Shown here: piece by piece, positions 1 to 64,000 of the stretch
Layout: every line of letters starts with the position of its first letter
How positions within the stretch are numbered: the first letter of the stretch is position 1
NCBI RefSeq assembly: GCF_044647545.1
Contig: NZ_CP172818.1
From: Escherichia coli
GTDB lineage: Bacteria > Pseudomonadota > Gammaproteobacteria > Enterobacterales > Enterobacteriaceae
Length of the DNA stretch: 64,000 nucleotides
Strand: one strand, 5' to 3'
Notes under the pieces: generated by a model
The model's input: only the letters and a program-made list of their open reading frames with translations
The model's database searches: none
Told to the model about the DNA's origin: nothing
Made by a program: the position numbers and the translations under genes

Positions 1-672
1 AACGCATTTTGCGATGCCCATCCCGATCATACTGTCGTCGTCTACGCCAACACTTCTGCTGCGGTAAAAGCGCGGGCAGATTGGGTGGTAACTTCAAGCA
101 TTGCCGTCGAACTTATTGATCATCTGGATAGTTTGGGTGAAAAAATCATCTGGGCACCCGACAAACATCTGGGGCGTTACGTGCAAAAACAGACGGGCGC
201 AGACATTTTATGTTGGCAGGGTGCCTGCATTGTGCATGATGAGTTTAAGACTCAGGCGTTAACCCGCTTGCAAGAAGAATACCCGGATGCTGCCATACTG
301 GTGCATCCAGAATCACCGCAAGCTATTGTCGATATGGCGGATGCGGTCGGTTCCACCAGTCAACTGATCGCTGCTGCGAAAACATTGCCACATCAGCGAC
401 TTATCGTGGCAACCGATCGGGGCATTTTCTACAAAATGCAGCAGGCGGTGCCAGATAAAGAGTTACTGGAAGCACCAACCGCGGGTGAGGGTGCAACCTG
501 CCGCAGCTGCGCGCATTGTCCGTGGATGGCCATGAATGGCCTTCAGGCCATCGCAGAGGCATTAGAACAGGAAGGAAGCAATCACGAGGTTCATGTTGAT
601 GAAAGGCTGCGAGAGAGGGCGCTGGTGCCGCTCAATCGTATGCTGGATTTTGCGGCTACACTACGTGGATAA
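1..672 (+). CDS. nadA: quinolinate synthase A, C-terminal part (5' end outside window)
   Basis: Frame 1 is open from nt 1 to TAA at 670-672; translation ends ...[15 protein letters not shown]...DFAATLRG as in NadA; the M at 85 is internal. Confidence 0.93.
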
Positions 673-709
673 CGAATAATAAGGCGTAACGTTACGCTTT
701 GGGGGAAAG

Positions 710-1429
710 ATGGATTTTTTTAGTGTGCAGAATATCCTGGTACATATACCAATAGGAGCAGGCGGTTATGATCTCTCATGGATCGAAGCGGTAGGCACGA
801 TCGCCGGGTTGTTGTGTATTGGCCTTGCCAGTCTGGAGAAGATCAGCAACTACTTCTTTGGCCTGATCAACGTCACCTTGTTTGGCATTATTTTCTTTCA
901 GATTCAGCTGTATGCCAGCCTGCTATTACAGATGTTTTTCTTTGCCGCGAATATTTACGGCTGGTATGCGTGGTCGCGACAAACCAGTCAGAACGAGGCG
1001 GAGTTGAAAATTCGCTGGTTGCCATTGCCGAAGGCGCTATGCTGGTTGGCGGTTTGCGTTGTTTCGATTGGTCTGATGACGGTATTTATCAATCCGGTGT
1101 TTGCATTTTTGACCCGCGTGGCAGTCATCATCATGCAAGCATTAGGATTACAGGTTGCGATGCCTGAACTGCAACCGGACGCTTTCCCGTTCTGGGATTC
1201 CTGCATGATGGTGTTATCTATCGTGGCAATGATTCTGATGACGCGTAAATATGTGGAAAACTGGCTGTTGTGGGTGATTATTAACGTGATTAGCGTCGTT
1301 ATTTTTGCACTTCAGGGCGTTTACGCCATGTCTCTGGAGTACATCATCCTGACCTTTATTGCGCTCAACGGCAGCCGGATGTGGATCAACAGCGCACGCG
1401 AAAGAGGCTCACGCGCGCTGTCCCATTAA
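710..1429 (+). CDS. pnuC: nicotinamide riboside transporter PnuC
   Basis: 239-aa polytopic membrane ORF immediately downstream of nadA; sequence and position match PnuC. Confidence 0.93.
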
Positions 1430-2367
1430 TGGTGATGATGTGAATGGCCAGACACCCCTTCATTCAGGTGGCAGTCTGGCCCATGACAAGGTTGATATTC
1501 CATCTGAATAGTGGCGTGCTCAATCTGATAGTGATCCATCAGGTAGTGTTGGATCTGATCTAACAAGGCATCGTGATCGTGTGGCGGGATCACCTGCACA
1601 TGCAGCGTCATCACCGGCTTCTCGCCTACCATCCATACATGTACATGGTGCACATTGCGGACTTCCGGGATTTCCCGGCACATACGACGCTTCAGTTCGG
1701 CGATATCCAGCGATACCGGTGCACCTTCAAGTAATTCATTCACGCTATCTTTCAACAGTCGCCACGCGCTACGCAGAACCAGAAGCGACACCAGTATTGA
1801 GAGAATGGGGTCAGCAGGTGTCCAGCCGGTCCAGATAATAATCAACGCGGCAATAATAGCCCCAACCGAACCCAGCAGGTCCCCGAGCACATGCAGTGCC
1901 GCTGCTCGCACGTTGAGGTTTTTCTCTTCGCTGCCGTGATGAAGTAACCAGAAAGAAAGTATATTTGCCAGCAGCCCAGCCACGGCAATTGCCATCATCA
2001 TGCCGCCCTCGACCGGACGCGGAGTGCGGAAGCGTTCTATCGCCTCCCAGACAATCAAAATAGTAATCACCACCAGGGCGATGGCATTCACAAACGCCGC
2101 GAGCGTGGTCAATCTTAGCCAACCGAAAGTGTGGCGAATGGTGGGAGGACGACGGGAAAATTGCACTGCGAGTAGGGCGAAAAGCAGGGCGGCAGTATCG
2201 GTCAACATATGACCCGCATCGGCCAGCAATGCCAGAGAACCGGAAAGAAAACCACCAATGACTTCTACGAGCATAAACCCGGCAGTCACGCCGAAAGCAT
2301 ACAACAAGCGACGAGCATTATTATCTTCTGGCAGGTGTGAGGAAGTGTGTGAGTGTGAGTGCGCCAT
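1426..2367 (-). CDS. zitB: Zn(II)/H+ antiporter, cation diffusion facilitator family
   Basis: 313-aa ORF with His-rich N-terminus ([11 protein letters not shown]) and C-terminus (SGHSHHHH) and six TM segments; 3' end overlaps pnuC stop by 4 nt. Confidence 0.93.
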
Positions 2368-2439
2368 GACGAGTCATCCCTTAATTATTCTCACTTAACT
2401 TTATGACATCATACTGCTTTTAGAAGGGAAAAATTAAAA

Positions 2440-2459
2440 GGGAGAGACTCCGCTCTCCC
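2440..2459 (-). terminator. hairpin downstream of ybgS (putative intrinsic terminator)
   Basis: GGGAGAG-N6-CTCTCCC inverted repeat, followed on the minus strand by a T-rich run. Confidence 0.5.
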
Positions 2460-2480
2460 ATTATTGGCTATTTCGCAGGG

Positions 2481-2861
2481 TTACTGCGTGGTACCGTCGG
2501 TTTTGGTATCGACATCATTGTTGATGCCATCACCGGTTTGGACTTTTTTATTGATATCAGGACAGCGGCCATCTTTGCACATGGTGTTCTTGTGCTCTTC
2601 ATCTTTGGTCATTCCGTCATTGTTCATTGAAGAACCATCCGAATGCAGCATTGTGCCACCAGAACCGGTATTTACCCCGTTATTGTCGACGTTATTTGGC
2701 GCGACATTTTCACGGGCGTCAGGGGCTACCTGGCCCGCATCAGCTGCGGCGTTTGCCTGGCCGTTATTAGTTTGTGCTCCGCTATCGGCAGCCAGTGCGG
2801 CACCGCTGGCAAGGCTTAGAGTGGCAGTCAAAAATAGTGTGGCCAGTTTTGTCATTTTCAT
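2481..2861 (-). CDS. ybgS: small secreted low-complexity protein YbgS
   Basis: 126-aa ORF with signal peptide ([24 protein letters not shown]) followed by N/D/G/T-rich low-complexity sequence and a CKDGRC pair. Confidence 0.85.
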
Positions 2862-3088
2862 AGGATGCTCCTGTTATGGTCGTTATGTCGGATAACCTCT
2901 TCCAACAGTGCATTTGCAGGTGAATATAAGGCAATGGTTTAAGATTTCAGCCAGGCAAAGATACCCAGCAGAGAATCTTGAAATAATTAACAAACAAAGG
3001 AGTTACAGTTAGAAATTGTAGGAGAGATCTCGTTTTTCGCGACAATCTGGCGTTTTTCTTGCTAATTCCAGGATTAATCCGTTCATAG

Positions 3089-3106
3089 TGTAAAACCCCG
3101 TTTACA
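3089..3106 (+). promoter_or_regulatory. TyrR box in aroG promoter region
   Basis: TGTAAA-N6-TTTACA palindrome (tgtaaaaccccgtttaca) about 70 nt upstream of aroG ATG. Confidence 0.65.
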
Positions 3107-3176
3107 CATTCTGACGGAAGATATAGATTGGAAGTATTGCATTCACTAAGATAAGTATGGCAACACTGGAACAGAC

Positions 3177-4229
3177 ATGAATTATCAGAACGACGATTTA
3201 CGCATCAAAGAAATCAAAGAGTTACTTCCTCCTGTCGCATTGCTGGAAAAATTCCCCGCTACTGAAAATGCCGCGAATACGGTCGCCCATGCCCGAAAAG
3301 CGATCCATAAGATCCTGAAAGGTAATGATGATCGCCTGTTGGTGGTGATTGGCCCATGCTCAATTCATGATCCTGTCGCAGCAAAAGAGTATGCCACTCG
3401 CTTGCTGGCGCTGCGTGAAGAGCTGAAAGATGAGCTGGAAATCGTAATGCGCGTCTATTTTGAAAAGCCGCGTACAACGGTGGGCTGGAAAGGGCTGATT
3501 AACGATCCGCATATGGATAACAGCTTCCAGATCAACGACGGTCTGCGTATTGCCCGCAAATTGCTGCTCGATATTAACGACAGCGGTCTGCCAGCGGCGG
3601 GTGAATTCCTGGATATGATCACCCCACAATATCTCGCTGACCTGATGAGCTGGGGCGCAATTGGCGCACGTACTACGGAATCGCAGGTGCACCGCGAACT
3701 GGCGTCTGGTCTTTCTTGCCCGGTAGGCTTCAAAAATGGCACTGATGGTACGATTAAAGTGGCTATCGATGCTATTAATGCCGCCGGTGCGCCGCACTGC
3801 TTCCTGTCCGTAACGAAATGGGGGCATTCGGCGATTGTGAATACCAGCGGTAACGGCGATTGCCATATCATTCTGCGCGGCGGTAAAGAGCCTAACTACA
3901 GCGCGAAGCACGTTGCTGAAGTGAAAGACGGGCTGAACAAAGCAGGTCTGCCAGCGCAGGTGATGATCGATTTCAGCCACGCCAACTCGTCCAAACAATT
4001 CAAAAAGCAGATGGATGTTTGTGCTGACGTTTGCCAGCAGATTGCCGGTGGCGAAAAGGCTATTATTGGCGTGATGGTGGAAAGCCATCTGGTGGAAGGC
4101 AATCAGAGCCTCGAGAGTGGGGAACCGCTGGCCTATGGCAAGAGCATCACCGATGCCTGCATTGGCTGGGATGATACCGATGCTCTGTTACGTCAACTGG
4201 CGAATGCAGTAAAAGCGCGTCGCGGGTAA
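3177..4229 (+). CDS. aroG: DAHP synthase, Phe-sensitive
   Basis: 350-aa ORF MNYQNDDLRIKEIKELLPP...; matches AroG; TyrR box in the upstream region. Confidence 0.96.
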   Translation: MNYQNDDLRIKEIKELLPPVALLEKFPATENAANTVAHARKAIHKILKGNDDRLLVVIGPCSIHDPVAAKEYATRLLALREELKDELEIVMRVYFEKPRTTVGWKGLINDPHMDNSFQINDGLRIARKLLLDINDSGLPAAGEFLDMITPQYLADLMSWGAIGARTTESQVHRELASGLSCPVGFKNGTDGTIKVAIDAINAAGAPHCFLSVTKWGHSAIVNTSGNGDCHIILRGGKEPNYSAKHVAEVKDGLNKAGLPAQVMIDFSHANSSKQFKKQMDVCADVCQQIAGGEKAIIGVMVESHLVEGNQSLESGEPLAYGKSITDACIGWDDTDALLRQLANAVKARRG

Positions 4230-4240
4230 AGTTTAATTGT

Positions 4241-4313
4241 CGGATGCGCCGTCAGAGTGGCGTATCCGATTAATCACCGGAGGCCTGATAAGACGCGCAG
4301 CGTCGCATCAGGC
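4241..4313. repeat. REP/BIME palindromic units downstream of aroG
   Basis: Two GC-rich imperfect palindromes (cggatgcgcc...ggcgtatccg; gcctgataagacgcg...cgtcgcatcaggc) typical of REP. Confidence 0.7.
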
Positions 4314-4342
4314 AATGTGCTCCATTGTTAGCAACGACAAAC

Positions 4343-4381
4343 AAAAAAGCCGACTCACTTGCAGTCGGCTTTCTCATTTTT
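4343..4381. terminator. bidirectional intrinsic terminator between aroG and gpmA
   Basis: Hairpin aagccgact-N7-agtcggctt flanked by an A-run upstream and a T-run downstream. Confidence 0.75.
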
Positions 4382-4394
4382 AAACGAATGACGT

Positions 4395-5147
4395 TTACTT
4401 CGCTTTACCCTGGTTCGCAACGGCTGCTGCTTTCGCCGCGATCTCATCAGCATTACCCAGATAATAGCGTTTCAGCGGTTTGAAGTTCTCGTCAAACTCA
4501 TAAACCAGCGGCACGCCGGTCGGGATATTCAGCTCAAGAATCTCTTCTTCGCTCATGTTATCGAGATATTTCACCAGCGCACGTAACGAGTTACCGTGTG
4601 CAGCGATGATGACGCGCTCACCGCTCTTCATACGCGGCAGAATGGTTTCATTCCAGTAAGGGATCACGCGGTCAATGGTCAGCGCCAGGCTTTCCGTCAG
4701 TGGCAGCTCTTTCTCGCTCAGTTTCGCGTAACGCGGATCGTGACCCGGATAACGCTCATCATCTTTAGTCAGTTCCGGCGGAGTCACCGCAAAACCACGA
4801 CGCCACTGTTTCACCTGCTCGTCGCCATACTTTTCAGCGGTTTCCGCTTTGTTCAGACCCTGCAATGCACCGTAGTGACGTTCGTTCAGTTTCCAGGATT
4901 TCTCAACGGGCAGCCATGCCTGATCCAGTTCGTCCAGCACATTCCATAGGGTATGAATAGCGCGTTTCAGCACAGAGGTGTAAGCAAAGTCAAAGCTGTA
5001 ACCTTCCTCTTTCAGCAGCTTACCTGCTGCTTTTGCTTCGCTTACGCCTTTCTCAGACAGATCCACGTCGTACCAACCGGTGAAACGGTTTTCTTTGTTC
5101 CACTGACTTTCGCCATGACGAACCAGAACCAGCTTAGTTACAGCCAT
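4395..5147 (-). CDS. gpmA: 2,3-bisphosphoglycerate-dependent phosphoglycerate mutase
   Basis: Start chosen at [17 protein letters not shown] (RHG catalytic motif) with GGAG RBS upstream; longer ORF to 5162 is an N-terminal extension. Confidence 0.93.
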
Positions 5148-5171
5148 ATACTTACTCCTCAAATCATCTTT

Positions 5172-5192
5172 TAATGATAATAATTCTCATTA
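5172..5192 (-). promoter_or_regulatory. Fur-box-like site in gpmA promoter
   Basis: aatgataataattctcattat immediately upstream of gpmA start resembles the Fur consensus GATAATGATAATCATTATC. Confidence 0.5.
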
Positions 5193-5349
5193 TATTGCCG
5201 TGACGAAGCAACAGCAATGCTTACGCATAACCATAGCGAAAATAGTGTCGCAGTGTAAGGTTGTTGTGAATATTGAGTTGCAAATATGTCGGTGTTTGCT
5301 GGTGATTTGAACAATATGAGGATAAAGCCCTCATGACGAGGGCTTAACA

Positions 5350-6390
5350 TTACTGAGCAATAAACTGATATTCCGTCAGGCTGGAATACTCTTCGCCAGG
5401 ACGCAGGAAGCAGTCCGGTTGCGGCCATTCAGGGTGGTTCGGGCTGTCCGGCAGAAATTCGCTTTCCAGAGCCAGCCCTTGCCAGTCGGCGTAAGGTTCG
5501 GTTCCCCGCGACGGTGTGCCGCCGAGGAAGTTGCCGGAGTAGAATTGCAGAGCCGGAGCGGTGGTGTAGACCTTCAGCTGCAATTTTTCATCTGCTGACC
5601 AGACATGCGCCGCCACTTTCTTGCCATCGCCTTTGGCCTGTAACAAGAACGCGTGATCGTAACCTTTCACTTTGCGCTGATCGTCGTCGGCAAGAAACTC
5701 ACTGGCGATGATTTTGGCGCTGCGGAAATCAAAAGAGGTTCCGGCGACAGATTTCAGACCGTCGTGCGGAATGCCGCCTTCATCAACCGGCAGATATTCG
5801 TCCGCCAGAATCTGCAACTTATGATTGCGCGCGTCAGACTGCTCGCCGTCAAGATTGAAATAGACGTGATTAGTCATATTCACCGGGCAAGGTTTATCAA
5901 CTGTGGCGCGATAAGTAATGGAGATACGGTTATCGTCGGTCAGACGATATTGCACCGTCGCGCCGAGATTACCCGGGAAGCCCTGATCGCCATCATCTGA
6001 ACTCAGGGCAAATAGCACCTGACGATCATTCTGGTTCACAATCTGCCAGCGACGTTTGTCGAACCCTTCCGGGCCGCCGTGCAGCTGGTTAACGCCCTGA
6101 CTTGGCGAAAGCGTCACGGTTTCACCGTCAAAGGTATAACGGCTATTGGCGATGCGGTTGGCATAACGACCAATAGAGGCCCCCAGAAATGCGGCCTGAT
6201 CCTGATAGCATTCCGGGCTGGCGCAGCCAAGCAGCGCCTCGCGGACGCTGCCATCGGAAAGCGGAATACGGGCGGAAAGTAAAGTCGCACCCCAGTCCAT
6301 CAGCGTGACTACCATCCCTGCGTTGTTACGCAAAGTTAACAGTCGGTACGGCTGACCATCGGGTGCCAGTGCGGGAGTTTCGTTCAGCAC
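5350..6390 (-). CDS. galM: aldose 1-epimerase (galactose mutarotase)
   Basis: 346-aa ORF at the distal end of the gal operon; overlaps galK stop by 7 nt. Confidence 0.95.
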
Positions 6391-7532
6391 TGTCCTGCTC
6401 CTTGTGATGGTTTACAAACGTAAAAAGTCTCTTTAATACCTGTTTTTGCTTCATATTGTTCAGCGACAGCTTGCTGTACTGCAGGCACCAGCTCTTCCGG
6501 GATCAGCGCGACGATGCAGCCGCCAAATCCGCCGCCGGTCATGCGTACGCCACCTTTGTCGCCAATCACAGCTTTGACGATTTCTACCAGAGTGTCAATT
6601 TGCGGCACGGTGATTTCGAAATCATCGCGCATAGAGGCATGAGACTCCGCCATCAACTCGCCCATACGTTTCAGGTCGCCTTGCTCCAGCGCGCTGGCAG
6701 CTTCAACGGTGCGGGCGTTTTCAGTCAGGATATGACGCACGCGTTTCGCCACGATTGGGTCCAGTTCATGCGCAACAGCGTTGAACTCTTCAATGGTGAC
6801 ATCGCGCAGAGCTGGCTGCTGGAAGAAACGCGCACCGGTTTCGCACTGTTCACGACGGGTGTTGTATTCGCTGCCAACCAGGGTACGTTTGAAGTTACTG
6901 TTAATGATGACGACAGCCACACCTTTCGGCATGGAAACTGCTTTAGTCCCCAGTGAGCGGCAGTCAATCAGCAAGGCATGATCTTTCTTGCCGAGTGCGG
7001 AAATTAGCTGATCCATGATCCCGCAGTTACAGCCAACAAACTGGTTTTCTGCTTCCTGACCGTTAAGCGCGATTTGTGCGCCGTCCAGCGGCAAATGATA
7101 AAGCTGCTGCAATACGGTTCCGACCGCGACTTCCAGTGAAGCGGAAGAACTTAACCCGGCACCCTGCGGCACATTGCCGCTGATCACCATGTCCACGCCG
7201 CCGAAGCTGTTGTTACGCAGTTGCAGATGTTTCACCACGCCACGAACGTAGTTAGCCCATTGATAGCTTTCATGCGCGACAATGGGCGCATCGAGGGAAA
7301 ACTCGTCGAGCTGATTTTCATAATCGGCTGCCATCACGCGAACTTTACGGTCATCGCGTGGTGCACAACTGATCACGGTTTGATAATCAATCGCGCAGGG
7401 CAGAACGAAACCGTCGTTGTAGTCGGTGTGTTCACCAATCAAATTCACGCGGCCAGGCGCCTGAATGGTGTGAGTGGCAGGGTAGCCAAATGCGTTGGCA
7501 AACAGAGATTGTGTTTTTTCTTTCAGACTCAT
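6384..7532 (-). CDS. galK: galactokinase
   Basis: 382-aa ORF with galactokinase signature [14 protein letters not shown] and GHMP-kinase glycine-rich loop. Confidence 0.97.
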
Positions 7533-7535
7533 TTC

Positions 7536-8582
7536 TTACACTCCGGATTCGCGAAAATGGATATCGCTGACTGCGCGCAAACGCTCTGCTGCCTGTTCTG
7601 CGGTCAGGTCTCGCTGGGTTTCTGCCAGCATTTCATAACCAACCATAAATTTACGTACGGTGGCGGAGCGCAACAGAGGCGGATAAAAGTGCGCGTGCAG
7701 CTGCCAGTGTTGATTCTCTTCGCCATTAAATGGCGCGCCGTGCCAGCCCATAGAGTAGGGGAAGGAGCACTGGAAGAGGTTGTCATAACGACTGGTCAGC
7801 TTTTTCAACGCCAGTGCCAAATCGCTGCGCTGGGCGTCGGTCAAATCGGTGATCCGCAAAACGTGGGCTTTGGGCAGCAGTAGCGTTTCGAACGGCCAGG
7901 CAGCCCAGTAAGGTACAACGGCTAACCAGTGTTCGGTTTCGACAACGGTACGGCTACCGTCTGCCAGCTCGCGCTGAACATAATCCACCAGCATTGGTGA
8001 TTTCTGCCCGGCGAAATATTCTTTTTGCAGGCGGTCTTCGCGCTCAGCTTCGTTAGGCAGGAAGCTATTTGCCCAAATCTGTCCGTGCGGATGCGGGTTA
8101 GAGCAGCCCATCGCCGCGCCTTTGTTTTCAAAGACCTGTACCCACGGGTACGTTTTTCCCAGCTCTGCGGTTTGCTCCTGCCAGGTTTTGACGATTTCCG
8201 TCAATGCCGCAACGCTCAGTTCTGGCAACGTTTTACTGTGATCCGGTGAAAAGCAGATCACCCGGCTGGTACCGCGCGCGCTCTGGCAACCCATTAGCGG
8301 ATCGTTGCTTTCTGGCGCATCTGGCGTGTCAGACATCAAGGCCGCAAAGTCATTAGTGAAAACGTAAGTCCCGGTGTAATCGGGGTTTTTATCGCCTGTC
8401 ACCCGTACATTACCTGCGCAGAGGAAGCAATTTGGATCGTGCGCAGGTAACACCTGTTTGGCTGGCGTTTCCTGCGCCCCCTGCCAGGGGCGCTTAGCGC
8501 GGTGCGGTGAAACCAGAATCCATTGCCCGGTGAGCGGGTTGTAGCGGCGATGTGGATGATCAACGGGGTTAAATTGCGTCAT
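7536..8582 (-). CDS. galT: galactose-1-phosphate uridylyltransferase
   Basis: 348-aa ORF with HPH active-site motif ([11 protein letters not shown]) and Cys/His zinc ligands. Confidence 0.97.
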
Positions 8583-8591
8583 GGTCGTTCC

Positions 8592-9608
8592 TTAATCGGG
8601 ATATCCCTGTGGATGGCGTGACTGCCAGTGCCAGGTGTCCTGCGCCATTTCATCGAGTGTGCGCGTTACGCGCCAGTTCAGTTCACGGTCGGCTTTGCTG
8701 GCGTCCGCCCAGTAGGCCGGAAGGTCGCCCTCGCGACGCGGTGCAAAATGATAATTAACCGGTTTGCCGCAGGCTTTGCTGAAGGCATTAACCACGTCCA
8801 GCACGCTGCTGCCTACGCCAGCGCCGAGGTTGTAGATGTGTACGCCTGGCTTGTTCGCCAGTTTCTCCATCGCCACGACGTGACCGTCCGCCAGATCCAT
8901 TACGTGGATGTAATCGCGCACGCCAGTACCGTCTTCGGTCGGATAATCGTTACCAAAAATCGCCAGCGAGTCGCGACGGCCTACAGCAACCTGGGCGATG
9001 TATGGCATCAGGTTATTTGGAATGCCTTGCGGATCTTCGCCCATATCGCCCGACGGATGTGCGCCAACCGGGTTGAAGTAGCGCAGCAGGGCAATGCTCC
9101 AGTCCGGCTGGGCTTTTTGCAGATCGGTGAGGATCTGTTCCACCATCAGCTTGCTTTTGCCGTAAGGGCTTTGCGGTGTGCCGGTCGGGAAGCTTTCAAC
9201 ATATGGAATTTTGGGCTGATCGCCATAAACGGTGGCGGAGGAGCTAAAGATAAAGTTTTTGACGTTAGCGGCGCGCATGGCGCTAATCAGGCGCAGAGTA
9301 CCGTTGACATTGTTGTCGTAATATTCAAGCGGTTTTTGTACCGATTCGCCAACGGCTTTCAGCCCGGCGAAGTGGATCACGGTGTCGATAGCGTGATCGT
9401 GCAGGATCTCGGTCATCAACGCTTCGTTACGGATATCGCCTTCAACAAACGTTGGATGTTTGCCGCCTAAACGCTCGATAACAGGCAGTACGCTGCGCTT
9501 ACTGTTACAGAGGTTATCAAGAATGATGACATCATGACCGTTTTGCAGTAATTGCACACAGGTATGACTTCCAATGTAACCGCTACCACCGGTAACCAGA
9601 ACTCTCAT
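8592..9608 (-). CDS. galE: UDP-glucose 4-epimerase
   Basis: Start chosen at MRVLVTGGSGYIGSH (NAD-binding Rossmann motif); the longer ORF to 9650 would begin inside the gal promoter. Confidence 0.95.
   Translation of the reverse strand: MRVLVTGGSGYIGSHTCVQLLQNGHDVIILDNLCNSKRSVLPVIERLGGKHPTFVEGDIRNEALMTEILHDHAIDTVIHFAGLKAVGESVQKPLEYYDNNVNGTLRLISAMRAANVKNFIFSSSATVYGDQPKIPYVESFPTGTPQSPYGKSKLMVEQILTDLQKAQPDWSIALLRYFNPVGAHPSGDMGEDPQGIPNNLMPYIAQVAVGRRDSLAIFGNDYPTEDGTGVRDYIHVMDLADGHVVAMEKLANKPGVHIYNLGAGVGSSVLDVVNAFSKACGKPVNYHFAPRREGDLPAYWADASKADRELNWRVTRTLDEMAQDTWHWQSRHPQGYPD
9574..9589 (-). promoter_or_regulatory. gal internal operator OI (GalR/GalS)
   Basis: atgtaaccgctaccac (complement GTGGTAGCGGTTACAT) inside the first codons of galE. 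Confidence 0.75.
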
Positions 9609-9702
9609 AATTCGCTCCATTAGGCTTATGGTATGAAATAACCATAGCATAACAAAGATGCGAAAAGTGTGACATGGAATAAATTAGTGGAATCGTTTAC
9701 AC
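9609..9702 (-). promoter_or_regulatory. gal P1/P2 promoter region with CRP site and external operator OE (9687-9702)
   Basis: Minus strand reads ...GTGTAAACGATTCCAC...TTATTCCATGTCACACTTTTCGCATCTTTGTTATGCTATGGTTATTTCATACC..., the gal control region. Confidence 0.8.
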
Positions 9703-9868
9703 AAGAATTTAGCCGTTTTTTATGTGCGATTAAGTGATTATAAAACAGAGGGTTTATGAATGATTGCGCTTTTTATCTGAAAAAAGTCTCGGTTTTATGC
9801 CTGGATGCGTCTAACTGTAGGCCGGAGAGGGCGCTTAGGCCGCCTCCGGTACAGTCAGCATTACCGAC

Positions 9869-11341
9869 TCAGTTTATTTTTGTCAGCGCATAGCGATAAA
9901 AGTCACCGTCCGGCACGAACTCCAGACGATGGGTAATACAGGCAGGCGCATCTTCAGCGTGGTGCGAAACAAACAACAATTGCGTTTCACCTTCGCTAAT
10001 CAGCACATCAACAAAACGGCGGATAAGCTGGCGATTGAGCGGGTCCAGCCCCTGTAGTGGTTCATCGAGAATAAGCAACGTCGGATGTTTCACCAGTGCG
10101 CGGACGATCAGCGCCAGACGCTGCTGTCCCCAGGAAAGACTATGGAACGGAGCGTCAGCCGTGCGTTTATCAATACCGAGAATATCCAGCCACTGCTGCA
10201 CCAGTTTTTGCTGGCGATCCGAAACGGCCTGATAAATGCCAATCGAATCAAAATAGCCAGAAAGAATCACATTACGCACGGTAGTGCTGACCCGGTAATC
10301 CAGATGCAAACTACTGCTGACGTAACCGATATGCTTTTTGATATCCCAGATGGTTTCGCCGCTGCCGCGACGTCGTCCGAAAAGCGTCAAATCGTTGCTG
10401 TAACCTTGCGGATGATCGCCAGTAATCAGGCTTAATAACGTCGATTTTCCCGCGCCATTTGGCCCGACAATTTGCCAGTGTTCGCCTGGATTCACCTGCC
10501 AGCTAAGGTTATTAAGAATGGGGCGATCGTTATAAGAAACCACGCCGTTGTTCAGCACAATGCGCGGTTCGTTGGCGGGTAAGGCGTGACGTGCTGAAGG
10601 TTCATCCGGCTCCGGCAGTTGCACACCTTCAAGCTGTTCGCTATGTGCCAGTTGCGCGACGAGTGCTTGTTGGAGCAGTTCTTCTTTAGCGCCAGTTTCC
10701 GCTAACGTGCAATCCGCCAGCACGCCAGCAAACTGGACAAATTCTGGGATCTCATCGAAGCGATTGAGCACCAGTACCAGAGTAATACCGGACTGATGTA
10801 ACGAGGCGAGTAGCTCAGCCAGCTGCTGACGTGAGGCAACATCCAGGCCATCGAACGGCTCATCAAGAATCAACAAGTCAGGCTCCGACATCAGCGCCTG
10901 ACACAGCAGGGTTTTTCGCGTCTCGCCAGTGGAAAGGTATTTAAAGCGTCGGTCGAGGAGGGCGGTAATACCGAACTGCTGCGCCAGTTGCATGCAACGC
11001 GGAGTATCCTTTACTTCATCCTGAATGATCTCAGCCGTGGTACGCCCGGTGTCATCTTCGCCAGGACTAAGCATATCGGTGTTATTCCGCTGCCATTCGT
11101 CGCTGACGAGCTTTTGCAATTGCTCGAAGGAGAGACGAGTGATGTGGGAAAACTGGCTTTGCCGTTCACCTTTCAAAAGCGGAAGTTCCCCCGACAGCGC
11201 GCGGGCCAGCGCCGATTTCCCGCTTCCATTCGAACCGACAAACGCCCAACTATCACCCGCGTTTAACGTTAGCCGAGGCAATTGCAGCGTTTTTGTGTCG
11301 CCAAGACGAAACGTGCCTTGCAAAATTTGCAACGATGACAT
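9869..11341 (-). CDS. modF: tandem-domain ABC ATPase ModF (no permease domain)
   Basis: Two Walker A motifs (GSNGSGKS, GPNGAGKST) and two ABC signatures (LSTGETRK, LSWGQQRL) in one ORF; start chosen at MSSLQILQG. Confidence 0.9.
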   Translation of the reverse strand: MSSLQILQGTFRLGDTKTLQLPRLTLNAGDSWAFVGSNGSGKSALARALSGELPLLKGERQSQFSHITRLSFEQLQKLVSDEWQRNNTDMLSPGEDDTGRTTAEIIQDEVKDTPRCMQLAQQFGITALLDRRFKYLSTGETRKTLLCQALMSEPDLLILDEPFDGLDVASRQQLAELLASLHQSGITLVLVLNRFDEIPEFVQFAGVLADCTLAETGAKEELLQQALVAQLAHSEQLEGVQLPEPDEPSARHALPANEPRIVLNNGVVSYNDRPILNNLSWQVNPGEHWQIVGPNGAGKSTLLSLITGDHPQGYSNDLTLFGRRRGSGETIWDIKKHIGYVSSSLHLDYRVSTTVRNVILSGYFDSIGIYQAVSDRQQKLVQQWLDILGIDKRTADAPFHSLSWGQQRLALIVRALVKHPTLLILDEPLQGLDPLNRQLIRRFVDVLISEGETQLLFVSHHAEDAPACITHRLEFVPDGDFYRYALTKIN

Positions 11342-11408
11342 TTTATATCCCATTTTGTGCAGCGATTACTGACAGGGATACGTGTTTCATAACAAATTGT
11401 CAACACGC

Positions 11409-12197
11409 TTAGCACAGCGTGGCGATAATCACGCTGTCGGCATTAAAGTAGGCCGTGACATTCTGTCCTTGCTGAAGAGAAGTCGCTTCATTTACCGGCA
11501 CTGTGGCGCACAGTGTTTGCCCGTCGGGTAGCGCCATTAATACTTCGCACTGCTCTGCGCCGCGCTCAATATGACTAATAATACCCGGTAATTGGTTGTC
11601 AGCGTTTTGCGCGACCGCCTCGTCCTGAGTAATGCCTACCCACGGCGCTTTTAGCAATATCAACACTTCTTTGCCTTCATCCAGCCCCAGACGTGCGCCG
11701 CTTTGTGCGGTAATTGCGACTTTCAGGCGTGTTTTTCCATCAGCCAGTAAGACATCAACATGCTGTTGAACGTCATCATGATCGCGGGCGGTGATGGTAC
11801 CGAACCACTGGTTACGGGCGCTGGTTTGCAGTGAAAAACGTGAGATCGCGGCCAGCAGGCTGTTCAGCGGCAGGGCGTCATCGTCACTTAACACATCAAA
11901 GGCTTTTTGCTGGATTTGCGCCAGTAAGTCATAGAGCTGAATCAGTCGCTGACCATAGCGGGTCAGTACTGCGCCGCCGCCACCTTTACCGCCTGTTGCG
12001 CGCTCAACCAGAATATGCTCACTTAACTGATTCATCTCGTTAATGGCATCCCAGGCGCTTTTATAGCTGATACCGGCATCTTTCGCTCCCTGGCTAATGG
12101 AACCGGAAAGCGCAATGTGTTTTAGTAGCGAAATGCGGCGCGGGTCGGCGAATAATTTTTGTTGGAGCTTAAGGGTGAGAAGGATTTCGGCCTGCAT
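11409..12197 (-). CDS. modE: molybdate-responsive transcriptional regulator ModE
   Basis: 262-aa ORF with N-terminal HTH and C-terminal tandem Mop (molbindin) domains; position between modF and divergent modABC. Confidence 0.95.
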   Translation of the reverse strand: MQAEILLTLKLQQKLFADPRRISLLKHIALSGSISQGAKDAGISYKSAWDAINEMNQLSEHILVERATGGKGGGGAVLTRYGQRLIQLYDLLAQIQQKAFDVLSDDDALPLNSLLAAISRFSLQTSARNQWFGTITARDHDDVQQHVDVLLADGKTRLKVAITAQSGARLGLDEGKEVLILLKAPWVGITQDEAVAQNADNQLPGIISHIERGAEQCEVLMALPDGQTLCATVPVNEATSLQQGQNVTAYFNADSVIIATLC

Positions 12198-12307
12198 AAC
12201 AATGTCCTGGCAAAAGTCTTATTGTGACGGAAAACGAACGCCACGCAAAGCTGACCGCACAAAAGGGGAGTGCTTTTCTGTGCTTAGCGGTTAGAATAGT
12301 CTCATGA

Positions 12308-12475
<168 letters not shown>

Positions 12476-12483
12476 TTCCCTGA

Positions 12484-12512
12484 ATGCCCGCTTAGTCGGG
12501 CATTTTCTTTTT
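12484..12512 (+). terminator. acrZ intrinsic terminator
   Basis: atgcccg-N6-cgggcat hairpin followed by TTTTCTTTTT. Confidence 0.75.
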
Positions 12513-12598
12513 CTCAACTTCCTGCTTTTCCTGCCGATATTTTTTCTCATCTACCTCACAAAGGTTAGCAATAACTGCTGGGAAAATTCCGAACTTGC

Positions 12599-12628
12599 CG
12601 TTATATTGACGCCTACATAACGTTACAT
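12599..12628 (+). promoter_or_regulatory. ModE operator at modA promoter
   Basis: cgttatattgacgcctacataacgttacat with CGTTATAT/ATAACG half-sites, ending 14 nt before modA ATG. Confidence 0.7.
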
Positions 12629-12641
12629 TAAGGGGTTACCA

Positions 12642-13415
12642 ATGGCTCGTAAATGGTTGAACTTGTTTACCGGGGCGGCACTCTCTTTCGCTGTTGCTGG
12701 CAATGCACTGGCAGATGAAGGGAAAATCACGGTGTTCGCCGCCGCATCACTGACTAACGCAATGCAGGACATTGCTACGCAGTATAAAAAAGAGAAAGGC
12801 GTGGATGTGGTTTCTTCTTTCGCTTCGTCATCTACTTTGGCCCGTCAGATTGAAGCGGGTGCGCCTGCGGATCTGTTTATTTCTGCCGATCAGAAATGGA
12901 TGGATTATGCGGTTGATAAAAAAGCGATCGATACGGCTTCGCGCCAGACACTGCTCGGCAATAGCCTGGTCGTTGTAGCACCGAAAGCCAGCGAGCAGAA
13001 AGATTTCACCATCGACAGCAAAACTAACTGGACTTCGCTGCTGAATGGCGGTCGCCTCGCGGTTGGCGATCCGGAACATGTCCCTGCTGGCATTTATGCA
13101 AAAGAAGCACTGCAAAAACTGGGCGCATGGGATACGCTCTCCCCGAAACTGGCTCCGGCGGAAGATGTTCGTGGCGCGCTGGCGTTGGTCGAACGCAATG
13201 AAGCGCCGCTGGGTATTGTTTACGGTTCTGACGCAGTTGCCAGCAAAGGGGTAAAAGTGGTTGCCACCTTCCCGGAAGATTCACATAAAAAAGTGGAATA
13301 TCCGGTTGCTGTTGTGGAAGGGCATAATAATGCGACAGTGAAAGCATTTTATGATTATCTGAAGGGGCCGCAGGCTGCGGAAATCTTTAAACGTTACGGA
13401 TTTACAACCAAGTAA
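12642..13415 (+). CDS. modA: molybdate ABC transporter periplasmic binding protein
   Basis: 257-aa ORF with signal peptide (…FAVAGNALA) ; ModE operator upstream; first gene of modABC. Confidence 0.96.
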   Translation: MARKWLNLFTGAALSFAVAGNALADEGKITVFAAASLTNAMQDIATQYKKEKGVDVVSSFASSSTLARQIEAGAPADLFISADQKWMDYAVDKKAIDTASRQTLLGNSLVVVAPKASEQKDFTIDSKTNWTSLLNGGRLAVGDPEHVPAGIYAKEALQKLGAWDTLSPKLAPAEDVRGALALVERNEAPLGIVYGSDAVASKGVKVVATFPEDSHKKVEYPVAVVEGHNNATVKAFYDYLKGPQAAEIFKRYGFTTK

Positions 13416-14104
13416 TGATACTGACCGATCCAGAATGGCAGGCAGTTTTATTAAGCCTGAAAGTTTCTTCCCTGGCTGTGCTGTTTAGCCTGCCGTTTGG
13501 GATCTTTTTTGCCTGGTTACTGGTACGTTGCACGTTTCCGGGCAAAGCTCTGCTCGACAGCGTACTGCATCTACCGCTGGTGTTACCGCCCGTGGTCGTC
13601 GGTTACTTATTATTAGTTTCGATGGGACGGCGCGGATTTATCGGTGAACGTCTGTATGACTGGTTTGGTCTTTCTTTCGCGTTTAGCTGGCGTGGTGCGG
13701 TTCTCGCTGCCGCTGTCATGTCTTTTCCGCTGATGGTGCGGGCGATTCGTCTGGCGCTGGAAGGTGTTGATATCAAACTGGAGCAGGCCGCAAGAACGTT
13801 GGGTGCCGGGCGCTGGCGTGTCTTCTTCACTATTACCTTACCGCTGACGTTGCCGGGAATTATTGTTGGTACGGTACTGGCATTCGCTCGTTCGCTCGGT
13901 GAATTTGGCGCAACCATCACCTTTGTGTCGAACATTCCTGGTGAAACGCGAACCATTCCTTCTGCTATGTATACCCTGATCCAGACCCCAGGCGGGGAAA
14001 GTGGCGCGGCGAGACTGTGTATTATTTCTATTGCGCTGGCGATGATCTCCCTGTTGATTTCAGAATGGCTGGCCAGAATCAGCCGTGAACGGGCGGGGCG
14101 CTAA
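13415..14104 (+). CDS. modB: molybdate ABC transporter permease
   Basis: 229-aa membrane ORF with ABC permease EAA-type loop; start overlaps modA stop. Confidence 0.96.
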
Positions 14105-14106
14105 TC

Positions 14107-15165
14107 ATGCTGGAACTGAATTTTTCCCAGACGTTGGGCAACCATTGCCTGACCATTAATGAAACGCTGCCCGCCAATGGCATCACCGCTATTTTTGGTG
14201 TCTCTGGTGCTGGAAAAACCTCGCTGATTAACGCCATCAGTGGGCTGACGCGCCCGCAAAAAGGGCGGATTGTCCTCAATGGTCGGGTACTAAATGATGC
14301 CGAAAAAGGTATCTGCCTGACGCCAGAAAAGCGTCGCGTTGGCTATGTGTTTCAGGATGCACGGCTGTTTCCGCATTATAAAGTGCGTGGCAATTTGCGC
14401 TACGGCATGGCAAAAAGCATGGTCAATCAGTTCGATAAGCTGGTGGCGCTTTTAGGCATTGAACCGTTGCTTGATCGTTTACCAGGCGGCCTGTCCGGAG
14501 GCGAAAAACAGCGCGTGGCGATTGGTCGGGCTTTGCTGACAGCACCGGAATTGCTGTTGCTGGATGAACCGCTGGCGTCACTGGATATTCCGCGTAAACG
14601 CGAACTGTTGCCTTATCTGCAACGTCTGACGCGGGAAATCAACATTCCGATGTTGTATGTCAGCCATTCGCTGGATGAGATCCTCCATCTGGCAGACAGA
14701 GTGATGGTACTGGAAAACGGTCAGGTGAAAGCCTTTGGCGCGCTGGAAGAAGTGTGGGGCAGTAGCGTGATGAATCCGTGGCTGCCGAAAGAGCAACAAA
14801 GTAGCATTCTGAAAGTGACGGTGCTTGAGCATCATCCGCATTACGCGATGACCGCGCTGGCGCTGGGCGATCAGCATTTGTGGGTCAATAAGCTGGACGA
14901 ACCGCTGCAAGCTGCGCTACGTATCCGCATTCAGGCTTCCGATGTTTCTCTGGTTTTACAACCGCCGCAGCAAACCAGCATTCGTAACGTATTGCGGGCA
15001 AAAGTTGTTAATAGTTATGACGACAACGGCCAGGTGGAAGTGGAGCTGGAAGTCGGCGGTAAAACGCTGTGGGCGCGTATCAGCCCGTGGGCCAGGGATG
15101 AACTGGCGATCAAACCAGGCCTGTGGCTGTACGCGCAAATTAAAAGTGTGTCGATAACCGCCTGA
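14107..15165 (+). CDS. modC: molybdate ABC transporter ATPase
   Basis: 352-aa ORF with Walker [10 protein letters not shown], signature [15 protein letters not shown] and C-terminal Mop domain. Confidence 0.96.
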
Positions 15166-15984
15166 TTAAATCAGGTGGCTATAAATGAACTGGGCAATGC
15201 TGTCGGTGGTGTTATCACCAATCACAATGTTGGCGCGCGCTTTTACCGCGTCATCGGCGTTGCCCATCGCCACGCCTGTACCAGCGGCTTCCAGCATACT
15301 GATATCATTAAAGTTATCGCCGAATGCCACGACGTTTTCCATCGACCAACCTTGTGCCTCAACCCATTTCGTCAAACGTTTACCTTTGCTGTTGCCGCCG
15401 CGTGCAATATCAACCTGATCGTGCCAGGACCATTCACACTCCAGTCCCAGTTCATGTTCGACATGCTTACCAAAATGCTGCAATTGCGGCAGGTCATCGT
15501 GCGTCAGGGCGAACTTCCATACGGCGTTAACTTGTTGCGCCGTTTCAGCCAGAGAAGCGACTTGTGTGAAAGTCGGACGCTGTTCCGGCGGCAGGGTTTG
15601 CGCCCAGTTAGACGTGCGAATGACATGCCCGGTCGGGTGCTCATAGACCATTGCATCATCGACATACATCAGACCGTGAATGTGGTGTTCATTCAGCATC
15701 TCAATGAGTTGCAGGGCTTTATTAACGGGCATTGGGTCCGCTTCCAGCACTGTTTTTGCATGATAATCATACAAATAGGTGCCATTACAGCAAATAGCAG
15801 GTGTATCCAGCGCCAGCGCCTGATAAAAAGGATGAATAGCGACGTGATGGCGACCTGTGACGATGATTAATCGATAGCCTGCTTCGCGAGCACGGGCCAG
15901 GGCTTCTATCGATGATGGAAGCAGGGTCTTTTTCGGGGTCAATAAGGTGCCGTCTAAGTCGAGAGCAATCACGCGTGTGGTCAT
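15166..15984 (-). CDS. ybhA: HAD-family sugar-phosphate/pyridoxal phosphate phosphatase
   Basis: Start chosen at MTTRVIALDLDGTLL (HAD motif I DxDGT); stop abuts the modC stop with no intergenic gap. Confidence 0.9.
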   Translation of the reverse strand: MTTRVIALDLDGTLLTPKKTLLPSSIEALARAREAGYRLIIVTGRHHVAIHPFYQALALDTPAICCNGTYLYDYHAKTVLEADPMPVNKALQLIEMLNEHHIHGLMYVDDAMVYEHPTGHVIRTSNWAQTLPPEQRPTFTQVASLAETAQQVNAVWKFALTHDDLPQLQHFGKHVEHELGLECEWSWHDQVDIARGGNSKGKRLTKWVEAQGWSMENVVAFGDNFNDISMLEAAGTGVAMGNADDAVKARANIVIGDNTTDSIAQFIYSHLI

Positions 15985-16102
15985 GGCGTATTCCAGATTA
16001 AGGTTAAGAATTTTCGTCTGCGCGAATGGTACACCGATACCACTATCGGACAAAATTCTGCGTTTTAATTCAGCATTCACCGCCAAAAGCGACTAATTTT
16101 AG

Positions 16103-17134
<1,032 letters not shown>

Positions 17135-17146
17135 CCGCTGATTTAC

Positions 17147-17170
17147 CCGGCGCAGTCTCTCCTGCGCCGG
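17147..17170. terminator. palindromic hairpin between convergent pgl and ybhD
   Basis: ccggcgcag-N6-ctgcgccgg perfect inverted repeat in the 40-nt gap between the two stop codons. Confidence 0.7.
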
Positions 17171-17174
17171 TGTA

Positions 17175-18128
17175 TTAACCTATCTCCTGTAACGCATGTC
17201 TCTGGCGTTCGACGATATTGGTCCACAAATTGTCTTTATCGTCAGTCCACAAATTAATCAGCAAGGCAAAAAAGCGTTCAGCTGCCGGAGAAAGCACGGC
17301 ATCTTTGCGGCGAATAATCCCCAATGTCCGACGTATAACGGGTTCCACCAGTGGGATACCAATAATCGAAGAATAGGGCGCATGGGGCATTGCCAGACCA
17401 GGAAGCGCCGAAATCCCCAGTCCTGCCTCCACCAGTCCTAATGACGTCGAAAGATGACGCACTTCGTAAAACCAGTCCAGCTTCCAGGGCTTGTCGGCTA
17501 GCTGTTGTTCTATCAACAGTCGGTTGCCGCTGGAGGAGCGTACGCCAATCATTTTGTAACCCACTAACTCCTGCCATTCTACAAGCTGCTTTTTGGCCAA
17601 TGGATGGTCACGCCGACAGGCCAGCACGAACGGCTCGTTGACCAGTGGGGTAAAATCGATGGATGAATTTGTGACGTTGTTCATGTTTATGCCAAAGTCT
17701 GATTCGTTACACAGCACCGATTCCATGCAATTATTCGTGCCTTGTTCCAGAATCCGCACTTTAATATTGGGATACAGCTCATTAAATTTACCGATTGCCA
17801 GCGGTAAAAAATAAAATACTGCGGTCGGAATACACGCTAATGTCACCATACCACGATGATAAGCATTCATATCACGAATATTAAAAAGCGTTTCATCGAA
17901 TTTCTTTATTAATTCCCGCGCCTCCGGGAGCAATCTTTTTCCTGCTTTTGTTAACGTAACCTTGCGAGTTGTACGCTCAAATAGTTGGATATGTAAATCT
18001 TCCTCCATCTTTTTTATTCTTCGCGTTAATGCAGGTTGCGTAATATTGAGTAATTTAGCGGCATTGTTAAATGAACTGGACTCTGCCAGTATGACAAATG
18101 CCTTCATACTTGATAATTCATGCTTCAT
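17175..18128 (-). CDS. ybhD: LysR-type transcriptional regulator
   Basis: Start chosen at MKHELSSMKAFVILAESSSFNNAAKLLNITQPALTRRIKKME (LTTR HTH); divergent from ybhH. Confidence 0.88.
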   Translation of the reverse strand: MKHELSSMKAFVILAESSSFNNAAKLLNITQPALTRRIKKMEEDLHIQLFERTTRKVTLTKAGKRLLPEARELIKKFDETLFNIRDMNAYHRGMVTLACIPTAVFYFLPLAIGKFNELYPNIKVRILEQGTNNCMESVLCNESDFGINMNNVTNSSIDFTPLVNEPFVLACRRDHPLAKKQLVEWQELVGYKMIGVRSSSGNRLLIEQQLADKPWKLDWFYEVRHLSTSLGLVEAGLGISALPGLAMPHAPYSSIIGIPLVEPVIRRTLGIIRRKDAVLSPAAERFFALLINLWTDDKDNLWTNIVERQRHALQEIG

Positions 18129-18205
18129 TATTACTCCGGAAAATGGAAGCGTCGATTTTGGGTGGCTGGCCGTTAAAAATTTTAACTGCATTTAGCCAAC
18201 TTAAA

Positions 18206-18226
18206 TTAATGAAAAAAAGTTATTAA
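18206..18226. promoter_or_regulatory. putative LysR-type (T-N11-A) box in ybhD/ybhH divergent promoter
   Basis: TTAAT-N11-ATTAA dyad (ttaatgaaaaaaagttattaa) in the AT-rich 183-nt divergent intergenic region. Confidence 0.4.
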
Positions 18227-18311
18227 TCGTTGAGCTAAAGTCATTAGAGATGCTTTGCCCTTAATGTAACCATATCGCAATAAGTTATGTTTTTAAATTG
18301 AGGGCATTATT

Positions 18312-19364
18312 ATGAAAAAAATACCCTGCGTGATGATGCGAGGTGGAACCTCGAGGGGCGCGTTCCTGTTAGCGGAACATCTACCCGAAGATCAAACGCA
18401 GCGCGATAAAATATTGATGGCAATTATGGGTTCCGGTAACGATCTGGAAATTGACGGTATTGGCGGCGGTAATCCGCTGACCAGTAAAGTCGCCATTATT
18501 AGCCGCTCCAGCGATCCGCGTGCAGATGTCGATTATCTGTTTGCTCAAGTTATCGTCCATGAGCAACGTGTCGATACCACGCCTAACTGCGGCAATATGC
18601 TGTCTGGCGTTGGGGCATTCGCCATTGAAAATGGTTTGATTGCAGCGACTTCGCCAGTTACCCGCGTACGTATCCGCAACGTCAATACGGGTACGTTCAT
18701 CGAAGCTGATGTGCAAACGCCAAATGGTGTTGTCGAGTACGAGGGTAGCGCCAGAATTGACGGCGTACCGGGTACTGCCGCACCGGTTGCGCTCACTTTC
18801 CTGAATGCCGCCGGAACCAAAACCGGAAAAGTCTTCCCGACGGATAATCAGATTGATTATTTTGACGATGTGCCGGTGACCTGTATCGATATGGCGATGC
18901 CAGTTGTCATTATTCCTGCTGAATATCTGGGAAAAACAGGCTATGAATTACCGGCAGAGCTGGATGCCGACAAAGCATTATTAGCCCGCATTGAATCTAT
19001 CCGTCTACAAGCGGGTAAAGCAATGGGCTTAGGCGATGTCAGTAATATGGTTATCCCTAAACCTGTACTTATTTCTCCAGCGCAGAAAGGCGGGGCAATT
19101 AATGTGCGTTATTTTATGCCGCATTCTTGCCATCGCGCTTTGGCGATAACCGGTGCTATTGCTATTTCCAGTAGTTGTGCATTGGAAGGCACCGTCACCC
19201 GACAAATCGTCCCTTCTGTAGGATACGGCAATATCAATATTGAACACCCCAGTGGTGCGCTCGACGTTCATTTAAGTAATGAAGGTCAGGATGCCACGAC
19301 GTTACGCGCATCTGTTATTCGGACGACCAGAAAAATATTTTCCGGTGAAGTTTATCTTCCCTGA
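18312..19364 (+). CDS. ybhH: PrpF/2-methylaconitate isomerase-family protein
   Basis: 350-aa ORF starting MKKIPCVMMRGGTSRG, the N-terminus typical of PrpF-family isomerases; RBS upstream. Confidence 0.88.
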   Translation: MKKIPCVMMRGGTSRGAFLLAEHLPEDQTQRDKILMAIMGSGNDLEIDGIGGGNPLTSKVAIISRSSDPRADVDYLFAQVIVHEQRVDTTPNCGNMLSGVGAFAIENGLIAATSPVTRVRIRNVNTGTFIEADVQTPNGVVEYEGSARIDGVPGTAAPVALTFLNAAGTKTGKVFPTDNQIDYFDDVPVTCIDMAMPVVIIPAEYLGKTGYELPAELDADKALLARIESIRLQAGKAMGLGDVSNMVIPKPVLISPAQKGGAINVRYFMPHSCHRALAITGAIAISSSCALEGTVTRQIVPSVGYGNINIEHPSGALDVHLSNEGQDATTLRASVIRTTRKIFSGEVYLP

Positions 19365-19439
19365 AAAATTTTGTTGTCGTGATAATGACAATCAATAAAG
19401 GAATTCTGTATGAGTCATACAGAAAGAACAGGATATTAA

Positions 19440-20873
19440 ATGAATAAGAAATCGTTATGGAAGCTAATTCTGATATTAGCAATCCCATGTATTATTGGCT
19501 TTATGCCAGCTCCAGCAGGATTAAGCGAACTGGCGTGGGTGCTTTTTGGTATTTACCTGGCGGCCATTGTGGGGCTGGTTATCAAGCCTTTCCCGGAACC
19601 TGTCGTACTGTTAATTGCCGTCGCCGCATCGATGGTAGTGGTGGGTAACTTATCAGGTGGGGAATTTAAAACCACCGCTGTATTAAGCGGTTACTCTTCC
19701 GGTACCACCTGGCTGGTGTTTTCTGCGTTTACTTTAAGCGCCGCGTTTGTAACCACAGGCTTAGGTAAACGTATTGCCTATCTGCTGATTGGTAAAATTG
19801 GTAGCACTACCCTGGGTCTGGGTTACGTTACGGTATTTCTCGATCTGGTACTGGCTCCGGCAACACCGTCTAACACCGCGCGTGCGGGCGGCATCGTGTT
19901 ACCGATCATCAACAGCGTGGCAGTGGCTTTGGGATCAGAACCGGAAAAAAGTCCGCGTCGTGTTGGACATTACCTGATGATGTCCATTTACATGGTCACC
20001 AAAACCACCAGCTATATGTTCTTTACCGCAATGGCGGGGAACATTCTGGCGCTGAAAATGATCAACGACATTCTGCACCTGCAAATTAGCTGGGGTGGAT
20101 GGGCGCTAGCCGCCGGATTGCCTGGCATCATTATGCTGCTGGTCACCCCGCTGGTGATTTACACCATGTATCCGCCAGAAATTAAGAAGGTGGATAACAA
20201 AACCATCGCCAAAGCGGGCCTTGCCGAACTGGGACCGATGAAAATCCGCGAAAAAATGCTGCTCGGTGTCTTCGTGCTGGCGCTGCTGGGCTGGATTTTC
20301 AGTAAGTCACTGGGGGTTGATGAATCCACCGTGGCAATCGTTGTTATGGCGACTATGCTGCTGCTGGGTATCGTTACCTGGGAAGACGTGGTTAAAAATA
20401 AAGGCGGCTGGAATACCTTAATCTGGTACGGCGGTATTATCGGCTTAAGCTCCTTATTATCGAAAGTTAAATTCTTCGAATGGTTAGCTGAAGTCTTTAA
20501 AAATAACCTGGCATTTGATGGTCACGGTAACGTTGCTTTCTTCGTTATTATTTTCCTCAGCATCATCGTGCGTTATTTCTTCGCTTCCGGTAGTGCCTAT
20601 ATCGTTGCCATGTTACCGGTATTTGCCATGCTGGCGAACGTCTCCGGCGCGCCGTTAATGTTAACCGCGCTGGCACTGTTGTTCTCTAACTCCTATGGCG
20701 GCATGGTTACTCACTATGGCGGCGCGGCAGGTCCGGTCATCTTTGGCGTGGGTTACAACGATATTAAATCCTGGTGGTTGGTCGGTGCGGTACTGACGAT
20801 ATTAACCTTCCTGGTGCATATCACCCTCGGCGTGTGGTGGTGGAATATGCTGATCGGCTGGAACATGCTGTAA
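19440..20873 (+). CDS. ybhI: DASS-family (divalent anion:Na+ symporter-like) transporter
   Basis: 477-aa polytopic membrane ORF directly downstream of ybhH on the same strand. Confidence 0.9.
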   Translation: MNKKSLWKLILILAIPCIIGFMPAPAGLSELAWVLFGIYLAAIVGLVIKPFPEPVVLLIAVAASMVVVGNLSGGEFKTTAVLSGYSSGTTWLVFSAFTLSAAFVTTGLGKRIAYLLIGKIGSTTLGLGYVTVFLDLVLAPATPSNTARAGGIVLPIINSVAVALGSEPEKSPRRVGHYLMMSIYMVTKTTSYMFFTAMAGNILALKMINDILHLQISWGGWALAAGLPGIIMLLVTPLVIYTMYPPEIKKVDNKTIAKAGLAELGPMKIREKMLLGVFVLALLGWIFSKSLGVDESTVAIVVMATMLLLGIVTWEDVVKNKGGWNTLIWYGGIIGLSSLLSKVKFFEWLAEVFKNNLAFDGHGNVAFFVIIFLSIIVRYFFASGSAYIVAMLPVFAMLANVSGAPLMLTALALLFSNSYGGMVTHYGGAAGPVIFGVGYNDIKSWWLVGAVLTILTFLVHITLGVWWWNMLIGWNML

Positions 20874-20874
20874 A

Positions 20875-20998
20875 TATACTCGTCATACTTCAAGTTGCAT
20901 GTGCTGCGTCTGCGTTCGCTCACCCCAGTCACTTACTTATGTAAGCTCCTGGGGATTCACTCGCTTGTCGCCTTCCTGCAACTCGAATTATTTAGAGT
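20875..20998 (-). repeat. ERIC (IRU) element between ybhI and ybhJ
   Basis: Reverse complement reads ...GAGTGAATCCCCAGGAGCTTACATAAGTAAGTGACTGGGGTGAGCGAACGCAGACGCAGCACATGCAACTTGAAGTATGACGAGTATA, matching the ERIC consensus from memory; ends approximate. Confidence 0.7.
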
Positions 20999-21055
20999 AT
21001 ATCCATTTATTATCTTTCTGCGCACTTCACGGTGCGCAGATATCTGGAGCATTTG

Positions 21056-23317
21056 ATGATCAAGTTATCTGAAAAAGGCGTGTTTCTCGCCAGTAATAAC
21101 GAAATAATTGCCGAAGAATATTTCACCGGCGAAATTAAAAAAGAAGAAGCCAAAAAAGGCACTATTGCCTGGTCTATTCTCTCTTCTCATAATACGTCCG
21201 GAAATATGGATAAACTTAAAATTAAGTTTGATTCATTAGCCTCTCACGATATTACCTTTGTTGGTATTGTACAGACCGCTAAAGCGTCCGGTATGGAACG
21301 TTTCCCGCTGCCGTATGTGCTGACCAACTGCCATAACTCACTCTGCGCCGTCGGCGGCACCATTAACGGTGATGACCATGTTTTTGGTTTATCGGCGGCC
21401 CAGCGTTATGGCGGTATTTTTGTGCCACCGCATATTGCGGTCATCCATCAATATATGCGTGAAATGATGGCAGGCGGCGGCAAAATGATCCTCGGGTCAG
21501 ACAGCCATACCCGTTACGGTGCGTTAGGGACAATGGCGGTTGGCGAGGGCGGCGGCGAGCTGGTAAAACAACTGCTTAATGACACCTGGGATATCGACTA
21601 TCCGGGCGTGGTTGCGGTGCATCTGACCGGAAAACCAGCGCTGTATGTGGGGCCACAGGATGTGGCGCTGGCTATCATCGGTGCCGTGTTCAAAAACGGT
21701 TACGTCAAAAACAAAGTGATGGAGTTCGTAGGTCCCGGTGTTGCAGCGCTCTCTACCGATTTCCGTAACAGCGTTGACGTGATGACCACTGAAACGACCT
21801 GTTTAAGTTCTGTCTGGCAAACCGATGAAGAAGTCCATAACTGGCTGACGCTGCACGGTCGCGGCCAGGATTACTGCCAACTTAACCCTCAACCAATGGC
21901 GTACTACGATGGCTGCATCAGCGTTGATTTAAGCGCCATCAAACCAATGATTGCGCTGCCATTCCACCCGAGCAACGTGTATGAAATCGACACGCTGAAC
22001 CAGAACCTGACCGACATTCTGCGTGAGATTGAAATTGAGTCCGAACGTGTGGCGCACGGTAAAGCCAGACTCTCGCTGCTGGATAAAGTGGAAAATGGTC
22101 GCCTGAAAGTGCAGCAGGGGATTATCGCGGGCTGTTCTGGCGGTAACTATGAAAACGTCATCGCGGCGGCGAATGCGCTGCGCGGTCAATCCTGTGGCAA
22201 TGACACCTTCTCGTTAGCGGTTTACCCGTCATCACAGCCCGTGTTTATGGATCTCGCCAAAAAAGGTGTGGTAGCAGATTTGATTGGCGCAGGCGCAATC
22301 ATCAGAACCGCGTTCTGCGGCCCATGCTTTGGCGCGGGCGATACACCAATCAATAACGGTTTGAGTATTCGCCACACCACGCGTAACTTCCCGAACCGCG
22401 AAGGCTCTAAGCCAGCTAATGGTCAGATGTCAGCGGTGGCGTTGATGGACGCTCGTTCTATCGCTGCGACTGCGGCAAACGGTGGCTATTTAACCTCTGC
22501 CAGCGAACTCGATTGCTGGGACAACGTGCCGGAGTACGCCTTCGATGTAACGCCGTATAAAAACCGTGTTTATCAGGGCTTTGTGAAAGGGGCGACCCAG
22601 CAACCGCTGATTTACGGACCGAACATTAAAGACTGGCCGGAATTGGGTGCGCTGACTGACAATATCGTCCTCAAAGTGTGCTCGAAGATCCTCGACGAAG
22701 TGACCACCACCGACGAACTGATTCCTTCCGGTGAAACCTCTTCTTATCGTTCAAATCCGATTGGTCTGGCGGAGTTTACCCTGTCACGCCGCGATCCAGG
22801 TTATGTTGGTAGAAGTAAAGCGACTGCTGAGCTGGAAAATCAGCGTCTGGCGGGAAATGTCAGCGAGCTGACAGAGGTGTTTGCGCGCATTAAGCAGATT
22901 GCTGGTCAGGAGCATATTGATCCGCTGCAAACTGAAATTGGCAGCATGGTCTATGCGGTGAAACCAGGCGATGGTTCTGCGCGTGAGCAGGCGGCGAGCT
23001 GTCAGCGTGTGATTGGCGGTCTGGCGAATATTGCCGAGGAGTACGCGACTAAACGCTACCGTTCTAACGTCATCAACTGGGGGATGTTACCGCTGCAGAT
23101 GGCGGAAGCACCGAACTTTGACGTAGGTGATTACATTTACATCCCTGGCATTAAAGCAGCGCTGGATAATCCGGGTACGACGTTTAAAGGTTATGTGATC
23201 CATGAAGATGCGCCGGTAACAGAGATTACGCTCTATATGGAAAGTCTGACTGCTGAAGAGCGCGAGATTATCAAGGCGGGTAGTTTGATTAACTTCAATA
23301 AAAACCGTCAGATGTAA
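21056..23317 (+). CDS. ybhJ: aconitase-family protein
   Basis: ORF contains aconitase-type motifs [23 protein letters not shown] and GDGSAREQ; start taken at MIKLSEKG (alternative ATG at 21032). Confidence 0.88.
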
Positions 23318-23389
23318 AAAAAGGCGCTATGAAATATAGCGCCCAGTTTCATTAACCCGATGGTTCAGACTATCGGGTTTTCTTTTTTT
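23316..23389. terminator. two hairpins between convergent ybhJ and ybhC (one terminator per strand)
   Basis: A7 + ggcgctat-N5-atagcgcc (T-run on minus strand, ybhC side) and cccgatag-like stem + TTTTCTTTTTTT (ybhJ side). Confidence 0.7.
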
Positions 23390-24671
23390 ACTTCTTCGCC
23401 TCTGCAACCACTTTGCTACCCACGCCGCGGTTATTGTATTCCCACATGCGGTTGTAGTTAGTGTCATTCAGATTGCGCTGTACTTCGTCGTTATCATCAA
23501 CGTTGCCAGTATTACCCGCAAACGGACGATTGGAAATCACCGCATCGGCCCACGGTTTCGCCGTGTTAAAACCTTCGTTGATGGCGCTATCACGGATCAC
23601 TACCTGACCGTTGGTATTGGCATCAACATCCAGCGAGCGGCCCAGTTGTGCCACGCCATCACCGGAAGCATTGAAACGGCTGTTTACGGCGAGGAAACCG
23701 TAGTAAATGTTGGACAGCGTAGCCGGTGCAAACACATACGCTTCTTGCTGGGTACGGGAGTTCACCACGCGGAATTCGGTGTTATCGAACACCACTGCGC
23801 CGCGACCAGAAACGATATCCACATCCCCTTCAATATAGCTGTTGGTCACCAGCGTACGCGGCTGACGGTTGGTTTCCAGACGGTTCTGCACACCGCTGTT
23901 GGTGACAAAGAAGGTGTTCTGACGACCGAGAATGTTGACGTTATTGATCTGCACTTTGTCGCCATCAGTACGCAGTGCCACCGCCGGATGGTTACCCGCA
24001 TCTACGCTATCGCCCAGCGTGTTTTCGATGGTCAGGTTTTGCAGTTGCAGGCCATTGTTTTGTGACCAGAAGACCGCAGAGCAGAGAACACCGATACTGT
24101 CGCTGCGTTTACTCTGGCAGCTATCGTACATATACCACGCCGGTTTACCTGGCATATATTTGCCGCGCGGGTTGACGTCGTGACGCCAGTCGGCAGGGCT
24201 CATGCCACCATCAAGGGAAAGCCCAATCTTCACATCAATCGGTTTTTCACCTGTACCGTACAGAGTAATTCCACCCGGAGCGGCAGGGACATACACCGTT
24301 CCCTGATACTCACCAGGCATCACGGCAATATACTGGCGCTTGTTGGTACGCTTGATAATTGCCGCATCTACCGCCGCCTGAATCGTGGTATGCGTTACAC
24401 CTTGAGTACCCGCCGGGCCGACAACAAAGTCAGGTTGCGCAGGCAGGGTAATCGGGGAAGGATTCCACGCTGCCGCACCTGGTGTCAGGGATGCAAAATA
24501 GTGTTGAGCATCGAAATTCTGCGCTTCTTTTGCCGACAGAATCGGGCGAGAAGAGGTACCAGGCGCGGTTTGATCAGAAGGACGTTGATCGGGCGGTGTT
24601 GAGCTACAGGCGGTCAGCGTCACGCCAAAAGCCAATGCCAGCGCCAGACGGGAAACTGAAAATGTGTTCAC
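23388..24671 (-). CDS. ybhC: outer-membrane lipoprotein, pectinesterase-fold acyl-CoA thioesterase
   Basis: 427-aa ORF with lipoprotein signal and lipobox (LTAC) followed by pectin-methylesterase-like beta-helix sequence. Confidence 0.92.
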   Translation of the reverse strand: MNTFSVSRLALALAFGVTLTACSSTPPDQRPSDQTAPGTSSRPILSAKEAQNFDAQHYFASLTPGAAAWNPSPITLPAQPDFVVGPAGTQGVTHTTIQAAVDAAIIKRTNKRQYIAVMPGEYQGTVYVPAAPGGITLYGTGEKPIDVKIGLSLDGGMSPADWRHDVNPRGKYMPGKPAWYMYDSCQSKRSDSIGVLCSAVFWSQNNGLQLQNLTIENTLGDSVDAGNHPAVALRTDGDKVQINNVNILGRQNTFFVTNSGVQNRLETNRQPRTLVTNSYIEGDVDIVSGRGAVVFDNTEFRVVNSRTQQEAYVFAPATLSNIYYGFLAVNSRFNASGDGVAQLGRSLDVDANTNGQVVIRDSAINEGFNTAKPWADAVISNRPFAGNTGNVDDNDEVQRNLNDTNYNRMWEYNNRGVGSKVVAEAKK

Positions 24672-24822
24672 AGGTTGCTCCGGGCTATGAAATAGAAAAA
24701 TGAATCCGTTGAAGCCTGCTTTTTTATACTAACTTTAGCGAAACGGGAAGGTAAAAAGACAAAAAGTTGTTTTTAATACCTTTAAGTGATACCAGATGGC
24801 ATTGCGCCATCTGGCAGAGTGA

Positions 24823-25299
24823 TTAACTAAACATCGCAGTAATCGAGGCACTCGCCAGAGAGTGAAAATGAACGTTAAACCCGACCATCGCGCCGCTGGC
24901 ACCTTCATCGACATCAATACGTTCTACATCCAGCGCGTGAACGGTAAAAATGTAGCGATGGGTTTCGCCTTTCGGCGGCGCTGCGCCATCGTATCCGGTT
25001 TTACCAAAGTCGGTACGCGTCTGCAAAACGCCGTCTGGCATTGCTACCAGACCAGAGCCAAACCCTTGCGGTAATACGCGGGTATCCGCGGGTAAATTAA
25101 CAACTACCCAGTGCCACCAGCCGGAGCCAGTTGGCGCATCCGGGTCGTAGCAGGTGACAACAAAACTTTTCGTTCCCACAGGAACATCATCCCACGCCAG
25201 ATGCGGTGAAATATTATCGCCATCGTAACCCATGCCGTTAAAGACATGACGATGTGGCAACTTATCGCCATCGCGTAAATCATTACTGATGAGTTTCAT
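24823..25299 (-). CDS. ybhB: PEBP/RKIP-family protein
   Basis: 158-aa ORF immediately downstream of bioA on the same strand; matches YbhB. Confidence 0.92.
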   Translation of the reverse strand: MKLISNDLRDGDKLPHRHVFNGMGYDGDNISPHLAWDDVPVGTKSFVVTCYDPDAPTGSGWWHWVVVNLPADTRVLPQGFGSGLVAMPDGVLQTRTDFGKTGYDGAAPPKGETHRYIFTVHALDVERIDVDEGASGAMVGFNVHFHSLASASITAMFS

Positions 25300-25357
25300 G
25301 AGCCCTCCTTTCTTGTTTGCAGAAAGTGTAGCCAGAAACCCTCACGCTGACTTCCCG

Positions 25358-26647
25358 TTATTGGCAAAAAAATGTTTCATCCTGCACCGCACGATTAACC
25401 GCTGCGGTCAGACGCTGCAACTGTTGCGGGAGAATAATATAGGGCGGCATCAGGTAAATCAGTTTGCCAAAAGGCCGGATCCAGACACCCTGTTCGACAA
25501 AGAATTTTTGCAGCGCTGCCATATTCACCGGACGAGTGGTTTCGACCACGCCGATTGCCCCCAGTACGCGCACATCGGCAACCATTTCGGCGTCACAGGC
25601 GGGGGCAAGTTGCTCGCGTAACTGCGCTTCAATAGCCGCCACCTGATGCTGCCAGTCGCCAGATTCGATAATCGCCAGGCTGGCGTTTGCTGCTGCGCAG
25701 GCCAGCGGATTGCCCATAAAAGTTGGCCCATGCATAAAGCAGCCGGCTTCGCCGTTACTGATGGTTTCCGCAACCTCGCGCGTGGTGAGCGTGGCGGAAA
25801 GGGTCATTGTGCCGCCGGTTAAGGCTTTACCGAGACACAAAATATCCGGCGCGATTTCTGCATGTTCACAGGCAAACAGTTTGCCGGTACGACCAAATCC
25901 GGTGGCGATCTCGTCGGCAATCAGCAAGATACCTTCGCGATCGCACATTTTGCGGATTCGTTTTAACCATTCCGGATGGTACATGCGCATCCCGCCTGCG
26001 CCCTGGACAATCGGTTCAATGATCACCGCCGCGATTTCATGACGATGCGCCGCCATCAGGCGGGCAAAGCCCACCATATCGCGCTCATCCCATTCGCCAT
26101 CCATGCGGCTTTGTGGAGCGGGAGCAAACAAGTTTTCTGGCAGATAGCCTTTCCACAGGCTGTGCATTGAGTTGTCCGGATCGCACACCGACATCGCGCC
26201 AAAGGTATCGCCATGATAACCATTGCGGAAGGTCAGAAAACGCTGGCGCGCTTCGCCTTTGGCCTGCCAGTACTGCAACGCCATTTTCATCGCCACTTCT
26301 ACCGCTACGGAGCCGGAGTCCGCGAGAAAAACGCACTCCAGCGGTTGCGGCGTCATTGCCACCAATTTGCGGCACAGCTCAATGGCGGGCGCATGGGTGA
26401 TACCGCCAAACATCACATGCGACATAGCATCAATTTGCGATTTCATCGCCGCATTAAGCTGCGGGTGATTGTAACCGTGGATCGCCGCCCACCAGGACGA
26501 CATACCGTCAACAAGGCGTCTGCCGTCAGACAAAATTAGCTCGCAACCTTCGGCGCTCGCCACCGGATAAACCGGTAGCGGGGAGGTCATGGATGTGTAT
26601 GGGTGCCAGATATGGCGTTGGTCAAAGGCAAGATCGTCCGTTGTCAT
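25358..26647 (-). CDS. bioA: adenosylmethionine-8-amino-7-oxononanoate aminotransferase
   Basis: Start chosen at [20 protein letters not shown] (429 aa); the longer ORF to 26758 would run through the bio operator. Confidence 0.95.
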
Positions 26648-26655
26648 AATCGACT

Positions 26656-26695
26656 TGTAAACCAAATTGAAAAGATTTAGGTTTACGAGTCTACA
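26656..26695. promoter_or_regulatory. bio operator (BirA binding site) in the bioA/bioBFCD divergent promoter
   Basis: About 40-bp imperfect palindrome ttgtaaaccaaattgaaaagatttaggtttacgagtctac between the divergent bioA and bioB starts. Confidence 0.8.
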
Positions 26696-26733
26696 CCGAA
26701 TTAACAACAAAAAACACGTTTTGGAGAAGCCCC

Positions 26734-27774
26734 ATGGCTCACCGCCCACGCTGGACATTGTCGCAAGTCACAGAATTATTTGAAAAACCGTTGCTGGATC
26801 TGCTGTTTGAAGCGCAGCAGGTGCATCGTCAGCATTTCGATCCTCGTCAGGTGCAGGTCAGCACTTTGCTGTCAATTAAGACCGGAGCTTGTCCGGAAGA
26901 TTGCAAATACTGCCCGCAAAGCTCGCGCTACAAAACCGGGCTGGAAGCCGAGCGGTTGATGGAAGTTGAACAGGTGCTGGAGTCGGCGCGCAAAGCGAAA
27001 GCGGCAGGATCGACGCGCTTCTGCATGGGCGCGGCGTGGAAGAATCCCCACGAACGCGATATGCCGTACCTGGAACAAATGGTGCAGGGGGTAAAAGCGA
27101 TGGGGCTGGAGGCGTGTATGACGCTGGGCACGTTGAGTGAATCTCAGGCGCAGCGCCTGGCGAATGCCGGGCTGGATTACTACAACCACAACCTCGACAC
27201 CTCGCCGGAGTTTTACGGCAATATCATCACCACGCGTACCTATCAGGAACGCCTCGATACGCTGGAAAAAGTGCGCGACGCCGGGATCAAAGTCTGCTCG
27301 GGCGGCATTGTGGGCTTAGGCGAAACAGTAAAAGATCGCGCCGGATTATTGCTGCAACTGGCAAACCTGCCAACGCCGCCGGAAAGCGTACCAATCAACA
27401 TGCTGGTGAAGGTGAAAGGCACGCCGCTTGCTGATAACGATGATGTCGATGCCTTTGATTTTATTCGCACCATTGCAGTTGCGCGGATCATGATGCCGAC
27501 CTCTTACGTACGCCTTTCTGCCGGACGCGAGCAGATGAACGAACAGACTCAGGCGATGTGCTTTATGGCTGGCGCAAACTCGATTTTCTACGGTTGCAAA
27601 CTGCTGACCACGCCGAATCCGGAAGAAGATAAAGACCTGCAACTGTTCCGCAAACTGGGGCTAAATCCGCAGCAAACTGCCGTGCTGGCGGGCGATAACG
27701 AACAACAGCAGCGTCTGGAGCAGGCGCTGATGACCCCGGACACTGACGAATATTACAACGCGGCAGCACTATGA
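26734..27774 (+). CDS. bioB: biotin synthase (radical SAM)
   Basis: 346-aa ORF with radical-SAM CxxxCxxC motif (CPEDCKYC); divergent from bioA across the bio operator. Confidence 0.97.
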
Positions 27775-28925
27775 GCTGGCAGGAGAAAATCAACGCGGCG
27801 CTCGATGCGCGGCGTGCTGCCGATGCCCTGCGTCGCCGTTATCCAGTGGCGCAAGGAGCCGGACGCTGGCTGGTGGCGGACGATCGCCAGTATCTGAACT
27901 TTTCCAGTAACGATTATTTAGGTTTAAGCCATCATCCGCAAATTATCCGTGCCTGGAAGCAGAGTGCGGAGCAATTTGGCGTCGGTAGCGGCGGCTCCGG
28001 TCACGTCAGCGGTTATAGCGTGGCGCATCAGGCGCTGGAAGAAGAACTGGCCGAGTGGCTGGGCTATTCGCGGGCACTGCTGTTTATCTCTGGTTTTGCC
28101 GCTAATCAGGCGGTCATTGCCGCGATGATGGCAAAAGAGGACCGCATTGTTGCTGACCGGCTTAGCCATGCCTCATTGCTGGAAGCTGCCAGTTTAAGCC
28201 CGTCGCAGCTTCGCCGTTTTGCTCATAACGATGTCACTCATCTGGCGCGACTGCTTGCTTCCCCCTGTCCGGGGCAGCAACTGGTGGTGACAGAAGGCGT
28301 GTTCAGCATGGACGGCGATAGTGCGCCACTGGCGGAAATCCAGCAAGTAACGCAACAGCACAATGGCTGGTTGATGGTCGATGATGCCCACGGCACGGGC
28401 GTTATCGGGGAGCAGGGGCGTGGCAGCTGCTGGCTGCAAAAGGTAAAACCAGAATTGCTGGTGGTGACTTTTGGCAAAGGATTTGGCGTCAGTGGGGCAG
28501 CGGTGCTTTGCTCCAGTACGGTGGCGGATTATCTGCTGCAATTCGCCCGCCATCTTATCTACAGCACCAGTATGCCGCCCGCTCAGGCGCAGGCATTACG
28601 TGCGTCGCTGGCGGTCATTCGCAGTGATGAGGGTGATGCACGGCGCGAAAAACTGGTGTCACTCATTGCGCGTTTTCGTGCCGGAGTGCAGGATTTGCCG
28701 TTTACGCTTGCTGATTCATGGAGCGCCATCCAGCCATTGATCGTCGGTGATAACAGCCGTGCGTTACAACTGGCAGAAAAACTGCGCCAGCAAGGCTGCT
28801 GGGTCACGGCGATTCGCCCGCCAACCGTACCTGCTGGTACTGCGCGACTGCGCTTAACACTAACTGCCGCGCATGAAATGCAGGATATCGACCGTCTGCT
28901 GGAGGTGCTGCATGGCAACGGTTAA
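27771..28925 (+). CDS. bioF: 8-amino-7-oxononanoate synthase
   Basis: 384-aa PLP-dependent acyltransferase ORF; start overlaps bioB stop (ATGA). Confidence 0.96.
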
Positions 28926-29667
28926 TAAACAAGCCATTGCAGCGGCATTTGGTCGGGCAGCCGCGCACTATGAGCAACATGCGGATCTACAGCGCCAGAG
29001 TGCTGACGTCTTACTGGCAATGCTCCCACAGCGTAAATACACCCACGTACTGGATGCGGGTTGTGGACCTGGCTGGATGAGCCGCCACTGGCGTGAACGT
29101 CACGCGCAGGTGACGGCGTTAGATCTCTCGCCGCCAATGCTTGTTCAGGCACGCCAGAAGGATGCCGCAGACCATTATCTGGCGGGAGATATCGAATCCC
29201 TGCCGTTAGCGACTGCAACCTTCGATCTTGCATGGAGCAATCTCGCGGTGCAGTGGTGCGGTAATTTATCCACGGCACTTCGCGAGCTGTATCGCGTGGT
29301 GCGCCCCGGAGGCGTGGTCGCGTTTACCACGCTGGTGCAGGGATCGCTCCCTGAATTACATCAGGCGTGGCAGGCGGTGGACGAGCGCCCGCATGCTAAT
29401 CGCTCTTTACCGCCAGATGAAATCGAACAGTCGCTGAACGGCCTGCATTATCAACATCATATTCAGCCCATCACGCTGTGGTTTGATGATGCGCTCAGTG
29501 CCATGCGTTCGCTGAAAGGCATCGGTGCCACGCATCTTCATGAAGGGCGCGACCCGCGGATATTAACGCGTTCGCAGTTGCAGCGATTGCAACTGGCCTG
29601 GCCACAAAAACAGGGGCGATATCCTCTGACGTATCATCTTTTTTTGGGAGTGATTGCTCGTGAGTAA
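28912..29667 (+). CDS. bioC: malonyl-ACP O-methyltransferase
   Basis: Start chosen at [14 protein letters not shown] (251 aa); SAM-MTase motif LDAGCGPG; overlaps the bioF 3' end. Confidence 0.93.
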
Positions 29668-30337
29668 ACGTTATTTTGTCACCGGAACGGATACCGAAGT
29701 GGGGAAAACCGTCGCCAGTTGTGCACTTTTACAAGCCGCAAAGGCAGCAGGCTACCGGACGGCAGGTTACAAACCGGTGGCCTCTGGCAGCGAAAAGACC
29801 CCGAAAGGCTTACGTAATAGTGACGCGCTGGCGTTACAGCGCAACAGTAGCCTGCAGCTGGATTACGCAACGGTAAATCCTTACACCTTCGCAGAACCCA
29901 CCTCGCCGCACATCATCAGCGCGCAAGAGGGCAGGCCGATAGAAGCATTGGTAATGAGCGCCGGATTACGCGCGCTTGAACAACAGGCTGACTGGGTGTT
30001 AGTGGAAGGCGCTGGCGGCTGGTTTACGCCGCTTTCTGACACTTTCACTTTTGCGGATTGGGTAACACAGGAACAACTGCCGGTGATACTGGTAGTTGGT
30101 GTGAAACTCGGCTGTATTAATCACGCGATGTTGACGGCACAGGCAATACTACACGCCGGACTGACTCTGGCGGGTTGGGTGGCGAACGATGTCACGCCTC
30201 CGGGAAAACGTCACGCTGAATATATGACCACGCTCACCCGCATGATTCCCGCTCCGCTGCTGGGCGAAATTCCCTGGCTTGCAGAAAATCCAGAAAATGC
30301 GGCAACCGGAAAGTACATCAATCTTGCCTTAATGTAG
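29660..30337 (+). CDS. bioD: dethiobiotin synthetase
   Basis: GTG start at 29660 gives (M)[16 protein letters not shown] (P-loop); overlaps bioC stop; 225 aa. Confidence 0.9.
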
Positions 30338-30348
30338 TCATCCTGTAC

Positions 30349-30400
30349 TTGGTTAAATTGCGAGCGAGATCGCGTCTTCGATTGACTGCAATTTAACCAA
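30349..30400 (+). other. long inverted repeat downstream of bioD (possible operon terminator structure)
   Basis: 13-nt arms ttggttaaattgc / gcaatttaaccaa separated by 26 nt; no clear T-run, so terminator function is uncertain. Confidence 0.4.
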
Positions 30401-30496
30401 TTAAATTCTAAAAAAATCACGAAAAAAATTTTACCTCCGCATCATGCGGTGAATGTGGGAATTGCCCAGGCGGCGGGGGATAGGGGCTGCAGACAG

Positions 30497-30519
30497 TTAT
30501 CCACTATTCCTGTGGATAA
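30497..30519. promoter_or_regulatory. inverted pair of DnaA-box-like sequences upstream of uvrB
   Basis: ttatccact ... gtggataa (TTATCCACA-like boxes in inverted orientation) about 400 nt upstream of uvrB ATG. Confidence 0.55.
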
Positions 30520-30821
30520 CCATGTGTATTAGAGTTAGAAAACACGAGGCAAGCGAGAGAATACGCGGCTTGCACGCGAATTGGCGTTAAAGACGGCTCA
30601 AAGAAATATCTTTTATTTTTTAACTGGTTAGATAATTGCAATGGCAGTCACTGAAGAGGCATCTCTTGCCATAAAACTGTCATCACTCATCTTGACAAAT
30701 GTTAAAAAAGCCGTTGCTTTGGGGATAACCCGGTAAGGCCGGAGTTTTATCTCGCCACAGAGTAAATTTTGCTCATGATTGACAGCTGAGTTTACGCTGT
30801 AACAGAAATATTATGGTGAGA

Positions 30822-30841
30822 AACTGTTTTTTTATCCAGTA
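30822..30841 (+). promoter_or_regulatory. LexA (SOS) box of uvrB overlapping promoter
   Basis: aaCTGTttttttatCCAGta (CTGT-N8-CCAG) immediately followed by TATAAT; about 75 nt upstream of uvrB ATG. Confidence 0.8.
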
Positions 30842-30915
30842 TAATTTGTTGGCATAATTAAGTACGACGAGTAAAATTACATACCTGCCCGCCCAACTCC
30901 TTCAGGTAGCGACTC

Positions 30916-32937
30916 ATGAGTAAACCGTTCAAACTGAATTCCGCTTTTAAACCTTCTGGCGATCAGCCAGAGGCGATTCGACGTCTCGAAGAGGGGCTGG
31001 AAGATGGCCTGGCGCACCAGACGTTACTTGGCGTGACTGGCTCCGGGAAAACCTTCACCATTGCCAATGTCATTGCTGACCTTCAGCGCCCTACCATGGT
31101 ACTTGCGCCCAACAAAACGCTGGCGGCCCAGCTGTATGGCGAAATGAAAGAGTTCTTCCCGGAAAACGCGGTGGAGTATTTCGTCTCCTACTACGACTAT
31201 TATCAGCCGGAAGCCTATGTACCGAGTTCCGACACCTTCATTGAGAAAGATGCCTCGGTAAACGAACATATCGAGCAGATGCGTTTGTCCGCCACCAAAG
31301 CGATGCTGGAGCGGCGTGATGTGGTTGTGGTGGCATCGGTTTCCGCGATTTATGGTCTGGGCGATCCTGATTTATATCTCAAGATGATGCTCCATCTTAC
31401 GGTCGGTATGATTATCGATCAGCGCGCGATCCTGCGTCGACTGGCGGAGCTGCAATACGCTCGTAATGATCAAGCCTTCCAGCGCGGTACTTTCCGCGTT
31501 CGTGGGGAGGTGATTGACATCTTCCCGGCAGAATCGGATGACATTGCACTTCGCGTGGAACTGTTTGACGAGGAAGTGGAACGATTGTCGTTATTTGATC
31601 CGCTCACCGGGCAGATTGTTTCCACTATTCCACGTTTTACCATCTACCCGAAAACGCACTACGTCACACCGCGCGAGCGCATTGTGCAGGCGATGGAAGA
31701 AATTAAAGAAGAACTGGCTGCCAGACGCAAGGTGCTGTTGGAAAACAACAAACTGCTGGAAGAGCAGCGGCTGACCCAGCGTACCCAGTTTGATCTGGAG
31801 ATGATGAACGAGCTGGGCTACTGTTCGGGGATTGAAAACTACTCGCGCTTCCTCTCCGGTCGTGGACCGGGTGAGCCACCGCCGACGCTGTTTGATTACC
31901 TGCCTGCCGATGGGCTGCTGGTGGTCGATGAATCTCACGTTACCATTCCGCAAATTGGCGGCATGTATCGCGGTGACCGGGCGCGTAAAGAGACGCTGGT
32001 GGAGTACGGCTTCCGCCTGCCATCAGCGCTGGATAACCGTCCGCTGAAATTTGAAGAGTTCGAAGCATTAGCGCCGCAAACCATCTATGTTTCGGCGACG
32101 CCGGGTAATTACGAGCTGGAAAAATCCGGCGGCGATGTGGTGGATCAGGTGGTGCGTCCAACAGGCTTACTTGACCCGATTATTGAAGTGCGTCCGGTAG
32201 CGACACAGGTCGATGATCTTCTATCGGAGATTCGTCAGCGAGCGGCAATTAACGAACGCGTACTGGTTACAACTCTGACCAAGCGGATGGCGGAAGATCT
32301 CACTGAATATCTCGAAGAACACGGTGAGCGCGTGCGTTATCTTCACTCAGATATCGACACCGTCGAACGTATGGAGATTATCCGCGACTTGCGTCTGGGT
32401 GAGTTCGACGTATTGGTAGGGATCAACTTACTGCGCGAAGGTCTGGATATGCCGGAAGTGTCGCTGGTGGCGATCCTCGACGCTGACAAAGAAGGCTTCC
32501 TGCGTTCCGAACGTTCGTTGATCCAGACCATTGGTCGTGCGGCACGTAACGTTAACGGTAAAGCGATTCTCTACGGCGATAAGATCACCCCATCAATGGC
32601 GAAAGCGATTGGCGAAACCGAACGTCGCCGCGAGAAACAGCAGAAGTACAACGAGGAACACGGCATTACGCCGCAAGGCTTGAACAAGAAAGTGGTCGAT
32701 ATCCTGGCGCTGGGGCAGAACATTGCCAAAACCAAAGCGAAGGGCAGAGGAAAATCGCGCCCGATTGTTGAGCCAGATAATGTGCCGATGGATATGTCGC
32801 CTAAAGCGTTGCAGCAGAAGATCCATGAACTGGAAGGGTTGATGATGCAACACGCGCAGAATCTGGAGTTCGAAGAAGCGGCGCAAATTCGTGACCAGTT
32901 GCATCAGCTGCGTGAGCTGTTTATTGCCGCGTCGTGA
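30916..32937 (+). CDS. uvrB: excinuclease ABC subunit B
   Basis: 673-aa ORF with Walker A GVTGSGKT, helicase motifs and C-terminal UvrB-UvrC interaction helix; LexA box upstream. Confidence 0.98.
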
Positions 32938-32942
32938 CAAGA

Positions 32943-32971
32943 ACGAAGCCGGAATATTCTTCCGGCTTCGT
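32943..32971. terminator. bidirectional terminator hairpin between uvrB and ybhK
   Basis: Perfect palindrome acgaagccggaa-tatt-cttccggcttcgt between the two convergent stop codons. Confidence 0.75.
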
Positions 32972-32972
32972 G

Positions 32973-33941
<969 letters not shown>

Positions 33942-34078
33942 TTAACCTGCCAATATTGAGGATACAAACTATTTTCTTCTACCTCTAAAGGACGATGTAC
34001 GCTATGCCTTCCTGATGATGTATATCAAAGTAAAACCGCCATTTTCCCTTATTCTGTAGCGAAATAGCACGATCATGA

Positions 34079-34102
34079 CGCTATATACATGATTACATAG
34101 CG
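34079..34102 (+). promoter_or_regulatory. putative ModE binding site upstream of moa operon
   Basis: CGCTATATA-N6-TACATAGCG dyad resembling the modA operator half-sites, about 175 nt upstream of moaA ATG. Confidence 0.5.
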
Positions 34103-34134
34103 AAAGTGTGGATGGTAAAAATCTCATTTACACG

Positions 34135-34277
34135 CTAGTATCGGCTTAACCACTAAACACTCTAGCCTCTGCACCTGGGTCAACTGATACGGTGCTTTGG
34201 CCGTGACAATGCTCGTAAAGATTGCCACCAGGGCGAAGGAAGAAATGACTTCGCCTCCCGTATCTGGAAAGGTGTAC
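34135..34277 (+). promoter_or_regulatory. moaA leader RNA: molybdenum-cofactor (Moco) riboswitch region
   Basis: Structured leader directly upstream of moaA containing CGCCUCCC and GGAAAGG near the RBS; assigned from knowledge of the E. coli moaA leader; boundaries approximate. Confidence 0.6.
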
Positions 34278-35267
34278 ATGGCTTCACAACTGACTGATGC
34301 ATTTGCGCGTAAGTTTTACTACTTGCGCCTGTCGATTACCGATGTGTGTAACTTTCGTTGCACCTACTGCCTGCCGGATGGCTACAAACCGAGCGGCGTC
34401 ACCAATAAAGGCTTTCTTACCGTCGATGAAATTCGCCGGGTTACGCGCGCCTTCGCCAGTCTTGGCACCGAAAAAGTCCGTCTGACGGGCGGTGAGCCAT
34501 CTTTACGCCGCGACTTTACCGATATCATCGCCGCTGTGCGAGAAAACGACGCTATCCGCCAGATTGCGGTCACCACCAATGGTTACCGTCTGGAACGCGA
34601 TGTGGCGAACTGGCGCGATGCTGGACTTACTGGCATCAACGTCAGCGTTGATAGCCTTGACGCTCGCCAGTTTCATGCCATTACCGGGCAGGATAAATTC
34701 AACCAGGTCATGGCAGGGATCGATGCTGCATTTGAGGCCGGTTTTGAGAAGGTCAAAGTCAATACCGTGCTGATGCGTGATGTTAATCATCATCAGCTCG
34801 ACACCTTTCTGAACTGGATCCAGCATCGCCCTATCCAGCTGCGTTTCATCGAATTGATGGAAACGGGCGAGGGCAGCGAGCTCTTCCGTAAGCATCACAT
34901 CTCTGGTCAGGTTCTGCGGGACGAGCTACTGCGTCGCGGCTGGATCCACCAATTACGTCAACGCAGCGACGGTCCCGCGCAAGTCTTTTGTCATCCGGAT
35001 TACGCCGGAGAGATTGGCCTTATCATGCCGTATGAAAAAGACTTCTGCGCCACTTGCAACCGCCTGCGCGTTTCCTCCATTGGTAAACTCCATCTCTGCC
35101 TGTTTGGTGAAGGCGGCGTTAACCTGCGCGATCTGCTGGAAGACGATACCCAGCAACAGGCGCTGGAAGCGCGTATTTCAGCGGCGCTGCGGGAGAAAAA
35201 ACAGACCCATTTCCTGCATCAAAACAACACCGGTATTACGCAAAACTTATCGTACATTGGTGGCTAA
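34278..35267 (+). CDS. moaA: GTP 3',8-cyclase (radical SAM)
   Basis: Start chosen at [31 protein letters not shown] (radical-SAM cysteines); the upstream in-frame extension is the leader RNA. Confidence 0.95.
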
Positions 35268-35288
35268 AACGTCAAAAGGAGAGATCAG

Positions 35289-35801
35289 ATGAGTCAGGTA
35301 AGCACTGAATTTATCCCGACCCGTATTGCTATTCTTACGGTTTCTAATCGTCGCGGTGAAGAAGACGATACCTCCGGTCACTATCTGCGCGACTCGGCGC
35401 AAGAAGCGGGCCATCACGTTGTCGATAAAGCCATTGTGAAAGAAAACCGCTACGCTATTCGCGCTCAGGTATCTGCGTGGATCGCCAGCGACGATGTACA
35501 AGTGGTGTTGATTACGGGTGGTACTGGCCTGACGGAAGGAGATCAGGCTCCCGAAGCGCTGCTGCCGTTGTTCGACCGTGAAGTTGAAGGTTTTGGTGAA
35601 GTGTTCCGGATGTTGTCGTTCGAAGAGATTGGCACTTCCACGTTGCAATCTCGTGCGGTAGCGGGCGTCGCTAACAAAACGCTGATTTTCGCCATGCCGG
35701 GTTCGACCAAAGCGTGCCGTACCGCATGGGAAAATATCATTGCGCCGCAGCTGGATGCCCGTACGCGTCCGTGTAATTTCCATCCACATTTGAAGAAATA
35801 A
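35289..35801 (+). CDS. moaB: MoaB (MogA-like molybdopterin-binding protein)
   Basis: 170-aa ORF with RBS; second gene of moaABCDE. Confidence 0.95.
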
Positions 35802-35803
35802 GT

Positions 35804-36289
35804 ATGTCGCAACTGACCCATATCAACGCCGCTGGCGAAGCGCACATGGTGGATGTCTCCGCCAAAGCGGAAACCGTGCGTGAAGCGCGCGCCGAAGCCT
35901 TTGTCACCATGCGCAGCGAGACGCTGGCGATGATTATTGATGGTCGCCACCACAAAGGCGACGTATTTGCCACTGCGCGTATTGCCGGTATTCAGGCGGC
36001 AAAACGCACCTGGGATCTGATCCCGCTGTGTCACCCGCTGATGCTCAGCAAAGTTGAAGTCAATTTACAGGCTGAGCCGGAGCACAATCGGGTACGTATA
36101 GAAACCTTATGCCGCCTGACCGGGAAAACCGGTGTCGAAATGGAAGCATTAACCGCGGCCTCCGTGGCGGCGCTGACCATTTATGACATGTGCAAAGCGG
36201 TGCAAAAAGATATGGTGATTGGTCCGGTACGTTTGCTGGCAAAGAGCGGCGGCAAATCAGGTGACTTTAAGGTGGAAGCGGATGATTAA
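35804..36289 (+). CDS. moaC: cyclic pyranopterin monophosphate synthase
   Basis: 161-aa ORF, 2 nt after moaB stop. Confidence 0.95.
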
Positions 36290-36527
36290 AGTTCTTTTTT
36301 TCGCCCAGGTGCGCGAGTTGGTGGGAACAGATGCAACCGAAGTAGCTGCGGATTTCCCAACCGTTGAAGCGTTACGCCAACATCTGGCTGCGCAGAGCGA
36401 TCGCTGGGCGCTGGCGCTGGAAGATGGCAAATTGCTGGCTGCTGTCAACCAGACGCTGGTGAGTTTTGACCATCCGCTGACTGACGGCGACGAAGTGGCT
36501 TTCTTCCCGCCGGTAACCGGAGGTTAA
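36282..36527 (+). CDS. moaD: molybdopterin synthase sulfur-carrier subunit
   Basis: Start at [15 protein letters not shown]; 81 aa ending in the GG C-terminus (…PPVTGG); overlaps moaC stop. Confidence 0.93.
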
Positions 36528-36528
36528 G

Positions 36529-36981
36529 ATGGCAGAAACCAAAATTGTTATCGGCCCGCAGCCGTTCAGCGTAGGAGAAGAGTATCCGTGGCTGGCGGAG
36601 CGTGATGAAGACGGTGCGGTAGTCACCTTTACCGGTAAGGTGCGCAACCATAACCTTGGCGACAGCGTCAAAGCATTAACCCTCGAACACTATCCGGGGA
36701 TGACTGAAAAAGCACTGGCAGAAATTGTCGATGAAGCGCGTAACCGCTGGCCGCTGGGGCGCGTCACGGTGATTCACCGCATCGGGGAATTATGGCCGGG
36801 CGATGAAATCGTTTTTGTCGGTGTCACCAGTGCGCATCGCAGCAGTGCGTTTGAAGCCGGGCAGTTTATTATGGATTATCTCAAAACCCGCGCACCGTTC
36901 TGGAAGCGCGAAGCCACGCCGGAAGGCGACCGCTGGGTCGAAGCTCGGGAGAGCGATCAGCAGGCGGCAAAACGCTGGTAG
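36529..36981 (+). CDS. moaE: molybdopterin synthase catalytic subunit
   Basis: 150-aa ORF starting 2 nt after moaD stop. Confidence 0.95.
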   Translation: MAETKIVIGPQPFSVGEEYPWLAERDEDGAVVTFTGKVRNHNLGDSVKALTLEHYPGMTEKALAEIVDEARNRWPLGRVTVIHRIGELWPGDEIVFVGVTSAHRSSAFEAGQFIMDYLKTRAPFWKREATPEGDRWVEARESDQQAAKRW

Positions 36982-37117
36982 TTTTTTGTTAGCCGGATAA
37001 GGCACCGCTGCGTCCGGCAATTTCACCGCTCAGTATATGCGTTTACGCTGCGTCGATGCACAGCCTCATCATTTTGCAGTATCCTTAAGATATTCCTTAT
37101 ATCTTCAGGAGATCGTC

Positions 37118-37822
37118 ATGGACAGATTCCCACGTTCTGATTCAATCGTACAAACCCGAACTGGCCTGCAAACCTATATGGCACAGGTCTATGGCTGGAT
37201 GACAGTAGGCTTGCTGCTTACTGCGTTTGTTGCCTGGTATGCGGCTAATTCCGCGGCCGTTATGGAGCTATTATTCACCAACCGCATCTTTTTAATTGGT
37301 CTGGTAATAGCACAATTAGCTCTGGTTATTGTGTTATCAGCGATGATTCAAAAGCTGAGCGCAGGTGTAACGACGATGCTCTTTATGCTTTATTCCGCGC
37401 TGACTGGCCTGACGCTTTCCAGTATTTTCATTGTCTATACCGCTGCTTCTATCGCCAGTACTTTCGTCGTTACTGCCGGGATGTTCGGCGCAATGAGCCT
37501 GTACGGTTACACCACGAAGCGCGATCTAAGTGGTTTCGGCAATATGCTGTTTATGGCGTTGATCGGCATTGTGCTGGCATCGCTGGTCAACTTCTGGCTG
37601 AAAAGCGAAGCGTTGATGTGGGCAGTCACATACATCGGCGTGATTGTCTTTGTCGGATTGACGGCGTATGACACCCAGAAACTGAAAAATATGGGTGAGC
37701 AGATTGATACCCGCGACACGTCGAACCTGCGCAAATATTCCATTCTTGGCGCGTTGACCTTGTATCTGGACTTCATCAACCTGTTCCTGATGTTGCTGCG
37801 GATCTTCGGCAACCGCCGTTAA
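37118..37822 (+). CDS. ybhL: Bax inhibitor-1 (BI-1/UPF0005)-family inner membrane protein
   Basis: Start chosen at MDRFPRSDSIVQ with AGGAG RBS (234 aa); 7-TM profile; intrinsic terminator downstream. Confidence 0.9.
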   Translation: MDRFPRSDSIVQTRTGLQTYMAQVYGWMTVGLLLTAFVAWYAANSAAVMELLFTNRIFLIGLVIAQLALVIVLSAMIQKLSAGVTTMLFMLYSALTGLTLSSIFIVYTAASIASTFVVTAGMFGAMSLYGYTTKRDLSGFGNMLFMALIGIVLASLVNFWLKSEALMWAVTYIGVIVFVGLTAYDTQKLKNMGEQIDTRDTSNLRKYSILGALTLYLDFINLFLMLLRIFGNRR

Positions 37823-37841
37823 TTCTTTTTTCACCATCAAT

Positions 37842-37869
37842 ATCCCGGCCTGGTGCCGGGATTTTTTTC
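37842..37869 (+). terminator. ybhL intrinsic terminator
   Basis: atcccggcc-tggt-gccgggat hairpin followed by TTTTTTT. Confidence 0.8.
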
Positions 37870-38028
37870 TTACTAAAAACGACACTTAACAAGTACCAGG
37901 TATAAAATATGCCTTATGGCCGAGCGGAAGTGTTTTCTGTATCCATAAATGCAAAAGTATTTTGTATGCGTGGTTTTAAATTTATTGATGGTGAATATTA
38001 ATGTTTTTTTCTAAGGACAACAAAAAGA

Positions 38029-38742
38029 ATGGAATCATTCTCACAAAATAGCAATAAATTAGATTTTCAGCACGAAGCCAGGATATTAAACGGCATATGG
38101 CTCATTACCGCTTTGGGTTTGGTGGCAACCGCAGGGCTGGCCTGGGGCGCTAAGTATCTCGAAATTACGGCAACAAAATATGATTCACCGCAAATGTATA
38201 TTGCTATAGGATTATTATTACTTTGTATGTATGGCTTAAGTAAGGATATCAACAAGATAAATGCCGCCATCGCAGGCGTAATATATCTGTTTTTAATCTC
38301 TTTGGTGGCGATTGTCGTTGCGAGTTTAGCGCCTGTATCTGCCATTATCGTCGTGTTCAGCACTGCGGGATCGATGTTTTTAATCAGTATGCTGGCAGGT
38401 CTATTGTTTAAATTTGATCCTGGTTCTCACCGTTTTATCATTATGATGACGTTGGCAGGGTTGGCCCTGGTAATCATCGTGAATGCCACATTAATGAGTG
38501 AACGACCCATTTGGGTAATAAGTTGCTTAATGATTGTCTTATGGTCAGGCATTATCTCGCATGGACGAAATAAGCTCCTTGAATTGACAGGAAAAAGCCA
38601 TAGTGAAGAATTATGGAGTCCGGTTCGTTGTGCTTTTATAGGTGCATTAACACTCTATTACTATTTTATCGGCTTCTTTGGGATTCTTGCCGCTATAGCT
38701 ATAACGCTTGTCTGGCAAAGGCATACGCGGTTTTTTCATTAG
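38029..38742 (+). CDS. ybhM: BI-1-like inner membrane protein
   Basis: 237-aa multi-TM ORF; shares the C-terminal GALTLY motif with YbhL. Confidence 0.88.
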   Translation: MESFSQNSNKLDFQHEARILNGIWLITALGLVATAGLAWGAKYLEITATKYDSPQMYIAIGLLLLCMYGLSKDINKINAAIAGVIYLFLISLVAIVVASLAPVSAIIVVFSTAGSMFLISMLAGLLFKFDPGSHRFIIMMTLAGLALVIIVNATLMSERPIWVISCLMIVLWSGIISHGRNKLLELTGKSHSEELWSPVRCAFIGALTLYYYFIGFFGILAAIAITLVWQRHTRFFH

Positions 38743-38777
38743 CCGTAAATGCACATACTAAAGAACTTAACTATACT

Positions 38778-39734
38778 TCACATCGCCGCTTCATTTTTCG
38801 CCCGCAGCTTCTTCGCCTGGCTTTCCAGTACCAGATAGCAAACCAGCGCCAGCAGCAGCGGGATAAAGTAATACAGCACACGGTAAGCGAGTAGGGCGGC
38901 GATAATTGTGCCCTTGGATGTATGCTCCCCAGCCAGTAGCGCGATAAACACCGCTTCCAGCACACCAATCCCCGCTGGAATATGCACGATGACGCCAGCA
39001 ATACTACTAACCAGTAACACGCCCAGTACAAAGAAATAGTTCACGCTTTGACCAAGTAACAGCCAGATAATCGCCCCCATTACCATCCAGTTAACACTGG
39101 AAATCAGCATTTGGGCGAGGGCGAATTTCCATGAAGGCAGCACCAGTTTTTGTCCTTTGATGGTCATATGGCGGTGCTTCGCGAAAGCGCAAAACCACAA
39201 ATAAACCGCGATAATCATCAGTAAGCCAATGCCGAGAATGCGCAGCGTGGTTTGATCGACATACCAGTGGTCCGGCAACTCCACCACGCCTGCGGTAAAG
39301 ATAACCCCCGCTAGCAAAATATAGCCTAGCCAGTTGGTGGTAATACTGAGCGAAAAAATCCGCGTAATAGTGCTGCCCGGTAACCCCAGTCGGGAGTACA
39401 AACGATAGCGCATACCAATGCCGCCGACCCAGGTACTGAGTGTCAGGTTGAAGGCGTAGCAGATAAACGACACCAGCATCACCTGGCGCTTCGCCAGTTT
39501 GTGACCGCAGTAGAAACGGGCGAGCAGGTCGTAGCAACCGTAAATCAGATAACTGACGACCACCAGCCCGACCGCACTAAGCAGCGCAACGCGATTGTAG
39601 TCGCGGATGACCTTCCAGACCTCTTCCCAGTCCACTTTTTTGGCGTAGACCACCAACAACACAATCACCGCGATAAAAAACAGCCAGGTGAGGAGTTTCT
39701 TTGCTAAGCGCCAGCGTGGGTGTGATTTACTCAT
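38778..39734 (-). CDS. ybhN: inner membrane protein, MprF-like flippase-type domain (UPF0104)
   Basis: 318-aa polytopic ORF; start overlaps the clsB stop. Confidence 0.9.
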   Translation of the reverse strand: MSKSHPRWRLAKKLLTWLFFIAVIVLLVVYAKKVDWEEVWKVIRDYNRVALLSAVGLVVVSYLIYGCYDLLARFYCGHKLAKRQVMLVSFICYAFNLTLSTWVGGIGMRYRLYSRLGLPGSTITRIFSLSITTNWLGYILLAGVIFTAGVVELPDHWYVDQTTLRILGIGLLMIIAVYLWFCAFAKHRHMTIKGQKLVLPSWKFALAQMLISSVNWMVMGAIIWLLLGQSVNYFFVLGVLLVSSIAGVIVHIPAGIGVLEAVFIALLAGEHTSKGTIIAALLAYRVLYYFIPLLLALVCYLVLESQAKKLRAKNEAAM

Positions 39735-40975
39735 CAGGGTTTTACCCCCGTGTTTTCAGTTTCTACCCGATCCTGCGTTTCCATTGTCGGTTGTGCGGGG
39801 GGATCAACCTGCGCCAGACGTGGCGTGTGTGCCGGAAGCCAGCCAACCAGCGCCGGGAAGTGGCGTAAAAAGTGGAACGCCAGCACGCTTTTAGTCAGGT
39901 TCCACCAGGTGCGTTTGGGCAGCATGGTTTCATCCACCTGCTGACAATCTGCGGCGATGATGCCGTTCAGATTATCGCGCAGCGTCTGGTTAAAATGACG
40001 ATCGTGGATGATGACATTTGCTTCGAGATTCAGTGACAAACTGAGCGGATCGAGATTACTGGACCCTACTGTCGCCCAGTGATCGTCCATCAATGCTACT
40101 TTGCCGTGGAGCGGGCGGCGGCGGTACTCAAAAACCTGAACGCCGCCTTTAACCAGATAGTTATACAGCAAACGCGCACCGACTCTGACAATCGGCATAT
40201 CCGGTTCGCCCTGAATGATCAGTTTGATCCGCACCCCGCGCCGTGCCGCTTTACGCAAGGCGTGTAAAAATCGATAGCCGGGGAAGAAGTAGGCGTTGGC
40301 GATAATCACTTCTCGCCGCGCCTGAGTGAGCATTTTCAGATAGTGACGTTCAATATCATCGCGATGTTCTTCGTTATCGCGCCAGACCAGCAATACCTGC
40401 GCTTCTCCCGGCTGGCGGTTCTCTTCCGCTTTGTGATGACGTCGCCACCAGCGTCGTGCCGCGCTCTGTCCTGGCAGGTTTTCCAGTTCAAATTGCAGAA
40501 TATCTTCGACAATCGGCCCTTCAAGGCGCACCGCGTAATCCTGTTTAGCCTCTGGACCGTAGCTGGACATATGCTCGGCGGAGTAATTCAGCCCGCCAAT
40601 AAAGGCGATAAGCGCGTCGATCACCACAATTTTGCGATGCATCCGGCGAAACACATTGGTGCGCATACCAAAAAGGCGCGGGCGGGGATCGTAGTAGCGA
40701 AATACCACGCCAGCTGCCGTCAGTTCATTGACAAACTCATCGCTGAGATCCGGCGAACCGTAGCCATCCAGCAAGACTTCCGCTTTCACCCCGCGTTGCG
40801 CTGCTGCCAGTAGCGCCGCATGCAGCTGTTTGCCGACGTCATCCTCAAACCAGATAAACGTTTCAAGAATGATGCGTTCTTGCGCCTCGCCAATCGCCTT
40901 AAACACCGCGGGATAATATTGCTCGCCGTTTTCCAGCAACTGGATCTTATTGCCTTCGCGCCAGCTACATTTCAT
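39734..40975 (-). CDS. clsB: cardiolipin synthase B (phospholipase D family)
   Basis: 413-aa ORF with two HKD motifs (HRKIVVID..., [20 protein letters not shown]); start overlaps ybhP stop. Confidence 0.95.
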
Positions 40976-41733
40976 AAATGAATCTCCGCACTTAAAGGGG
41001 CATGATCAGAAAGGTGTCGCCATGTCCGCAGCGGCAACGCGGTTGGCGCGCTGGCGCTGGCATTTTTGACGTAGATCCTGTCCAGTCGTAGTAGAGGAAA
41101 TTGCACCGGAAACGTGCGCGCCGGGCGTCCGTGGGCGCGGGTAAAAATCTCATCCAGTCCGGCCTGCACTTTTAACGGATGATTAGCTTTTTGCCGCCAG
41201 TCATTGAAATCACCCGCCACCAATACCGGTTCGCCGTCCGGTAGCTCATTCACCCATTCGGCGAGCATCGCAAGCTGCGCCTGACGGTGCGCCTCACGCA
41301 GGCCCAGATGTACGCACATCACATGAATCGCTTTCCCGGTCATCGGCGGCACAATGCGGCAGTAGAGCACGCCGCGCTTTTCCGCACCATCGACCGAAAC
41401 ATCACGATTCTCATAATGTTCAATGGGATAACGTGAAAGAACCGCATTACCGTGATGTCCTTCCGGGTATACGGCATTGCGACCGTAGGCGAAATCGCTC
41501 CACATGGTGTCGGCGAGAAACTCGTAGTGCGAGGTATCGGGCCAGTTTTCCACATGCAGCGGATGAACTTCGTGCGCGCCCATCACTTCCTGCAGGCAAA
41601 CAATATCGGCACTGACGGTACGCACGGCGTCGCGAAGTTCCGGCAAAATGAAGCGTCGGTTAAACGCGGTAAAGCCTTTGTGAATATTGATGGTGAGCAC
41701 CTTGAACGAAAATTGTTGTGTTTGATCGGGCAT
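40972..41733 (-). CDS. ybhP: endonuclease/exonuclease/phosphatase (EEP)-family protein
   Basis: 253-aa ORF, first gene of ybhP-clsB-ybhN. Confidence 0.92.
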
Positions 41734-41865
41734 AATTTTCCTGTCTTTGCCTCTTATCTCATTGAAATAGTGTAGTCGGCGTCACAAAAAGGTGCGGTCT
41801 TACGGAATTTTCCGTAAAGTTCGGTACTCTGAATAAGTAGAGATAAATTCTTCAGGAGAGAAGCC

Positions 41866-42276
41866 ATGAAGTGGCAACAACGTGTTCGTGTCGCAACGGG
41901 TCTAAGTTGCTGGCAGATTATGTTGCATTTACTGGTAGTGGCGCTGCTGGTGGTGGGCTGGATGAGTAAGACTCTGGTTCACGTCGGCGTGGGATTATGC
42001 GCACTGTATTGTGTCACGGTAGTGATGATGCTGGTGTTTCAGCGCCACCCCGAGCAACGCTGGCGTGAGGTGGCAGACGTGCTGGAAGAGCTGACCACGA
42101 CCTGGTATTTTGGTGCAGCGCTGATTGTGCTGTGGCTGTTGTCCCGCGTACTGGAAAACAACTTTTTGCTGGCAATTGCAGGGCTGGCAATCCTTGCTGG
42201 CCCGGCGGTAGTGTCTTTGCTGGCGAAAGATAAGAAGTTACATCACCTTACGTCTAAACATCGCGTACGCCGCTGA
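41866..42276 (+). CDS. ybhQ: small inner membrane protein
   Basis: 136-aa ORF with four hydrophobic segments and RBS; 3' end overlaps ybhR 3' end by 39 nt. Confidence 0.85.
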
Positions 42277-43344
42277 CCCTGTCGTGGCCGTTATCACCAG
42301 TAGCGGCCACAAACTATTCCACACAATATCCAGACTCGCATCCTTCAAATAAATCTGCTTGGTAATGTCCGTAAAGTGGCGAATAGGGTTAATCCACGTC
42401 AGATTTTGCAGCCACACTGGCATGTTTTCCACCGGCGAAACGTAACCGGAAAGGAGAATGGCGGGCATCATAAAGACAAACACGCCGATAAACGCCTGCT
42501 GTTGTGTCGAGCAGAGTGATGAAATCAACAGACCGAAGCCTACCAGCGATAAACCGTAAATCACCATCGTAAAGTAGAACAGCGCCAGCGATCCGGCGAA
42601 GGGGATTTGATACGCCCAGATACCAATCGCCAGCACAATGGTGGCCTGGAAGGTGGCGACAATTAATGCCGGTACGGCCTTGCCGATGAATATCTGCCAG
42701 GTGGTGAGCGGCGAAACCAGTAACTGATCGAGCGTACCTTGTTCACGTTCGCGGGCGACGGAAAGTGAAGTGACGATCATTACGCCGATAGTGGTGATCA
42801 TGGCGATCAGCGACGGCACCACAAACCATTTGTAGTCGAGATTCGGGTTATACCAGTTGCGTACCACCAGCTCGCTGTTGTTGGGTTTCGGTTTTCCTTC
42901 CAGCAGCTCCTGCTGATAATTTTTGACGATCTGTTGCAGGTAGTTGGCGGCAATTTGCGCACTGTTGGAGTTACGCCCGTCTAGGATCAACTGTAACGGC
43001 GCGGTCTGGAAGGTATCCAGTTTGCGCGAGAAGTCAGCCGGGAAACGCACCAGGAGTAACGCCTTTTGTGTGTCGATGGTCGGGCGGATCTCCTGCGGGC
43101 TTTTCAGCAGCAGCACATGGGTAAAGGCGCTGGCGCGGGCAAAACGTTGGGTCAGCTCCACCGAATGCTCGCCGTTATCTTCATCGTAGATGGCGATGGT
43201 GGCGTTAGTCACTTCCAGCGTGGCGGCGAACGGGAACAGGATCACCTGAATCAGCACGGGTAAAATAAGAATCGCACGGGTTTGCGGTTCGCGCAGCAGC
43301 GACTGCAACTCTTTGCGGATTAACGTCCATAAGCGATGAAACAT
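42238..43344 (-). CDS. ybhR: ABC-2 type transporter permease
   Basis: 368-aa membrane ORF, last gene of cecR-ybhGFSR; paralog of YbhS. Confidence 0.94.
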
Positions 43345-43354
43345 GCTCTTCTCC

Positions 43355-44480
43355 CTAATCCAGCCGACGTTTGGTTTTCAGCCACGTCAGGCCGATAAAC
43401 ATCACCGCCGAAGCGATCAAAAACAGCACGTTTACCACCAGCACCACTGGAATATTCCCGGCGAGGAACAGGCTTTGCAGGGTGCTGACGAAATAACGAG
43501 CGGGAATAATGTACGTCACCGCGCGGATCACCGCGGGCATACTGTCGATCTGAAAAATAAAGCCGGAAAGCATAATCGACGGCAGGAACGCGGCGTTCAG
43601 GGCGACCTGAGCGGCATTGAACTGGTTGCGGGTAATCGTGGAAATCAGTAGCCCCATCCCCAGGGTACTGAGTAAAAACAGGCTGGAGATAAAAAACAGA
43701 ATCAGCAGCGACCCGCGATACGGCACGCCGAGAATAAACACCGACACCAGCATACACAGCAACATCGCCAGCATCCCGAGAAAGTAATAAGGGATCAGCT
43801 TACACAGCAGCAGCTCCGTGCGGGTAATCTCCGTAGAGAGCAAAGCCTCCATGGTGCCGCGTTCCCATTCTCGCGCCACCACCAGCGAGGTGAGAATCGC
43901 ACCGATGACCGTCATGATAATAGTCACCGCACCGGGGATAATAAAGTGCTGGCTTATCGCCGCCGGGTTAAACCAGTAGCGGGTTTGTACATCAATAAGC
44001 GGTTCAAAAGTCTGCCCGTTATCCTCCGCGCGCTGCATTTGCCAGATCTGCCAGATCCCTTCGACATACCCCTGCACAAAGTTAGCGGTATTCGGCTCAC
44101 TGCCGTCGGTGATCACCTGAATCGGTGCAATGGCGTTGGCGCGCTCCATCTGTTCGGCGAAATCCACCGGAATAACCACCAGACCGCGAATTTTCCCCGC
44201 CTGCATTTTGGCGATCAGTTCCTGACGGTTATCGCTGATGGTGGCGTCGATGTAGGGCGAACCGGTCATGGTGTGGGTGAAATCCAGCGCCGCTTCGCTA
44301 CGCTGTTCCAGTAAAATCCCGACCCGCAGCTTGCTGGAGTCGAGGTTAATGCCGTAACCAAAAATAAACAGCAGTAGCAGCGGGATCACCACCGCAATCA
44401 GCCAGCTACTCGGATCGCGAACGATCTGCCGCGTCTCTTTGACGCACAGTGCCCGCACGCGACGCCAGGACAGGATCGGA

Positions 44481-44488
<8 letters not shown>
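43355..44488 (-). CDS. ybhS: ABC-2 type transporter permease
   Basis: Start chosen at [10 protein letters not shown] (377 aa; alternative ATG at 44494); overlaps ybhF 3' end. Confidence 0.92.
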
Positions 44489-47879
<3,391 letters not shown>

Positions 47880-48107
47880 CGCACAGTCCATTCTTAATCA
47901 AATGATTGATTAAGATTATGACTCCATAGGGGAGTTGTCCAGTATGGCTAAGAATTTTAGCTACGCCAGTCACAGGGATAATTTATGCGCTGCGTCACAA
48001 AAACTGCTACACTCCGCTCCCTCATGACATTGTGGTTTTTGTCATTTTCCTTTTCAGTATCTCCCTGAAAACTACACCGGTAACGGTCGGGGCGGTTCGG
48101 AGTAGTT

Positions 48108-49469
48108 ATGTCTTTCGATTCTTTGGGTTTAAGCCCTGATATCCTGCGCGCCGTTGCCGAGCAGGGTTACCGTGAACCCACCCCTATTCAGCAGCAGGCG
48201 ATCCCTGCGGTGCTGGAAGGCCGCGACCTGATGGCCAGCGCCCAGACCGGTACCGGCAAAACAGCGGGCTTTACGCTGCCGCTGTTGCAACACCTGATCA
48301 CTCGCCAGCCGCACGCCAAAGGGCGTCGTCCGGTACGTGCGCTCATTCTTACCCCAACCCGTGAACTGGCGGCGCAGATTGGCGAAAACGTCCGTGATTA
48401 CAGCAAATACCTGAATATCCGTTCGCTGGTGGTGTTTGGCGGTGTCAGCATTAACCCGCAGATGATGAAGTTGCGCGGCGGCGTTGATGTGCTGGTGGCA
48501 ACGCCGGGACGTCTGCTGGACCTGGAACATCAGAATGCGGTGAAGCTGGATCAGGTTGAAATCCTCGTCCTCGATGAAGCTGACCGCATGCTCGACATGG
48601 GCTTTATCCACGATATCCGTCGCGTGTTAACAAAACTGCCAGCGAAGCGCCAGAACCTGTTGTTCTCCGCGACCTTCTCTGACGATATTAAAGCTCTGGC
48701 GGAAAAACTGTTGCACAACCCGCTGGAAATCGAAGTGGCACGCCGCAATACCGCGTCTGATCAGGTGACCCAGCATGTTCACTTTGTCGATAAGAAACGC
48801 AAACGCGAATTGCTGTCGCACATGATTGGGAAAGGGAACTGGCAGCAGGTGCTGGTGTTTACCCGTACCAAACATGGCGCTAACCATCTCGCTGAACAGC
48901 TCAATAAAGATGGCATCCGTAGTGCGGCGATCCACGGTAATAAATCGCAAGGTGCGCGTACTCGTGCGCTGGCCGATTTTAAATCGGGCGATATTCGTGT
49001 ACTGGTGGCAACTGACATCGCTGCGCGCGGCCTGGATATTGAAGAGCTGCCGCACGTGGTCAACTATGAACTGCCAAACGTACCGGAAGATTATGTCCAC
49101 CGTATCGGGCGTACCGGTCGTGCGGCTGCTACCGGTGAAGCGTTGTCGCTGGTGTGTGTTGATGAACACAAACTGCTGCGTGATATCGAAAAACTGCTGA
49201 AAAAAGAGATCCCGCGCATTGCGATTCCGGGGTATGAGCCGGACCCGTCAATCAAAGCCGAACCGATACAGAACGGTCGCCAGCAACGTGGCGGCGGTCG
49301 TGGACAAGGCGGTGGTCGCGGTCAACAGCAACCACGCCGTGCGGAAAGTGGTGCGAAGTCTGGTAACGCGAAGCCCGCAGAAAAACCGTCTCGTCGTCCC
49401 GGCGATGCCAAACCGGCAGGCGAACAACAACGTCGCCGCCGTCCGCGTAAACCTGCCGCTGCGCAGTAA
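48108..49469 (+). CDS. rhlE: ATP-dependent DEAD-box RNA helicase
   Basis: ORF with motifs [21 protein letters not shown] and a basic R/G-rich C-terminal tail. Confidence 0.97.
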
Positions 49470-49475
49470 TCTTTT

Positions 49476-49622
<147 letters not shown>

Positions 49623-49702
49623 TTCACAACAAGCACTTGTCAGCAATTTGAGAACACGGGAAAAAATTTCTCTGTTTTACCTCCCATAAGCCACCCGAGA
49701 CG

Positions 49703-50185
49703 TTACTTCTCTATAGCCAATTGTTCGCGCAACTCCATTAAAAGGTAGCCCAGTCGATTCTTGCCCTTACCATTACCACCGTCTCCCCAGTAAGCATCAT
49801 TTTCCGTATGCTCAACCAGTTTTGCGGGCGCGGTTGCCAGCAAGAGCGCACGCAGTTCTGCATGCTGTTCGAATTTAGCGCGAAGTGCTTTTCGCATCAC
49901 CTGTTCTTTGACCGACTCCCAGTTTTTACGCAGAGGCTTAGAACGATCGCGCCCCATGCGTGCGGCGACCATAGGGGAAGAAACCCGACGGATCTCTTCG
50001 CGGTATTTTTCATCAAGGAATTTTTGTGCCTGAAAATAGTGTTCTGAGGTGGGCCAGGTTTTCCCGTCAACCTTGATGGGCCAGGCGGCAAAGTTAGAAA
50101 AATCACCGTAGTCATCGCCGGTGCTGTAGAAATTTATGATGGTGTCTTGCATGACGTGTTGGATCCTTTGTGCTCGAACGGGCAT
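49703..50185 (-). CDS. ybiA: N-glycosidase YbiA (DUF1768)
   Basis: 160-aa ORF divergent from dinG. Confidence 0.92.
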   Translation of the reverse strand: MPVRAQRIQHVMQDTIINFYSTGDDYGDFSNFAAWPIKVDGKTWPTSEHYFQAQKFLDEKYREEIRRVSSPMVAARMGRDRSKPLRKNWESVKEQVMRKALRAKFEQHAELRALLLATAPAKLVEHTENDAYWGDGGNGKGKNRLGYLLMELREQLAIEK

Positions 50186-50270
50186 TAAACCGCATTATGT
50201 TGATGGTTATTGCGAGCCGCTTTCCAGAAACAGAAAAACCATTACCCCTGAAAACCGAAAAATGCCACAA

Positions 50271-50290
50271 TATTGGCTGTTTATACAGTA
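50271..50290 (+). promoter_or_regulatory. non-canonical LexA box of dinG
   Basis: tattggCTGTttatACAGta, 15 nt upstream of the dinG ATG; right half-site is consensus, left half-site diverges. Confidence 0.65.
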
Positions 50291-50304
50291 TTTCAGGTTT
50301 TCTC

Positions 50305-52455
50305 ATGGCATTAACCGCCGCGCTTAAAGCGCAAATTGCCGCCTGGTATAAGGCGCTTCAGGAACAGATCCCCGACTTTATTCCCCGTGCGCCGCAGCGG
50401 CAGATGATTGCGGACGTCGCCAAAACGCTGGCCGGAGAAGAAGGGCGGCATCTGGCGATTGAAGCACCCACCGGCGTTGGGAAAACGCTCTCCTATTTGA
50501 TCCCCGGCATCGCCATTGCCCGCGAAGAGCAAAAAACGCTGGTGGTAAGTACCGCCAACGTGGCATTGCAGGATCAGATCTACAGCAAAGATTTACCGCT
50601 GCTGAAAAAGATCATTCCCGATCTTAAATTCACTGCTGCTTTTGGGCGTGGGCGCTACGTTTGCCCGCGTAATCTGACGGCGCTCGCCAGTACTGAACCC
50701 ACGCAACAGGATCTGCTGGCGTTTCTTGACGACGAGCTGACACCGAACAATCAGGAAGAGCAAAAACGTTGTGCGAAGCTGAAGGGCGATCTCGACACTT
50801 ATAAATGGGATGGCCTGCGCGATCATACTGATATCGCTATAGATGATGATCTCTGGCGTCGTTTGAGTACCGACAAAGCCAGCTGCCTCAACCGCAACTG
50901 TTACTACTATCGCGAATGCCCGTTTTTTGTTGCTCGTCGGGAAATTCAGGAAGCGGAAGTGGTGGTGGCAAACCATGCGCTGGTGATGGCGGCGATGGAA
51001 AGCGAAGCCGTATTGCCTGACCCGAAAAATTTACTGCTGGTGCTGGACGAAGGTCATCACCTGCCAGATGTGGCGCGGGATGCGCTGGAGATGAGCGCCG
51101 AAATCACCGCGCCCTGGTATCGACTACAGTTGGACTTGTTCACGAAACTGGTCGCTACCTGCATGGAGCAGTTTCGCCCGAAGACCATCCCACCGCTGGC
51201 GATCCCTGAACGTTTGAATGCGCATTGTGAAGAGCTGTATGAGCTTATCGCCTCGTTAAACAACATTCTCAATCTCTACATGCCTGCCGGGCAGGAGGCA
51301 GAGCACCGTTTTGCGATGGGCGAACTGCCTGATGAAGTGCAGGAGATCTGCCAGCGGCTGGCAAAACTCACCGAGATGCTGCGTGGCCTGGCGGAGTTAT
51401 TTCTTAACGATTTAAGTGAGAAAACCGGCAGCCATGACATTGTACGTCTGCATCGGTTGATTTTGCAGATGAATCGCGCGTTGGGGATGTTCGAGGCGCA
51501 AAGCAAACTCTGGCGGCTGGCGTCTCTGGCGCAATCTTCCGGTGCGCCGGTGACCAAATGGGCGACGCGGGAAGAGCGCGAAGGGCAGCTGCATCTCTGG
51601 TTTCACTGTGTGGGTATTCGTGTCAGCGATCAGCTGGAAAGGCTGCTGTGGCGCAGTATTCCGCACATTATTGTCACCTCCGCAACCTTGCGTTCGCTGA
51701 ACAGTTTTTCGCGTTTGCAGGAGATGAGTGGTCTGAAAGAGAAAGCGGGCGACCGTTTTGTGGCGCTGGATTCCCCCTTCAACCACTGCGAACAGGGCAA
51801 AATTGTTATTCCCCGGATGCGCGTTGAGCCTTCTCTCGACAACGAAGAGCAGCATATTGCCGAAATGGCGGCCTTTTTCCGTAAGCAGGTGGAGAGCAAA
51901 AAACATCTCGGTATGTTGGTACTGTTTGCCAGCGGACGGGCGATGCAGCGCTTTCTCGACTATGTGACGGATTTACGTCTGATGTTGCTGGTGCAGGGCG
52001 ATCAGCCGCGTTACCGTTTAGTTGAACTGCACCGCAAACGCGTCGCCAACGGTGAGCGCAGCGTGCTGGTGGGCTTACAGTCATTTGCCGAAGGGCTTGA
52101 TCTGAAAGGCGATCTGCTCAGCCAGGTGCATATCCACAAAATCGCTTTTCCGCCCATCGACAGTCCGGTGGTGATCACCGAAGGTGAATGGCTGAAAAGC
52201 CTCAACCGCTATCCGTTTGAGGTGCAAAGCCTGCCGAGCGCTTCGTTTAACCTGATTCAGCAGGTTGGGCGACTGATTCGAAGCCACGGTTGCTGGGGGG
52301 AAGTGGTTATCTACGACAAACGCTTGCTGACCAAAAATTATGGCAAGCGACTACTGGATGCATTACCGGTATTTCCGATAGAGCAACCGGAAGTCCCTGA
52401 AGGTATAGTTAAAAAGAAAGAAAAAACGAAATCCCCACGCCGTCGGCGGCGTTAA
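50305..52455 (+). CDS. dinG: ATP-dependent DNA helicase DinG (Fe-S, XPD-like)
   Basis: Start chosen at MALTAALKAQIAAWYK (716 aa); motifs APTGVGKT and VLDEGHHL; LexA-like box 15 nt upstream. Confidence 0.93.
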   Translation: MALTAALKAQIAAWYKALQEQIPDFIPRAPQRQMIADVAKTLAGEEGRHLAIEAPTGVGKTLSYLIPGIAIAREEQKTLVVSTANVALQDQIYSKDLPLLKKIIPDLKFTAAFGRGRYVCPRNLTALASTEPTQQDLLAFLDDELTPNNQEEQKRCAKLKGDLDTYKWDGLRDHTDIAIDDDLWRRLSTDKASCLNRNCYYYRECPFFVARREIQEAEVVVANHALVMAAMESEAVLPDPKNLLLVLDEGHHLPDVARDALEMSAEITAPWYRLQLDLFTKLVATCMEQFRPKTIPPLAIPERLNAHCEELYELIASLNNILNLYMPAGQEAEHRFAMGELPDEVQEICQRLAKLTEMLRGLAELFLNDLSEKTGSHDIVRLHRLILQMNRALGMFEAQSKLWRLASLAQSSGAPVTKWATREEREGQLHLWFHCVGIRVSDQLERLLWRSIPHIIVTSATLRSLNSFSRLQEMSGLKEKAGDRFVALDSPFNHCEQGKIVIPRMRVEPSLDNEEQHIAEMAAFFRKQVESKKHLGMLVLFASGRAMQRFLDYVTDLRLMLLVQGDQPRYRLVELHRKRVANGERSVLVGLQSFAEGLDLKGDLLSQVHIHKIAFPPIDSPVVITEGEWLKSLNRYPFEVQSLPSASFNLIQQVGRLIRSHGCWGEVVIYDKRLLTKNYGKRLLDALPVFPIEQPEVPEGIVKKKEKTKSPRRRRR

Positions 52456-52482
52456 TGATGTGAGTCAGGTAAGGAGTCGTAA

Positions 52483-53445
<963 letters not shown>

Positions 53446-53451
53446 TTCTTT

Positions 53452-54669
<1,218 letters not shown>

Positions 54670-54671
<2 letters not shown>

Positions 54672-54699
54672 AAAAAAGCCCGTCCAGTGGCGGACGGGC
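54670..54699 (-). terminator. hairpin with T-run on minus strand between ybiC and ybiJ
   Basis: gcccgtcc-N6-ggacgggc stem; minus strand reads hairpin then TTTTTTTT, consistent with a ybiJ terminator. Confidence 0.6.
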
Positions 54700-54809
54700 A
54701 AACAAGGGTAACATAGGATCAATGAGGGTTAGAGCATATGCGTCTGTCGGCAAACAGACAGGGAAATACTTGTGCTGAACGTAGCGTAACCGCCTGATTA
54801 GCATACGAA

Positions 54810-55070
54810 TTACTTATAAATTACCGCAGTACCGCTTAATTTATTGTTGTTGGTGGCAGAAGTGATGCTGTATCCACTGGCACCGGCCGCCGCGGCTTTC
54901 TCAGCCAGTTTCGCTTCCAGGGCATCGAGGGTGGATGCGCCATCGGCAGAAACCACGCCGATTTTATTCATGTTCTGTGCCTGGGATGCCGTTACCGGTT
55001 CCGCCGCGAACACGCCAAATGACAGAGTTGAAAGAGCCATAGCAGCAACAACAGTATTGATAGTTTTCAT
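54810..55070 (-). CDS. ybiJ: DUF1471 (YhcN-family) periplasmic small protein
   Basis: 86-aa ORF with signal peptide; paralogous to McbA (shared ...DLE.KLAEKA... and GTA(V/I)IYK motifs). Confidence 0.9.
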   Translation of the reverse strand: MKTINTVVAAMALSTLSFGVFAAEPVTASQAQNMNKIGVVSADGASTLDALEAKLAEKAAAAGASGYSITSATNNNKLSGTAVIYK

Positions 55071-55334
55071 AATTAATCTCTCGCAGGTGATTTTTGTATA
55101 AGTGACGTTGTTTCGTCGATGTGATGAGTATCACGTTTTTTTACGAGAGATAAAATCGAAGAGAATTGACCGCCTTGTTCAAATAAATTGATTGATATCT
55201 AACATACTGATAAACCATTTATTTGTTGTACTTATGGACTTGTTTTATACCGCGTGGCAGTCACGGTAGCGTTAAAGGCACGGAATGCCACGCAAAATAC
55301 AAATTATACTCGCTATACATCCCGCCAGTTGTAG

Positions 55335-55601
55335 TTAACGTAACTGGCTGTCTTTCGAACCTCTGCGATTATATCCTGTATAAGCTGGTTTTTGTAAATC
55401 TTTCTCCTGCTGACAATGAATGCATAAGCGCACGCCAGGAATGGCTTCCCGACGGGCCTGCGGGATAGGGGCACCGCACTCTTCACATTCATACAGGCTT
55501 TCGCCATGCGGAATTTCACCCCGAGCGCGGGCAATCGCATCTTCAATTGTACTGTTGATCTGTTCGTTGACGGCGTCATCATTAGCCCAACCGGATGCCA
55601 T
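55335..55601 (-). CDS. ybiI: DksA/TraR-family C4 zinc-finger protein
   Basis: 88-aa ORF with CEECGAPIPQARREAIPGVRLCIHCQ (CxxC-N17-CxxC). Confidence 0.9.
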   Translation of the reverse strand: MASGWANDDAVNEQINSTIEDAIARARGEIPHGESLYECEECGAPIPQARREAIPGVRLCIHCQQEKDLQKPAYTGYNRRGSKDSQLR

Positions 55602-55674
55602 ATCGTCCTCCCCATATCAATGCTTGTACAGCTAAGTGTAGCTAATATAGGGACGAACTCGGGCAGTTCAAGCG

Positions 55675-56352
55675 TCAGATCTCCGACCATTCCCGCAGCA
55701 GATTATGATAAAGATTGAGCAGCGACAGGATCTCTTCACTTTCGCCATGGCGGCTTTTCAGCGACTGAATATTGGTGTCCAGTTCGAACAGCATGGCGCG
55801 CTTTTTATCATCGCGGATCATCGACTGGATCCACATAAATGATGCCACCCGTACGCCACGGGTTACGGGTGTCACGCAGTGCAGGCTGCTGGAAGGGTAC
55901 AACACCAGATCGCCTGCCGGGAGTTTTACCCGATGTTGCCCGAAGGTGTCATTAACGACCAGTTCGCCGCCGTCGTAGCTTTCTGGATCGCTTAAAAACA
56001 GCGTGGCAGAAAGGTCAGTGCGCATCCAGCCGTTTTGTGGATGGCTGCGTACTGCGCCATCCACATGGAAACCATAGGTTTCATTGTTCTGATAGCGATT
56101 AAACAGCGGCGTGGAAAGGGTACGCGGCAAGGCCGCGGCAAAGAACAAAGCATGTTGATTAACCGCGTTCAGCACCTCATTTTGCAGGGCGGCGTATAAC
56201 GTGCTGCGGGTGTCTACCTGTTGATTGTTCTTAACTTGCGCACCTTGTGCGCCGGTGGTGACGCGTCCATCCACCCATTCGGCTTGTTCCAGTTGTTCGC
56301 GAAACCGGGCGACGTCCTTTGGCGATAGCACGCCGGGAATGTGGTACATCAT
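55675..56352 (-). CDS. ybiX: Fe(II)/2-oxoglutarate-dependent oxygenase (PKHD-type hydroxylase)
   Basis: Start chosen at [11 protein letters not shown] (225 aa); HxD motif (FHVDGA) ; directly downstream of fiu. Confidence 0.9.
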
Positions 56353-56393
56353 ACAAGTTCTCCAAAAAATGGGGCCTGCGCCCCACATCTGAA

Positions 56394-58676
56394 TCAGAAA
56401 TGCATATTGGCCGTGAGCAAGAAGGTTCTTGGCTCGCCCGGGTGATAACGGTAGCCGCTCTTGTTGATTGAGGCGACGTAATCGGTATCAAACAGGTTGT
56501 AGACGTTTAGCTGGAAGTCGAGATTGCGATTAACCCGATACCCCAGTTTAGCGTCGGCGACCCAATAACCTTCGGTAAACGCTGGCGTTCCCACCGCGCC
56601 GTCAGAACCTTTATGCATACTGCCGATATACCGTGCGCCCGCACCAACGGAAATATCATCGGTTGCCTGATATTGGCTCCATAAGGTAAAGGCGTGCTCC
56701 GGCGTATAGGGCAGCGATGAGGAACCATCTTGGGCAACATCTTTGCCGTTTTTGATGGTTGCTTTTTGCTGGGTATAGCCGCCAATCACCTGCCACGCGG
56801 GAGTGATATTCCCGGCCACGGATATCTCATAGCCTTCGACGCGTTTCTTACCGTATTGCGAGTAAGTTCCGTCATCATTTTGCTCAACTTCATTTTCGAT
56901 ATCAGTACGGAACAGCGCGGCGGTGAGCAACAGGCGTTTATCCAGAACCTGCCATTTGGTGCCAATCTCGCTGGTGTTGGCTTTTTGCGGTTTAAAATCG
57001 GTGCGGTTGGCACTGTTACCGCTGCCAGACTGCGCAAGGGCGAAGTTGTTGCCGCCCGGCGGCTGCTGGGAAACGGCATAGTTAATATAGACATTGCCGT
57101 TTTCCGTCAGGTGATACAGCGCCCCGGCTTTCCAGTTCACCAGATTGCCCGACTTGGCGGTATCGACGGTGGTGACCGGAGAACCTTTTGCCACGCCAGC
57201 AGGGCAGGTGATGGCACCGCGTCCGCTGCCGCCGCAGGCGGTGGCACTGTCATATTCAGTATGATAATTATCCAGACGGATCCCGCCGTTCAGCTCAAAA
57301 TCACGGGTGATTTGCAGCGTATCGAAGGCGTAAATTGCGAAGGTATCCGTCTGACCATTGGCGTTTGCGCCGTTGCGCGTCAGGCCGCCGGGATGAATGC
57401 TGCTGTCAGGATGATAAATATTTACCGCAGGTAACGTCACCGGATTAACGCCGTAGTTAGTCTGCGTTTCACGGGTAAATTCCACGCCGGTACTGACATC
57501 ATGACCGATAGAACCGGTATAGAACGTCGAGGTCAGGTTGGTCTGGTTGGTGAGAATTTTATTACTCACATCTTTAGTATTCGCCGTGCGTGACCAGGTC
57601 CAGCTATTCACATCGCTGGTGGGCTGGGTAATATTCGACGCCCCGCCCATAATCGCCGTCATCAGGTAATCCTGCTTCACGCGCGACCAACGGGTAGTAT
57701 TGCGAATGGTGGTGTTATCGTTGATGTCGTGCTCAAAACGCATGGTAGCGGTGTCGGTGGTCGAATCGTCGTAATCGGAATCCGTGCCGTAAAAGTTATG
57801 CGTATCAACTTTTCCGGAATGATTCAGGGCCGCCGTTCCCGCAGATGGGGCAGAATAACCCGGTAAACCGATGGTCGGAATGCCGCCGTCTGGCGTGTTG
57901 TGCTGGGTGACATGCAGATAATTAAGATACAAACGATTCGCTGTACCAAGGCCAAAAGCGACAGAAGGGGCGACGCCGTAACGCTCATTTTTGACTTTGT
58001 CGCGTCCGGCATCGTGCGTTTTTTCGCCCATCACGTTCAGGCGCACCGCAGTGGTATCACCAATGACCTGATTGACGTCCAGCGTGCCGCGGCGGAACCA
58101 GGCGCTGCCAATACTCGCGGAGGCGTCAATGCCCGAATCATTGCGCGGCTGCTTGCTGATCATATTGATCGAGCCCGTCGGCGCGCTGCGCCCGTAGTCG
58201 GTGCCGGACGGCCCTTTAATTACTTCGACCTGCTCGGTATTGAAGGTGTCGCGCGAGACGCTGCCGATATCGCGAATGCCATCAATATAAATACTGTTAG
58301 AAGTATCGGCACCGCGCATATAAATGGCGTCGCCAGTGGTGGAGTTACCGTTCTCACCCGCAAAAAACGCACCCACGCCGGGGACGTTTTTGAGCGCGTC
58401 GGTAAGGTTGGTTGCGCCCTGATCTTTAATCACTTGTTCAGAAATCACCGTCATCGTGCGGGTAGTATCCGCTACCGGACGCGAGAATTTCGGATCGGCA
58501 GATTGTTGTGGCGCATAAAGCGAAGGCGTTGATGCTTCGACAACCAGCGTGTCATCCGCGTTAGTTTGCCCTTCGGCGGCGAGAGCCTGAGCCACAGGCG
58601 TGATGCCAATACAAAGACCGGCAAAGAACGTGAGCGAATGAAATTGTCTGGCAGGGAAATTGCGATTGTTTTCCAT
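56394..58676 (-). CDS. fiu: TonB-dependent catecholate siderophore receptor
   Basis: 760-aa ORF with signal peptide, TonB-box-like DTLVVEA, and C-terminal ...LTANMHF (terminal Phe); Fur-box-like AT-rich site upstream. Confidence 0.96.
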
Positions 58677-58780
58677 TTTGCAGGTGACTTTTTCTTATAT
58701 GTTGAAATTTTCACTGCCACGAGAAAGCATCTCTGCGGATGCGATGCCACTGTTAATCTCGTGATAGCGTTCGTGCAAGT

Positions 58781-58807
58781 GATAATAATTTTGATAAGCA
58801 TTATCAC
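58781..58807 (-). promoter_or_regulatory. Fur box(es) in fiu promoter
   Basis: gataataattttgataagcattatcac, overlapping GATAAT/CATTATC Fur hexamer arrays, about 105-130 nt upstream of fiu ATG. Confidence 0.65.
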
Positions 58808-58940
58808 TTAGCGCGATTTTCTATCACCCATTGCGCGAAAAAGAAATACATTTATTTACATTGCGTTCATATTTGATGTTTTTTGCTTACAAATCGGACG
58901 AAAACTGCATCCAGAGGCGAATGCAGTTACGTTGGTGGGG

Positions 58941-59201
58941 TTATTTGTAGATGATTGCAGTACCGAACATCTGGTCATTTCCGCCTGCGGAATTAATGAC
59001 ATAACCTTTCGCGCCTTGTTCGCGCGCTTTTTCTGCCAGTTTATCCTCCAGATCGCTTAGGTTTGATGCGCCAGTTGCCGAAACGGTACCGGCGGGCCGT
59101 AGCTGACCGCTGTCCAGGTTACTCATCGGTTGCGCGGCATAAGCCGTGAGAGAGATTCCGCTCAGGACGGTGGCAATCAGTAGTGTGAGGCACTTTTTCA
59201 T
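58941..59201 (-). CDS. mcbA: DUF1471 periplasmic protein McbA
   Basis: Start chosen at MKKCLTLLIATVLSGISLTAYA (86 aa); the longer ORF to 59345 is an upstream extension. Confidence 0.88.
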   Translation of the reverse strand: MKKCLTLLIATVLSGISLTAYAAQPMSNLDSGQLRPAGTVSATGASNLSDLEDKLAEKAREQGAKGYVINSAGGNDQMFGTAIIYK

Positions 59202-59476
59202 AATGACATCCTCATAAATACAACGGGTAGTGCCTGATAAGTGTAGGTCGCCTGGGCGATGAAAATGACGCAAAAAATTGACAGAGATGTGCTTGTTTTT
59301 TGAACGATATATTTTTACAAAACAAGACAAATCAATGATATGCATAATGCTGACTTTTATGATGAATTGCCATAAACCATAGCCATGTGAAGGTTTATAG
59401 AAATGATAAACGCAGCCAGATATTTACCCTGTCGCGTTATGCGGGTATCTTACGCCGCTGCTTAAAGGAGAATGCT

Positions 59477-60403
59477 ATGTCCGCCCAGAAACCGGGGTTG
59501 CATCCGCGCAACCGTCATCACAGCCGCTACGATCTCGCCACGCTTTGTCAGGTCAATCCTGAACTCAGGCAATTCCTCACGCTTACACCCGCCGGGGAGC
59601 AAAGCGTAGACTTTGCCAATCCGCTGGCGGTGAAGGCGCTCAATAAGGCGTTGCTGGCCCATTTTTACGCCGTAGCGAACTGGGATATCCCCGACGGTTT
59701 TCTCTGCCCACCAGTACCGGGCCGGGCGGATTATATTCATCACCTTGCCGATTTACTGGCAGAAGCAACAGGATCAATTCCAGCTAATGCCAGCATTCTG
59801 GATATCGGCGTTGGTGCGAACTGTATTTATCCGCTGATTGGCGTACATGAATATGGCTGGCGTTTTACTGGTAGTGAAACCAGCAGCCAGGCGTTAAGCA
59901 GTGCGCAGGCGATCATCAGTGCTAATCCGGGGCTTAACCGCGCCATTCGTCTGCGTCGGCAAAAAGAGAGTGGGGCGATTTTTAACGGCATCATCCATAA
60001 AAACGAGCAATACGACGCGACCTTGTGTAACCCGCCATTCCACGATTCCGCCGCTGCGGCACGGGCAGGTAGTGAACGTAAACGCCGTAACCTGGGGCTA
60101 AACAAAGACGATGCACTGAATTTTGGTGGTCAGCAACAGGAGTTGTGGTGTGAAGGCGGTGAAGTCGCTTTTATTAAAAAGATGATTGAAGAGAGCAAAG
60201 GCTTCGCGAAGCAGGTGATGTGGTTTACCTCGCTGGTATCTCGTGGTGAAAACTTACCGCCGTTGTATCGTGCCCTGACGGACGTGGGCGCGGTGAAGGT
60301 GGTTAAAAAAGAGATGGCCCAGGGGCAAAAGCAGAGTCGCTTTATTGCCTGGACCTTTATGAACGACGAGCAGCGCCGCCGTTTTGTCAATCGCCAGCGT
60401 TAA
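59477..60403 (+). CDS. rlmF: 23S rRNA m6A1618 methyltransferase
   Basis: Start chosen at [15 protein letters not shown] with AAGGAG RBS (308 aa); SAM-MTase motifs [12 protein letters not shown] and NPPF. Confidence 0.92.
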
Positions 60404-62625
60404 AGCGTTGGTTCCCCCGGCGGCAACGGTTCAGCCGGGGTCGCGCCCGGAGCAGGCAGCACCTGATAAGTCTGCACTGGCGCGCGAACGCCCGCCAGGT
60501 CGAAATGTTTTTTCACCTGGCTGTCGAGGGCAAAGCGGACCGTCCACTGTTTGAGTGGCAGCGTGGTGAACGAAACACGCAGTGTAAACGCGGTATTGCT
60601 TAAGCCGACAATCCCGGCAAAATTCGGTTCACCAATAATCAGCCCGCGAATTTCTTCGTTTTCCATCAATTCCGCTACCGCATCTTTCAGTGCCTGATTG
60701 GCTTTATCAGCATCTTCATGGCGATCAACATCGTAATTTGCCACCACCGAACCAATGCCGCGGACGAAGTTAGCAAAGGTAGTTATAGAAGACCACGGAA
60801 TGATGTGATACGCCCCGGTATCCTGACGCACGCCCACGGAGCGAATCGACATCCGTTCCACAGTGCCGGTCAACGGCCCGATAGTCACCAAATCTCCAGT
60901 GTTCATACCGTTTTCAAACTGAATAAATACCCCGGTGATAATATCTTTCACCAGCGTTTGCGAACCAAACGAGATAGCCAGACCTAATGCCCCGGCACCT
61001 GCCAGCAATGGCGCGATATTGACGCCGATTTCCGACAACACAATCATGATGGTGATGGTACTGATAATCACCGCCAGCGCGTTACGAAACAGCGTAAGCA
61101 GGGTACGCGTGCGGGCGCTGGGTAGCGGGCGGCCATGAATATCCGAAGCCAGCCGGTTTTCGATCAAACTGGCGAGCACCGTCCAGCCAACCGCCGAGAA
61201 GAAAAGAATGAGTGCGATACGGATCAGGATATCTACGGTTTTCTGCCCCGCACCGTTTTGCAGCCAGTTCCAGAAATCGAACAATCCCCATGCGCTCAAC
61301 AGCAGCATTACCGCCACGCAGACGGTCAGAATACGCGCCGTTTTCAATGCCGCCGAAAGCCAGCCGTTCAGCCGTTTTTGCAGCTCCGGATAATTTCGCT
61401 GAGTATGTGGCGAGAGGGTGATGGTTTTCGCCAGCCAGCGGGAAAACATACCGGAAACAAATGCTGCGATACCAATAATCGCCAGGCTACGCACCGTTGC
61501 ACCCATCATAAATTTCAGGCTGTTGCCCGGATCGAACAACGAAAAGAAAAACAGCACGATAAAATAGGCGCTTGCCAGCCAGTGCCACACCAGCGCAAAG
61601 GCGCGGATAAACAGGCTGAAAAAGGCCAGCGAATGCTCCGCGAAGTTGAGCAAATGCTGGGTAATCTCTTTTTTATTACGAAAGATCAGGTACAGCGCCC
61701 AGACCGTCATGCACAGCATAATGATGACGTTCGCCAGCGCACCTATCTGTACATTCACCTGATTAGAGATAATCGGCACAGCCACAATCAGACCATAGCC
61801 AATCAGGCTGCTTAACCAGCTCAGGCGACGACTCCAGTAACGGGCGGTCTCGTCATGAATCGTGAACGGGCGCAGTTCAGCCACGTTTGGGCAAAAAATC
61901 AGGCGTAGTACGGCTTTGAAAAATTCAATCAGGGCAAAGGCGTTGAGAAACAAACTTTGTTGGAAAGCGATGGTGCGACTGCCCGCATTCAGGTTGTCGC
62001 TTAAAACCTGACCGACAAATAATGTCAGTGCCAGTAACAGCAGGTCGATAATAAACGCCCCGATAATCATCGCCGGAAGCTGCAACCAGTTACTGCGCTC
62101 ACGATTTTTTTGCCGCGCCCACTGGCCCATTTTGCGATACAGCGGAAGTGCGCACAGGCGAATCAGCCAGTAAAAACCAAACACTAATACCGCTAACATT
62201 GAAAAATGGGTCAACGCATTGCTGAAGGTTTGTGGATTAAACGGCTTATGCGGGGAGCCGGTGATATTGCGATAAAGTTGCCCGAAGCGGGCGGAAAGGG
62301 CTTCACCATAATGGCGGCTGACTTCGGTGACCTTTTGCAGCACGGTTTGCTCTTCAACCAGCGTCGGCGGCACGATCTTCGGTACGGGTTCTGCCGGGGG
62401 CGTCGCGGCGACGGTGCGCAACTGGTCGATCAACTCTTTACGCGAGGTGTCATTATCCAGCACATCCGCCAGTGCGCCATAGGCCGCTTTTTTTTGTTCG
62501 ATATCCGGTTCCGGGGCCGGTTCAGTCGTTGAGTCCGTTGTCGTTGTGGTTGTAACGCCGGGTATGGATACCGCGTGGGCAGGTGCGCCCAGCAGGCAGA
62601 AGAGGATGAACAGGATCCACCGCAT
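60400..62625 (-). CDS. ybiO: MscS-family mechanosensitive channel with large N-terminal extension
   Basis: Start chosen at [18 protein letters not shown] (signal-like, GGAG RBS); multiple TM segments and MscS-like C-terminal domain; 3' end overlaps rlmF stop by 4 nt. Confidence 0.92.
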
Positions 62626-62737
62626 GACTCCTCCAGTGAGAAAACAGAGCAAAAAGATAAGTATAGATGCTGGGGGAGGAGCGATTTTAAATGAGAGGAA
62701 TCTGGTGTGCCTCCCTTTCGGGGAAAGGGAGGCTGAG

Positions 62738-63460
62738 TTAAGAGACGTGCTGCAAAAATTCCTGCAAGCGCTGGCTCGGTGGGTTCTTGATCAACACCTG
62801 CGGATCGCCATCTTCCGCAATCCGGCCTTTGTCGATAAAGATCAGGCGCGAAGCTACTTTCTCGGCAAAACCGATTTCGTGTGTCACGATCACCATCGTC
62901 ATCCCTTCTTCAGCCAGATCCTGCATAACCTTCAGCACTTCATGGCGCAGTTCCGGGTCAAGAGCGGAAGTCGGTTCATCAAACAGCATCATTTTCGGCT
63001 TCACCGCCAGCGCGCGTGCGATCGCCACACGCTGCTGTTGACCACCAGAAAGTTCGGAAGGGTAGTGATGTGCACGTTCTGCCAGACCGACTTTCGCCAG
63101 CAGCTCACGCGCCAGTTTTTCCGCCTCTTCTTTGTTCGCGCCACGCACGCGTAGCGGACCAAACATGACGTTTTCCAGCGCCGTCAGATGCGGGAAGAGG
63201 TAAAACTGCTGGAACACCATACCTGCTTCCTGGCGAATCAGGCGCTCGTCAACTTTCGGATCGTTAACCTTCAGGCCATCGACAATCAGATCGCCGGAAG
63301 TGATTTCTTCCAGTTTGTTGATGCAGCGCAGCAGGGTCGATTTACCGGAACCGGACGGCCCGATAATCACCACGACTTCGCCCTGAGCAATGTTCAAATC
63401 GATATTGTGCAGCACCTGGGTTGGACCAAAATGCTTGGAGACGTTTTTAAATTCAATCAC
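62738..63460 (-). CDS. glnQ: glutamine ABC transporter ATPase
   Basis: 240-aa ORF with Walker [10 protein letters not shown] and signature [15 protein letters not shown]. Confidence 0.97.
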
Positions 63461-64000
63461 AGGATTTTCATCCTTCTTTCCAGACGACGCAGAATAAAGC
63501 TCAGCACCAGGGTAATAATCAGATAGAACACCGCCACGGCGCTCCAGATCTCAAGGGCGCGGAAGTTACCGGCAATAATTTCTTGCCCCTGACGGGTCAG
63601 TTCCGCCACGCCGATAACAATAAACAGCGAGGTGTCTTTAATGCTGATGATCCACTGGTTACCCAGCGGCGGCAGCATACGACGCAGTGCCAGCGGTAAA
63701 ATGACGTAGCGAATGGTTTCCCAACGTGAAAGACCGAGCGCCAGTCCTGCTTCACGAAAACCTTTATGAATAGACAGCACCGCACCACGCGTGATTTCCG
63801 CAATGTACGCGCCAGAGTTGATCATGATGGTGACCACCGCCGCAGTAAACGGGTCGATGCGTAAGTCGTTAAACGCCATCGGCAGGGCGAAATAGATAAA
63901 CATCACTTGGACGACGATAGGTGTGCCGCGGATCACTTCAATAAAGACCAGCGCGACGTGGTTGGCTATCCAACCACCGAAGGTGCGTGCAAAACCTGCC
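63457..64000 (-). CDS. glnP: glutamine ABC transporter permease, C-terminal part (5' end outside window)
   Basis: Minus-strand frame open to the window edge; permease EAA-like loop; stop overlaps glnQ start. Confidence 0.93.

Follow-up and report, generated by a model that had tools for sequence, protein, structure and literature searches.

The bioD-uvrB intergenic region of Escherichia coli carries the sequences of two characterised control modules, DARS1 and an SOS operator

The closest described system to the region between bioD and uvrB is DnaA-reactivating sequence 1 (DARS1). In Escherichia coli K-12, DARS1 maps to 17.5 min, between bioD and uvrB (Fujimitsu 2009, as cited in PMC5742627 and PMC6868365). 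It lies upstream of uvrB (PMC11317965), and its three boxes are also those of the uvrBp3 promoter (PMC6015884). The DARS core consists of three DnaA boxes with equal spacing in DARS1 and DARS2 (PMC6868365; PMC5742627; PMC11724364); box I is oriented opposite to boxes II and III, boxes I and II are 5 bp apart, and box II of DARS1 has the complete consensus (PMC6868365; PMC5742627). On the head-to-head pair of DARS1, the release of ADP depends on Gln208, and apo-DnaA then leaves and binds ATP (PMC6868365). In vitro, DARS1 works without a protein cofactor, and its release of ADP is boosted by a flank of about 50 bp (PMC5742627; PMC11724364). Loss of DARS1 results in fewer origins per mass, larger cells, and a fitness that is lower both in culture and in the gut of mice (PMC4585315; PMC12371093). 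ATP-DnaA gives a strong DNase I footprint on DARS1 (PMC6015884), and a DnaA ChIP-seq peak was annotated as uvrB (DARS1), with a double DnaA box given as cTAATACACAtggTTATCCACAg, which corresponds to boxes III and II (PMC11317965).

The second system described for this region is the control of uvrB transcription, which is exerted by both LexA and DnaA (PMC6015884; van den Berg 1985 as cited). LexA-box1 was placed between the -35 and -10 elements of uvrBp2, and its footprint and a TG-to-GC mutant have been published (PMC6015884). DnaA represses uvrBp3 and also the whole promoter cluster, and a TG-to-CA mutation of box 6, which is box II of DARS1, resulted in a 5.9-fold derepression of uvrBp3 (PMC6015884). 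DnaA footprinting, box mutation, reporter fusions, and promoter mapping for uvrB and DARS1 are all in print (PMC6015884 among them). The LexA/DnaA/P1-P2-P3 system of uvrB and DARS1 is already known, and our analysis adds nothing new to it; the near-invariance of the DARS1 core, spacer, and flank, attached to uvrB through Enterobacterales and Aeromonas, is where the comparative result described below possibly adds value.

The window analysed here is the whole stretch of 64 kb. It contains bioD, encoding dethiobiotin synthetase (29654-30337, plus strand), and the uvrB coding sequence (30916-32937, plus strand), both identified as ORFs and from the K-12 annotation. The ORF coordinates, with the bioD stop at 30337 and the uvrB ATG at 30916, delimit the same 578-nt intergenic region that the first-pass annotation had described. 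The arrangement of bioD and uvrB is the same in the K-12 annotation, and bioD is the 5' neighbour of the region in Escherichia. When the intergenic region was compared with that of K-12, 13 of the 578 positions differed (97.7% identity). All 13 differences lie outside the LexA box, the DnaA boxes, and the flank of DARS1, and the interval 30491-30635 is free of substitutions; the nucleotide exchange, footprints, and reporter effects cited in this report were published for this identical K-12 sequence. As a query, the 578 nt matched E. coli FDAARGOS_497 with 100% identity, and 5424 of 5426 complete E. coli genomes carry the region at 95% identity or more, each in a single copy. One of the 5424, E. 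coli ZH063, has a prophage inside the bioD-uvrB region, directly 3' of a sequence ending in CATAAAACTGTCAT (window equivalent about 30683). The insertion point is at 2846/2847 of the fetched ZH063 locus, with a terminase gene close by, and the prophage splits DARS1 from the P2 and P1 promoters of uvrB. An Rfam search of 30000-31200 with E values up to 1 returned no RNA family match, and so no known riboswitch or sRNA is present there. A 45-aa ORF that spans DARS1 (30453-30590) was rejected as a gene; its conservation is that of DNA-level invariance at every codon position.

DnaA boxes in the window were scored against TTWTNCACA. Box I, TTATCCACT (30497-30505, plus strand), has one mismatch and is DnaA-box7 of Wurihan 2018, and box II, TTATCCACA (30511-30519, minus strand), fits the consensus perfectly, stands head-to-head with box I, and is DnaA-box6 of the same work. 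This pair had been noticed in the first-pass annotation, which overlooked the third box, TAATACACA (plus strand TGTGTATTA; 30523-30531, minus strand); box III has one mismatch and lies head-to-tail with box II, 3 bp off. The inverted-repeat search returned the pair as a GTTATCCAC-N7-GTGGATAAC palindrome at 30496-30520 with arms that are 100% complementary. The layout is thus box I (+), 5 bp, box II (-), 3 bp, box III (-), with offsets of 0, +14, and +26. Box II is the sole occurrence of the perfect TTATCCACA in the 64-kb window, and the three-box geometry with four or fewer total mismatches was found only once in the window; none of 100 dinucleotide-preserving shuffles yielded it with fewer than five mismatches. 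The window shows the sequence features that define a DARS core, namely three 9-mer boxes, with box I in the reverse orientation to the other two, and a 5-bp spacing between boxes I and II, together with the bioD-uvrB location, the K-12 identity, and the complete-consensus box II that define DARS1. On these features of the DNA, the head-to-head pair and the third box are identified as the core of DARS1. The 'regulatory' flank of about 50 bp (30532-30580), delimited from the literature and from conservation, is identical to that of K-12 and includes the islands TAGAAAAC and GCGAGAG..ACGCGGCTT. A hairpin of the form GCAAGC...GCTTGC at 30549-30575 was considered and rejected: it folds no better than shuffles (z = -1.3), and its conservation looks sequence-specific and not covarying.

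Compared with DARS1 of K-12, the element has the same locus, the three core boxes, the 5-bp and 3-bp spacers, the perfect box II, and the flank of about 50 bp, and the element itself shows no difference. DARS2, which lies in the K-12 rppH-mutH region 5' of mutH, has boxes at the same offsets of 0, +14, and +26 (positions 2636, 2650, and 2662 of the fetched locus) and in the same orientations. Boxes I and II of DARS2 have one mismatch each, whereas box II of DARS1 is perfect. The two elements also differ in their cofactors, since DARS2 activity requires IHF and Fis, whereas E. coli DARS1 is independent of protein activators (PMC5742627; PMC11724364). The DnaA-repressed promoters of dnaA, mioC, nrdA, and purH have a double box with 3-bp spacing like boxes II and III of DARS1, an arrangement predictive of DnaA binding in vivo (PMC11317965). 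In contrast, the head-to-head box I at 5-bp spacing is specific to DARS and is absent from these ordinary double-box operators.

To follow these elements outside E. coli, uvrB upstream regions from 80 species of Enterobacterales and Aeromonas were fetched by means of UvrB residues 1-150. A DARS core was found 330-545 nt 5' of the uvrB ATG, on the same strand, in all 80 species, and box I was present in 80/80. The total number of mismatches in the core was two in 73 loci and three in the other seven (n = 80). Including its spacers, the core is almost invariant across the 80 species (TTATCCACYATTCCTGTGGATAACC), which implies constraints on the spacers 30506-30510 and 30520-30522 beyond the 9-mer consensus. 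The Aeromonas equivalent of spacer 30506-30510 reads GAAAC, GAATC, or GATTC. In some genera only, bioD is the immediate neighbour of the region; in many genera, the gene for an ABC-transporter ATPase intervenes between bioD and DARS1, as in Enterobacter cloacae, where it occupies 327-1049 of the fetched locus. The DARS-like core of Aeromonas is separated from uvrB by a tRNA-Asn gene (about 1593-1668 of the fetched loci). The core is kept whatever gene is upstream, indicating that the element tracks uvrB and not bioD. The conservation profile has its main blocks at the core, at the flank as far as about 30575, and at the LexA box; in 74 of the 80 species, a CTG-N10-CAG sequence lies no more than 200 nt from the uvrB ATG, and no such box was found within this distance in Aeromonas. 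A further island, TTGACAAATGTTAAAAA (30692-30708, plus strand), is strongly conserved in Enterobacteriaceae and Erwiniaceae only; it is not conserved in Yersiniaceae or Morganellaceae, and no -10 element was found at a suitable spacing from it.

Two further elements were found at constant distances from the core. The first is a second DnaA-like box, TTATCCCCA (plus strand TGGGGATAA; 30720-30728, minus strand), which 72 of the 80 species have at a distance of 222-228 bp from box I, the mode being 223 (42 species). The sequence between box I and this box is mostly unconserved, and its distance to the LexA box varies from 54 to 196 bp. It probably corresponds to one of those that Wurihan 2018 called 'potential DnaA-boxes 2-4'. 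The centre of the K-12 DARS1 ChIP-seq peak at 813,331 (PMC11317965) maps to window position 30721, on the TGGGGATAA box and not on the core. This peak centre is displaced downstream of the core by about 200 bp, and DnaA occupancy in vivo may therefore extend past the three core boxes. The other element is a candidate IHF site, TTTTAACTGGTTA (30618-30630, plus strand), at +121 from box I, which in E. coli has two mismatches to the 13-mer WATCAANNNNTTR. At exactly +121, WATCAANNNNTTR was found with one mismatch or none in 52 of 72 species, 26 of them perfect, and has an A/T-rich 5' flank; in Escherichia and Citrobacter the sequence at +121 has one to three mismatches, and Aeromonas has an IHF-like site at +120. 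A conserved TAAAAKCAA follows 3' of the candidate site, at 30633-30645.

The wider layout of DARS2 is similar, with IHF sites at +93 and +109 and a DnaA box at +211, against the IHF-like site at +121 and the DnaA-like box at about +223 in the DARS1 family. An IHF site for DARS1 is undescribed in the literature that we compared, which treats the core and flank only; an earlier description is possible in Fujimitsu 2009, which lay outside the comparison. The IHF ChIP supplements of PMC8407004 contain no mention of bioD or uvrB. The IHF-like site and the second box in fixed register with the core may be new. We tentatively raise the possibility, which we hold to be less probable than not by a clear measure, that DARS1 is more than the 101-bp core plus flank delimited in E. 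coli, and that the E. coli element is a degenerate form of a larger conserved module of about 235 bp consisting of the core, an IHF site at +121 (perhaps doubled at +139), and a DnaA box at 222-228 bp. Such a module would follow the same logic of core, bend, and DnaA box as DARS2 and datA. The loss of the IHF core match in Escherichia and Citrobacter is in keeping with reports that DARS1 of E. coli is independent of IHF.

The LexA (SOS) box AACTGTTTTTTTATCCAGTA (30822-30841) is letter-identical to the published uvrB box (PMC6015884). It is a CTG-N10-CAG palindrome lying over core promoter elements, between GTGAGA and TATAAT, as in a LexA-repressed promoter, and it overlaps the TATAAT (30840-30845) by two bases, so that the fusion of LexA box and -10 element reported in the first-pass annotation was confirmed. 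The comparison with the described P1/P2/P3 cluster revealed no difference: an identical LexA box lies inside P2, and P3 lies over the DnaA boxes (PMC6015884). The P2 promoter-like element (30816-30845, plus strand) consists of GTGAGA, an 18-bp spacer, and TATAAT. A further promoter-like element at 30849-30877 on the plus strand, with TTGGCA, a 17-bp spacer, and TAAAAT (10/12 match), is likely P1, as judged from the published promoter order. The uvrB promoter cluster with its LexA box was reportedly described by Sancar in 1982. The main uvrB promoters are about 80 nt or less from the ATG, and the main 5' UTRs are tens of nucleotides long (about 30-70). Describing the region as a long uvrB leader, as had been done before, is thus misleading, since the P2 and P1 promoter-like elements at 30816-30877 give short main 5' UTRs; the weak P3 over DARS1 is the sole promoter that would yield a long leader, of roughly 400 nt.

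The long-armed inverted repeat after the bioD stop was also recovered (30346-30403, plus strand), with 16-nt arms at 30346-30361 and 30388-30403 that are 94% complementary and separated by 26 nt. As RNA, it was predicted to fold into a 14-bp stem (-26.8 kcal/mol, z = -2.8). It does not have the form of an intrinsic terminator: its AT-rich stem leads into TTAAATTCTAAAAAAA without a T-run, and the terminator scan missed it. E. coli, E. albertii, and a divergent Escherichia share the repeat, and the hairpins after bioD in other genera are unrelated to it. The E. albertii version shows G-U-type changes. The centre of the repeat, GCGAGCnAGATCTCG, is common to Citrobacter, which is without the long arms. 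The repeat probably forms a stem-loop at the 3' end of the bio operon transcript. Membership in a repeat family was considered and rejected, as E. coli genomes have one copy of the region and the repeat is not kept beyond Escherichia. No link between this inverted repeat and uvrB control was found.

From the K-12 identity, the geometry, the uniqueness in the window, and the conservation observed here, we conclude with high confidence that the bioD-uvrB region contains two separate, already characterised control modules, DARS1 and an SOS operator, and no sequence feature was found that contradicts this explanation. In the first module, DARS1 at about 30490-30580, three boxes are followed by the stimulatory flank of about 50 bp. 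By the published mechanism, ADP-DnaA would bind to box II and draw further protomers to boxes I and III, and the AAA+ head-to-head contact between the protomers on boxes I and II would expel ADP. Apo-DnaA would then depart and rebind ATP, yielding more initiation-competent ATP-DnaA. DnaA on the same boxes would also repress the overlapping weak uvrBp3. The second module, the SOS operator at 30822-30841, lies about 320 bp downstream, inside P2 and beside P1; LexA would bind this operator tightly, and UV damage would lift the repression.

The first-pass annotation had proposed that uvrB is wired both to the SOS response and, through DnaA, to replication initiation. Dual control of uvrB is indeed published (PMC6015884), but the proposal omits the chief documented function of the boxes, that of the DARS1 core on DnaA itself. 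Because the DARS core is found upstream of uvrB in 80/80 species, whatever the upstream gene, the wiring of uvrB to DnaA is only part of the story. The boxes are not simply an operator for DnaA on uvrB; they make up the core of a non-coding element that promotes the release of ADP from ADP-DnaA, and with it the regeneration of ATP-DnaA and replication initiation (PMC11317965; PMC6868365; PMC5742627). The boxes could conversely be thought of as chiefly an operator that ties uvrB transcription to the status of replication initiation, with DnaA reactivation being incidental. The DnaA repression of uvrBp3 and of the full cluster (PMC6015884) agrees with such a role, and so do the linkage of the core to uvrB in all 80 species despite differing upstream genes and the position of DARS2, which is likewise 5' of a repair gene, mutH. 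We nevertheless regard it as unlikely. The three-box geometry is common to DARS2 and is needed for ADP release, not just for binding (PMC6868365; PMC5742627; PMC11724364), and the spacer and the flank of about 50 bp are conserved far past the needs of a repressor site. Whereas the internal spacing of DARS1 is fixed, the interval from the second box to LexA/P2 is the variable one given above. The uvrBp3 fragment (-567 to -280) alone provides only about 20% of the activity of the cluster on a plasmid (PMC6015884), and the phenotypes of the DARS1 deletion are replication phenotypes (PMC4585315; PMC12371093). A purely transcriptional role is part of the truth, but it accounts neither for the geometry that DARS1 and DARS2 have in common, nor for the invariant spacer and flank, nor for the replication phenotypes of the deletion.

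The 9-bp perfect inverted repeat formed by boxes I and II could also act as RNA, in the form of a terminator or attenuator hairpin for bio read-through or for the P3 leader. A simple scan flagged 30496-30520 as terminator-like, and the fold is stable (-16.3 kcal/mol, z = -3.6). However, the tail CATGTGTATT is poor as a U-tract, no Rfam match was obtained, and the arms and loop are invariant in the 80 species without compensatory changes, which is the signature of a DNA-protein site. In Aeromonas, the loop and the extent of the stem differ, and both arms are still DnaA-box matches (box I with one mismatch). Together with the direct DnaA footprint and ChIP data (PMC6015884; PMC11317965), these observations make an RNA hairpin very improbable, and we assign the terminator-like match at 30496-30520 to the DnaA-box palindrome. 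Another terminator-like match, at 30730-30742, was dismissed, as it is not conserved outside Escherichia. DnaA-box-like words may arise by chance in AT-rich intergenic DNA, and one-mismatch DnaA boxes are indeed frequent, with 26 in the window versus about 11 expected. The sole perfect box in 64 kb, the occurrence of the triple geometry in 0 of 100 shuffles, and the conservation in 80/80 species reduce the probability of a chance origin to almost nothing.

With DARS1 and the SOS operator as the two modules of the bioD-uvrB region, one of a small number of chromosomal sites that govern how much ATP-DnaA is present, and hence when replication initiates, is physically merged with a repair promoter under SOS control. 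If the module of about 235 bp is true, IHF would regulate DARS1 in most Enterobacterales, the IHF-like site being found also in Aeromonas. Its confirmation would suggest that DARS1 was ancestrally an IHF-shaped nucleoprotein complex, like DARS2 and datA.

What the first reader, a model, noticed from the sequence alone, without database searches (positions are those of the whole stretch)
34079..34277. moa operon leader: putative ModE site plus Moco riboswitch region
Upstream of moaA there is a CGCTATATA-N6-TACATAGCG dyad resembling the modA operator, followed by roughly 140 nt of structured leader whose 3' end (CGCCUCCC...GGAAAGG) overlaps the ribosome-binding region. This is consistent with molybdate sensing by ModE at the DNA level and molybdenum-cofactor sensing at the RNA level on one operon. 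The in-frame ATG at 34197 in the ORF track lies inside this leader and is not the moaA start.
Basis: partly seen in the sequence, partly recalled or inferred. Interest (0 to 1): 0.35.

Follow-up and report, generated by a model that had tools for sequence, protein, structure and literature searches.

The report
Known E. coli moaA control region

Summary
The observation and the interpretation both hold, and the feature is already known. The window is E. coli chromosome, 100% identical to many complete genomes. RefSeq already annotates a "molybdenum cofactor riboswitch" at 34146-34290. Rfam RF01055 scores 103.4 bits there (gathering score 36, E 1.2e-24).

A covariance model I built from six enteric leaders found 94 full-length relatives across many phyla. 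In those, 90.6% of cells are paired (66.5% when shuffled) and 32 of 38 pairs show compensatory changes.

The dyad CGCTATATA-N6-TACATAGCG is at 34079-34102. Its only relative in the 64 kb is the modA operator at 12599-12622. It fits 15 of 16 positions of the published ModE consensus. In five other Enterobacteriaceae the half-sites are kept while the spacer varies.

The dyad centre lies about 57 bp upstream of the published S1 start (about 34148), where ModE acts as an activator. A conserved FNR-like box at 34015-34028 serves the distal promoter S2.

One correction: 34197 is TTG, not ATG. It lies inside helix P2 and is not conserved as a start. moaA starts at ATG 34278.

The E. coli moaA leader is the founding example of this riboswitch class (Regulski 2008; ModE/FNR control from Anderson 2000). 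Interest is low.

The parts
34015..34028 (.). FNR-like box ATGATgtatATCAA for the distal, anaerobically activated promoter S2
   Evidence: One mismatch to TTGAT-N4-ATCAA. This is not significant on its own (6 such sites in the window against 2.2 expected). It is conserved in all 6 enteric promoters and centred about 40 bp upstream of S2. FNR dependence of S2 comes from the literature.
34050..34055 (+). TATTCT, likely -10 hexamer of promoter S2 (start about 34061)
   Evidence: S2 lies 87 nt upstream of S1 (Regulski 2008 Fig. 2 legend). The hexamer is conserved as TATTCT/TATCCT in enterics. The assignment is my inference.
34079..34102 (.). ModE-molybdate binding dyad CGCTATATA-N6-TACATAGCG
   Evidence: presence, and rarity in the window. 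(published consensus). (half-sites conserved and spacer variable in 5 other Enterobacteriaceae). (100% identical over 50 nt in 4918 of 5363 matching E. coli genomes).
34113..34141 (+). Promoter S1: weak -35-like TGGTAA (34113-34118), 17-nt spacer, -10 TAGTAT (34136-34141); start about 34147-34149
   Evidence: The S1 position is derived from the reporter primers and the '131 nt' statement in Regulski 2008. The -10 is conserved as TA(G/A/C)TAT. The consensus promoter scan finds nothing here, which fits an activator-dependent promoter. The hexamer assignment is my inference.
34146..34290 (+). Moco riboswitch aptamer (Rfam RF01055), helices P1-P5
   Evidence: 103.4 bits, full-length model match. 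(RefSeq riboswitch feature at the same coordinates). (41 pairs, 34 canonical). (own model 124.6 bits; covariation).
34197..34199 (+). TTG that opens the mechanical ORF; it lies in the 3' strand of P2 (tetraloop-receptor internal loop) and is not a start codon
34242..34245 (+). GAAA tetraloop capping P4; its receptor is the UCU/UUU internal loop of P2 (34168-34170 with 34196-34198)
   Evidence: Read from the Rfam alignment. The motif is described by Regulski 2008. The tertiary contact itself was not tested.
34267..34275 (+). GGAAAGGUG: ribosome-binding site overlapping the 3' strand of P1 (expression platform)
   Evidence: P1 pairs 34157-34162 with 34271-34275. Regulski 2008 gives the same reading.
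34278..35267 (+). moaA coding sequence (329 aa), first gene of moaABCDE (moaB 35289-35801, moaC 35804-36289, moaD 36282-36527, moaE 36529-36981)
   Evidence: TIGR02666, 369.7 bits, cut-off 284. (RefSeq annotation).
12599..12622 (.). modA operator CGTTATATTGACGCCTACATAACG, the in-window comparison site for ModE
   Evidence: It lies 20 nt upstream of the modA ATG at 12642.
11409..12197 (-). modE, the molybdate-sensing regulator that reads both dyads
   Evidence: NF007957, 509.8 bits, full length.

Best explanation
This is the native regulatory region of the E. coli moaABCDE operon, which makes molybdenum cofactor (Moco). It works on two levels.

DNA level. A dimer of molybdate-bound ModE binds the dyad at 34079-34102. 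The dyad is centred about 57 bp upstream of the proximal sigma-70 promoter S1, which has a poor -35, and ModE activates it. FNR, at a box centred about 40 bp upstream of the distal promoter S2, adds anaerobic activation.

RNA level. The roughly 130-nt leader folds into the five-helix Moco aptamer, with a P4 GAAA tetraloop docking into a P2 receptor. When Moco or a close derivative is plentiful, the aptamer holds helix P1 closed. The 3' strand of P1 (GGUGU, 34271-34275) overlaps the ribosome-binding site just upstream of AUG 34278, so moaA translation is blocked. Untranslated RNA is then open to Rho termination. CsrA binding within the aptamer counteracts the repression.

Shown here: identity of the locus, family membership of the RNA, covariation, the match of the dyad to the consensus and its conservation, and the geometry relative to published start sites.

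Taken from the literature: ModE and FNR activation, Moco-dependent repression, and the CsrA and Rho effects.

Inferred and never shown directly by anyone: physical binding of Moco to the RNA.
For: Locus: 100% identity to E. coli chromosomes; the stretch is present in 5424 of 5426 genomes.

RNA: RefSeq riboswitch feature at the same coordinates. RF01055 at 103.4 bits against a gathering score of 36. My own model, built from 6 enteric leaders, finds one hit in the window (124.6 bits) and 94 full-length relatives in many phyla. Pair counts: 90.6% paired against 66.5% shuffled and at most 45.7% with slid partners; 32 of 38 pairs have compensatory changes; covariation score 0.521 against 0.158.

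Dyad: unique in the window apart from the modA operator. It fits 15 of 16 consensus positions. The half-sites are conserved and the spacer is free in five other Enterobacteriaceae.

Proteins: MoaA, ModE and ModA are all confirmed at equivalog level.

Literature: Regulski 2008 used exactly this leader for in-line probing and reporter genetics, and summarises Anderson 2000 on S1/ModE and S2/FNR. CsrA activation is reviewed in PMC7652899. Rho-dependent termination is reported in PMC7815308.
Against: Direct binding of Moco to this RNA has never been demonstrated, because the ligand is unstable, so 'riboswitch' rests on genetics and comparative analysis.

I could not read the primary ModE footprinting paper (Anderson 2000 is not held). 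The statement that ModE contacts exactly this dyad therefore rests on a secondary description ('approximate locations'), the consensus match and the conservation.

The minimum-free-energy fold differs from the consensus fold (-42 against -32.4 kcal/mol) and is not exceptional against shuffles.

Part of the apparent invariance in P4, P5 and P1 in my alignment is imposed by the search pattern I used to collect the loci.
Confidence: 0.95

Rival explanations
1. The leader is a conserved structured RNA, but Moco is sensed by a protein (CsrA or an unidentified Moco-binding factor) that then binds the RNA, so it is a protein-operated leader rather than a true riboswitch.
For: Direct ligand binding has never been shown. 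CsrA does bind two sites inside the aptamer.
Against: The same fold, with heavy covariation, occurs in Chloroflexi, Actinomycetota, Bacillota, Desulfobacterota, Spirochaetes and others. That range is far wider than any single known RNA-binding regulator. At about 130 nt, with five helices and a tetraloop-receptor pair, the RNA resembles metabolite aptamers and not protein sites, and no such factor has been found (Regulski 2008). CsrA activates rather than mediates the repression.
Confidence: 0.07
2. The open frame upstream of 34278 is translated from TTG 34197, ATG 34209 or ATG 34245, giving an N-terminally extended MoaA, so part of the 'leader' is coding.
For: The frame is open for 90 nt upstream of ATG 34278. 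ATG 34245 is preceded by AAGGA at a short spacing (read).
Against: TTG 34197 is lost in Enterobacter (a 10-nt indel shifts the frame) and in Pluralibacter (codon CCC). The upstream 'peptide' is conserved only where the RNA helices and junctions are. Moritella has an in-frame stop 42 nt upstream. All these codons lie inside helices P2, P3 or P4. The MoaA family profile aligns from residue 5 of the 329-aa product. RefSeq and Regulski 2008 use ATG 34278.
Confidence: 0.02
3. The dyad is a chance AT-rich palindrome or the site of another regulator, not a ModE operator.
For: I could not read the primary footprint data. AT-rich palindromes are common in promoters.
Against: Only two sites in 64 kb fit the pattern, and the other is the modA operator. 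The dyad fits 15 of 16 positions of the ModE consensus. The half-sites are conserved over a variable spacer in five genera or species. The literature places ModE at this promoter.
Confidence: 0.03

Closest known systems
Moco RNA motif / molybdenum cofactor riboswitch (Rfam RF01055; Regulski et al. 2008, PMC2408646)
   Same: It is the same element. The E. coli moaA leader is the founding experimental example (the '138 moaA' RNA and the lacUV5 reporter fusions). The window sequence matches the published primers and all features: P1-P5, the GAAA tetraloop, the P2 receptor, P3 present, and the ribosome-binding site within P1.
   Different: Nothing differs in E. coli. Compared with other enterics (Citrobacter, Enterobacter, Pluralibacter), E. 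coli and E. albertii lack a small 6-8 bp hairpin between the S1 start and P1, and they have a longer P3.
ModE operator of modABC (in this window at 12599-12622)
   Same: The same dyad architecture, CGyTATAT-spacer-TAyATArCG, read by the same molybdate-bound ModE dimer. modE is encoded 400 bp from the modA operator, in the same window.
   Different: At modA the site overlaps the promoter and transcription start region and ModE represses. At moaA it lies upstream of the -35 of S1 (centre about -57) and ModE activates (Anderson 2000, as summarised). The moaA site also lies about +19 to +42 inside the S2 transcript.
Class II FNR-activated promoters
   Same: A TTGAT-N4-ATCAA-type box centred about 40 bp upstream of start site S2, conserved in enterics. 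FNR dependence of S2 is published.
   Different: The left half-site is degenerate (ATGAT/ATGAC). The match is not statistically distinctive on its own.
CsrA-activated leaders (moaA, ymdA)
   Same: Two GGA motifs lie within the aptamer (34238-34240 in P4 and 34267-34269 at the ribosome-binding site). CsrA is reported to bind two sites in this aptamer and to open the ribosome-binding site.
   Different: I did not map the sites, because the primary paper (Patterson-Fortin 2013) was not available. Linking the GGA motifs to the published sites is my inference.

Membership tests
Moco RNA motif (RF01055) | Scores above the curated gathering threshold of the family covariance model, full length | tested here: met
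   103.4 bits against 36, E 1.2e-24, model positions 1-135 of 135.
Moco RNA motif (RF01055) | Helices P1-P5 around a conserved multistem junction, supported by covariation | tested here: met
   41 pairs, 34 canonical in E. coli. Across 94 relatives, 90.6% of cells are paired and 32 of 38 pairs show compensatory changes, well above both the shuffled and the slid controls. Caveats: the alignment was fitted to the model, and the 3' junction was fixed by the collection pattern.
Moco RNA motif (RF01055) | GNRA tetraloop on P4 and a receptor in a P2 internal loop | tested here: met
   GAAA at 34242-34245. Non-canonical UCU/UUU internal loop in P2 at 34168-34170 with 34196-34198. The tertiary contact itself cannot be tested here.
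Moco RNA motif (RF01055) | Located upstream of Moco biosynthesis, molybdate transport or Moco-enzyme genes | tested here: met
   It lies directly upstream of moaA (TIGR02666, 369.7 bits). 46 of the 121 collected relatives also precede a moaA homologue.
Moco RNA motif (RF01055) | An expression platform coupled to the aptamer (here: ribosome-binding site within the 3' strand of P1) | tested here: met
   GGUGU at 34271-34275 pairs with 34157-34162 and overlaps GGAAAGG, 3-10 nt upstream of the AUG. No terminator-like site is found.
Moco RNA motif (RF01055) | Binds Moco and switches structure | not testable with these tools
   Not shown in vitro in the literature either. The evidence is genetic only.
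ModE operator | Inverted repeat fitting atCGnTATATA-N6-TATATAnCGat / TATAT-N7-TAYAT | tested here: met
   15 of 16 specified positions. Exact match to TATAT-N7-TAYAT; only 2 sites in 64 kb against 0.1 expected.
ModE operator | Conserved in orthologous promoters as a protein site (half-sites kept, spacer free) | tested here: met
   E. albertii, Citrobacter, two Enterobacter and Pluralibacter score 14-15 of 16, with five different spacers. It is absent upstream of the Vibrio and Aeromonas moaA riboswitches (at most 11 of 16, which is background).
ModE operator | The cognate regulator ModE is encoded in the genome | tested here: met
   Window 11409-12197 (-): NF007957, 509.8 bits, full length.
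ModE operator | Molybdate-dependent ModE binding and a regulatory effect | not testable with these tools
   Reported by Anderson et al. 2000, as summarised in Regulski 2008. The primary paper is not held.
FNR class II site | TTGAT-N4-ATCAA centred near -41.5 of an anaerobically induced promoter | tested here: inconclusive
   One mismatch; centre about -39.5 to -41.5 relative to S2, depending on the exact start; conserved in enterics. The pattern is not rarer than chance in the window (6 against 2.2 expected).

The most novel reading that the evidence does not exclude
The ModE dyad lies upstream of S1 but also about +19 to +42 inside the transcript that starts at the FNR-dependent promoter S2. 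Bound ModE-molybdate could therefore activate S1 and, at the same time, act as a roadblock to S2 transcription. The 87-nt 5' extension of S2 transcripts could also alter aptamer folding. In either case the two promoters would not simply add up, and the riboswitch would behave differently on the two mRNAs. I found nothing for or against this in the papers I could read.
Probability: 0.1. Interest if true: 0.3.

Novelty: already known. Interest (0 to 1): 0.05.

Why it matters
The region is a good worked example of layered control on one operon. The metal supply is sensed on DNA by ModE, oxygen is sensed by FNR, and the finished cofactor is sensed on the mRNA by the Moco aptamer, with CsrA and Rho adding to the RNA-level control. 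All of this is published, and the riboswitch is annotated in RefSeq, so the finding adds no new biology. The one open question in the field is whether Moco itself binds the RNA and in what form, and sequence analysis cannot settle that.

Tried and rejected
(1) Thermodynamic folding of 34146-34290 gave z = -1.57, and the minimum-free-energy fold differs from the consensus. I did not use it as evidence for structure.

(2) The consensus promoter/terminator scan of 33880-34300 found nothing. That fits two activator-dependent promoters and a translational, not terminator, platform, but it is uninformative on its own.

(3) I tried to read three primary papers: Anderson 2000 (PMC94831), Studholme & Pau 2003 (by DOI and as PMC317290) and Patterson-Fortin 2013 (PMC3710303). 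None is held. One call failed on a bad search term.

(4) Full-text searches for the exact site sequences and for 'TATAT-N7-TAYAT' found no paper with them. Searches with the term 'ModE' were swamped by the ordinary word 'mode'.

(5) I looked for a ModE-type dyad upstream of moaA-linked riboswitches outside the Enterobacteriaceae. Scores were at background.

(6) I considered upstream translation starts (TTG 34197, ATG 34209, ATG 34245) and rejected them on conservation and structure.

Full report
WHAT IS THERE.
The 521 bases around the finding are 100% identical to many complete E. coli chromosomes and are present in 5424 of 5426 genomes. In RefSeq the stretch lies between yvcK (minus strand) and moaA. 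It already carries a feature 'riboswitch - molybdenum cofactor riboswitch' that maps to window 34146-34290. The genes downstream are moaA (34278-35267), moaB, moaC, moaD and moaE. NCBIfam confirms MoaA (TIGR02666, 369.7 bits). It also identifies ModE (11409-12197, minus strand) and ModA (12642-13415) in the same window.

THE RNA.
A scan of the whole window against Rfam gives RF01055 (Moco RNA motif) at 34146-34290. The score is 103.4 bits against a gathering score of 36, E = 1.2e-24, and the match covers the full model. Mapped onto the sequence, the consensus structure has 41 pairs, 34 of them canonical. The exceptions are where the family expects them:
- the UCU/UUU internal loop of P2 (34168-34170 with 34196-34198), which is the tetraloop receptor;
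- the sheared pairs beneath the GAAA tetraloop of P4 (34242-34245).
The 3' strand of P1 (GGUGU, 34271-34275) overlaps the purine-rich GGAAAGG just upstream of AUG 34278. This is the translational expression platform described by Regulski et al. 2008.

Thermodynamic folding alone does not single the region out (z = -1.57), so I tested covariation independently. One pattern scan of the species-level genome collection, using the conserved 3' junction, returned 120 stretches (121 pattern matches) from many phyla. 46 of the matches are followed by a moaA homologue. A covariance model built from only six enteric leaders plus the E. coli structure found 94 full-length matches in 100 sources, and exactly one in the window (34155-34282, 124.6 bits). 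On that alignment:
- 90.6% of cells are standard pairs, against 66.5% in shuffles and at most 45.7% with slid partners;
- 32 of 38 pairs have compensatory changes;
- the covariation score is 0.521, against 0.158 in shuffles and at most 0.083 with slid partners.
About half of the sequences lack P3, which is the known P3-less subclass. Two caveats apply. The alignment is fitted to the model, and the 3' sides of P4, P5 and P1 were partly fixed by my collection pattern.

THE DNA SITE.
CGCTATATA-N6-TACATAGCG is at 34079-34102, and it is the only inverted repeat in the intergenic region. Allowing three mismatches, the only other site in 64 kb is CGTTATATTGACGCCTACATAACG at 12599-12622. That site is 20 nt upstream of the modA start codon, so it is the modA operator. 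TATAT-N7-TAYAT hits the same two sites only. The dyad fits 15 of 16 specified positions of the published E. coli ModE consensus atCGnTATATA-N6-TATATAnCGat.

In E. albertii, Citrobacter, two Enterobacter and Pluralibacter the half-sites are kept (14-15 of 16), while the six spacer bases differ in each. This is the signature of a site read by a dimeric protein. Upstream of the Vibrio, Aeromonas, Moritella and more distant moaA riboswitches no such dyad is found (at most 11 of 16, which is background). In this sample, therefore, the pairing of a ModE site with the riboswitch is an enterobacterial arrangement. Within E. coli, the 50 nt around the dyad are 100% identical in 4918 of 5363 matching genomes.

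GEOMETRY.
The reporter primers and the '131 nt' statement in Regulski 2008 place start site S1 at 34147-34149 and S2 87 nt upstream, at about 34061. Several positions follow from that:
- The dyad centre (34090.5) is about 57 bp upstream of S1.
- The S1 -10 is TAGTAT (34136-34141). The hexamer 17 bp upstream of it is a poor TGGTAA, which fits an activator-dependent promoter. The consensus scan finds no promoter here.
- A conserved box ATGATgtatATCAA (34015-34028) is centred about 40 bp upstream of S2, the class II FNR position. By itself it is not rarer than chance, but it is conserved in all six enteric promoters.
The hexamer assignments are my inference. The roles of ModE (activator of S1) and FNR (activator of S2) come from Anderson et al. 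2000 as summarised by Regulski et al. 2008 and by PMC10845959.

THE START CODON.
In-frame ATGs lie at 34209 and 34245. All three are inside helices P2, P3 and P4 respectively. A 10-nt indel in P3 shifts the frame in Enterobacter, and the codon is CCC in Pluralibacter. The upstream 'peptide' is conserved only where the RNA is, and Moritella has an in-frame stop 42 nt upstream. The MoaA family profile aligns from residue 5 of the protein that starts at 34278.

MECHANISM.
Molybdate-ModE and FNR decide whether the operon is transcribed. The aptamer in the leader closes P1 over the ribosome-binding site when Moco is abundant and so blocks moaA translation. CsrA binds two sites in the aptamer and opens the ribosome-binding site. 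Rho terminates in the leader or early ORF. Direct Moco binding has never been shown, because the ligand is unstable. That remains the only real gap, and it is not one that sequence analysis can close.

VERDICT.
The feature is already known in full: the E. coli moaA leader is the founding example of its riboswitch class. Interest is 0.05.

Noticed in passing
window 49544-49586 (-): Rfam hit to ES036 (CssrF) sRNA at 43.3 bits, just above the gathering score of 37.6. It lies in the rhlE-ybiA intergenic region, where RefSeq annotates nothing.
   Followed up: partly
L042 about 1700-1730, L121 and L044 just upstream of their model matches, L077 (aligned between window 34153 and 34154): Citrobacter, both Enterobacter and Pluralibacter carry an 18-24 nt insertion between the S1 start region and P1. 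In each species it forms a different 6-8 bp hairpin (-4.9 to -8.7 kcal/mol; z -2.5 to -4.7). E. coli and E. albertii lack it. It may be an extra 5' stem of the leader, with an unknown role.
   Followed up: partly
window 12599-12622 and 11409-12197 (-): The real modA operator and the modE gene lie in the same 64-kb window, about 21.5 kb from the moaA dyad. This gave an internal positive control for the ModE motif.
   Followed up: yes
alignment A2 (94 Moco RNAs from L002-L121): About half of the collected relatives lack helix P3 (45-50 gaps in its columns), which is the known P3-less subclass proposed to sense the tungsten cofactor. Several MAGs (Syntrophomonas UBA4922, Actinomycetota STD1_74 and Zod_Metabat.502) carry three or four copies on different contigs, and L074 has two copies about 200 nt apart.
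   Followed up: no
window 34236-34247: AAGGA followed 4 nt later by an in-frame ATG (34245) inside P4. The ATG is conserved in enterics, Aeromonas and Moritella, which is most simply explained by RNA constraints. It looks like a ribosome-binding site and start codon, but it is buried in the helix.
   Followed up: partly

Follow-up and report, generated by a model that had tools for sequence, protein, structure and literature searches.

Downstream of moaABCDE in Escherichia coli lie two consecutive genes on the same strand, ybhL and ybhM, and the question raised by this locus is whether they encode equivalent members of the Bax inhibitor-1 (BI-1) family that could stand in for each other. A preliminary description of the DNA had noted the tandem arrangement and suggested that it invites a test for redundancy. 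The genes were followed in a window of 64,000 nucleotides of contig NZ_CP172818.1 (assembly GCF_044647545.1), the window being the whole stretch of DNA that was analysed, in which the locus is laid out as follows:

36529–36981, plus strand: moaE, the last gene of moaABCDE and the upstream boundary (RefSeq annotation of an identical record)
37118–37822, plus strand: ybhL coding sequence, 234 aa, a canonical TMBIM/BI-1 inner-membrane protein with seven transmembrane (TM) helices; AGGAG ribosome-binding site at 37107–37111
38029–38742, plus strand: ybhM coding sequence, 237 aa, a divergent BI-1 paralogue, GC 41%; AAGGA located 11 nt before the ATG
38778–39734, minus strand: ybhN, LPG_synthase_TM domain, convergent with ybhM and the downstream boundary (RefSeq annotation)

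The segment 36900–38900 is 100% identical over 2 kb to NZ_CP008697.1, the chromosome of an E. coli ST648 strain, where ybhL and ybhM are annotated at the same coordinates, each as “Bax inhibitor-1/YccA family protein”. The two plus-strand genes of 234 and 237 aa are thus confirmed by both the listing of open reading frames and the RefSeq record, and because RefSeq and Pfam already name or assign both genes to the BI-1/YccA family, the pair as described is already known. The longest mechanical reading frame of ybhL begins at 37037; RefSeq and all homologues begin at MDRFPRSD, a start backed by the AGGAG located 6 nt upstream of the ATG. Synteny on the moaE side is kept across the Enterobacterales, and the convergent side past ybhM consists of ybhN-clsB-ybhP. 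Further upstream in the window, a molybdenum-cofactor riboswitch, a known element annotated in the identical RefSeq record, precedes moaA (~34146–34290), and the uvrB-yvcK spacer (~32936–32972) measures 37 bp as opposed to 191 bp in K-12, where the 156 bp of extra sequence are probably a repetitive extragenic element.

The membership of both proteins in the family was assessed with the Pfam profile PF01027 (Bax1-I), for which the gathering score is 34.1 bits. YbhL scored 211.3 bits over residues 18–230 and YbhM 65.3 bits (E 8.7e-18) over residues 19–222, so that the outcome named beforehand as refuting the relationship, a failure of YbhM to match the BI-1 profile, did not occur. In a direct BLASTP comparison the two proteins were 25% identical over 151 aa (E 5e-12), and hhalign aligned a profile of the YbhM subfamily with the canonical profile colinearly over 211 columns with 99.8% probability (E 1e-29). 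Pairwise alignment and profile search hence agree on an adjacent pair of BI-1-like paralogues, and as read from the sequences the paralogy is real but ancient, not that of a recent tandem duplicate. The C-terminal GALTLY that had first drawn attention to the pair is indeed common to both (YbhL 211–216, YbhM 205–210) and lies within TM7; since this helix is where the family is best conserved, with G205, A206 and Y210 (YbhM numbering) at least 90% conserved across 66 aligned sequences, the motif is a signal of homology and not a chance match. The longer TM7 motif GALxLYLDFINLF is complete in YbhL, GALTLYLDFINLF, and partial in YbhM, in which GALTLY is kept and followed by YYFIGFF. Both proteins have the size and topology of TMBIM members (about 200–250 aa, seven TM helices): as had been proposed, AlphaFold2 (AF2) predicts seven long helices for each, with a pLDDT of 91.3 for YbhM and of 93.7 for YbhL, the latter with an additional short 9-residue helix at 46–54. 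A crude hydropathy scan likewise gives seven TM segments for YbhL, but at the threshold applied TM4 of YbhM escapes it.

For transcription, the region around ybhL shows the following features:

37057–37085, plus strand: promoter-like site of ybhL, TGCACA-17-TATCCT, which matches in sequence the RpoD promoter of the moaE>ybhL spacer (PMC3946193)
37823–38028, plus strand: ybhL–ybhM spacer, 206 bp, AT-rich (~38% GC), flagged ‘HNS’ in the promoter table of PMC3946193
37842–37869, plus strand: intrinsic terminator of ybhL, with the stem at 37842–37862, the T-run at 37863–37869 and a dG of -14.3 kcal/mol
37879–37906, plus strand: promoter-like site of ybhM, ACGACA-16-TATAAA, whose hexamers match the constitutive ybhM promoter (PMC3946193)

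The strong terminator claimed for ybhL was borne out. It has the form of a Rho-independent terminator, a hairpin rich in G+C that leads straight into a U-run, with an 8-bp stem containing six G-C pairs, a 5-nt loop and then T7, and its folding energy lies well below that of shuffled sequences (z = -3.1). The hairpin is kept in E. coli strains that carry a third gene at this place (see below) and in one Escherichia genome that lacks ybhM. An in vitro map of constitutive RpoD promoters assigned separate promoters to ybhL and ybhM and flagged H-NS in the spacer between them, the latter on the basis of one in vitro screen (PMC3946193); both published pairs of hexamers are intact in the window. A simple promoter scan found the -35 ACGACA of ybhM, paired with an overlapping -10 TAAAAT at an 18-nt spacing, and missed the ybhL site TGCACA-17-TATCCT. 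The terminator together with the separate published promoters supports the proposal that ybhL and ybhM are separately transcribed. An Rfam scan of 36900–38900 at permissive thresholds returned no ybhL-leader motif or small RNA, its only matches being chance ones below threshold that fell on the terminator, and no terminator was found 3′ of ybhM in the 35-bp gap to ybhN. The idea that the 206-bp spacer is the deletion scar of a third paralogue was rejected, as the part in common with strains that carry this paralogue consists only of the ybhL 3′ end and the terminator, and the remaining spacer gave only short (17 nt or less), non-significant matches to them.

The only structurally characterised bacterial member of the family is BsYetJ, a Ca2+ leak that responds to pH and carries a di-aspartyl sensor, Asp171-Asp195 (10.1101/722926). 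YbhL aligns to YetJ with 27% identity (E 1.8e-8) and keeps both sensor aspartates, as D185 and D218, whereas YbhM has G179 and Y212 at the sensor columns, so that both are replaced. In the alignment of 66 sequences from which these columns were read, Asp was present at the two positions in 42 and 41 of the 48 canonical rows, and among the 18 YbhM-like rows there was not one with both. Searches of PDB sequences with YbhM alone and with the YbhM-subfamily profile gave no match to YetJ. At the level of structure, the YbhL model retrieves YetJ and the YbhM model does not: in Foldseek the YetJ entries ranked 16 and 25 for YbhM, with TM scores of 0.35–0.42 and E>1, as read from the search output. 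This mismatch could reflect a real repacking of the YbhM helices or an artefact of modelling, and the lost Asp pair does not by itself prove that YbhM has lost ion conduction.

These comparisons bear on the redundancy hypothesis, in which YbhL and YbhM would both work as Ca2+/H+ leak channels and each could cover for the other. It is supported by their adjacency on one strand, their similar length, their common assignment to Bax1-I and their common TM7 motif, but an identity of only 25%, the loss of both sensor aspartates from YbhM, the failure of its model to retrieve YetJ, the differences between the two genes in GC content, promoter and constraint, and the absence of ybhM from most Enterobacterales that have ybhL, together with its truncation in many E. 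coli genomes, make such a functional duplication very improbable. Of the preliminary suggestion that the tandem pair invites a redundancy test, the pairing itself stands, both proteins being Bax1-I members; with the lost Asp pair, the 25% identity and the patchy occurrence of ybhM the two genes are not equivalent, and the test is less promising than first proposed. We consider it likely instead that they are ancient, independently transcribed paralogues, YbhL being the conserved canonical member and YbhM a fast-evolving, dispensable accessory protein of diverged role. Under this preferred reading, YbhL would be a housekeeping protein with the di-aspartyl sensor and the predicted fold of YetJ, and by analogy with that one Bacillus homologue it would most likely be a pH-gated cation (Ca2+)/proton leak channel. 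YbhM would then be unlikely to duplicate the YbhL channel, because its Asp pair is replaced, its sequence is less constrained and the gene is truncated or missing in many strains, and its role is presumably diverged and not YetJ-like.

The difference in constraint emerged from a single pairwise comparison of the window with K-12, from which all dN/dS and dS values below were obtained:

moaE: GC 57%, GC3 61%, dN/dS 0.061, dS 0.094
ybhL: GC 49%, GC3 61%, dN/dS 0.028, dS 0.27
ybhM: GC 41%, GC3 42%, dN/dS 0.14, dS 0.22
ybhN: GC 52%, GC3 66%, dN/dS 0.029, dS 0.19
clsB: GC 55%, GC3 60%, dN/dS 0.012, dS 0.088

The ybhM gene is AT-rich beside neighbours with a GC3 of 60–66%, and its dN/dS is about five times theirs; it is under purifying selection, relaxed relative to these neighbours. 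The dS over ybhL-ybhM-ybhN (0.19–0.27) exceeds that of moaE and clsB (0.09) two to three times, pointing to a haplotype that was imported or diverged long ago. The ybhL of the window is a mosaic minority allele, its first 320 nt (37118–37440) being 90.3% and its last 385 nt 97.1% identical to K-12, with four amino-acid changes in the whole gene; the allele was found at 99% identity or more in 167 of 5424 genomes.

How regularly the two genes are kept was followed by megablast in 5426 complete E. coli genomes. At least 80% of ybhL was covered in 5424 of them and at least 80% of ybhM in 4601, leaving ~15% below this threshold, a figure that is an upper bound for disrupted ybhM because megablast may break alignments in divergent alleles. 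Among the variants were an in-frame deletion allele of 129 aa, a ybhM replaced by IS1 and, in strain RR1, an insertion of IS5. In 749–793 of the genomes (~14%), IAI1 included, a third BI-1-family gene lies between ybhL and ybhM; it encodes a protein of 234 aa (WP_001299026) that is 24% identical to YbhM, occupies positions 6001–6705 of locus L087 and 1743–2447 of locus L089, and is missing from the window and from K-12. In one Escherichia genome the site is precisely empty, and the ybhN 3′ end comes straight after the ybhL terminator.

The losses raise the possibility that ybhM is a decaying relic, silenced by H-NS and on its way to becoming a pseudogene of no current function, and the genomes with low coverage, the IS insertions and the in-frame deletion allele, the AT-richness of the gene behind an H-NS-flagged spacer and its elevated dN/dS would all fit such a course. 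However, a dN/dS of 0.14 is far below 1, the 237-aa reading frame persists in E. coli allele classes with DNA differences of 6–7% as well as in E. albertii, and residues specific to the subfamily are invariant (A28, W39, M116, F117, G144 and G205) or nearly so (C201) across members that are only 24–35% identical to each other, which renders decay without function unlikely. The dN/dS and a reading frame that is apparently full-length (at least 80% covered) in ~85% of the genomes therefore indicate that YbhM does something. The Escherichia members of the YbhM subfamily sit behind the ybhL terminator in the ybhL–ybhN gap. In the preferred reading of ancient paralogues with diverged roles, YbhM, with a putative promoter of its own in the H-NS-flagged spacer, would most likely be a weakly expressed, dispensable membrane protein.

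The wider distribution of YbhM was assessed with an exhaustive phmmer search against 1.84 billion representative sequences, which yielded 101 proteins at E<=1e-3. Beyond Escherichia YbhM and fragments, the matches comprised about ten full-length intermediates of 24–35% identity, of which those with a name are all from Enterobacteriaceae, namely Escherichia including cryptic clades, two Salmonella clusters, Kluyvera georgiana, Superficieibacter and Pseudocitrobacter; Phytobacter also has a YbhM-like gene, and most other genera sampled have none. As found so far, the subfamily is small and confined to the Enterobacteriaceae, with zero to two copies in the ybhL–ybhN gap. When species-representative loci were located with YbhL, ybhL–ybhN synteny was kept in 45 of 80, and in 38 of these 45 syntenic species the two genes lie less than 200 bp apart with no gene between them; among those loci a YbhM-like gene occupied the gap only in E. 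albertii, a Pseudocitrobacter metagenome-assembled genome (MAG) and Phytobacter. In Salmonella and Kluyvera the YbhM-like gene lies directly 3′ of ybhL where the context could be read.

The arrangement in Salmonella enterica is more elaborate: two unannotated multi-TM genes (~202 and ~185 aa) come after the YbhM-like gene and form with it a three-gene cassette (positions 5001–6908 of locus L085 and 5001–6900 of locus L092). The cassette is present at two sites, the ybhL–ybhN gap and downstream of guaA, in copies that are 36–45% identical, and the guaA-side copy lies within an island that contains a TsiV-family type VI secretion (T6SS) immunity gene, a transposase and DUF1266 genes. Pfam searches with the Salmonella 202-aa and 186-aa proteins gave no match, and of three Pseudocitrobacter reading frames two had no Pfam match and the third a sub-threshold DUF7338 match only. 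In E. albertii NBRC 107761 (locus L006, 4706–8247) the stretch downstream of ybhL contains a 553-aa sulfatase/EptA-like gene, an 81-aa C-terminal ybhM fragment, a full-length YbhM paralogue of 36% identity in which the second Asp is kept, and a DUF3969 gene.

The occurrence of the Salmonella cassette at two loci points to an accessory, possibly mobile family and not to a simple local duplicate, and the distribution would also be compatible with descent accompanied by many losses. Taken further, this leads to the hypothesis that YbhM-like genes are mobile cassette genes for conflict or niche adaptation, for example in the protection of the membrane against toxins or phages, with the ybhL–ybhN gap as an integration hotspot. 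The low identity of 24–35% among members from one bacterial family, the variation from zero to two copies at one site, the precise empty site and the second Salmonella copy beside a TsiV-family gene and a transposase speak for it; yet PADLOC found no defence-system match for YbhL and YbhM, for the third E. coli paralogue or among the proteins of the Salmonella cassette; in E. coli, where the Salmonella partner genes are missing, ybhM has no toxin, integrase or repeat boundary beside it, and the one pairwise dN/dS gave no sign of positive selection, so that we hold this hypothesis to be quite unlikely. A broader and more speculative proposal seems to us somewhat less doubtful, though still improbable: YbhM might be a distinct, fast-evolving TMBIM offshoot, so far of the Enterobacteriaceae only, that has lost the di-aspartyl sensor, perhaps packs its helices in a way that differs from YetJ, and travels as an accessory cassette (in Salmonella at two loci and with two membrane proteins of unassigned role) for which the ybhL–ybhN gap is a hotspot, its role being unrelated to Ca2+/H+ leak, for instance the protection of the membrane in conflicts with phages or between bacteria, or else the modulation of YbhL or FtsH.

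For experiments of this kind, YbhL, and not YbhM, is the YetJ-like, canonical candidate for a pH-gated Ca2+ leak in bacteria, and ybhL with yccA makes the more sensible redundancy set. The strain has to be chosen with care, since the number of YbhM-like genes in E. coli ranges from none to two. The earlier remark that bacterial BI-1 functions are unclear is a fair one (PMC7876416); our literature search found no functional study of ybhL or ybhM, which come up only in passing, in tables of proteomics and interaction data. As a degenerate branch of the TMBIM proteins that keeps to one place on the chromosome but varies there in presence and copy number, the YbhM-like subfamily is a modest curiosity, and the additions made here may be useful but are incremental: a subfamily that lacks the Asp pair, its variable copy number, the Salmonella three-gene cassette and the mismatch of the YbhM model.

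Among known systems, the closest in E. coli itself is YccA, the third BI-1 family paralogue, a modulator of the FtsH protease that is associated with FtsH/HflKC, which it binds and by which it is degraded (PMC7876416). The yccA gene lies at another locus, beside tusE, and YccA is 23% identical to YbhL; with the NCBIfam equivalog model for YccA (NF007765) YbhL scored 23.9 bits against a cut-off of 353, and YbhM gave no match. In contrast to YccA, neither YbhL nor YbhM has a known link to FtsH. YccA resembles YbhM in lacking the Asp pair (E and S at the sensor columns), and because of this a YccA-like protein-binding or modulator role might be guessed for YbhM by analogy. The eukaryotic BI-1/TMBIM6 and other TMBIM proteins belong to the same Pfam family (PF01027, UPF0005) and have the same seven TM helices as YbhL and YbhM, which in contrast are bacterial inner-membrane proteins outside any context of apoptosis; Asp188 and Asp213 of TMBIM6 correspond to the bacterial pair that YbhM lacks. 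Compared with BsYetJ (PDB 4PGR and related entries), finally, YbhL is 27% identical and has a longer N-terminus, whereas in YbhM the YetJ residues D171 and D195 are represented by G and Y.

Follow-up and report, generated by a model that had tools for sequence, protein, structure and literature searches.

The stress-induced ybhP-clsB-ybhN operon of Escherichia coli, a probable phosphatidyl-transfer module

Three genes in a 64,000-nucleotide stretch of Escherichia coli DNA (contig NZ_CP172818.1; the window) make up the known, stress-induced core-genome operon ybhP-clsB-ybhN, which probably works as a phosphatidyl-transfer module. The operon is real, ordinary and well annotated; it has already been published for E. 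coli and Salmonella, shows no sequence difference from the published one, and is not a discovery. The RefSeq annotation gives these three genes identical boundaries, several E. coli chromosomes carry their DNA with 100% identity, and the region occurs in 5422 of the 5426 complete genomes of the species. A preliminary description had reported a minus-strand chain of three genes, the domains of YbhP, ClsB and YbhN and two HKD motifs, and all of these were confirmed by the open reading frames and profile matches (Table 1). The unclear physiological role that it ascribed to the operon now holds mainly for YbhP. What our analysis adds to published work is a wider survey of synteny, EEP-PLD fusion proteins and a model of YbhP.

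Table 1. Features of the ybhP-clsB-ybhN region (positions in the window)
Feature	Position	Strand	Description and basis
ybhP CDS	40972..41733	-	253 aa, predicted cytoplasmic EEP-family phosphoesterase; ORF list
clsB CDS	39734..40975	-	413-aa PLD-superfamily phosphatidyl transferase (cardiolipin synthase B); ORF list
ybhN (pplT) CDS	38778..39734	-	318-aa polytopic membrane protein, stand-alone MprF-type flippase domain
First HKD motif of ClsB	40616..40639	-	H113-K115-D120 (HRKIVVID); regex on translation; PF00614 residues 109-132
Second HKD motif of ClsB	40085..40108	-	H290-K292-D297 (HGKVALMD); regex on translation
ATGA overlap	40972..40975	-	ybhP stop/clsB start; read directly from sequence (cattt-ATGA-aatg)
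TGATG overlap	39732..39736	-	clsB stop/ybhN start; read directly from sequence (ccc-TGATG-agt)
Candidate extended -10 element	41769..41775	-	CTACACT, ybhP promoter (sigma-S type); conservation
Conserved 18-bp palindrome	41800..41817	.	TTACGGAATTTTCCGTAA; ybhP/ybhQ intergenic region, 41734-41865

The phosphatidyl-transfer activity itself is attributed to ClsB, and is known for the E. coli and Salmonella proteins (PMC8027125, PMC6446866, PMC9241728). The protein scored 749.5 bits against the ClsB equivalog model NF008427 of NCBIfam (cut-off 281) and 207 bits, under the cut-off of 290, against the ClsA-type model TIGR04265. It matched PLDc_2 at 1.9e-43, in two stretches, as well as PLDc, and the activity of the Salmonella orthologue was abolished by the mutation H290A (PMC9241728). 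With PG or PE as phosphatidyl donor and alcohols as acceptors, ClsB forms cardiolipin from PG, and PG from PE and glycerol (PMC8027125, which cites the earlier work of Guo & Tropp 2000, Tan 2012 and Li 2016). In addition, phosphatidyl-trehalose and diphosphatidyl-trehalose (PT and diPT) genetically require ClsB, with trehalose proposed as the direct acceptor (PMC6446866). Head-group exchange beyond cardiolipin synthesis, as suggested earlier for this operon, has therefore already been published for ClsB. In a Salmonella clsB insertion mutant, pBAD-clsB alone restored both PT and diPT (PMC6446866), and thus neither partner is obviously required for their synthesis. The active site of ClsA was reported to face the periplasm (PMC8027125), whereas a hydropathy scan predicted no transmembrane segment in ClsB. 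Searching the PDB with the ClsB sequence gave no useful relative. Inside clsB, weak direct repeats with a spacing of about 695 nt may stem from the two homologous PLD halves.

Judged by its sequence, YbhN is the flippase module of MprF only and not a full MprF, since it is 318 aa long and aligned with the model for bifunctional MprF over positions 3-302 of 841 only, at 164 bits (cut-off 600). It also matched PF03706 (4.5e-15, 56.3 bits, cut-off 33.4) and the N-terminal ~300 residues of the MprF structures 9goe, 9j8q, 7f47 and 6lvf (E 1e-21 to 1e-17), the best PDB alignment pairing YbhN 16-310 with MprF 41-342 at E 1.4e-21. About eight separate hydrophobic segments were seen in a Kyte-Doolittle scan, a crude method, and MprF has an eight-helix flippase domain to which YbhN is homologous. 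In both systems a soluble head-group-modifying enzyme is combined with a PplT domain, but YbhN lacks the C-terminal aminoacyl-PG synthase domain, and its partner is a PLD-type transferase from a separate gene. To our knowledge, aminoacyl-PG is not made by E. coli. The two domains of MprF also function as separate proteins, and YbhN, renamed PplT, binds ClsB in a two-hybrid assay, although the evidence for its flippase function was called indirect in the same preprint (10.1101/2022.03.11.483950). Deletion of ybhN left the phospholipid pattern on TLC unchanged, with minor lipids unresolved by this method (10.1101/2022.03.11.483950). The test by which the preliminary description proposed to refute a joint function, namely unaltered lipids in the mutants together with a lack of interaction with ClsB, has thus been half answered: the lipid change was not seen in the ybhN deletion on TLC, but the interaction of YbhN with ClsB was.

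YbhP matched the EEP family PF03372 over profile positions 2-225 of 225 (2.6e-23, 83.3 bits, cut-off 24.5). Across 76 homologues, with identities down to 35%, N16, D175, D218 and D243 were invariant, and E49, N177 and H244 were at least 90% conserved, so that in the alignment every catalytic or metal-binding residue of the EEP family (N, E, D-x-N, D, D-H) is kept in YbhP. The fold predicted from an alignment-based model was the four-layer α/β sandwich; a single-sequence AF2 model (pLDDT 54.9) was discarded in its favour. The fold does not separate lipid from nucleic-acid substrates, since nucleic-acid EEPs scored level with lipid ones in the fold search, and EEP lipid phosphoesterases such as the neutral and bacterial sphingomyelinases and the inositol polyphosphate 5-phosphatases share only 14-23% identity with YbhP. 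A PDB sequence search with YbhP returned no useful relative (best E 0.0056), and neither YbhP nor ClsB carried a detectable signal peptide or membrane segment. Our literature search found no biochemical data on YbhP and nothing functional on PA2154-PA2156.

The joint function of the three proteins that the preliminary description proposed is backed by the conserved gene order, by the existence of EEP-PLD fusions and by the two-hybrid binding of YbhN to ClsB. The order ybhP→clsB→ybhN on one strand was found at 60 of 80 species-level gamma- and beta-proteobacterial loci, in Enterobacterales, Pseudomonas, Stutzerimonas, Comamonadaceae and other Burkholderiales, and Cellvibrio. At 18 of the 80 loci (17 from Pseudomonas and one from Marinimicrobium) the YbhP relative had no ClsB or YbhN match within its 6-kb flanks, and in Citrobacter youngae ybhN was lost while ybhP-clsB was kept. 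Among EEP relatives further removed from YbhP (37-42% identity), a PLD gene adjoined the EEP gene in four of six informative contigs and was not found beside it at two distant loci. Three full-length single-chain EEP-PLD fusions were found in distant relatives (P0220, P0271 and P0272; 645-710 aa), and they are divergent, with only 30-42% identity when P0220 is taken as the reference. A DedA/VTT-domain gene was present at two distant loci, at neither of which a ybhN-like gene was found. The triad of Halopseudomonas lies directly next to a maltokinase-domain gene, which we take to be treS/pep2, followed by glgB, and in Stutzerimonas xanthomarina glgB abuts the triad. Trehalose or glycogen genes were rejected as general neighbours of the triad, the flanks in P. 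congelans and S. stutzeri being unrelated; the link to glgB was seen only at these two triad loci and beside most of the solo paralogues.

The overlapping stop and start codons described earlier are indeed present. At the first junction the clsB ATG occupies 40975-40973 and the ybhP TGA 40974-40972, and at the second the base 39734 is common to the clsB TGA (39736-39734) and the ybhN ATG (39734-39732). These overlaps do not imply the fixed stoichiometry that had been read from them, because such overlaps are commonplace, each of the three genes is preceded by its own Shine-Dalgarno-like sequence (GGAG 9 nt upstream of the ATG in the case of clsB), and transcript induction drops along the operon. 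Of ten neighbouring gene pairs that share a strand within the surrounding 15 kb, five overlap (moaC/D, ybhS/F, ybhF/G, ybhP/clsB and clsB/ybhN). Across the 60 triad loci, according to heuristic start calls, about 32 ybhP-clsB and 41 clsB-ybhN junctions overlapped, and in about 21 ybhP and clsB lay more than 20 nt apart. The operon is reported to depend on RpoS (PMC2907692), to be positively regulated by ppGpp and to be induced by a LolCDE inhibitor, which causes lipoprotein-transport stress (PMC2907692, PMC5105897, PMC10100675). All three genes were induced together (PMC5105897, PMC10100675), by 17.6-, 12.3- and 4.4-fold for ybhP, clsB and ybhN (PMC5105897), and values of 251- versus 7-fold were reported for ybhP versus ybhO (clsB) (PMC2907692).

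The ClsB and YbhN parts of the proposed explanation are well supported. The chemistry of ClsB and YbhP would take place on the cytoplasmic face, because both proteins appear to lack a signal peptide or membrane segment, and trehalose would build up in the cytoplasm under the same RpoS-controlled conditions as the operon. YbhN may serve as the membrane dock for ClsB and carry bulky products or substrates across to the outer leaflet, a task that in MprF the flippase domain performs for the soluble synthase domain. YbhP would be a Mg-dependent phosphoesterase with an intact catalytic site, its gene being tied, and sometimes fused, to genes of ClsB-type PLD enzymes. Most likely it would hydrolyse a head-group-side phosphoester in a ClsB substrate or product, which could make the energy-neutral transphosphatidylation irreversible, analogous to the action of PgsA followed by the Pgp phosphatases; alternatively, it may turn over the product in a phospholipase-C-like manner. 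This YbhP step is the weakest part of the explanation, and we regard it as possible rather than probable. A more specific version, in which the triad is a dedicated assembly line for glycophospholipids such as PT and diPT, seems doubtful to us: cytoplasm-facing ClsB would place the phosphatidyl group on a sugar or sugar-phosphate, YbhP would drive or edit the reaction by removing or cleaving a head-group phosphoester, and YbhN would flip the product outward for surface display, with unrelated candidate lipid transporters (DedA/VTT) taking the third role in other lineages.

The operon could also simply encode a redundant cardiolipin synthase of stationary phase and carry two passengers, YbhP being a phosphodiesterase of nucleic acids or nucleotides and YbhN a housekeeping flippase, and the overlaps reflecting compact packing. 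This is unlikely, since passengers would not be expected to remain linked or to become fused, whereas the three-gene order was kept over a large phylogenetic distance at 60 of 80 loci, divergent EEP-PLD fusions recur, and the three genes are co-induced. A purely degradative YbhP was judged improbable as well. Such an enzyme would act like a sphingomyelinase or phospholipase C on cardiolipin or phosphatidyl-trehalose, releasing diacylglycerol and a phospho-head group, for example trehalose-6-phosphate, and would form a turnover arm; however, the YbhP sequence showed no hydrophobic segment that would insert into a membrane, and nucleic-acid enzymes score equally in its fold search.

Very unlikely, in our estimate, is that YbhP only helps the expression or stability of ClsB, in the manner of YmdB or by coupling at the ATGA, without acting on lipids. 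The idea has a precedent in ymdB-clsC, where co-expression of YmdB raises the level of ClsC by an undefined mechanism (PMC8027125), and PLD-type Cls enzymes are co-transcribed with a small soluble partner in ymdB-clsC and clsA-yciU as in the clsB operon. The ATGA overlap, which heuristic start calls place at roughly half of the orthologous loci, and the steep fall in expression from ybhP to clsB (PMC2907692) would also fit. YmdB is a macrodomain protein, the fold of which is unrelated to the EEP fold of YbhP, and only the clsB operon among the E. coli cls operons also has a flippase-domain gene. Against the helper reading, clsB has a Shine-Dalgarno sequence of its own, is separated from ybhP by a gap in about a third of the orthologous triads, and was active when expressed alone from pBAD. 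The full EEP catalytic set is invariant or nearly so among the homologues, which argues for a conserved enzymatic activity of YbhP and against a mere helper.

The ClsB-dependent trehalose phospholipids activate the human innate receptor Mincle, and their production varies among strains of identical clsB (PMC6446866). DH5α and ATCC 25922 are named there as non-producers of diPT, and BW25113 and S. Typhimurium make it. Should YbhP and YbhN govern how these lipids are made, turned over or displayed at the surface, the two proteins would be the missing determinants of the strain differences, and YbhP would illustrate how an EEP enzyme can act in partnership with a PLD-type transferase.

Rfam (E up to 1) and repeat searches of 38000-42500 returned nothing meaningful, and a consensus promoter/terminator scan, in which the number of sites was not above that of shuffled sequence, gave no terminator after ybhN. 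Upstream of ybhP, the element CTACACT was kept in 9 of 10 Enterobacterales upstream regions, and this conservation, together with the RpoS-dependence of the operon, makes it a candidate sigma-S-type extended -10 element of the ybhP promoter. The palindrome TTACGGAATTTTCCGTAA matched the RcsB consensus (PMC7913699) at only six of the eight specified positions and was therefore not called an RcsB site; it overlaps a sigma-E-like -35 element facing ybhQ.

ORF calling and reading of the sequence bore out the three consecutive minus-strand frames of ybhP, clsB (ybhO), and ybhN (pplT) and both stop/start overlaps reported in the preliminary description. By megablast, several E. coli chromosomes matched the 2956-bp segment at 100% identity, and the segment was present at a coverage of at least 80% in 5422 of 5426 complete E. 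coli genomes, where the genes are annotated ybhP, clsB, and ybhN. According to the annotation, the operon is flanked by moaABCDE, ybhL, and ybhM on one side and by the divergent ybhQ, followed by the ybhRSFG-cecR transporter operon, on the other. ybhQ, on the plus strand, and ybhR, on the minus strand, converge and share 39 nt at their 3' ends (window 42238-42276).

Positions of the operon genes, their junctions and the ybhP/ybhQ intergenic elements in the window
Feature	Position	Strand	Remark
ybhP CDS	41733..40972	minus	253 aa ORF
clsB CDS	40975..39734	minus	413 aa ORF
ybhN CDS	39734..38778	minus	318 aa ORF
ATGA overlap ybhP/clsB (context cattt-ATGA-aatg)	clsB ATG 40975-40973, ybhP TGA 40974-40972	minus	sequence reading
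TGATG overlap clsB/ybhN (context ccc-TGATG-agt)	base 39734, common to clsB TGA and ybhN ATG	minus	sequence reading
Conserved 18-bp palindrome TTACGGAATTTTCCGTAA	41800-41817		ybhP/ybhQ intergenic
Conserved CTACACT	41769-41775	minus	candidate; looks like a sigma-S-type -10
Sigma-E-like candidate promoter facing ybhQ	GGAATTT 41804-41810, 17-nt spacer, TCTGA 41828-41832	plus	overlaps palindrome bases

Profile matches and motif positions also upheld the earlier domain calls of an EEP-family (endonuclease/exonuclease/phosphatase) YbhP, a phospholipase-D-type (PLD) ClsB with two HKD motifs, and an MprF-like YbhN. YbhP matched PF03372 (2.6e-23), while ClsB matched PLDc and PLDc_2, scored 749 bits against the NCBIfam ClsB equivalog (cut-off 281), and carried its HKD motifs at H113 and H290. 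YbhN matched LPG_synthase_TM (PF03706), the model for bifunctional MprF over its first ~300 positions, and solved MprF structures over their transmembrane domains (E ~1e-21). A hydropathy scan gave about eight membrane segments in YbhN and none in YbhP or ClsB.

The operon is known, core, and well annotated. The main interpretive point made earlier, head-group exchange beyond simple cardiolipin (CL) synthesis, was right but already published, since ClsB, besides synthesizing CL, swaps the ethanolamine of PE for glycerol to give PG (reviewed in PMC8027125), and is needed in Salmonella and some E. coli strains for 6-phosphatidyltrehalose (PT) and 6,6'-diphosphatidyltrehalose (diPT), both Mincle agonists (PMC6446866). 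In Salmonella, the whole unit was cloned for complementation and described as an operon, and the H290A mutation abolished ClsB activity (PMC9241728). The preprint renaming YbhN as PplT also describes the operon; there, the bacterial two-hybrid partners of YbhN were ClsB and also PgpA, PgpB, and PgpC, and the ybhN deletion mutant showed a mild growth and competition defect with an unchanged TLC phospholipid pattern, CL being below detection (10.1101/2022.03.11.483950). No paper on YbhP function was found in the literature. The role of YbhP and a possible export of ClsB products by YbhN form a genuine but modest question, which the synteny and fusion data sharpen and do not answer.

The claim that tight coupling implies fixed stoichiometry was unwarranted. 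The stop/start overlaps are not special, because adjacent genes on the same strand overlap in 5 of 10 cases within the surrounding 15 kb. By sequence reading, clsB has its own Shine-Dalgarno sequence (GGAG, 9 nt upstream), as does ybhP (AGGAA, 5 nt upstream). Published expression follows a gradient along the operon, not a fixed ratio: a LolCDE inhibitor induced ybhP 17.6-fold, clsB 12.3-fold, and ybhN 4.4-fold (PMC5105897), and RpoS dependence was 251-fold for ybhP versus 7-fold for ybhO (PMC2907692). Co-expression is supported, and fixed stoichiometry is not. The published regulators and inducers are RpoS (PMC2907692), ppGpp (PMC10100675), and lipoprotein-transport stress via the LolCDE inhibitor (PMC5105897).

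An exhaustive profile search for YbhP relatives returned 4417 cluster representatives, 381 of them at E < 1e-30. In an alignment of 76 full-length family members with identities as low as 35%, the EEP catalytic residues (N16, E49, D175, N177, D218, D243, and H244) were invariant or at least 90% conserved, which argues that the family consists of active enzymes and not of a degenerate partner. The AlphaFold2 model of YbhP, built with a 76-sequence alignment, was confident (pLDDT 96.7, pTM 0.93). Its predicted fold confirmed EEP membership in comparisons with the uncharacterised bacterial EEPs 4ruw, 3g6s, 3l1w, and 3mpr (25-28.5), TDP2 (24.8), human neutral sphingomyelinase 2 (24.4), Nocturnin (23.9), CNOT6L (23.2), PDE12 (22.4), Streptomyces sphingomyelinase C (21.2), ExoIII (20.9), and inositol 5-phosphatases (~17); as modelled, it does not tell whether the substrate is a lipid, a nucleic acid, or a nucleotide.

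A synteny scan with one genome per species returned 80 loci, and ybhP, clsB, and ybhN kept the same order and orientation in 60 of them (Enterobacterales, Pseudomonas, Stutzerimonas, Halopseudomonas, Comamonadaceae and other Burkholderiales, and Cellvibrio). With start codons called heuristically, 32 of these 60 loci had an overlapping ybhP-clsB junction and 41 an overlapping clsB-ybhN junction. In one Cellvibrio MAG (L057 6001-11296), the PLD-plus-flippase unit is duplicated: a single ybhP precedes two clsB-ybhN pairs in tandem. The triad abuts a maltokinase-domain gene, which we take to be treS/pep2, and then glgB in Halopseudomonas, and glgB in Stutzerimonas xanthomarina; these neighbours fit a trehalose connection, but the unrelated neighbours at other Pseudomonas triad loci speak against a general link.

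Of six informative contigs with distant EEP relatives (37-42% identity), four had an adjoining PLD sequence in varying arrangements, including PLD before EEP, with an inositol-monophosphatase-family gene ahead of both (L083), EEP facing a convergent PLD (L086), and EEP before PLD (L088); no PLD was found near the EEP gene in the other two. The fourth contig with a PLD, L002 (3180-5126), encodes a single-chain EEP-PLD fusion, P0220 (648 aa). It is unlikely to be an assembly artefact, because the architecture recurs in P0271 (645 aa, 42% identical to P0220; L091 5001-6938) and P0272 (710 aa, 30% identical). These natural fusions of 645-710 aa come from metagenomes. An apparent YbhP-ClsB fusion ORF on a 2.4-kb Enterobacterales ENA contig (P0033, 389 aa, 84% identical to YbhP) is most likely no true fusion but the product of a sequencing error or of a frameshift at the ATGA junction. 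The relative P0276 is an EEP-NUDIX fusion, and a NUDIX gene lies directly upstream of the EEP-PLD gene in L092 (4561-7050), a hint that some relatives may act on a substrate linked to a nucleotide. The third partner seems to vary: in L002 and L086, a DedA/VTT-domain gene was present and no ybhN-like gene was found. Proteins of the DedA family have themselves been proposed to transport lipids. In L002 (5136-7268), the VTT domain forms a fusion with a pyridine-nucleotide-disulfide oxidoreductase; in L086 (4411-5004), the VTT gene and the start of the EEP gene share 4 nt.

Several observations weigh against a joint function. At 18 of the 80 loci (17 Pseudomonas and one Marinimicrobium), no ClsB or YbhN match was found in the 6-kb flanks of the YbhP relative, and most of these Pseudomonas loci adjoin glgB and/or come after PIG-L deacetylase, methyltransferase, and GT2 genes. 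The solo Pseudomonas gene is a second-copy paralogue of ~59% identity (L059 2790-10526 and ~15 other Pseudomonas loci, such as L060, L064, L070, and L073), with glgB adjoining and, upstream, genes for a PIG-L deacetylase, a NodS-like methyltransferase, a GT2 glycosyltransferase, and PIG-L; judged by gene content, this looks like a separate sugar/glycolipid-modifying cluster using the same EEP subfamily without PLD. Citrobacter youngae (L026 6759-8812) has lost ybhN and ybhM and kept ybhP-clsB, with clsB directly followed by ybhL; downstream of its -10 element, an insertion of ~55-60 nt precedes the ybhP start. Expression of clsB alone restored PT and diPT in a clsB insertion mutant of Salmonella (PMC6446866). 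That ybhP and ybhN are passenger genes without shared function is improbable in our estimation.

ClsB is a PLD-type phosphatidyl transferase that uses a broad range of acceptors, the MprF-type flippase domain YbhN contacts ClsB, and the three genes are co-induced in stationary phase and envelope stress. Cytoplasmic trehalose also builds up under these RpoS-controlled conditions. Since ClsB and YbhP have neither signal peptides nor membrane segments, the ClsB reaction would occur on the cytoplasmic side of the membrane, unlike that of ClsA, whose active site is reported to face the periplasm (PMC8027125). YbhN may serve as dock and translocator for ClsB products, as the MprF flippase domain serves its soluble synthase domain; the two MprF domains also work when expressed separately (10.1101/2022.03.11.483950). 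For YbhP, hydrolysis of a head-group phosphoester is the most plausible role: the protein could be a phosphatase rendering the reversible transphosphatidylation irreversible, by the logic of PgsA and the Pgp phosphatases, or a phospholipase-C-like turnover enzyme. We consider the overall picture of phosphatidyl transfer by ClsB with YbhN and YbhP somewhat probable, and the YbhP step tentative. A specifically degradative, sphingomyelinase-like YbhP, a reading that overlaps with this picture, is as improbable as passenger genes, and a YmdB-like expression helper is less likely still.

Comparison of the plus strand between ybhP and ybhQ with the sigma-E promoter consensus yielded the candidate promoter facing ybhQ. 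Of the 8 positions specified in the published RcsB-box consensus (PMC7913699), the palindrome core GGA-N4-TCC matched only 6. A Salmonella sigma-E ChIP peak in this intergenic region was attributed to ybhP (PMC4577112). The plus-strand candidate, pointing at ybhQ, would account for that peak and suggests that ybhQ may be the sigma-E target.

Follow-up and report, generated by a model that had tools for sequence, protein, structure and literature searches.

How do two convergent genes end their transcripts when the coding sequence of each runs into that of the other? The question is raised by ybhQ and ybhR of Escherichia coli, which lie tail to tail within a stretch of 64,000 nucleotides from contig NZ_CP172818.1 (hereafter the window, to which all coordinates refer unless K-12 is named). 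The open reading frame listing of the window gives the following arrangement:

41866..42276, + strand: ybhQ coding sequence, a small inner-membrane protein of 136 aa (Pfam PF11076), with its last 12 codons and stop within ybhR
42238..43344, − strand: ybhR coding sequence, an ABC-2 permease of 368 aa and final gene of cecR-ybhGFSR, with its last 12 codons and stop within ybhQ
42238..42276, both strands: dual-strand coding segment of 39 nt, codons in exact register, its length kept in 74 of 80 species

The original prediction of a 39-nt tail-to-tail overlap is confirmed by this listing and by RefSeq, which annotates the same coding sequences and the same overlap both in E. coli FDAARGOS_497, to which the region is 100% identical, and in K-12 MG1655 (ybhQ b0791, 824630..825040, +; ybhR b0792, 825002..826108, −). 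The shared segment codes on both strands, making ybhQ and ybhR a convergent overlapping pair, and the codons of the two genes are exactly aligned, with position 1 of one facing position 3 of the other. At 42238-40 the ybhR stop TAA reads as the Leu125 codon TTA of ybhQ, and at 42274-76 the ybhQ stop TGA reads as the Ser357 codon TCA of ybhR. The further claim, that no space for a terminator separates the genes, also holds; a scan for promoter and terminator consensus sequences found no terminator-like site in or adjoining the overlap, and no σ70 promoter there. No re-annotation shifts the ybhQ stop upstream, which would have dissolved the overlap. The region was found in 5423 of 5426 complete E. 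coli genomes. Within a single genome the overlap is no statistical surprise: as ybhQ stops are possible only opposite ybhR TTA, CTA or TCA codons, which account for 14 of the 368 codons of ybhR, a 12-codon stop-free run has a probability of about 0.63, and about 75 convergent coding overlaps are reported in E. coli (PMC4161906). The overlap is thus real, conserved and already known, through standard annotation, a published excludon list and a published 3' end.

To what extent the arrangement is shared was assessed by scanning one genome per species, from which 80 Enterobacteriaceae loci were retained. Of these, 74 have an overlap of exactly 39 nt, among them Escherichia, Salmonella, Citrobacter, Enterobacter, Leclercia, Kluyvera, Cedecea, Mangrovibacter, Siccibacter and other genera, with YbhQ identity as low as 59%. 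It is directly visible in 70 loci, while the 74 include four in which the ybhR assembly is frameshifted but its tail still yields 39 nt. Five loci (L042, L046, L067 and two from Pluralibacter, L061 and L077) are without overlap and have a gap of 0–34 nt, and the remaining locus has an assembly gap at this point. The fixed length across genera exceeds chance, and these comparisons indicate an ancient overlap. Several records deserve separate mention. The frameshift-split ybhR of L022, L031, L035 and L066, which include Leclercia adecarboxylata NCTC13032 and Kluyvera genomosp. 3, has an intact overlap and 3' tail, and the splits may be sequencing errors or pseudogenes. L042 (CACSKA010000002.1) bears the label Chryseobacterium sp. 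18061, but its ybhQ-ybhR locus is typical of Enterobacteriaceae and near-identical to that of Citrobacter sp. 18056 (L046), and mislabelling or contamination of the record is probable; in these two loci ybhQ stops 33–34 nt short of ybhR, with a separate GC hairpin in the spacer. Neighboring genes overlap on the same strand, as at L001, where, in coordinates of that locus, ybhN/clsB share 1 nt (4035), clsB/ybhP 4 nt (5273-5276), ybhS/ybhF 8 nt (8782-8789) and ybhF/ybhG 8 nt (10511-10518), which is typical operon packing.

YbhQ itself belongs to a narrow family, with 66 matching representatives at 50% clustering, many of them fragmentary. A distant YbhQ (40% identity, 128 aa) is encoded in a 3.46-Mb genome (GCA_964016415.1) in the gene order moaE-ybhL-ybhQ-rhlE. 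This genome has no ybhR, and the ybhP-clsB-ybhN and cecR-ybhGFSR blocks are both missing, so that the YbhQ protein predates or outlives the ybhQ-ybhR arrangement. Two more distant homologues lie on contigs too short to contain neighboring genes.

Which of the two proteins holds the shared sequence in place? Variability at ybhQ codon positions 1, 2 and 3 of the overlap is 0.84, 0.25 and 0.40 bits, which matches ybhR-only sequence (0.84, 0.22 and 0.45 bits) and does not match ybhQ-only sequence (0.75, 0.58 and 1.46 bits). Substitutions in the overlap therefore follow the ybhR reading frame, which dominates. The proximal five YbhQ residues of the overlap vary freely, residues 126-130 tracking the synonymous drift of ybhR Arg, Lys and Val/Ile codons (for example T, A, S or P from CGN). 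A different pattern is seen in the distal half:

42256..42276, both strands: distal half of the overlap, YbhQ K-H-x-[V/I]-R-[R/H]-stop opposite YbhR S-A-A-Y-A-M-F

Here ybhR third positions are near-invariant (S358 TCA, 68/68; A359 GCG; A360 GCG, 67/70; F364 TTT, 68/70), a degree of invariance reached by only 3.8% of 182 four- and six-fold codons in the remainder of ybhR, where the mean is 1.12 bits, and synonymous variability is the second lowest of 332 ybhR windows. The ybhR Tyr codon opposite the YbhQ V/I site varies freely (TAC 41, TAT 29), the resulting change in YbhQ being merely V/I. Radical changes of the YbhQ tail are thus avoided and conservative ones tolerated, which speaks for selection at the protein level on K-H-x-[V/I]-R-[R/H] and the stop. 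The ybhQ frame limits ybhR synonymous sites in the distal seven codons only, stop included: as read from these alignments, YbhR constrains the whole overlap, and YbhQ its last six residues (K131-R136) and stop. In none of the species sampled has the ybhQ stop simply been lost and the reading frame lengthened; in two species ybhR Ser has become Leu (CTA) and the ybhQ stop is retained as TAG. In the lineages without overlap, the corresponding ybhR codon is TCG, GCA or GCG in four of five, with TCA kept in L067, and the YbhQ tails are still basic, with His or Arg at the end.

With no intergenic space, the signals that end each transcript must lie inside the coding sequence of the other gene. Transcript ends were taken from published K-12 tables, the K-12 and window sequences being identical over 42199-42402, and were combined with structures found in the window:

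42284..42310, + strand: stem-loop with an 11-bp stem and 5-nt loop, GUGGCCGUUAU-CACCA-GUAGCGGCCAC, about −18.5 kcal/mol
42307..42351, + strand: C-rich, G-poor stretch, candidate rut site (16 C and 2 G in the 40-nt window 42307-42346)
42316, + strand: ybhQ mRNA 3' end, mapped from K-12 825080
42418, + strand: peak of a Rho (bicyclomycin) region antisense to ybhR (K-12 825182; Rho score 3.95, p 5e-7; PMC7815308)
42165, − strand: peak of a Rho (bicyclomycin) region antisense to ybhQ (K-12 824929; Rho score 3.85, p 2e-7; PMC7815308)

[quoted passage not shown] 2021 (PMC7815308, Supplementary file 1), at K-12 825080 (+), was observed in two of three growth conditions and classed as primary for ybhQ and antisense to ybhR. 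It lies 40 nt beyond the ybhQ stop, 79 nt into ybhR and 6 nt past the stem-loop. Since the ybhR mRNA must contain its own stop at 42238 and the ybhQ mRNA reaches 42316, the two are complementary over at least 79 nt. The prediction that the transcripts are complementary at their 3' ends is therefore borne out, and the contrary outcome, in which both would end before the overlap, is contradicted by the published ybhQ end. A second published Term-seq end, at 41926 (+) (K-12 824690), falls 60 nt inside the ybhQ reading frame and is listed for one of three conditions, with a Rho score of 0.6 and an intrinsic-terminator score of 4.9; it may reflect premature termination or processing.

The ybhQ 3' end directly follows a stem-loop that lacks a U tract, the sequence behind the stem being AAACUAUUCC. 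Such a precise steady-state end, just past a stable stem-loop without U's and with a rut site just downstream, was described for Rho-dependent transcripts by Dar and Sorek 2018 (PMC6061677), and would place the ybhQ end among Rho-dependent terminators with a protective stem-loop. The second element of this class, Rho-dependent read-through together with downstream C-rich, G-poor sequence, is present as well, in the published score of 3.95 at 42418 and the stretch at 42307-42351. The base bias of this stretch is kept across species, where ybhR has low synonymous variability, and we infer that it is a Rho rut site on the ybhQ transcript. On the opposite strand, the peak at 42165, 73 nt beyond the ybhR stop, likely marks the end of ybhGFSR operon transcription. 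Both termination positions are coarse, as the Rho scores derive from 800-nt windows. The data of PMC7815308 contain no curated 3' end for the ybhR transcript, and a scan of synonymous sites made evident no conserved structure within ybhQ that would mark one: upstream of the overlap, the synonymous positions of ybhQ change freely (1.3–1.9 bits).

The stem-loop begins 7 nt past the ybhQ stop and occupies ybhR codons W346-T354. It is present in nearly all loci, with 95% of cells across the comparison paired. Two stem pairs change on both sides, one from GC to AU (in Mangrovibacter) and the other from CG through UG to UA, a weak covariation signal given that 56 of 500 shuffles yield an equal count of double-sided pairs, and some stem bases are set by the conserved YbhR residues W-P and A-A-T. 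Codon usage is more telling. The stem codons include the rare CTA (51/70) and the rare ATA (59/70), along with invariant GCC and CCG, and the window containing the hairpin has the lowest synonymous variability in ybhR (rank 1 of 361), the adjoining windows (alignment columns 334-345) also being among the lowest. Four-fold sites beside the stem and in the loop reach 1.4–1.9 bits. CTA (Leu348) and ATA (Ile351), at 42293-42304 (−), appear to be kept because both form the inner pairs of the hairpin. The same CTA constitutes the next in-frame ybhQ stop (TAG), 8 codons beyond TGA. In these alignments, ybhR codon usage is the stronger evidence for selection on the hairpin, and covariation is modest. 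An Rfam search over 41600-42800 returned no matches at E <= 1, and folds of the whole region were not more stable than shuffled sequence (z = −0.70 and +0.48), the local hairpin alone standing out. We propose that it is a putative protective stem-loop for the 3' end of the ybhQ mRNA.

These observations suggest a model in which a dual-coding overlap is combined with transcript-ending signals placed inside the opposing coding sequences, and to which we assign a probability of roughly 75%. Transcription of ybhQ would pass its own stop and enter ybhR, with Rho stopping the polymerase some 100–140 nt on, and the RNA would then be trimmed back to the stem-loop at 42284-42310 to leave the stable end at 42316. 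Transcription of cecR-ybhGFSR would likewise pass the ybhR stop into antisense ybhQ, to be ended by Rho near 42165. The two mRNAs would always be complementary over at least 42238-42316 (79 nt), and nascent RNA over up to about 150 nt, giving duplexes and hence some double-stranded RNA (dsRNA) to be cut by RNase III. The 3'-end module of ybhQ, consisting of protective stem, rut-like stretch and Rho zone, would be retained through ybhR synonymous sites. The overlap, its conservation and the signatures of selection are findings of the present analysis; the 3' end, Rho regions and dsRNA are drawn from published data.

A rival to the model, which strengthens the original regulatory idea, would have the overlap conserved as a selected excludon switch: σE-driven ybhQ transcription under envelope stress would repress or truncate ybhR/ybhGFSR, possibly also in reverse, as RNA polymerases collide and RNase III cuts the 3' duplex. 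A promoter suited to this role is found upstream of ybhQ:

41804..41832, + strand: σE-type promoter of ybhQ, GGAATTT-N17-TCTGA, 33 nt upstream of the ATG

The element is exact in 56 of 69 distinct ybhQ upstream regions, and its sequence fits the published σE induction: overexpression of rpoE raises ybhQ 5-fold (PMC2731931), and in Salmonella a σE ChIP peak lies between ybhP and ybhQ (PMC4577112). Transcript overlap, which such a switch needs, is obligatory here. By this measure ybhQ-ybhR qualifies as a convergent excludon from the literature, both through the Term-seq end at 42316 and through ExcludonFinder (PMC12288877, NAR 2025), whose Table 1 of 165 convergent excludons, each present in 50% or more of 58 RNA-seq samples, includes the pair. 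The tight tail-to-tail order is also kept, at 0–34 nt, in the five lineages that lack the overlap.

dsRNA is found on both genes. In p19-captured material from four replicate libraries, ybhQ yielded 205–342, ybhR 230–354 and ybhS 16–30 RPM, and in two other libraries about 30, 25 and 12 RPM (Huang et al. 2020, PMC7373196), so that both genes exceed ybhS by a factor of about 10 in four of six libraries and of about 2 in the other two, as per-gene values that carry no positions. In wild-type total RNA, sense and antisense reads were 111/5 RPM for ybhQ, 14/24 for ybhR and 16/1.2 for ybhS (PMC7373196); antisense reads thus exceed sense reads on ybhR. In the same libraries ybhN (window ~38780-39736) was very rich in p19 dsRNA, with 985–1255 RPM in three of the four replicates and 434 RPM in the remaining one. 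Antisense to ybhN there is also a published region of Rho termination, at K-12 821989 (+), or 39225 in the window, and together these suggest a strong antisense transcript across ybhN.

Against a selected switch, neither sense mRNA rises when RNase III is lost: in two rnc mutants, ybhQ goes from 111 to 99 and 65 RPM, and ybhR from 14.2 to 11.6 and 6.2 RPM (PMC7373196). The suggestion of RNase III-dependent mutual regulation is accordingly not supported so far, and a regulatory effect is unproven. Reports of opposing expression of ybhQ and ybhR were not found in the literature, the ExcludonFinder authors failed to validate convergent excludons with p19 data (PMC12288877), and the selection signatures are fully accounted for by coding of the YbhQ tail and formation of the ybhQ 3' end. 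We therefore regard the switch as doubtful. Its fullest form is less probable still, namely that the fixed 39-nt overlap and the embedded ybhQ terminator were selected for envelope stress, with σE-induced ybhQ polymerases and antisense RNA entering the ybhR 3' end and lowering the YbhFSR exporter, so that the YbhQ protein and the efflux pump become mutually exclusive across Enterobacteriaceae. A regulatory role for the antisense overlap is possible, if unsupported; any consequence would be modest and mostly one-way, from the more abundant, σE-inducible ybhQ transcript onto the ybhR 3' end.

The hairpin could instead be conserved for the benefit of ybhR and its operon mRNA, where it might act with the rare codons CTA and ATA to slow ribosomes close to the final transmembrane helix, or might stabilise an operon 3' end produced by processing. 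The stem, a palindrome, can form on either strand, contains both rare codons, and keeps its outer 8 bp in four of the five lineages in which ybhQ ends before ybhR. However, the sole mapped 3' end is a + strand end, 6 nt past the stem, which the published table assigns to ybhQ as primary, and it is only on the + strand that conserved C-rich sequence comes after the stem. A − strand RNA that ended at the stem would lack the ybhR stop codon, which is another 44 nt downstream. This explanation is very unlikely.

The symmetric, GC-rich character of a stem placed between two convergent genes also brings to mind a bidirectional intrinsic terminator that stops both polymerases. We rejected this candidate as highly improbable, since flanking U or A tracts are absent on both strands (AAACUAUUCC on + and GACAGGGUCA on −) and the terminator scan has no match at the hairpin; moreover, a stop there on the − strand would truncate ybhR, and Rho-dependent read-through is published for both strands. 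Finally, that one of the two tails is an annotation artefact and not truly translated, as the odds of a chance 12-codon open run (about 0.63) and the ybhR-only pattern of proximal substitutions might suggest, was rejected as scarcely credible, given a ybhQ stop that cannot be re-annotated upstream, both stops kept in 74 species, the TAG that survives the ybhR Ser TCA to Leu CTA change in two species, invariant ybhR synonymous sites opposite the YbhQ terminus and a basic His/Arg tail on YbhQ even in non-overlap lineages.

Returning to the preferred reading, in which each transcript is ended by Rho inside the opposing gene, how does the locus compare with known systems? It shares with convergent excludons (PMC12288877) the opposite-strand neighbors with 3'-overlapping transcripts, and is itself listed among them, but most of these overlap in their 3' UTRs only, with a mean intergenic distance of 95 nt, whereas ybhQ and ybhR overlap in coding sequence; the likeness is by transcript overlap alone, the hallmark of an excludon being opposing expression. 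As in the terminators of Dar and Sorek (PMC6061677), a precise end a few nucleotides past a stem-loop is accompanied by rut-like C-rich sequence and bicyclomycin-sensitive read-through, but the ybhQ module is contained wholly inside the coding sequence of a convergent gene and is kept by synonymous sites and rare codons. Other convergent coding pairs in E. coli (PMC4161906) show the same tail-to-tail overlap, of a kind attributed to stop-codon movement; ybhQ/ybhR differs in a length fixed at 39 nt across genera and in the constraint from both frames in its distal half. The mscL-arfA pair (PMC10070815) is likewise an E. coli convergent 3' antisense overlap that involves one membrane-protein gene and is in the excludon list; antisense regulation is reported there for mscL-arfA, whereas ybhQ-ybhR is known from sequence and published transcript tables.

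What the present analysis adds, namely conservation across genera, constraint from two frames and an embedded, conserved Rho-type terminator, is incremental and belongs to known classes, and the overlap is of little import in itself, having been annotated and catalogued and its 3' end mapped. The consequences for work on either gene are practical. A ybhQ deletion that takes out 42238-42276 would truncate YbhR, and the ybhQ mRNA would probably be harmed by deletion or "silent" recoding at the 3' end of ybhR, so that caution is needed in interpreting the knock-out phenotypes of both genes. Were the σE link regulatory, envelope stress would be tied to an ABC efflux system. More generally, ybhQ/ybhR provides a worked example of how, once convergent genes have lost their spacer, the synonymous positions and rare codons of one can hold a complete Rho-type 3'-end module for the other, and indicates that such a module, made of a stem-loop and a C-rich loading region, can persist there for a very long time.

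Follow-up and report, generated by a model that had tools for sequence, protein, structure and literature searches.

The asymmetric LexA operator in front of Escherichia coli dinG: a known SOS box, its conserved weak form and its possible reach to the divergent gene ybiA

The short region between the divergent genes ybiA and dinG of Escherichia coli raises two questions, namely whether the asymmetric 20-mer lying just before dinG is a genuine LexA operator of the dinG-ybiB operon and whether the same site could also bring ybiA under SOS control. The stretch of DNA analysed as a whole, hereafter the window, comprises 64,000 nucleotides of the E. coli chromosome, and the 1.1-kb segment around the dinG box was found to be 100% identical in several complete genomes. 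The 20-mer at 50271-50290 is very probably the classical LexA operator of dinG-ybiB. The identity of the site, the measurements of LexA binding, the induction by DNA damage and the dependence on lexA are documented in the literature; its position, score, rarity and deep conservation were established in the present analysis. The reading of the 20-mer as a LexA box in the initial annotation was thus right but not new, as the site is the already known dinG SOS box, for which scoring by heterology index (HI), a LexA binding assay and expression in SOS-deficient backgrounds have all been published.

In an identical piece of E. coli DNA annotated in RefSeq, the gene order is rhlE (+), ybiA (-), dinG (+), ybiB (+) and hcxB (+). 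The features of immediate concern are the following.

49703-50185, minus strand: ybiA, carrying a NADAR domain (Pfam); N-glycosidase and guanosine-ADP-ribosyl hydrolase; divergent from dinG
50186-50304: ybiA-dinG spacer, 119 nt, bounded by the ybiA start codon (50185-50183, minus strand) and the dinG ATG (50305)
50271-50290: dinG LexA operator (SOS box), TATTGGCTGTTTATACAGTA, separated from the dinG ATG by 14 nt
50305-52455, plus strand: dinG, ATP-dependent DNA helicase of 716 aa with DEAD_2 and Helicase_C_2 domains (Pfam)
52483-53445, plus strand: ybiB, TrpD2-family DNA-binding protein with a Glycos_trans_3N domain (Pfam), co-transcribed with dinG across a 27-nt gap

The length of 119 nt previously assigned to the divergent region is exact by coordinates (50186-50304), and the placement of the 20-mer also holds: 14 nt intervene and the ATG begins 15 nt after the last operator base. 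Neither a promoter nor a terminator was found in the 27-nt gap between dinG and ybiB. A single UV-induced transcript, listed as "ybiB, dinG", carries the dinG LexA motif upstream (PMC3009722, Thomassen 2010), and ybiB has been placed in a LexA-regulated operon with dinG (PMC10123104).

An Rfam search of 49500-50700 returned nothing in the ybiA-dinG spacer, and its matches were REP-type elements between rhlE and ybiA (49544-49625). The ES036 match at 49544-49586 on the minus strand exceeds its gathering score, and the adjoining naRNA4 matches at 49587-49625 fall below theirs. The annotated YbiA N-terminus reads MPVRAQRIQHVMQDT..., the Pfam NADAR match starts at residue 19 and an in-frame methionine occurs at residue 12 (ATG 50152-50150), so the ybiA start codon could sit 33 nt downstream of the annotated one.

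Comparison of TATTGGCTGTTTATACAGTA with the LexA consensus TACTGTATATATATACAGTA gives 15 matches in 20 positions, with all five mismatches confined to positions 3-11. The right half-site ACAGTA (50285-50290) is consensus, and the left half-site TATTGG keeps four of the six bases of TACTGT, having lost C3 and T6 (G at position 6). The earlier description of a half-degenerate box therefore stands as regards the consensus right half and the divergent left half, and is slightly overstated in its wording since the left half retains four bases of six. Where a CTG would be expected 10 bp upstream of the CAG, TTG is found at 50273-50275, its T and G being correctly spaced. A consensus search allowing up to three mismatches across the whole 64-kb window gave no match; the dinG box escapes such a search because of its five mismatches, and a weight matrix is needed.

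Such a matrix for HI was trained on 17 boxes other than that of dinG, all of them LexA sites preceding genes induced by UV in Thomassen 2010 (Table 4). In its oriented form, with the site under test left out, the dinG site scored an HI of 12.8, the weakest of the 18 boxes, and in symmetrised form 11.4, near-weakest and ahead of dinB and polB only; both values fall inside the range of functional boxes (polB, dinB, ftsK). The oriented matrix gives 7.8 against 12.8 for the two orientations of the dinG site, an artefact of the small oriented training set, and for this reason the symmetrised and the published HI were relied upon. The published HI is 8.6-8.65 (from Courcelle 2001, in a source table that covers loci with HI <14). 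The weak-side scores obtained here (11.4-12.8) and the published value both agree with the weak LexA binding previously predicted from the asymmetry of the operator.

With regard to rarity, an HI of 11.44 or better was reached at only three loci of the 64-kb window, namely the box of uvrB, the dinG box and one site within rlmF, compared with an expectation of 0.27 sites this good per 64 kb of random Markov-1 sequence. No LexA-like site in the window scores better than the uvrB LexA box, AACTGTTTTTTTATCCAGTA at 30822-30841 (symmetrised HI 4.8), which belongs to the training set of the matrix. The rlmF (ybiN) coding sequence contains a canonical CTG-N10-CAG site, TACTGGTAGTGAAACCAGCA at 59866-59885, whose HI of about 11.1 is on a par with that of the dinG box, and no adjoining promoter was seen at this intragenic site. 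A further LexA-like 20-mer, TACTGGATGCATTACCGGTA at 52352-52371 (HI 12.4), lies in the 3' end of dinG with CGG instead of CAG in its right half; it ends 112 nt before the ybiB start and is probably a chance occurrence. By matrix score alone the dinG box would rank no better than the rlmF intragenic site, so that sequence by itself appears suggestive and not decisive; what settles the dinG box as a LexA operator is its position and conservation, beyond its score.

The literature on this box is substantial. The motif AATATTGGCTGTTTATACAGTATTT, identical to the window site, is tabulated as the dinG LexA motif among UV-induced genes (PMC3009722), and PMC6590174 classifies dinG under "known SOS box". 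The original description is that of Lewis, Jenkins and Mount (1992, J Bacteriol 174:3377). Compared with the E. coli dinG SOS box of these sources (Lewis 1992; PMC3009722), the site described here has the same sequence, gene, organism and distance of 14 nt before the ATG, and differs in nothing except the strain. In Culyba 2018 (PMC5999292), LexA off-rates and Kd are reported for 28 native operators, the dinG operator is transplanted into the recA promoter, and dinG is classed as an "early" promoter, one of low ED50 that is completely derepressed at less than 10 J/m2 of UV. The same article (PMC5999292) states as a rule that both CTG motifs are required, with CTG and CAG exactly 10 bp apart. 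The left half of the dinG box breaks this rule, yet the field accepts the site as an SOS box.

Induction of dinG has been recorded with several agents. With AZT, dinG rises 3.2-fold with a lexA3 dependence of 1.7-fold (RNA-seq, PMC11228462); with ciprofloxacin it rises about 3-fold at the RNA level and is also induced at the protein level in a multi-omics study; and in Salmonella it rises 10.6-fold with nalidixic acid (Merida-Floriano et al. 2021, PMC8072944). The early or partial induction of dinG-ybiB that had been anticipated is borne out by the early, low-dose saturation reported in Culyba 2018, by fold changes of 1.7-3.2 in E. coli and by the common transcript. The boxes of sulA, umuDC, recN and dinD resemble that of dinG in their 20-bp architecture, in their repressor and, given the promoter predicted here for dinG, in the overlap of operator and promoter. 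They carry CTG and CAG, have HI values of about 2-5 and show slow LexA dissociation with late, high-dose induction, in contrast to the TTG, the HI of 8.6 and the early, low-dose induction of dinG. The dinG box is in this sense a textbook example of operator strength setting the order of the SOS response, a point already established.

Conservation of the operator was followed at two depths. Within the species, 5404 of 5421 complete E. coli genomes carry the 50-mer 50258-50307 unchanged. Beyond it, dinG loci were taken from 80 Enterobacteriaceae species, including members of Escherichia, Citrobacter, Kluyvera, Salmonella, Klebsiella, Enterobacter, Kosakonia, Atlantibacter and Pluralibacter, and in all 80 the orthologous 20-mer, 13-15 nt from the ATG, scored best as a LexA-like site over the 200 nt preceding dinG. 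Hardly any variation is seen over the 80 species in the block 50259-50289, and DNA farther upstream is unalignable. Among the 74 distinct orthologous sequences the ACAGT of the right half is invariant, and operator position 3 is G in 72; E. coli and E. albertii carry T at this position, E. whittamii carries A, and C never occurs. Since position 3 is never C across the species, the weak left half is an old and stable feature and not a recent decay. That the weak form of the operator is frozen across the Enterobacteriaceae is a small, testable refinement and no discovery.

The Salmonella enterica dinG box (PMC8072944) is orthologous, likewise situated 14 nt before dinG, and has an HI of 10.08. 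The Salmonella loci compared carry TAGTGGCT(G/A)TTTATACAGTA; position 3 is G in the Salmonella box and in most genera as against T in E. coli, and Salmonella has no ybiA upstream.

From the phylogenetic pattern and the promoter geometry we infer the exact dinG promoter elements and start site as follows.

50242-50247, plus strand: predicted -35-like element of dinG, TTACCC (reading TTGCnn in the majority of genera), with a spacing of 18 bp to the -10 hexamer, called from conservation
50263-50271, plus strand: predicted extended -10 of dinG, TGcCACAAT, with TG at 50263-50264 and the hexamer at 50266-50271, its last T being operator position 1; called from the conservation pattern
50278-50279, plus strand: predicted dinG transcription start, 7-8 nt past the -10 hexamer, called from the -10 geometry
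50295-50297, plus strand: AGG resembling a Shine-Dalgarno sequence, with 7 nt between it and the dinG ATG; CAGG is kept in most species

T50263 and G50264 are invariant in the 74 distinct sequences, 50265 takes all four bases, and the A, A, A and T of CACAAT never change; in the otherwise variable stretch farther upstream, 97% of distinct sequences share T50243 and 74% share T50242. A strict sigma-70 scan of 49900-50600 yielded no promoter, and a relaxed hexamer scan, with 7-8 of 12 matches, listed the predicted dinG -10 and -35. In view of these weak scores the dinG promoter calls rest on the phylogenetic footprint. No dinG start is listed in the transcription start site (TSS) table of Kim 2012. 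With this geometry the operator would span about -8 to +12 of the dinG promoter, the usual arrangement for steric repression.

The mode of action that follows can be outlined. In a LexA dimer, one monomer would contact ACAGTA, the consensus right half, and its partner the weakened left half TATTGG, and the bound repressor would block RNA polymerase at dinG because the operator starts at the last base of the predicted -10 and covers the predicted start site. As the left half is devoid of the C of CTG, LexA would be expected to leave the operator readily, and dinG would therefore be derepressed early, at low doses of damage and with a modest fold induction. A secondary and less certain element of the scheme is that the same operator would also lie over the -35 region of the divergent ybiA promoter and thereby repress it.

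The overlap of operator and promoter also bears on the persistence of the weak left half. A G at promoter position -5 makes open complexes 10-50-fold longer-lived relative to C (Haugen 2006, in the summarised form given in PMC10911233). Operator position 3 would coincide with promoter position -5, and promoter needs may accordingly keep the operator permanently weak as a trade-off; stabilisation of the open complex by a -5 G is offered as a possible reason why the LexA-optimal C never appears at position 3.

The question of whether ybiA is SOS-responsive too had been raised earlier for this region, and public data hint that it is, by way of recA dependence on single arrays. In the bleomycin arrays of PMC3305319, which according to their authors are single samples, ybiA rose from 68.9 to 187.1 (2.7-fold) in the wild type and went from 128.2 to 110.5 (0.86-fold) in the recA deletion strain. 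Values from the same single samples were 1.76-fold in the wild type versus 0.80-fold in the recA deletion strain for dinG and 2.08-fold versus 1.06-fold for ybiB, and the flanking genes rhlE (1.09-fold) and ybiC (1.16-fold) were unchanged by bleomycin in the wild type (PMC3305319). The promoter side of ybiA can be drawn as follows.

50251, minus strand: start of ybiA transcription as given by Kim et al. 2012 (NC_000913.2 position 832239), based on 2 reads, among the lowest counts of the rows compared
50259-50267, minus strand: putative ybiA extended -10, TGgCATTTT, which overlaps that of dinG in a back-to-back arrangement; from the start at 50251 and sequence; weak hexamer
50282-50287, minus strand: putative ybiA -35, TGTATA, inside the LexA operator, with a 17-bp spacer; from the start at 50251 and sequence; weak hexamer

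The 51-nt ybiA upstream sequence of Kim 2012 matches the window minus strand 50301-50251 exactly, and counted from this 2-read start the operator falls at -20 to -39 of the ybiA promoter.

Against these hints stands the possibility that the site regulates dinG only, ybiA being a chance neighbour whose seeming induction would stem from noise or indirectly from damage, and we consider it an even wager that this is so. It draws on the single-sample nature of the arrays and the 2 reads behind the ybiA start, and on the absence of ybiA from the published SOS gene tables checked (PMC6590174; ciprofloxacin; AZT), including those derived from Courcelle 2001. The supplements of the ciprofloxacin multi-omics and UV tiling-array papers list no ybiA entry. 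The distribution of ybiA speaks in the same direction, as it is not a conserved neighbour of dinG. In a tblastn survey of the 1.5 kb upstream of dinG in the 80 species, ybiA was found in only two other Escherichia loci, as partial matches; rhlE lies directly upstream of dinG on the same strand in 55 of the 80 and is not within 1.5 kb of dinG in the other 25. Even within E. coli, intact ybiA beside dinG is missing in about 37% of the 5421 complete genomes, and the operator is kept in these. The non-intact forms are 5'-truncated, or replaced by a PaaA2/ParE toxin-antitoxin pair or by the type III effector gene espX2, and the ybiA-altered loci compared (L003, L004, L005) have their junctions at about window 50191, 50206 and 50210, all retaining the 95-115 nt nearest to dinG. 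The junction between rhlE and dinG is a hotspot for insertions. Since genomes and species devoid of ybiA retain the operator, it evolved for dinG, and ybiA arrived beside it.

The divergent genes uvrA and ssb have one LexA box in common, and both of its sides have been studied experimentally. This pair, like dinG and ybiA, places one LexA box between divergent genes and serves as a model for a bidirectional operator; the evidence on ybiA consists of single-sample arrays and a 2-read start, in contrast to the experiments available on both sides of the uvrA-ssb box. As a precedent it would count against a role of the site confined to dinG, as do the contrast of 2.7-fold in the wild type with 0.86-fold in the recA deletion strain, which runs parallel to dinG and ybiB with rhlE and ybiC flat, and the sole reported ybiA start, which puts the operator over the putative ybiA -35 and spacer.

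On balance, LexA repression of ybiA through the dinG operator would be given roughly the weight of a coin toss. More tentative, and held with low confidence, is the joint reading in which one bidirectional operator would serve two overlapping extended -10 elements, the -5 trade-off would apply at dinG, and YbiA would be a member of the SOS regulon in Escherichia alone, because its gene had been inserted beside a dinG operator that was already there. The K-12 YbiA protein removes ADP-ribose from guanosine in DNA in vitro, according to a 2024 paper that also loosely counts ybiA in a LexA-controlled operon, without direct evidence. Were LexA control of ybiA true, a NADAR enzyme that de-ADP-ribosylates DNA would join the E. 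coli SOS regulon, and the control of ybiA is the only piece of the dinG box story with residual value.

A different concern is that the block 50259-50289 might be conserved for promoter and start-site function or for another regulator, the likeness to a LexA site being partly coincidental. We hold this improbable, even though operator positions 7-14 (CTGTTTAT), which differ greatly from one to another of the 18 E. coli boxes, are invariant over the 80 species, the block shares bases with the predicted -10, discriminator and start site, and the left CTG is missing in every species. The right-half ACAGT and the left-half T-G, at exact N10 spacing, are equally invariant; LexA binding to the dinG operator has been measured (Culyba 2018, PMC5999292); and dinG expression is recA- and lexA-dependent. 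No sign of another regulator was seen at 50259-50289. Promoter constraint and LexA binding can moreover coexist, and the invariant centre of the operator probably reflects overlapping promoter and start-site constraints besides LexA.

Less credible still, and very unlikely in our estimate, is that LexA uses the inner inverted repeat CTGT-N4-ACAG at 50277-50288 instead of the published 20-mer: CTGTTTATACAG does hold a perfect CTG and a perfect CAG, but their spacing is CTG-N6-CAG and LexA operators need 10 bp, the left CTG at 50277 would need a CAG at 50290-50292 where ATT is read, and the matrix scan shows no competing register with HI <=16 in the region, so that this register was rejected for its wrong spacing. 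A chance match was likewise rejected on the grounds of where the site lies, how well it is conserved and what has been published on its binding and on expression.

The published 20-mer is interrupted by a mobile element in a few genomes. In strain TUM13064 an ISL3-family element, ISEc53, with a ClbS/DfsB gene sits inside the dinG operator at a point corresponding to window 50277-50284, with insertion coordinates of 3085-3100 and 4975-4995 in the strain's own locus (L006) and an 8-bp target duplication, CTGTTTAT. The insertion cuts dinG off from its predicted -10 and -35 and destroys the left half-site, and in such strains dinG is presumably transcribed from the insertion sequence, free of LexA. 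The same split match was found in about six complete E. coli genomes.

What the first reader, a model, noticed from the sequence alone, without database searches (positions are those of the whole stretch)
54810..59201. Paralogous DUF1471 genes ybiJ and mcbA bracket the fiu-ybiX-ybiI locus
The two 86-aa secreted proteins share clear similarity, visible directly in the translations (GASTLDALEAKLAEKA versus GASNLSDLEDKLAEKA, and C-terminal GTAVIYK versus GTAIIYK). They sit on the same strand about 4 kb apart on either side of the iron-uptake locus. A duplicated small periplasmic protein flanking a siderophore receptor may point to a shared envelope-stress or biofilm role linked to iron status.
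Basis: seen in the sequence. Interest (0 to 1): 0.35.

Follow-up and report, generated by a model that had tools for sequence, protein, structure and literature searches.

The report
Known DUF1471 paralogues flanking fiu
Two small secreted E. coli proteins of a known family (YbiJ and McbA) do sit on either side of an iron-uptake gene pair, but this looks like a leftover of an old local gene duplication, and only ybiJ shows a weak, indirect response to iron regulation.

Summary
ybiJ (54810-55070) and mcbA (58941-59201) lie on the minus strand. Both encode 86-aa PF07338/DUF1471 proteins that are 47% identical without gaps (E 3e-23). They bracket fiu-ybiX-ybiI in 5416 of 5426 complete E. coli genomes.

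The paralogy is already published, so this is annotated E. coli biology.

The iron interpretation holds only in part:
- The bracket is old. It is complete in 25 of 37 Enterobacteriaceae ybiX loci.
- Its parts separate freely. Enterobacter has mcbA-ybiI-ybiJ without fiu-ybiX. Salmonella has only ybiI-ybiJ. Six loci lack mcbA. Outside the family, fiu-ybiX has no DUF1471 neighbour.
- The only Fur box is at the fiu promoter.
- Published delta-fur RNA-seq falls in a polar gradient: fiu 5.5, ybiX 5.2, ybiI 3.0, ybiJ 1.2 (log2). This fits read-through into ybiJ. mcbA lies upstream behind its own terminator and does not respond (0.4, n.s.).
- YbiJ is as close to the distant paralogue BhsA as it is to McbA.

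Most interesting by-product: the ybiJ 3'UTR is the known Hfq sRNA ZbiJ. Its invariant core, TAACCCTCATT, recurs in BhsB, the 3'UTR sRNA of bhsA. A shorter ACCCTCAT recurs in the yhcN 3'UTR.

Low interest as submitted.

The parts
54810..55070 (-). ybiJ: 86-aa DUF1471 protein with a Sec signal peptide (…GVFA|AEP)
   Evidence: ORF. PF07338 at 64.8 bits. RefSeq annotation. Orthologues are 70-86% identical across Enterobacteriaceae.
54670..54766 (-). ZbiJ (asYbiE): Hfq-associated sRNA from the ybiJ 3'UTR, with conserved single-stranded core GCTC(T/C)AACCCTCATTGA and a terminator
   Evidence: 97/97 identical to K-12 zbiJ b4814. The core is nearly invariant (only the first few bases vary) and unpaired in an alignment of ten sequences from about nine genera. 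Literature: PMC8175672 and PMC8545128.
54678..54699 (-). Intrinsic terminator of ybiJ/ZbiJ (GCCCGTCCGCCACTGGACGGGC followed by T8)
   Evidence: Terminator scan. The hairpin is conserved, with one compensatory pair.
54738..54797 (+). ybiE: annotated 19-aa ORF antisense to the ZbiJ region
   Evidence: RefSeq CDS. Translation checked.
55335..55601 (-). ybiI: 88-aa DksA/TraR-type C4 zinc-finger protein, always directly upstream of ybiJ when present
   Evidence: PF01258. Synteny. Its delta-fur log2FC is 3.0-5.3.
55675..56352 (-). ybiX: PKHD-type (PiuC-like) 2OG-Fe(II) hydroxylase, partner of fiu
   Evidence: PF13640 and PF18331. A TonB-dependent-receptor match lies directly upstream in nearly all 80 loci, out to betaproteobacteria.
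56369..56386 (-). Hairpin plus T-run between fiu and ybiX, a possible partial terminator
   Evidence: Terminator scan. Function not tested.
56394..58676 (-). fiu: catecholate siderophore TonB-dependent receptor
   Evidence: Plug and beta-barrel domains. Annotation.
58775..58827 (-). fiu promoter with overlapping Fur-box repeats (GTGATAATGCTTATCAAAATTATTATCAC)
   Evidence: Best Fur-consensus matches in the region, 13-15 of 19. Promoter-like hexamers at 58827-58800. Fur ChIP-exo peak assigned to fiu-ybiX(-ybiI).
58905..58926 (-). mcbA terminator hairpin (CTGCATTC-GCCTCT-GGATGCAG followed by TTTT), which separates mcbA from the fiu promoter
   Evidence: Sequence. The hairpin is conserved downstream of mcbA in Escherichia, Citrobacter, Leclercia and Enterobacter.
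58941..59201 (-). mcbA (ybiM): 86-aa DUF1471 protein with a Sec signal peptide (…AYA|AQP)
   Evidence: ORF. PF07338 at 70.6 bits. The AF2 model matches solved DUF1471 structures. Positional orthologues are 45-73% identical outside Escherichia.

Best explanation
ybiJ and mcbA are two diverged copies of one small periplasmic DUF1471 gene. They most likely arose by a local duplication early in the Enterobacteriaceae, which is how this family usually expands. The genes between them are not one functional unit with them.

**The fiu-ybiX pair.** This is a separable two-gene cassette, a TonB-dependent catecholate receptor plus a PiuC-type hydroxylase. The receptor-hydroxylase pairing is conserved far beyond the enterobacteria. 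At this locus the cassette has been lost at least twice, in Enterobacter and in Salmonella.

**Transcription.** The locus splits into units:
- mcbA is its own unit. It ends at a conserved hairpin upstream of the Fur-controlled fiu promoter. In the literature it is repressed by McbR.
- fiu-ybiX-ybiI is the Fur-repressed operon.
- ybiJ has its own stress-responsive expression, mainly acid-induced. It also receives decaying read-through from the fiu promoter when Fur is off, because no intrinsic terminator lies between ybiI and ybiJ.
- The ybiJ transcript ends in the Hfq sRNA ZbiJ. Iron limitation should therefore modestly raise ybiJ and ZbiJ, but not mcbA.

**Proteins.** Both are exported, RcsF-like alpha+beta domains. 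They probably act on envelope properties or envelope signalling, as reported for BhsA and YhcN and for McbA with colanic acid. Their biochemical activity remains unknown.

**Shown:** paralogy, fold, synteny patterns, position of the Fur box, published expression values.
**Inferred:** duplication origin, read-through as the cause of the ybiJ response, envelope role.
For: **Family and fold**
- Paralogy.
- Fold: the McbA AF2 model has a beta-alpha-beta-beta domain with pLDDT 74-90. Its best PDB matches are DUF1471 structures 4EVU, 2JNA, 2M2J, 2MA8 and 2NOC, followed by RcsF 2Y1B and 2L8Y.

**The family expands locally**
- yjfN-bsmA are adjacent, and yjfY lies 8 kb away across the ula operon.
- yhcN has a tandem yhcN-like gene in Salmonella, Raoultella and Siccibacter.
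- In Enterobacter, mcbA and ybiJ are separated only by ybiI.

**Tree**
- Each of the four subfamilies is monophyletic (91-100% bootstrap).
- YbiJ+McbA are sisters in the best NJ tree.

**The cassette is separable**
- Synteny patterns.
- A Citrobacter locus holds a 42-aa fiu remnant and a broken ybiX (L042).
- Other genes occupy the rlmF-fiu gap where mcbA is absent.

**Regulation**
- Fur box only at the fiu promoter.
- No minus-strand terminator between ybiI and ybiJ, and a strong one after ybiJ.
- Delta-fur log2FC (PMC10164565 Dataset 3):
  - MG1655: fiu 5.47, ybiX 5.21, ybiI 3.04, ybiJ 1.24, mcbA 0.40 (n.s.)
  - W3110: 10.0, 7.1, 5.3, 3.1
  - W: 8.3, 5.7, 4.5, 1.2
- McbR repression of mcbA is cited in PMC4092069.
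- Acid induction of ybiJ, bhsA and yhcN, but not mcbA, among the top 20 genes (PMC10746267).
Against: - The YbiJ+McbA sister grouping has weak bootstrap support: 33% on full-length proteins, 59% on mature proteins. In K-12, YbiJ is equidistant from BhsA (73.6 bits) and McbA (73.2 bits). Sequence alone therefore does not prove a local duplication.
- The ybiJ response in delta-fur could be indirect, through stress in the mutant, rather than read-through. It is not significant in strain W (p 0.09). No transcript-mapping data were examined.
- The full bracket persists in 25 of 37 loci across several genera. Both genes are co-induced on radish sprouts. Some selective linkage therefore cannot be excluded.
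- Whether fiu-ybiX was gained or lost at this site was judged by parsimony over a few genera, not on a dated species tree.
Confidence: 0.7

Rival explanations
1. One reading: the two DUF1471 proteins form a functional module with Fiu/YbiX. For example, they could be periplasmic accessory or envelope-stress factors tuned to iron status, with selection keeping them on both sides of the receptor.
For: - The bracket is conserved in 25 of 37 Enterobacteriaceae loci across several genera.
- ybiJ rises in delta-fur in two of three strains.
- Both genes are co-induced on radish sprouts.
- The ybiJ-ybiC intergenic RNA (ZbiJ) formed RIL-seq chimeras with fepA, mostly under iron starvation, as summarised in PMC11979758.
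Against: - Every part occurs without the others: Enterobacter, Salmonella, loci without mcbA, and fiu-ybiX alone outside the family.
- mcbA does not respond to fur deletion.
- There is no Fur box or ChIP peak at either DUF1471 gene.
- The promoters share no sequence.
- The family's other paralogue pairs flank unrelated genes, such as the ula operon.
Confidence: 0.08
2. The flanking position is a coincidence of independent origins. mcbA did not arise beside ybiJ; it was derived from another paralogue such as bhsA and landed in the variable rlmF-fiu gap.
For: - McbA is about as close to BhsA as to YbiJ (70.9 vs 73.2 bits). Several Citrobacter McbA orthologues score higher against BhsA than against YbiJ.
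- The rlmF-fiu gap is a variable spot that holds a flavin reductase, a fimbrial gene or a BglG-type gene in other genera.
- Bootstrap support for YbiJ+McbA is weak.
Against: - Only about 0.08 paralogue pairs are expected this close by chance, and both genes share one orientation.
- Enterobacter shows them nearly tandem.
- The best NJ topology joins YbiJ and McbA. The alternatives get only 12-21% bootstrap.
- Tandem duplication is documented elsewhere in the family.
Confidence: 0.15
3. The read-through is functional by design. ybiJ/ZbiJ would be a selected distal member of the Fur-controlled fiu operon, so that iron starvation raises ZbiJ, which then adjusts rpoS and siderophore-receptor mRNAs. 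This overlaps with the best explanation but adds selection and a purpose.
For: - The polar gradient appears in three strains.
- There is no terminator between ybiI and ybiJ.
- ZbiJ represses rpoS when overexpressed (PMC8545128). The conserved core is the segment predicted to pair with rpoS -28..-6.
- fepA chimeras formed under iron starvation.
Against: - The ybiJ increase is small and not significant in strain W.
- ZbiJ and ybiJ are fully conserved in Salmonella and Enterobacter, which lack fiu at this locus, so ZbiJ does not depend on the operon.
- Predicted pairing of ZbiJ with the fepA translation-initiation region is no better than with shuffled sequences.
Confidence: 0.25

Closest known systems
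DUF1471 / YhcN (BhsA/McbA) family, Pfam PF07338 (Rudd 1998; Eletsky et al. 2014, PMC4092069)
   Same: - Both proteins score well above the Pfam cut-off.
- Both are about 86 aa with a signal peptide and a C-terminal GTAxIYK motif.
- The McbA model matches solved family members.
- The paralogy of YbiJ and McbA is stated in the literature.
   Different: Nothing differs; these are the named E. coli members. McbA is the fastest-evolving of the four close subfamilies. Its within-family identity is 61%, against 75-84% for the others.
Other clustered DUF1471 paralogues: yjfN-bsmA...yjfY around the ula operon, and the yhcN + yhcN-like tandem in Salmonella, Raoultella and Siccibacter
   Same: Same-family copies lie adjacent or a few kb apart. 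In the ula case they sit on either side of an unrelated operon.
   Different: Those pairs are more divergent (yjfN/bsmA 30%) or directly tandem. Here the intervening genes include a Fur-regulated operon whose transcription leaks into the downstream copy.
TonB-dependent receptor + PiuC-type hydroxylase pairs (Fiu-YbiX; PiuA-PiuC in Pseudomonas, from my own knowledge)
   Same: In nearly all 80 loci recovered with YbiX, a TonB-dependent-receptor match lies directly upstream, in Enterobacterales, Massilia, Nitrosomonas, Methylophilus and others.
   Different: The DUF1471 genes and ybiI are Enterobacteriaceae-specific neighbours. They are not part of this conserved pair.
RcsF (outer-membrane lipoprotein sensor of the Rcs envelope-stress system)
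   Same: Similar alpha+beta fold. RcsF chains 2Y1B and 2L8Y rank just below the DUF1471 structures in the Foldseek search. The resemblance was already noted in PMC4092069 and in bioRxiv 2025.02.11.637708.
   Different: McbA and YbiJ have no lipobox, no disulfide-forming cysteines in the mature domain, and only about 13% identity to RcsF. The resemblance is one of fold, not of family membership.
3'UTR-derived Hfq sRNAs ZbiJ and BhsB (Bar et al. 2021, PMC8175672; Han & Lory 2021, PMC8545128)
   Same: Window 54670-54766 is identical to K-12 ZbiJ. Its architecture is a 5' hairpin, a single-stranded conserved core and a Rho-independent terminator.
   Different: What may be new is that ZbiJ and BhsB share the 11-nt core TAACCCTCATT and come from paralogous host genes. 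The words 'paralog' and 'seed' do not occur in the main text of PMC8175672. I did not find this stated in the papers I read.

Membership tests
DUF1471 / YhcN family (PF07338) | Match to the Pfam PF07338 model above its gathering score | tested here: met
   YbiJ scores 64.8 bits and McbA 70.6 bits against a cut-off of 27. Both cover profile positions 1-55 of 55.
DUF1471 / YhcN family (PF07338) | Small (~90 aa) single-domain protein with an N-terminal Sec signal peptide | tested here: met
   Both are 86 aa. By inspection, each has a hydrophobic N-terminus ending in an AxA-type site (GVFA|AEP; AYA|AQP). No signal-peptide predictor was run. The AF2 model has low pLDDT for residues 1-30 and an ordered domain from residue 36.
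DUF1471 / YhcN family (PF07338) | Mixed alpha+beta fold of the solved members (SrfN, YahO, YdgH domains) | tested here: met
   The McbA model has E36-45, H48-61, E66-73 and E78-85. Foldseek top hits are 4EVU, 2JNA, 2M2J, 2MA8 and 2NOC with probability 1.00 and TM 0.58-0.63. YbiJ was not modelled here. A published AF2 comparison is cited in bioRxiv 2025.02.11.637708.
DUF1471 / YhcN family (PF07338) | Restriction to Enterobacterales | tested here: inconclusive
   In the 80 ybiX loci, DUF1471 ORFs occur only in Enterobacteriaceae. All named hits in three protein searches are enterobacterial except one 'Proteobacteria bacterium' MAG. No unbiased search of all taxa was made.
Fur regulon (direct targets) | Fur box in the promoter region | tested here: not met
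   For ybiJ and mcbA the best match upstream is 12/19 or lower. Matches at that level (12/19 or better) occur 137 times in the window. The fiu promoter has overlapping 13-15/19 matches.
Fur regulon (direct targets) | Fur binding in vivo (ChIP) | not testable with these tools
   From published data: the ChIP-exo tables for nine strains list fiu-ybiX(-ybiI) but never ybiJ or mcbA (PMC10164565 Dataset 2).
Fur regulon (direct targets) | De-repression in a fur mutant | tested here: inconclusive
   From published data: ybiJ log2FC is 1.24 (p 3e-6), 3.08 (p 1e-8) and 1.18 (p 0.09). mcbA is 0.40 (p 0.31) in MG1655 and is not listed for the other two strains. ybiJ therefore responds, probably indirectly, and mcbA does not.
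fiu operon (single transcription unit from the Fur-controlled promoter) | Same strand, downstream of the promoter, with no intervening intrinsic terminator | tested here: inconclusive
   - ybiX and ybiI meet the criterion.
- ybiJ lies downstream on the same strand, with a 264-bp gap and no minus-strand terminator-like site. The expression gradient is compatible with read-through.
- mcbA does not meet it. It lies upstream of the promoter and is followed by a conserved hairpin.
- No transcript maps were examined.
Hfq-dependent 3'UTR sRNA ZbiJ | Sequence identity to the validated K-12 sRNA, a Rho-independent terminator with U-tail, and a conserved unpaired core | tested here: met
   97/97 identity. 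Terminator found. The core GCTCCAACCCTCATTGA is nearly invariant and unpaired in an alignment of ten sequences from about nine genera. Expression and Hfq dependence come from the literature only.

The most novel reading that the evidence does not exclude
The four closest DUF1471 paralogues (ybiJ, bhsA, yhcN and possibly mcbA) may have inherited more than the protein from their common ancestor. They may also have inherited a 3'UTR-derived regulatory RNA with a C-rich core, (U)AACCCUCAU.

On this reading ZbiJ and BhsB would be paralogous sRNAs with overlapping target ranges, including SD-like sites such as that of rpoS. At this locus, Fur-dependent read-through from the fiu operon would link iron starvation to ZbiJ output.

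**Evidence so far**
- ZbiJ and BhsB share an exact 11-mer. My estimate of the chance of this is about 0.002.
- The motif is conserved in ybiJ 3'UTRs of 30 of 36 loci, and also in Salmonella. Enterobacter carries a one-base variant, CACCCCTCAT.
- It is conserved in bhsA 3'UTRs of E. coli, Salmonella and Leclercia.
- ACCCTC(A/G)T follows the stop codon of the last gene of the yhcN locus in five genera.
- Klebsiella variants of both the ybiJ and the bhsA 3'UTRs carry ACCCTG instead.
Probability: 0.35. Interest if true: 0.5.

Novelty: already known. Interest (0 to 1): 0.2.

Why it matters
As submitted it matters little. Both genes, their family, their paralogy and the Fur control of fiu are already annotated and published.

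The useful outcome is negative. The flanking arrangement should not be read as evidence that DUF1471 proteins take part in catecholate-iron uptake. Comparative genomics shows the parts come apart freely, and mcbA ignores Fur.

Two points could be worth a small follow-up:
- Fur de-repression of fiu appears to leak into ybiJ, and therefore into the sRNA ZbiJ, a reported repressor of rpoS. This would be an unplanned or weakly selected link between iron limitation and the general stress response.
- The 3'UTR sRNAs of the paralogues ybiJ and bhsA share a conserved core. If confirmed, this would be a clear example of an sRNA duplicated together with its host gene.

Tried and rejected
- **Fur consensus search at up to 3 mismatches.** It found only one site, far away at 5176. 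I replaced it with a full mismatch profile.
- **Rfam scan of 53500-60500 at E<=1.** It gave only two sub-threshold hits (anti-hemB 22 bits vs 49.5; a betaproteobacterial toxic sRNA) over the ZbiJ terminator region. I treat these as chance. ZbiJ has no Rfam match.
- **Shared upstream regulatory sequence among ybiJ, mcbA, bhsA and yhcN.** No pair exceeded shuffled controls.
- **mcbA pseudogene remnants in the six loci that lack it.** None were found at E<=10. Other genes occupy the gap.
- **Full-length sRNA-mRNA duplex prediction.** It gave unrealistically long duplexes no better than shuffles, so I discarded it.
- **Core-only duplex prediction.** It reproduced the published rpoS site but was only marginal against shuffles (8%). 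It showed nothing for ZbiJ-fepA.
- **Biopython bootstrap.** It timed out, so I re-implemented it in numpy.
- **Protein searches with YbiJ, BhsA and YhcN.** The listed top 120 hits of each were essentially all from the query's own subfamily. They gave orthologues but no overview of the whole family.
- **Search for 'ZbiJ' without whole-word matching.** It returned unrelated papers.

Full report
**1. Observation**

The window is E. coli. Positions 54500-59500 are 100% identical to strain FDAARGOS_497, and 5416 of 5426 complete E. coli genomes carry at least 80% of this stretch in one place.

All five genes lie on the minus strand:

| Gene | Coordinates | Product |
|---|---|---|
| ybiJ | 54810-55070 | 86 aa, DUF1471 |
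| ybiI | 55335-55601 | DksA/TraR zinc finger |
| ybiX | 55675-56352 | PKHD/2OG-Fe(II) hydroxylase |
| fiu | 56394-58676 | TonB-dependent receptor |
| mcbA | 58941-59201 | 86 aa, DUF1471 |

YbiJ and McbA align over all 86 residues without gaps at 47% identity (E 3e-23). Both match Pfam PF07338 well above threshold.

**2. It is already known**

Eletsky et al. 2014 (PMC4092069) describe the DUF1471/YhcN family. They list about twelve paralogous subfamilies and ten paralogues in E. coli, including YbiJ and YbiM/McbA, and note that Salmonella lacks a close McbA homologue. A 2025 preprint states directly that "YbiJ is a paralog of McbA" and points out the RcsF-like fold.

I reproduced the fold assignment. 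An AlphaFold2 model of McbA has a beta-alpha-beta-beta domain with pLDDT 74-90. Its best PDB matches are solved DUF1471 structures (4EVU, 2JNA, 2M2J, 2MA8, 2NOC), followed by RcsF.

**3. Are the two genes special to each other?**

I fetched all ten K-12 paralogues and compared them. YbiJ, McbA and BhsA form an almost equidistant trio:

| Pair | Bits |
|---|---|
| YbiJ-BhsA | 73.6 |
| YbiJ-McbA | 73.2 |
| BhsA-McbA | 70.9 |

YhcN comes next. bhsA lies about 330 kb away.

I built a neighbour-joining tree of 48 sequences from many genera.
- Each subfamily is monophyletic, with 91-100% bootstrap.
- YbiJ+McbA are sisters in the best tree, but bootstrap support is only 33% (full length) or 59% (mature protein).
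- McbA evolves fastest. Its mean within-family identity is 61%, against 79% for YbiJ, 84% for BhsA and 75% for YhcN.

Local duplication is thus the favoured origin, but it rests more on position than on sequence:
- About 0.08 paralogue pairs would be expected within 4.4 kb by chance (my arithmetic from the K-12 coordinates).
- The family shows other local clusters. yjfN-bsmA are adjacent, and yjfY lies across the ula operon. yhcN has a tandem yhcN-like gene in Salmonella, Raoultella and Siccibacter.

**4. Is the bracket conserved, and is it a unit?**

A scan of one genome per species with YbiX returned 80 loci. I mapped the window's proteins and all DUF1471 ORFs onto them.

Among the 37 Enterobacteriaceae loci:

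| Pattern | Loci |
|---|---|
| Full order: mcbA-like, fiu, ybiX, ybiI, ybiJ | 25 (one more is cut by a contig end) |
| ybiI missing (Kluyvera) | 5 |
| mcbA missing | 4 |
| Both ybiI and mcbA missing | 2 |

Where mcbA is missing there are no remnants. The rlmF-fiu gap instead holds a flavin reductase, a fimbrial gene or a BglG-type gene.

The TonB-dependent-receptor/YbiX gene pair has no DUF1471 neighbour in Rouxiella, Pantoea, Serratia and Tatumella. The same is true of the 34 loci outside Enterobacterales, which are mostly betaproteobacteria.

The converse also holds when loci are reached through YbiJ itself. Enterobacter cloacae has rlmF, mcbA-like (61% to McbA), ybiI and ybiJ with no fiu-ybiX. 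A Salmonella genome has rlmF, ybiI and ybiJ with no mcbA, fiu or ybiX. One Citrobacter locus retains only a 42-aa fiu remnant and a broken ybiX (L042).

So the arrangement is old, but each part occurs without the others.

**5. Regulation and iron**

Sequence features:
- The only Fur-box-like cluster in the region overlaps the fiu promoter at 58775-58827, with up to 15/19 matches. Nothing reaches 13/19 upstream of ybiJ or mcbA.
- mcbA lies upstream of that promoter. It is followed by a hairpin (58905-58926) conserved in Escherichia, Citrobacter, Leclercia and Enterobacter.
- No minus-strand terminator-like site lies between ybiI and ybiJ. A strong terminator follows ybiJ.

Published data agree with these features. 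In Gao et al. 2023 (PMC10164565), Fur ChIP-exo peaks are assigned to fiu-ybiX(-ybiI) and never to ybiJ or mcbA. Delta-fur versus wild-type log2 fold changes fall off along the operon:

| Strain | fiu | ybiX | ybiI | ybiJ | mcbA |
|---|---|---|---|---|---|
| MG1655 | 5.47 | 5.21 | 3.04 | 1.24 (p 3e-6) | 0.40 (p 0.31) |
| W3110 | 10.0 | 7.1 | 5.3 | 3.1 | not listed |
| W | 8.3 | 5.7 | 4.5 | 1.2 (p 0.09) | not listed |

This polar gradient is what read-through from the fiu promoter would give, though an indirect effect is not excluded.

Other expression data:
- mcbA is reported to be repressed by McbR/YncC (cited).
- ybiJ, bhsA and yhcN, but not mcbA, are among the top acid-induced genes (PMC10746267).
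- ybiJ and mcbA were both strongly induced in EHEC on radish sprouts (PMC4048457).
- The upstream regions of ybiJ, mcbA, bhsA and yhcN share no detectable sequence.

**6. Beyond the finding: the ybiJ 3'UTR**

The K-12 annotation shows the sRNA gene zbiJ and the 19-aa ORF ybiE between ybiJ and hcxB. Window 54670-54766 (-) is identical to ZbiJ. K-12 carries an extra ~90-bp REP element just after the ybiJ stop that this strain lacks.

What is published about ZbiJ/asYbiE:
- It is a validated Hfq-associated 3'UTR sRNA (PMC8175672).
- It represses rpoS when overexpressed, by pairing at the Shine-Dalgarno region (PMC8545128).
- The ybiJ-ybiC intergenic RNA formed RIL-seq chimeras with fepA, mostly under iron starvation (PMC11979758).

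What I found across genera:
- In an alignment of ten sequences from about nine genera, only the terminator hairpin is a consensus structure. The core GCTC(C/T)AACCCTCATTGA is nearly invariant (only its first few bases vary) and unpaired.
- This core is the segment predicted to pair with rpoS -28..-6.

The core 11-mer TAACCCTCATT also occurs in BhsB, the 3'UTR sRNA of the paralogue bhsA. The local alignment scores 25, against 14.2 ± 2.3 for shuffles. There it is conserved in E. coli, Salmonella and Leclercia.

Related motifs occur in the other close paralogues:
- The last gene of the yhcN locus is followed by ACCCTC(A/G)TCGTC in five genera.
- mcbA 3'UTRs are short and begin with a C-rich element: CCCCACCAAC in E. 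coli, CCCTCAGC in several Citrobacter.
- Klebsiella and Raoultella ybiJ 3'UTRs and the K. pneumoniae bhsA 3'UTR both carry ACCCTG variants.

The words 'paralog' and 'seed' do not occur in the main text of the paper that named both sRNAs. This suggests, but does not prove, that the sRNA was duplicated together with its host gene.

**7. Verdict**

The pair is best explained as diverged products of an old local duplication around a separable fiu-ybiX cassette.
- Iron status reaches ybiJ (and ZbiJ) only weakly, probably by read-through. It does not reach mcbA.
- The molecular function of the two proteins remains unknown beyond the envelope-related, RcsF-like picture in the literature.
- Interest is low. 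The sRNA-paralogy lead is the only part that might deserve follow-up.

Noticed in passing
window 54670-54766 (-); K-12 loci L083:7304-7403 (BhsB) and L085:8803-8860 (yhcN 3'UTR): The ybiJ 3'UTR sRNA ZbiJ and BhsB, the 3'UTR sRNA of the paralogue bhsA, share the exact 11-mer TAACCCTCATT. The yhcN 3'UTR starts with ACCCTCAT. The motif is conserved across genera in each family. This suggests the sRNA was duplicated together with its host gene.
   Followed up: partly
L027, L030, L033, L035 (ybiJ 3'UTRs) and L092:1759-1860 (K. pneumoniae bhsA 3'UTR): In Klebsiella and Raoultella the ZbiJ core reads AACCCTG... instead of AACCCTCAT. The K. pneumoniae bhsA 3'UTR also carries ACCCTG and ACCCTTG motifs. 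The two paralogous 3'UTRs may have changed in parallel, or by gene conversion, within one lineage.
   Followed up: no
window 54672-54809 vs K-12 L087:2438-2665: K-12 has a ~90-bp REP-like insertion directly after the ybiJ stop codon that this strain lacks. The downstream ZbiJ sequence is unchanged. Several other E. coli genomes matched in two pieces, consistent with the same indel.
   Followed up: partly
window 54738-54797 (+): The annotated 19-aa ORF ybiE lies antisense to the 5' part of ZbiJ. In this strain it translates to MRLSANRQGNTCAERSVTA, which is not hydrophobic, although the literature describes YbiE as hydrophobic.
   Followed up: no
K-12 locus L086:7018-7771 and 15517-15792: yjfN and bsmA lie on one side of the ula (ascorbate) operon and yjfY on the other. 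This is a second case of DUF1471 paralogues bracketing an unrelated operon.
   Followed up: partly
L095:1868-2134, L097:1867-2133, L098:1874-2140: Salmonella, Raoultella and Siccibacter carry a tandem second DUF1471 gene right after yhcN, 53-59% identical to YhcN. E. coli and Citrobacter lack it. In those three genera the conserved ACCCTCGTCGTC 3'UTR follows the second gene rather than yhcN.
   Followed up: partly
L042:7465-8674 (Citrobacter sp. Awk 4): fiu is reduced to a 42-aa remnant and ybiX appears frameshifted, while mcbA, ybiI and ybiJ are intact. This looks like an intermediate on the way to the Enterobacter-type arrangement.
   Followed up: no
L027:4762-5373, L020:4346-5365, L024:4413-5282: Where mcbA is absent, the gap between rlmF and fiu holds different genes: a flavin reductase, a fimbrial protein or a BglG-type antiterminator. 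The gap is a variable insertion spot.
   Followed up: partly
window 56369-56386 (-): A hairpin plus T-run lies between the fiu stop and the ybiX start. It may be a partial terminator and could contribute to the drop in delta-fur induction from fiu to ybiX.
   Followed up: no
window 5170-5194 and 19381-19399: The best Fur-consensus matches in the whole window lie here (16/19 and 15/19), far from the finding. The neighbouring genes were not examined.
   Followed up: no
E. coli strain 10, NZ_CP146507.1 (hit H6): An IS110-like IS621 transposase is annotated within the matched fiu-ybiX region in this strain.
   Followed up: no
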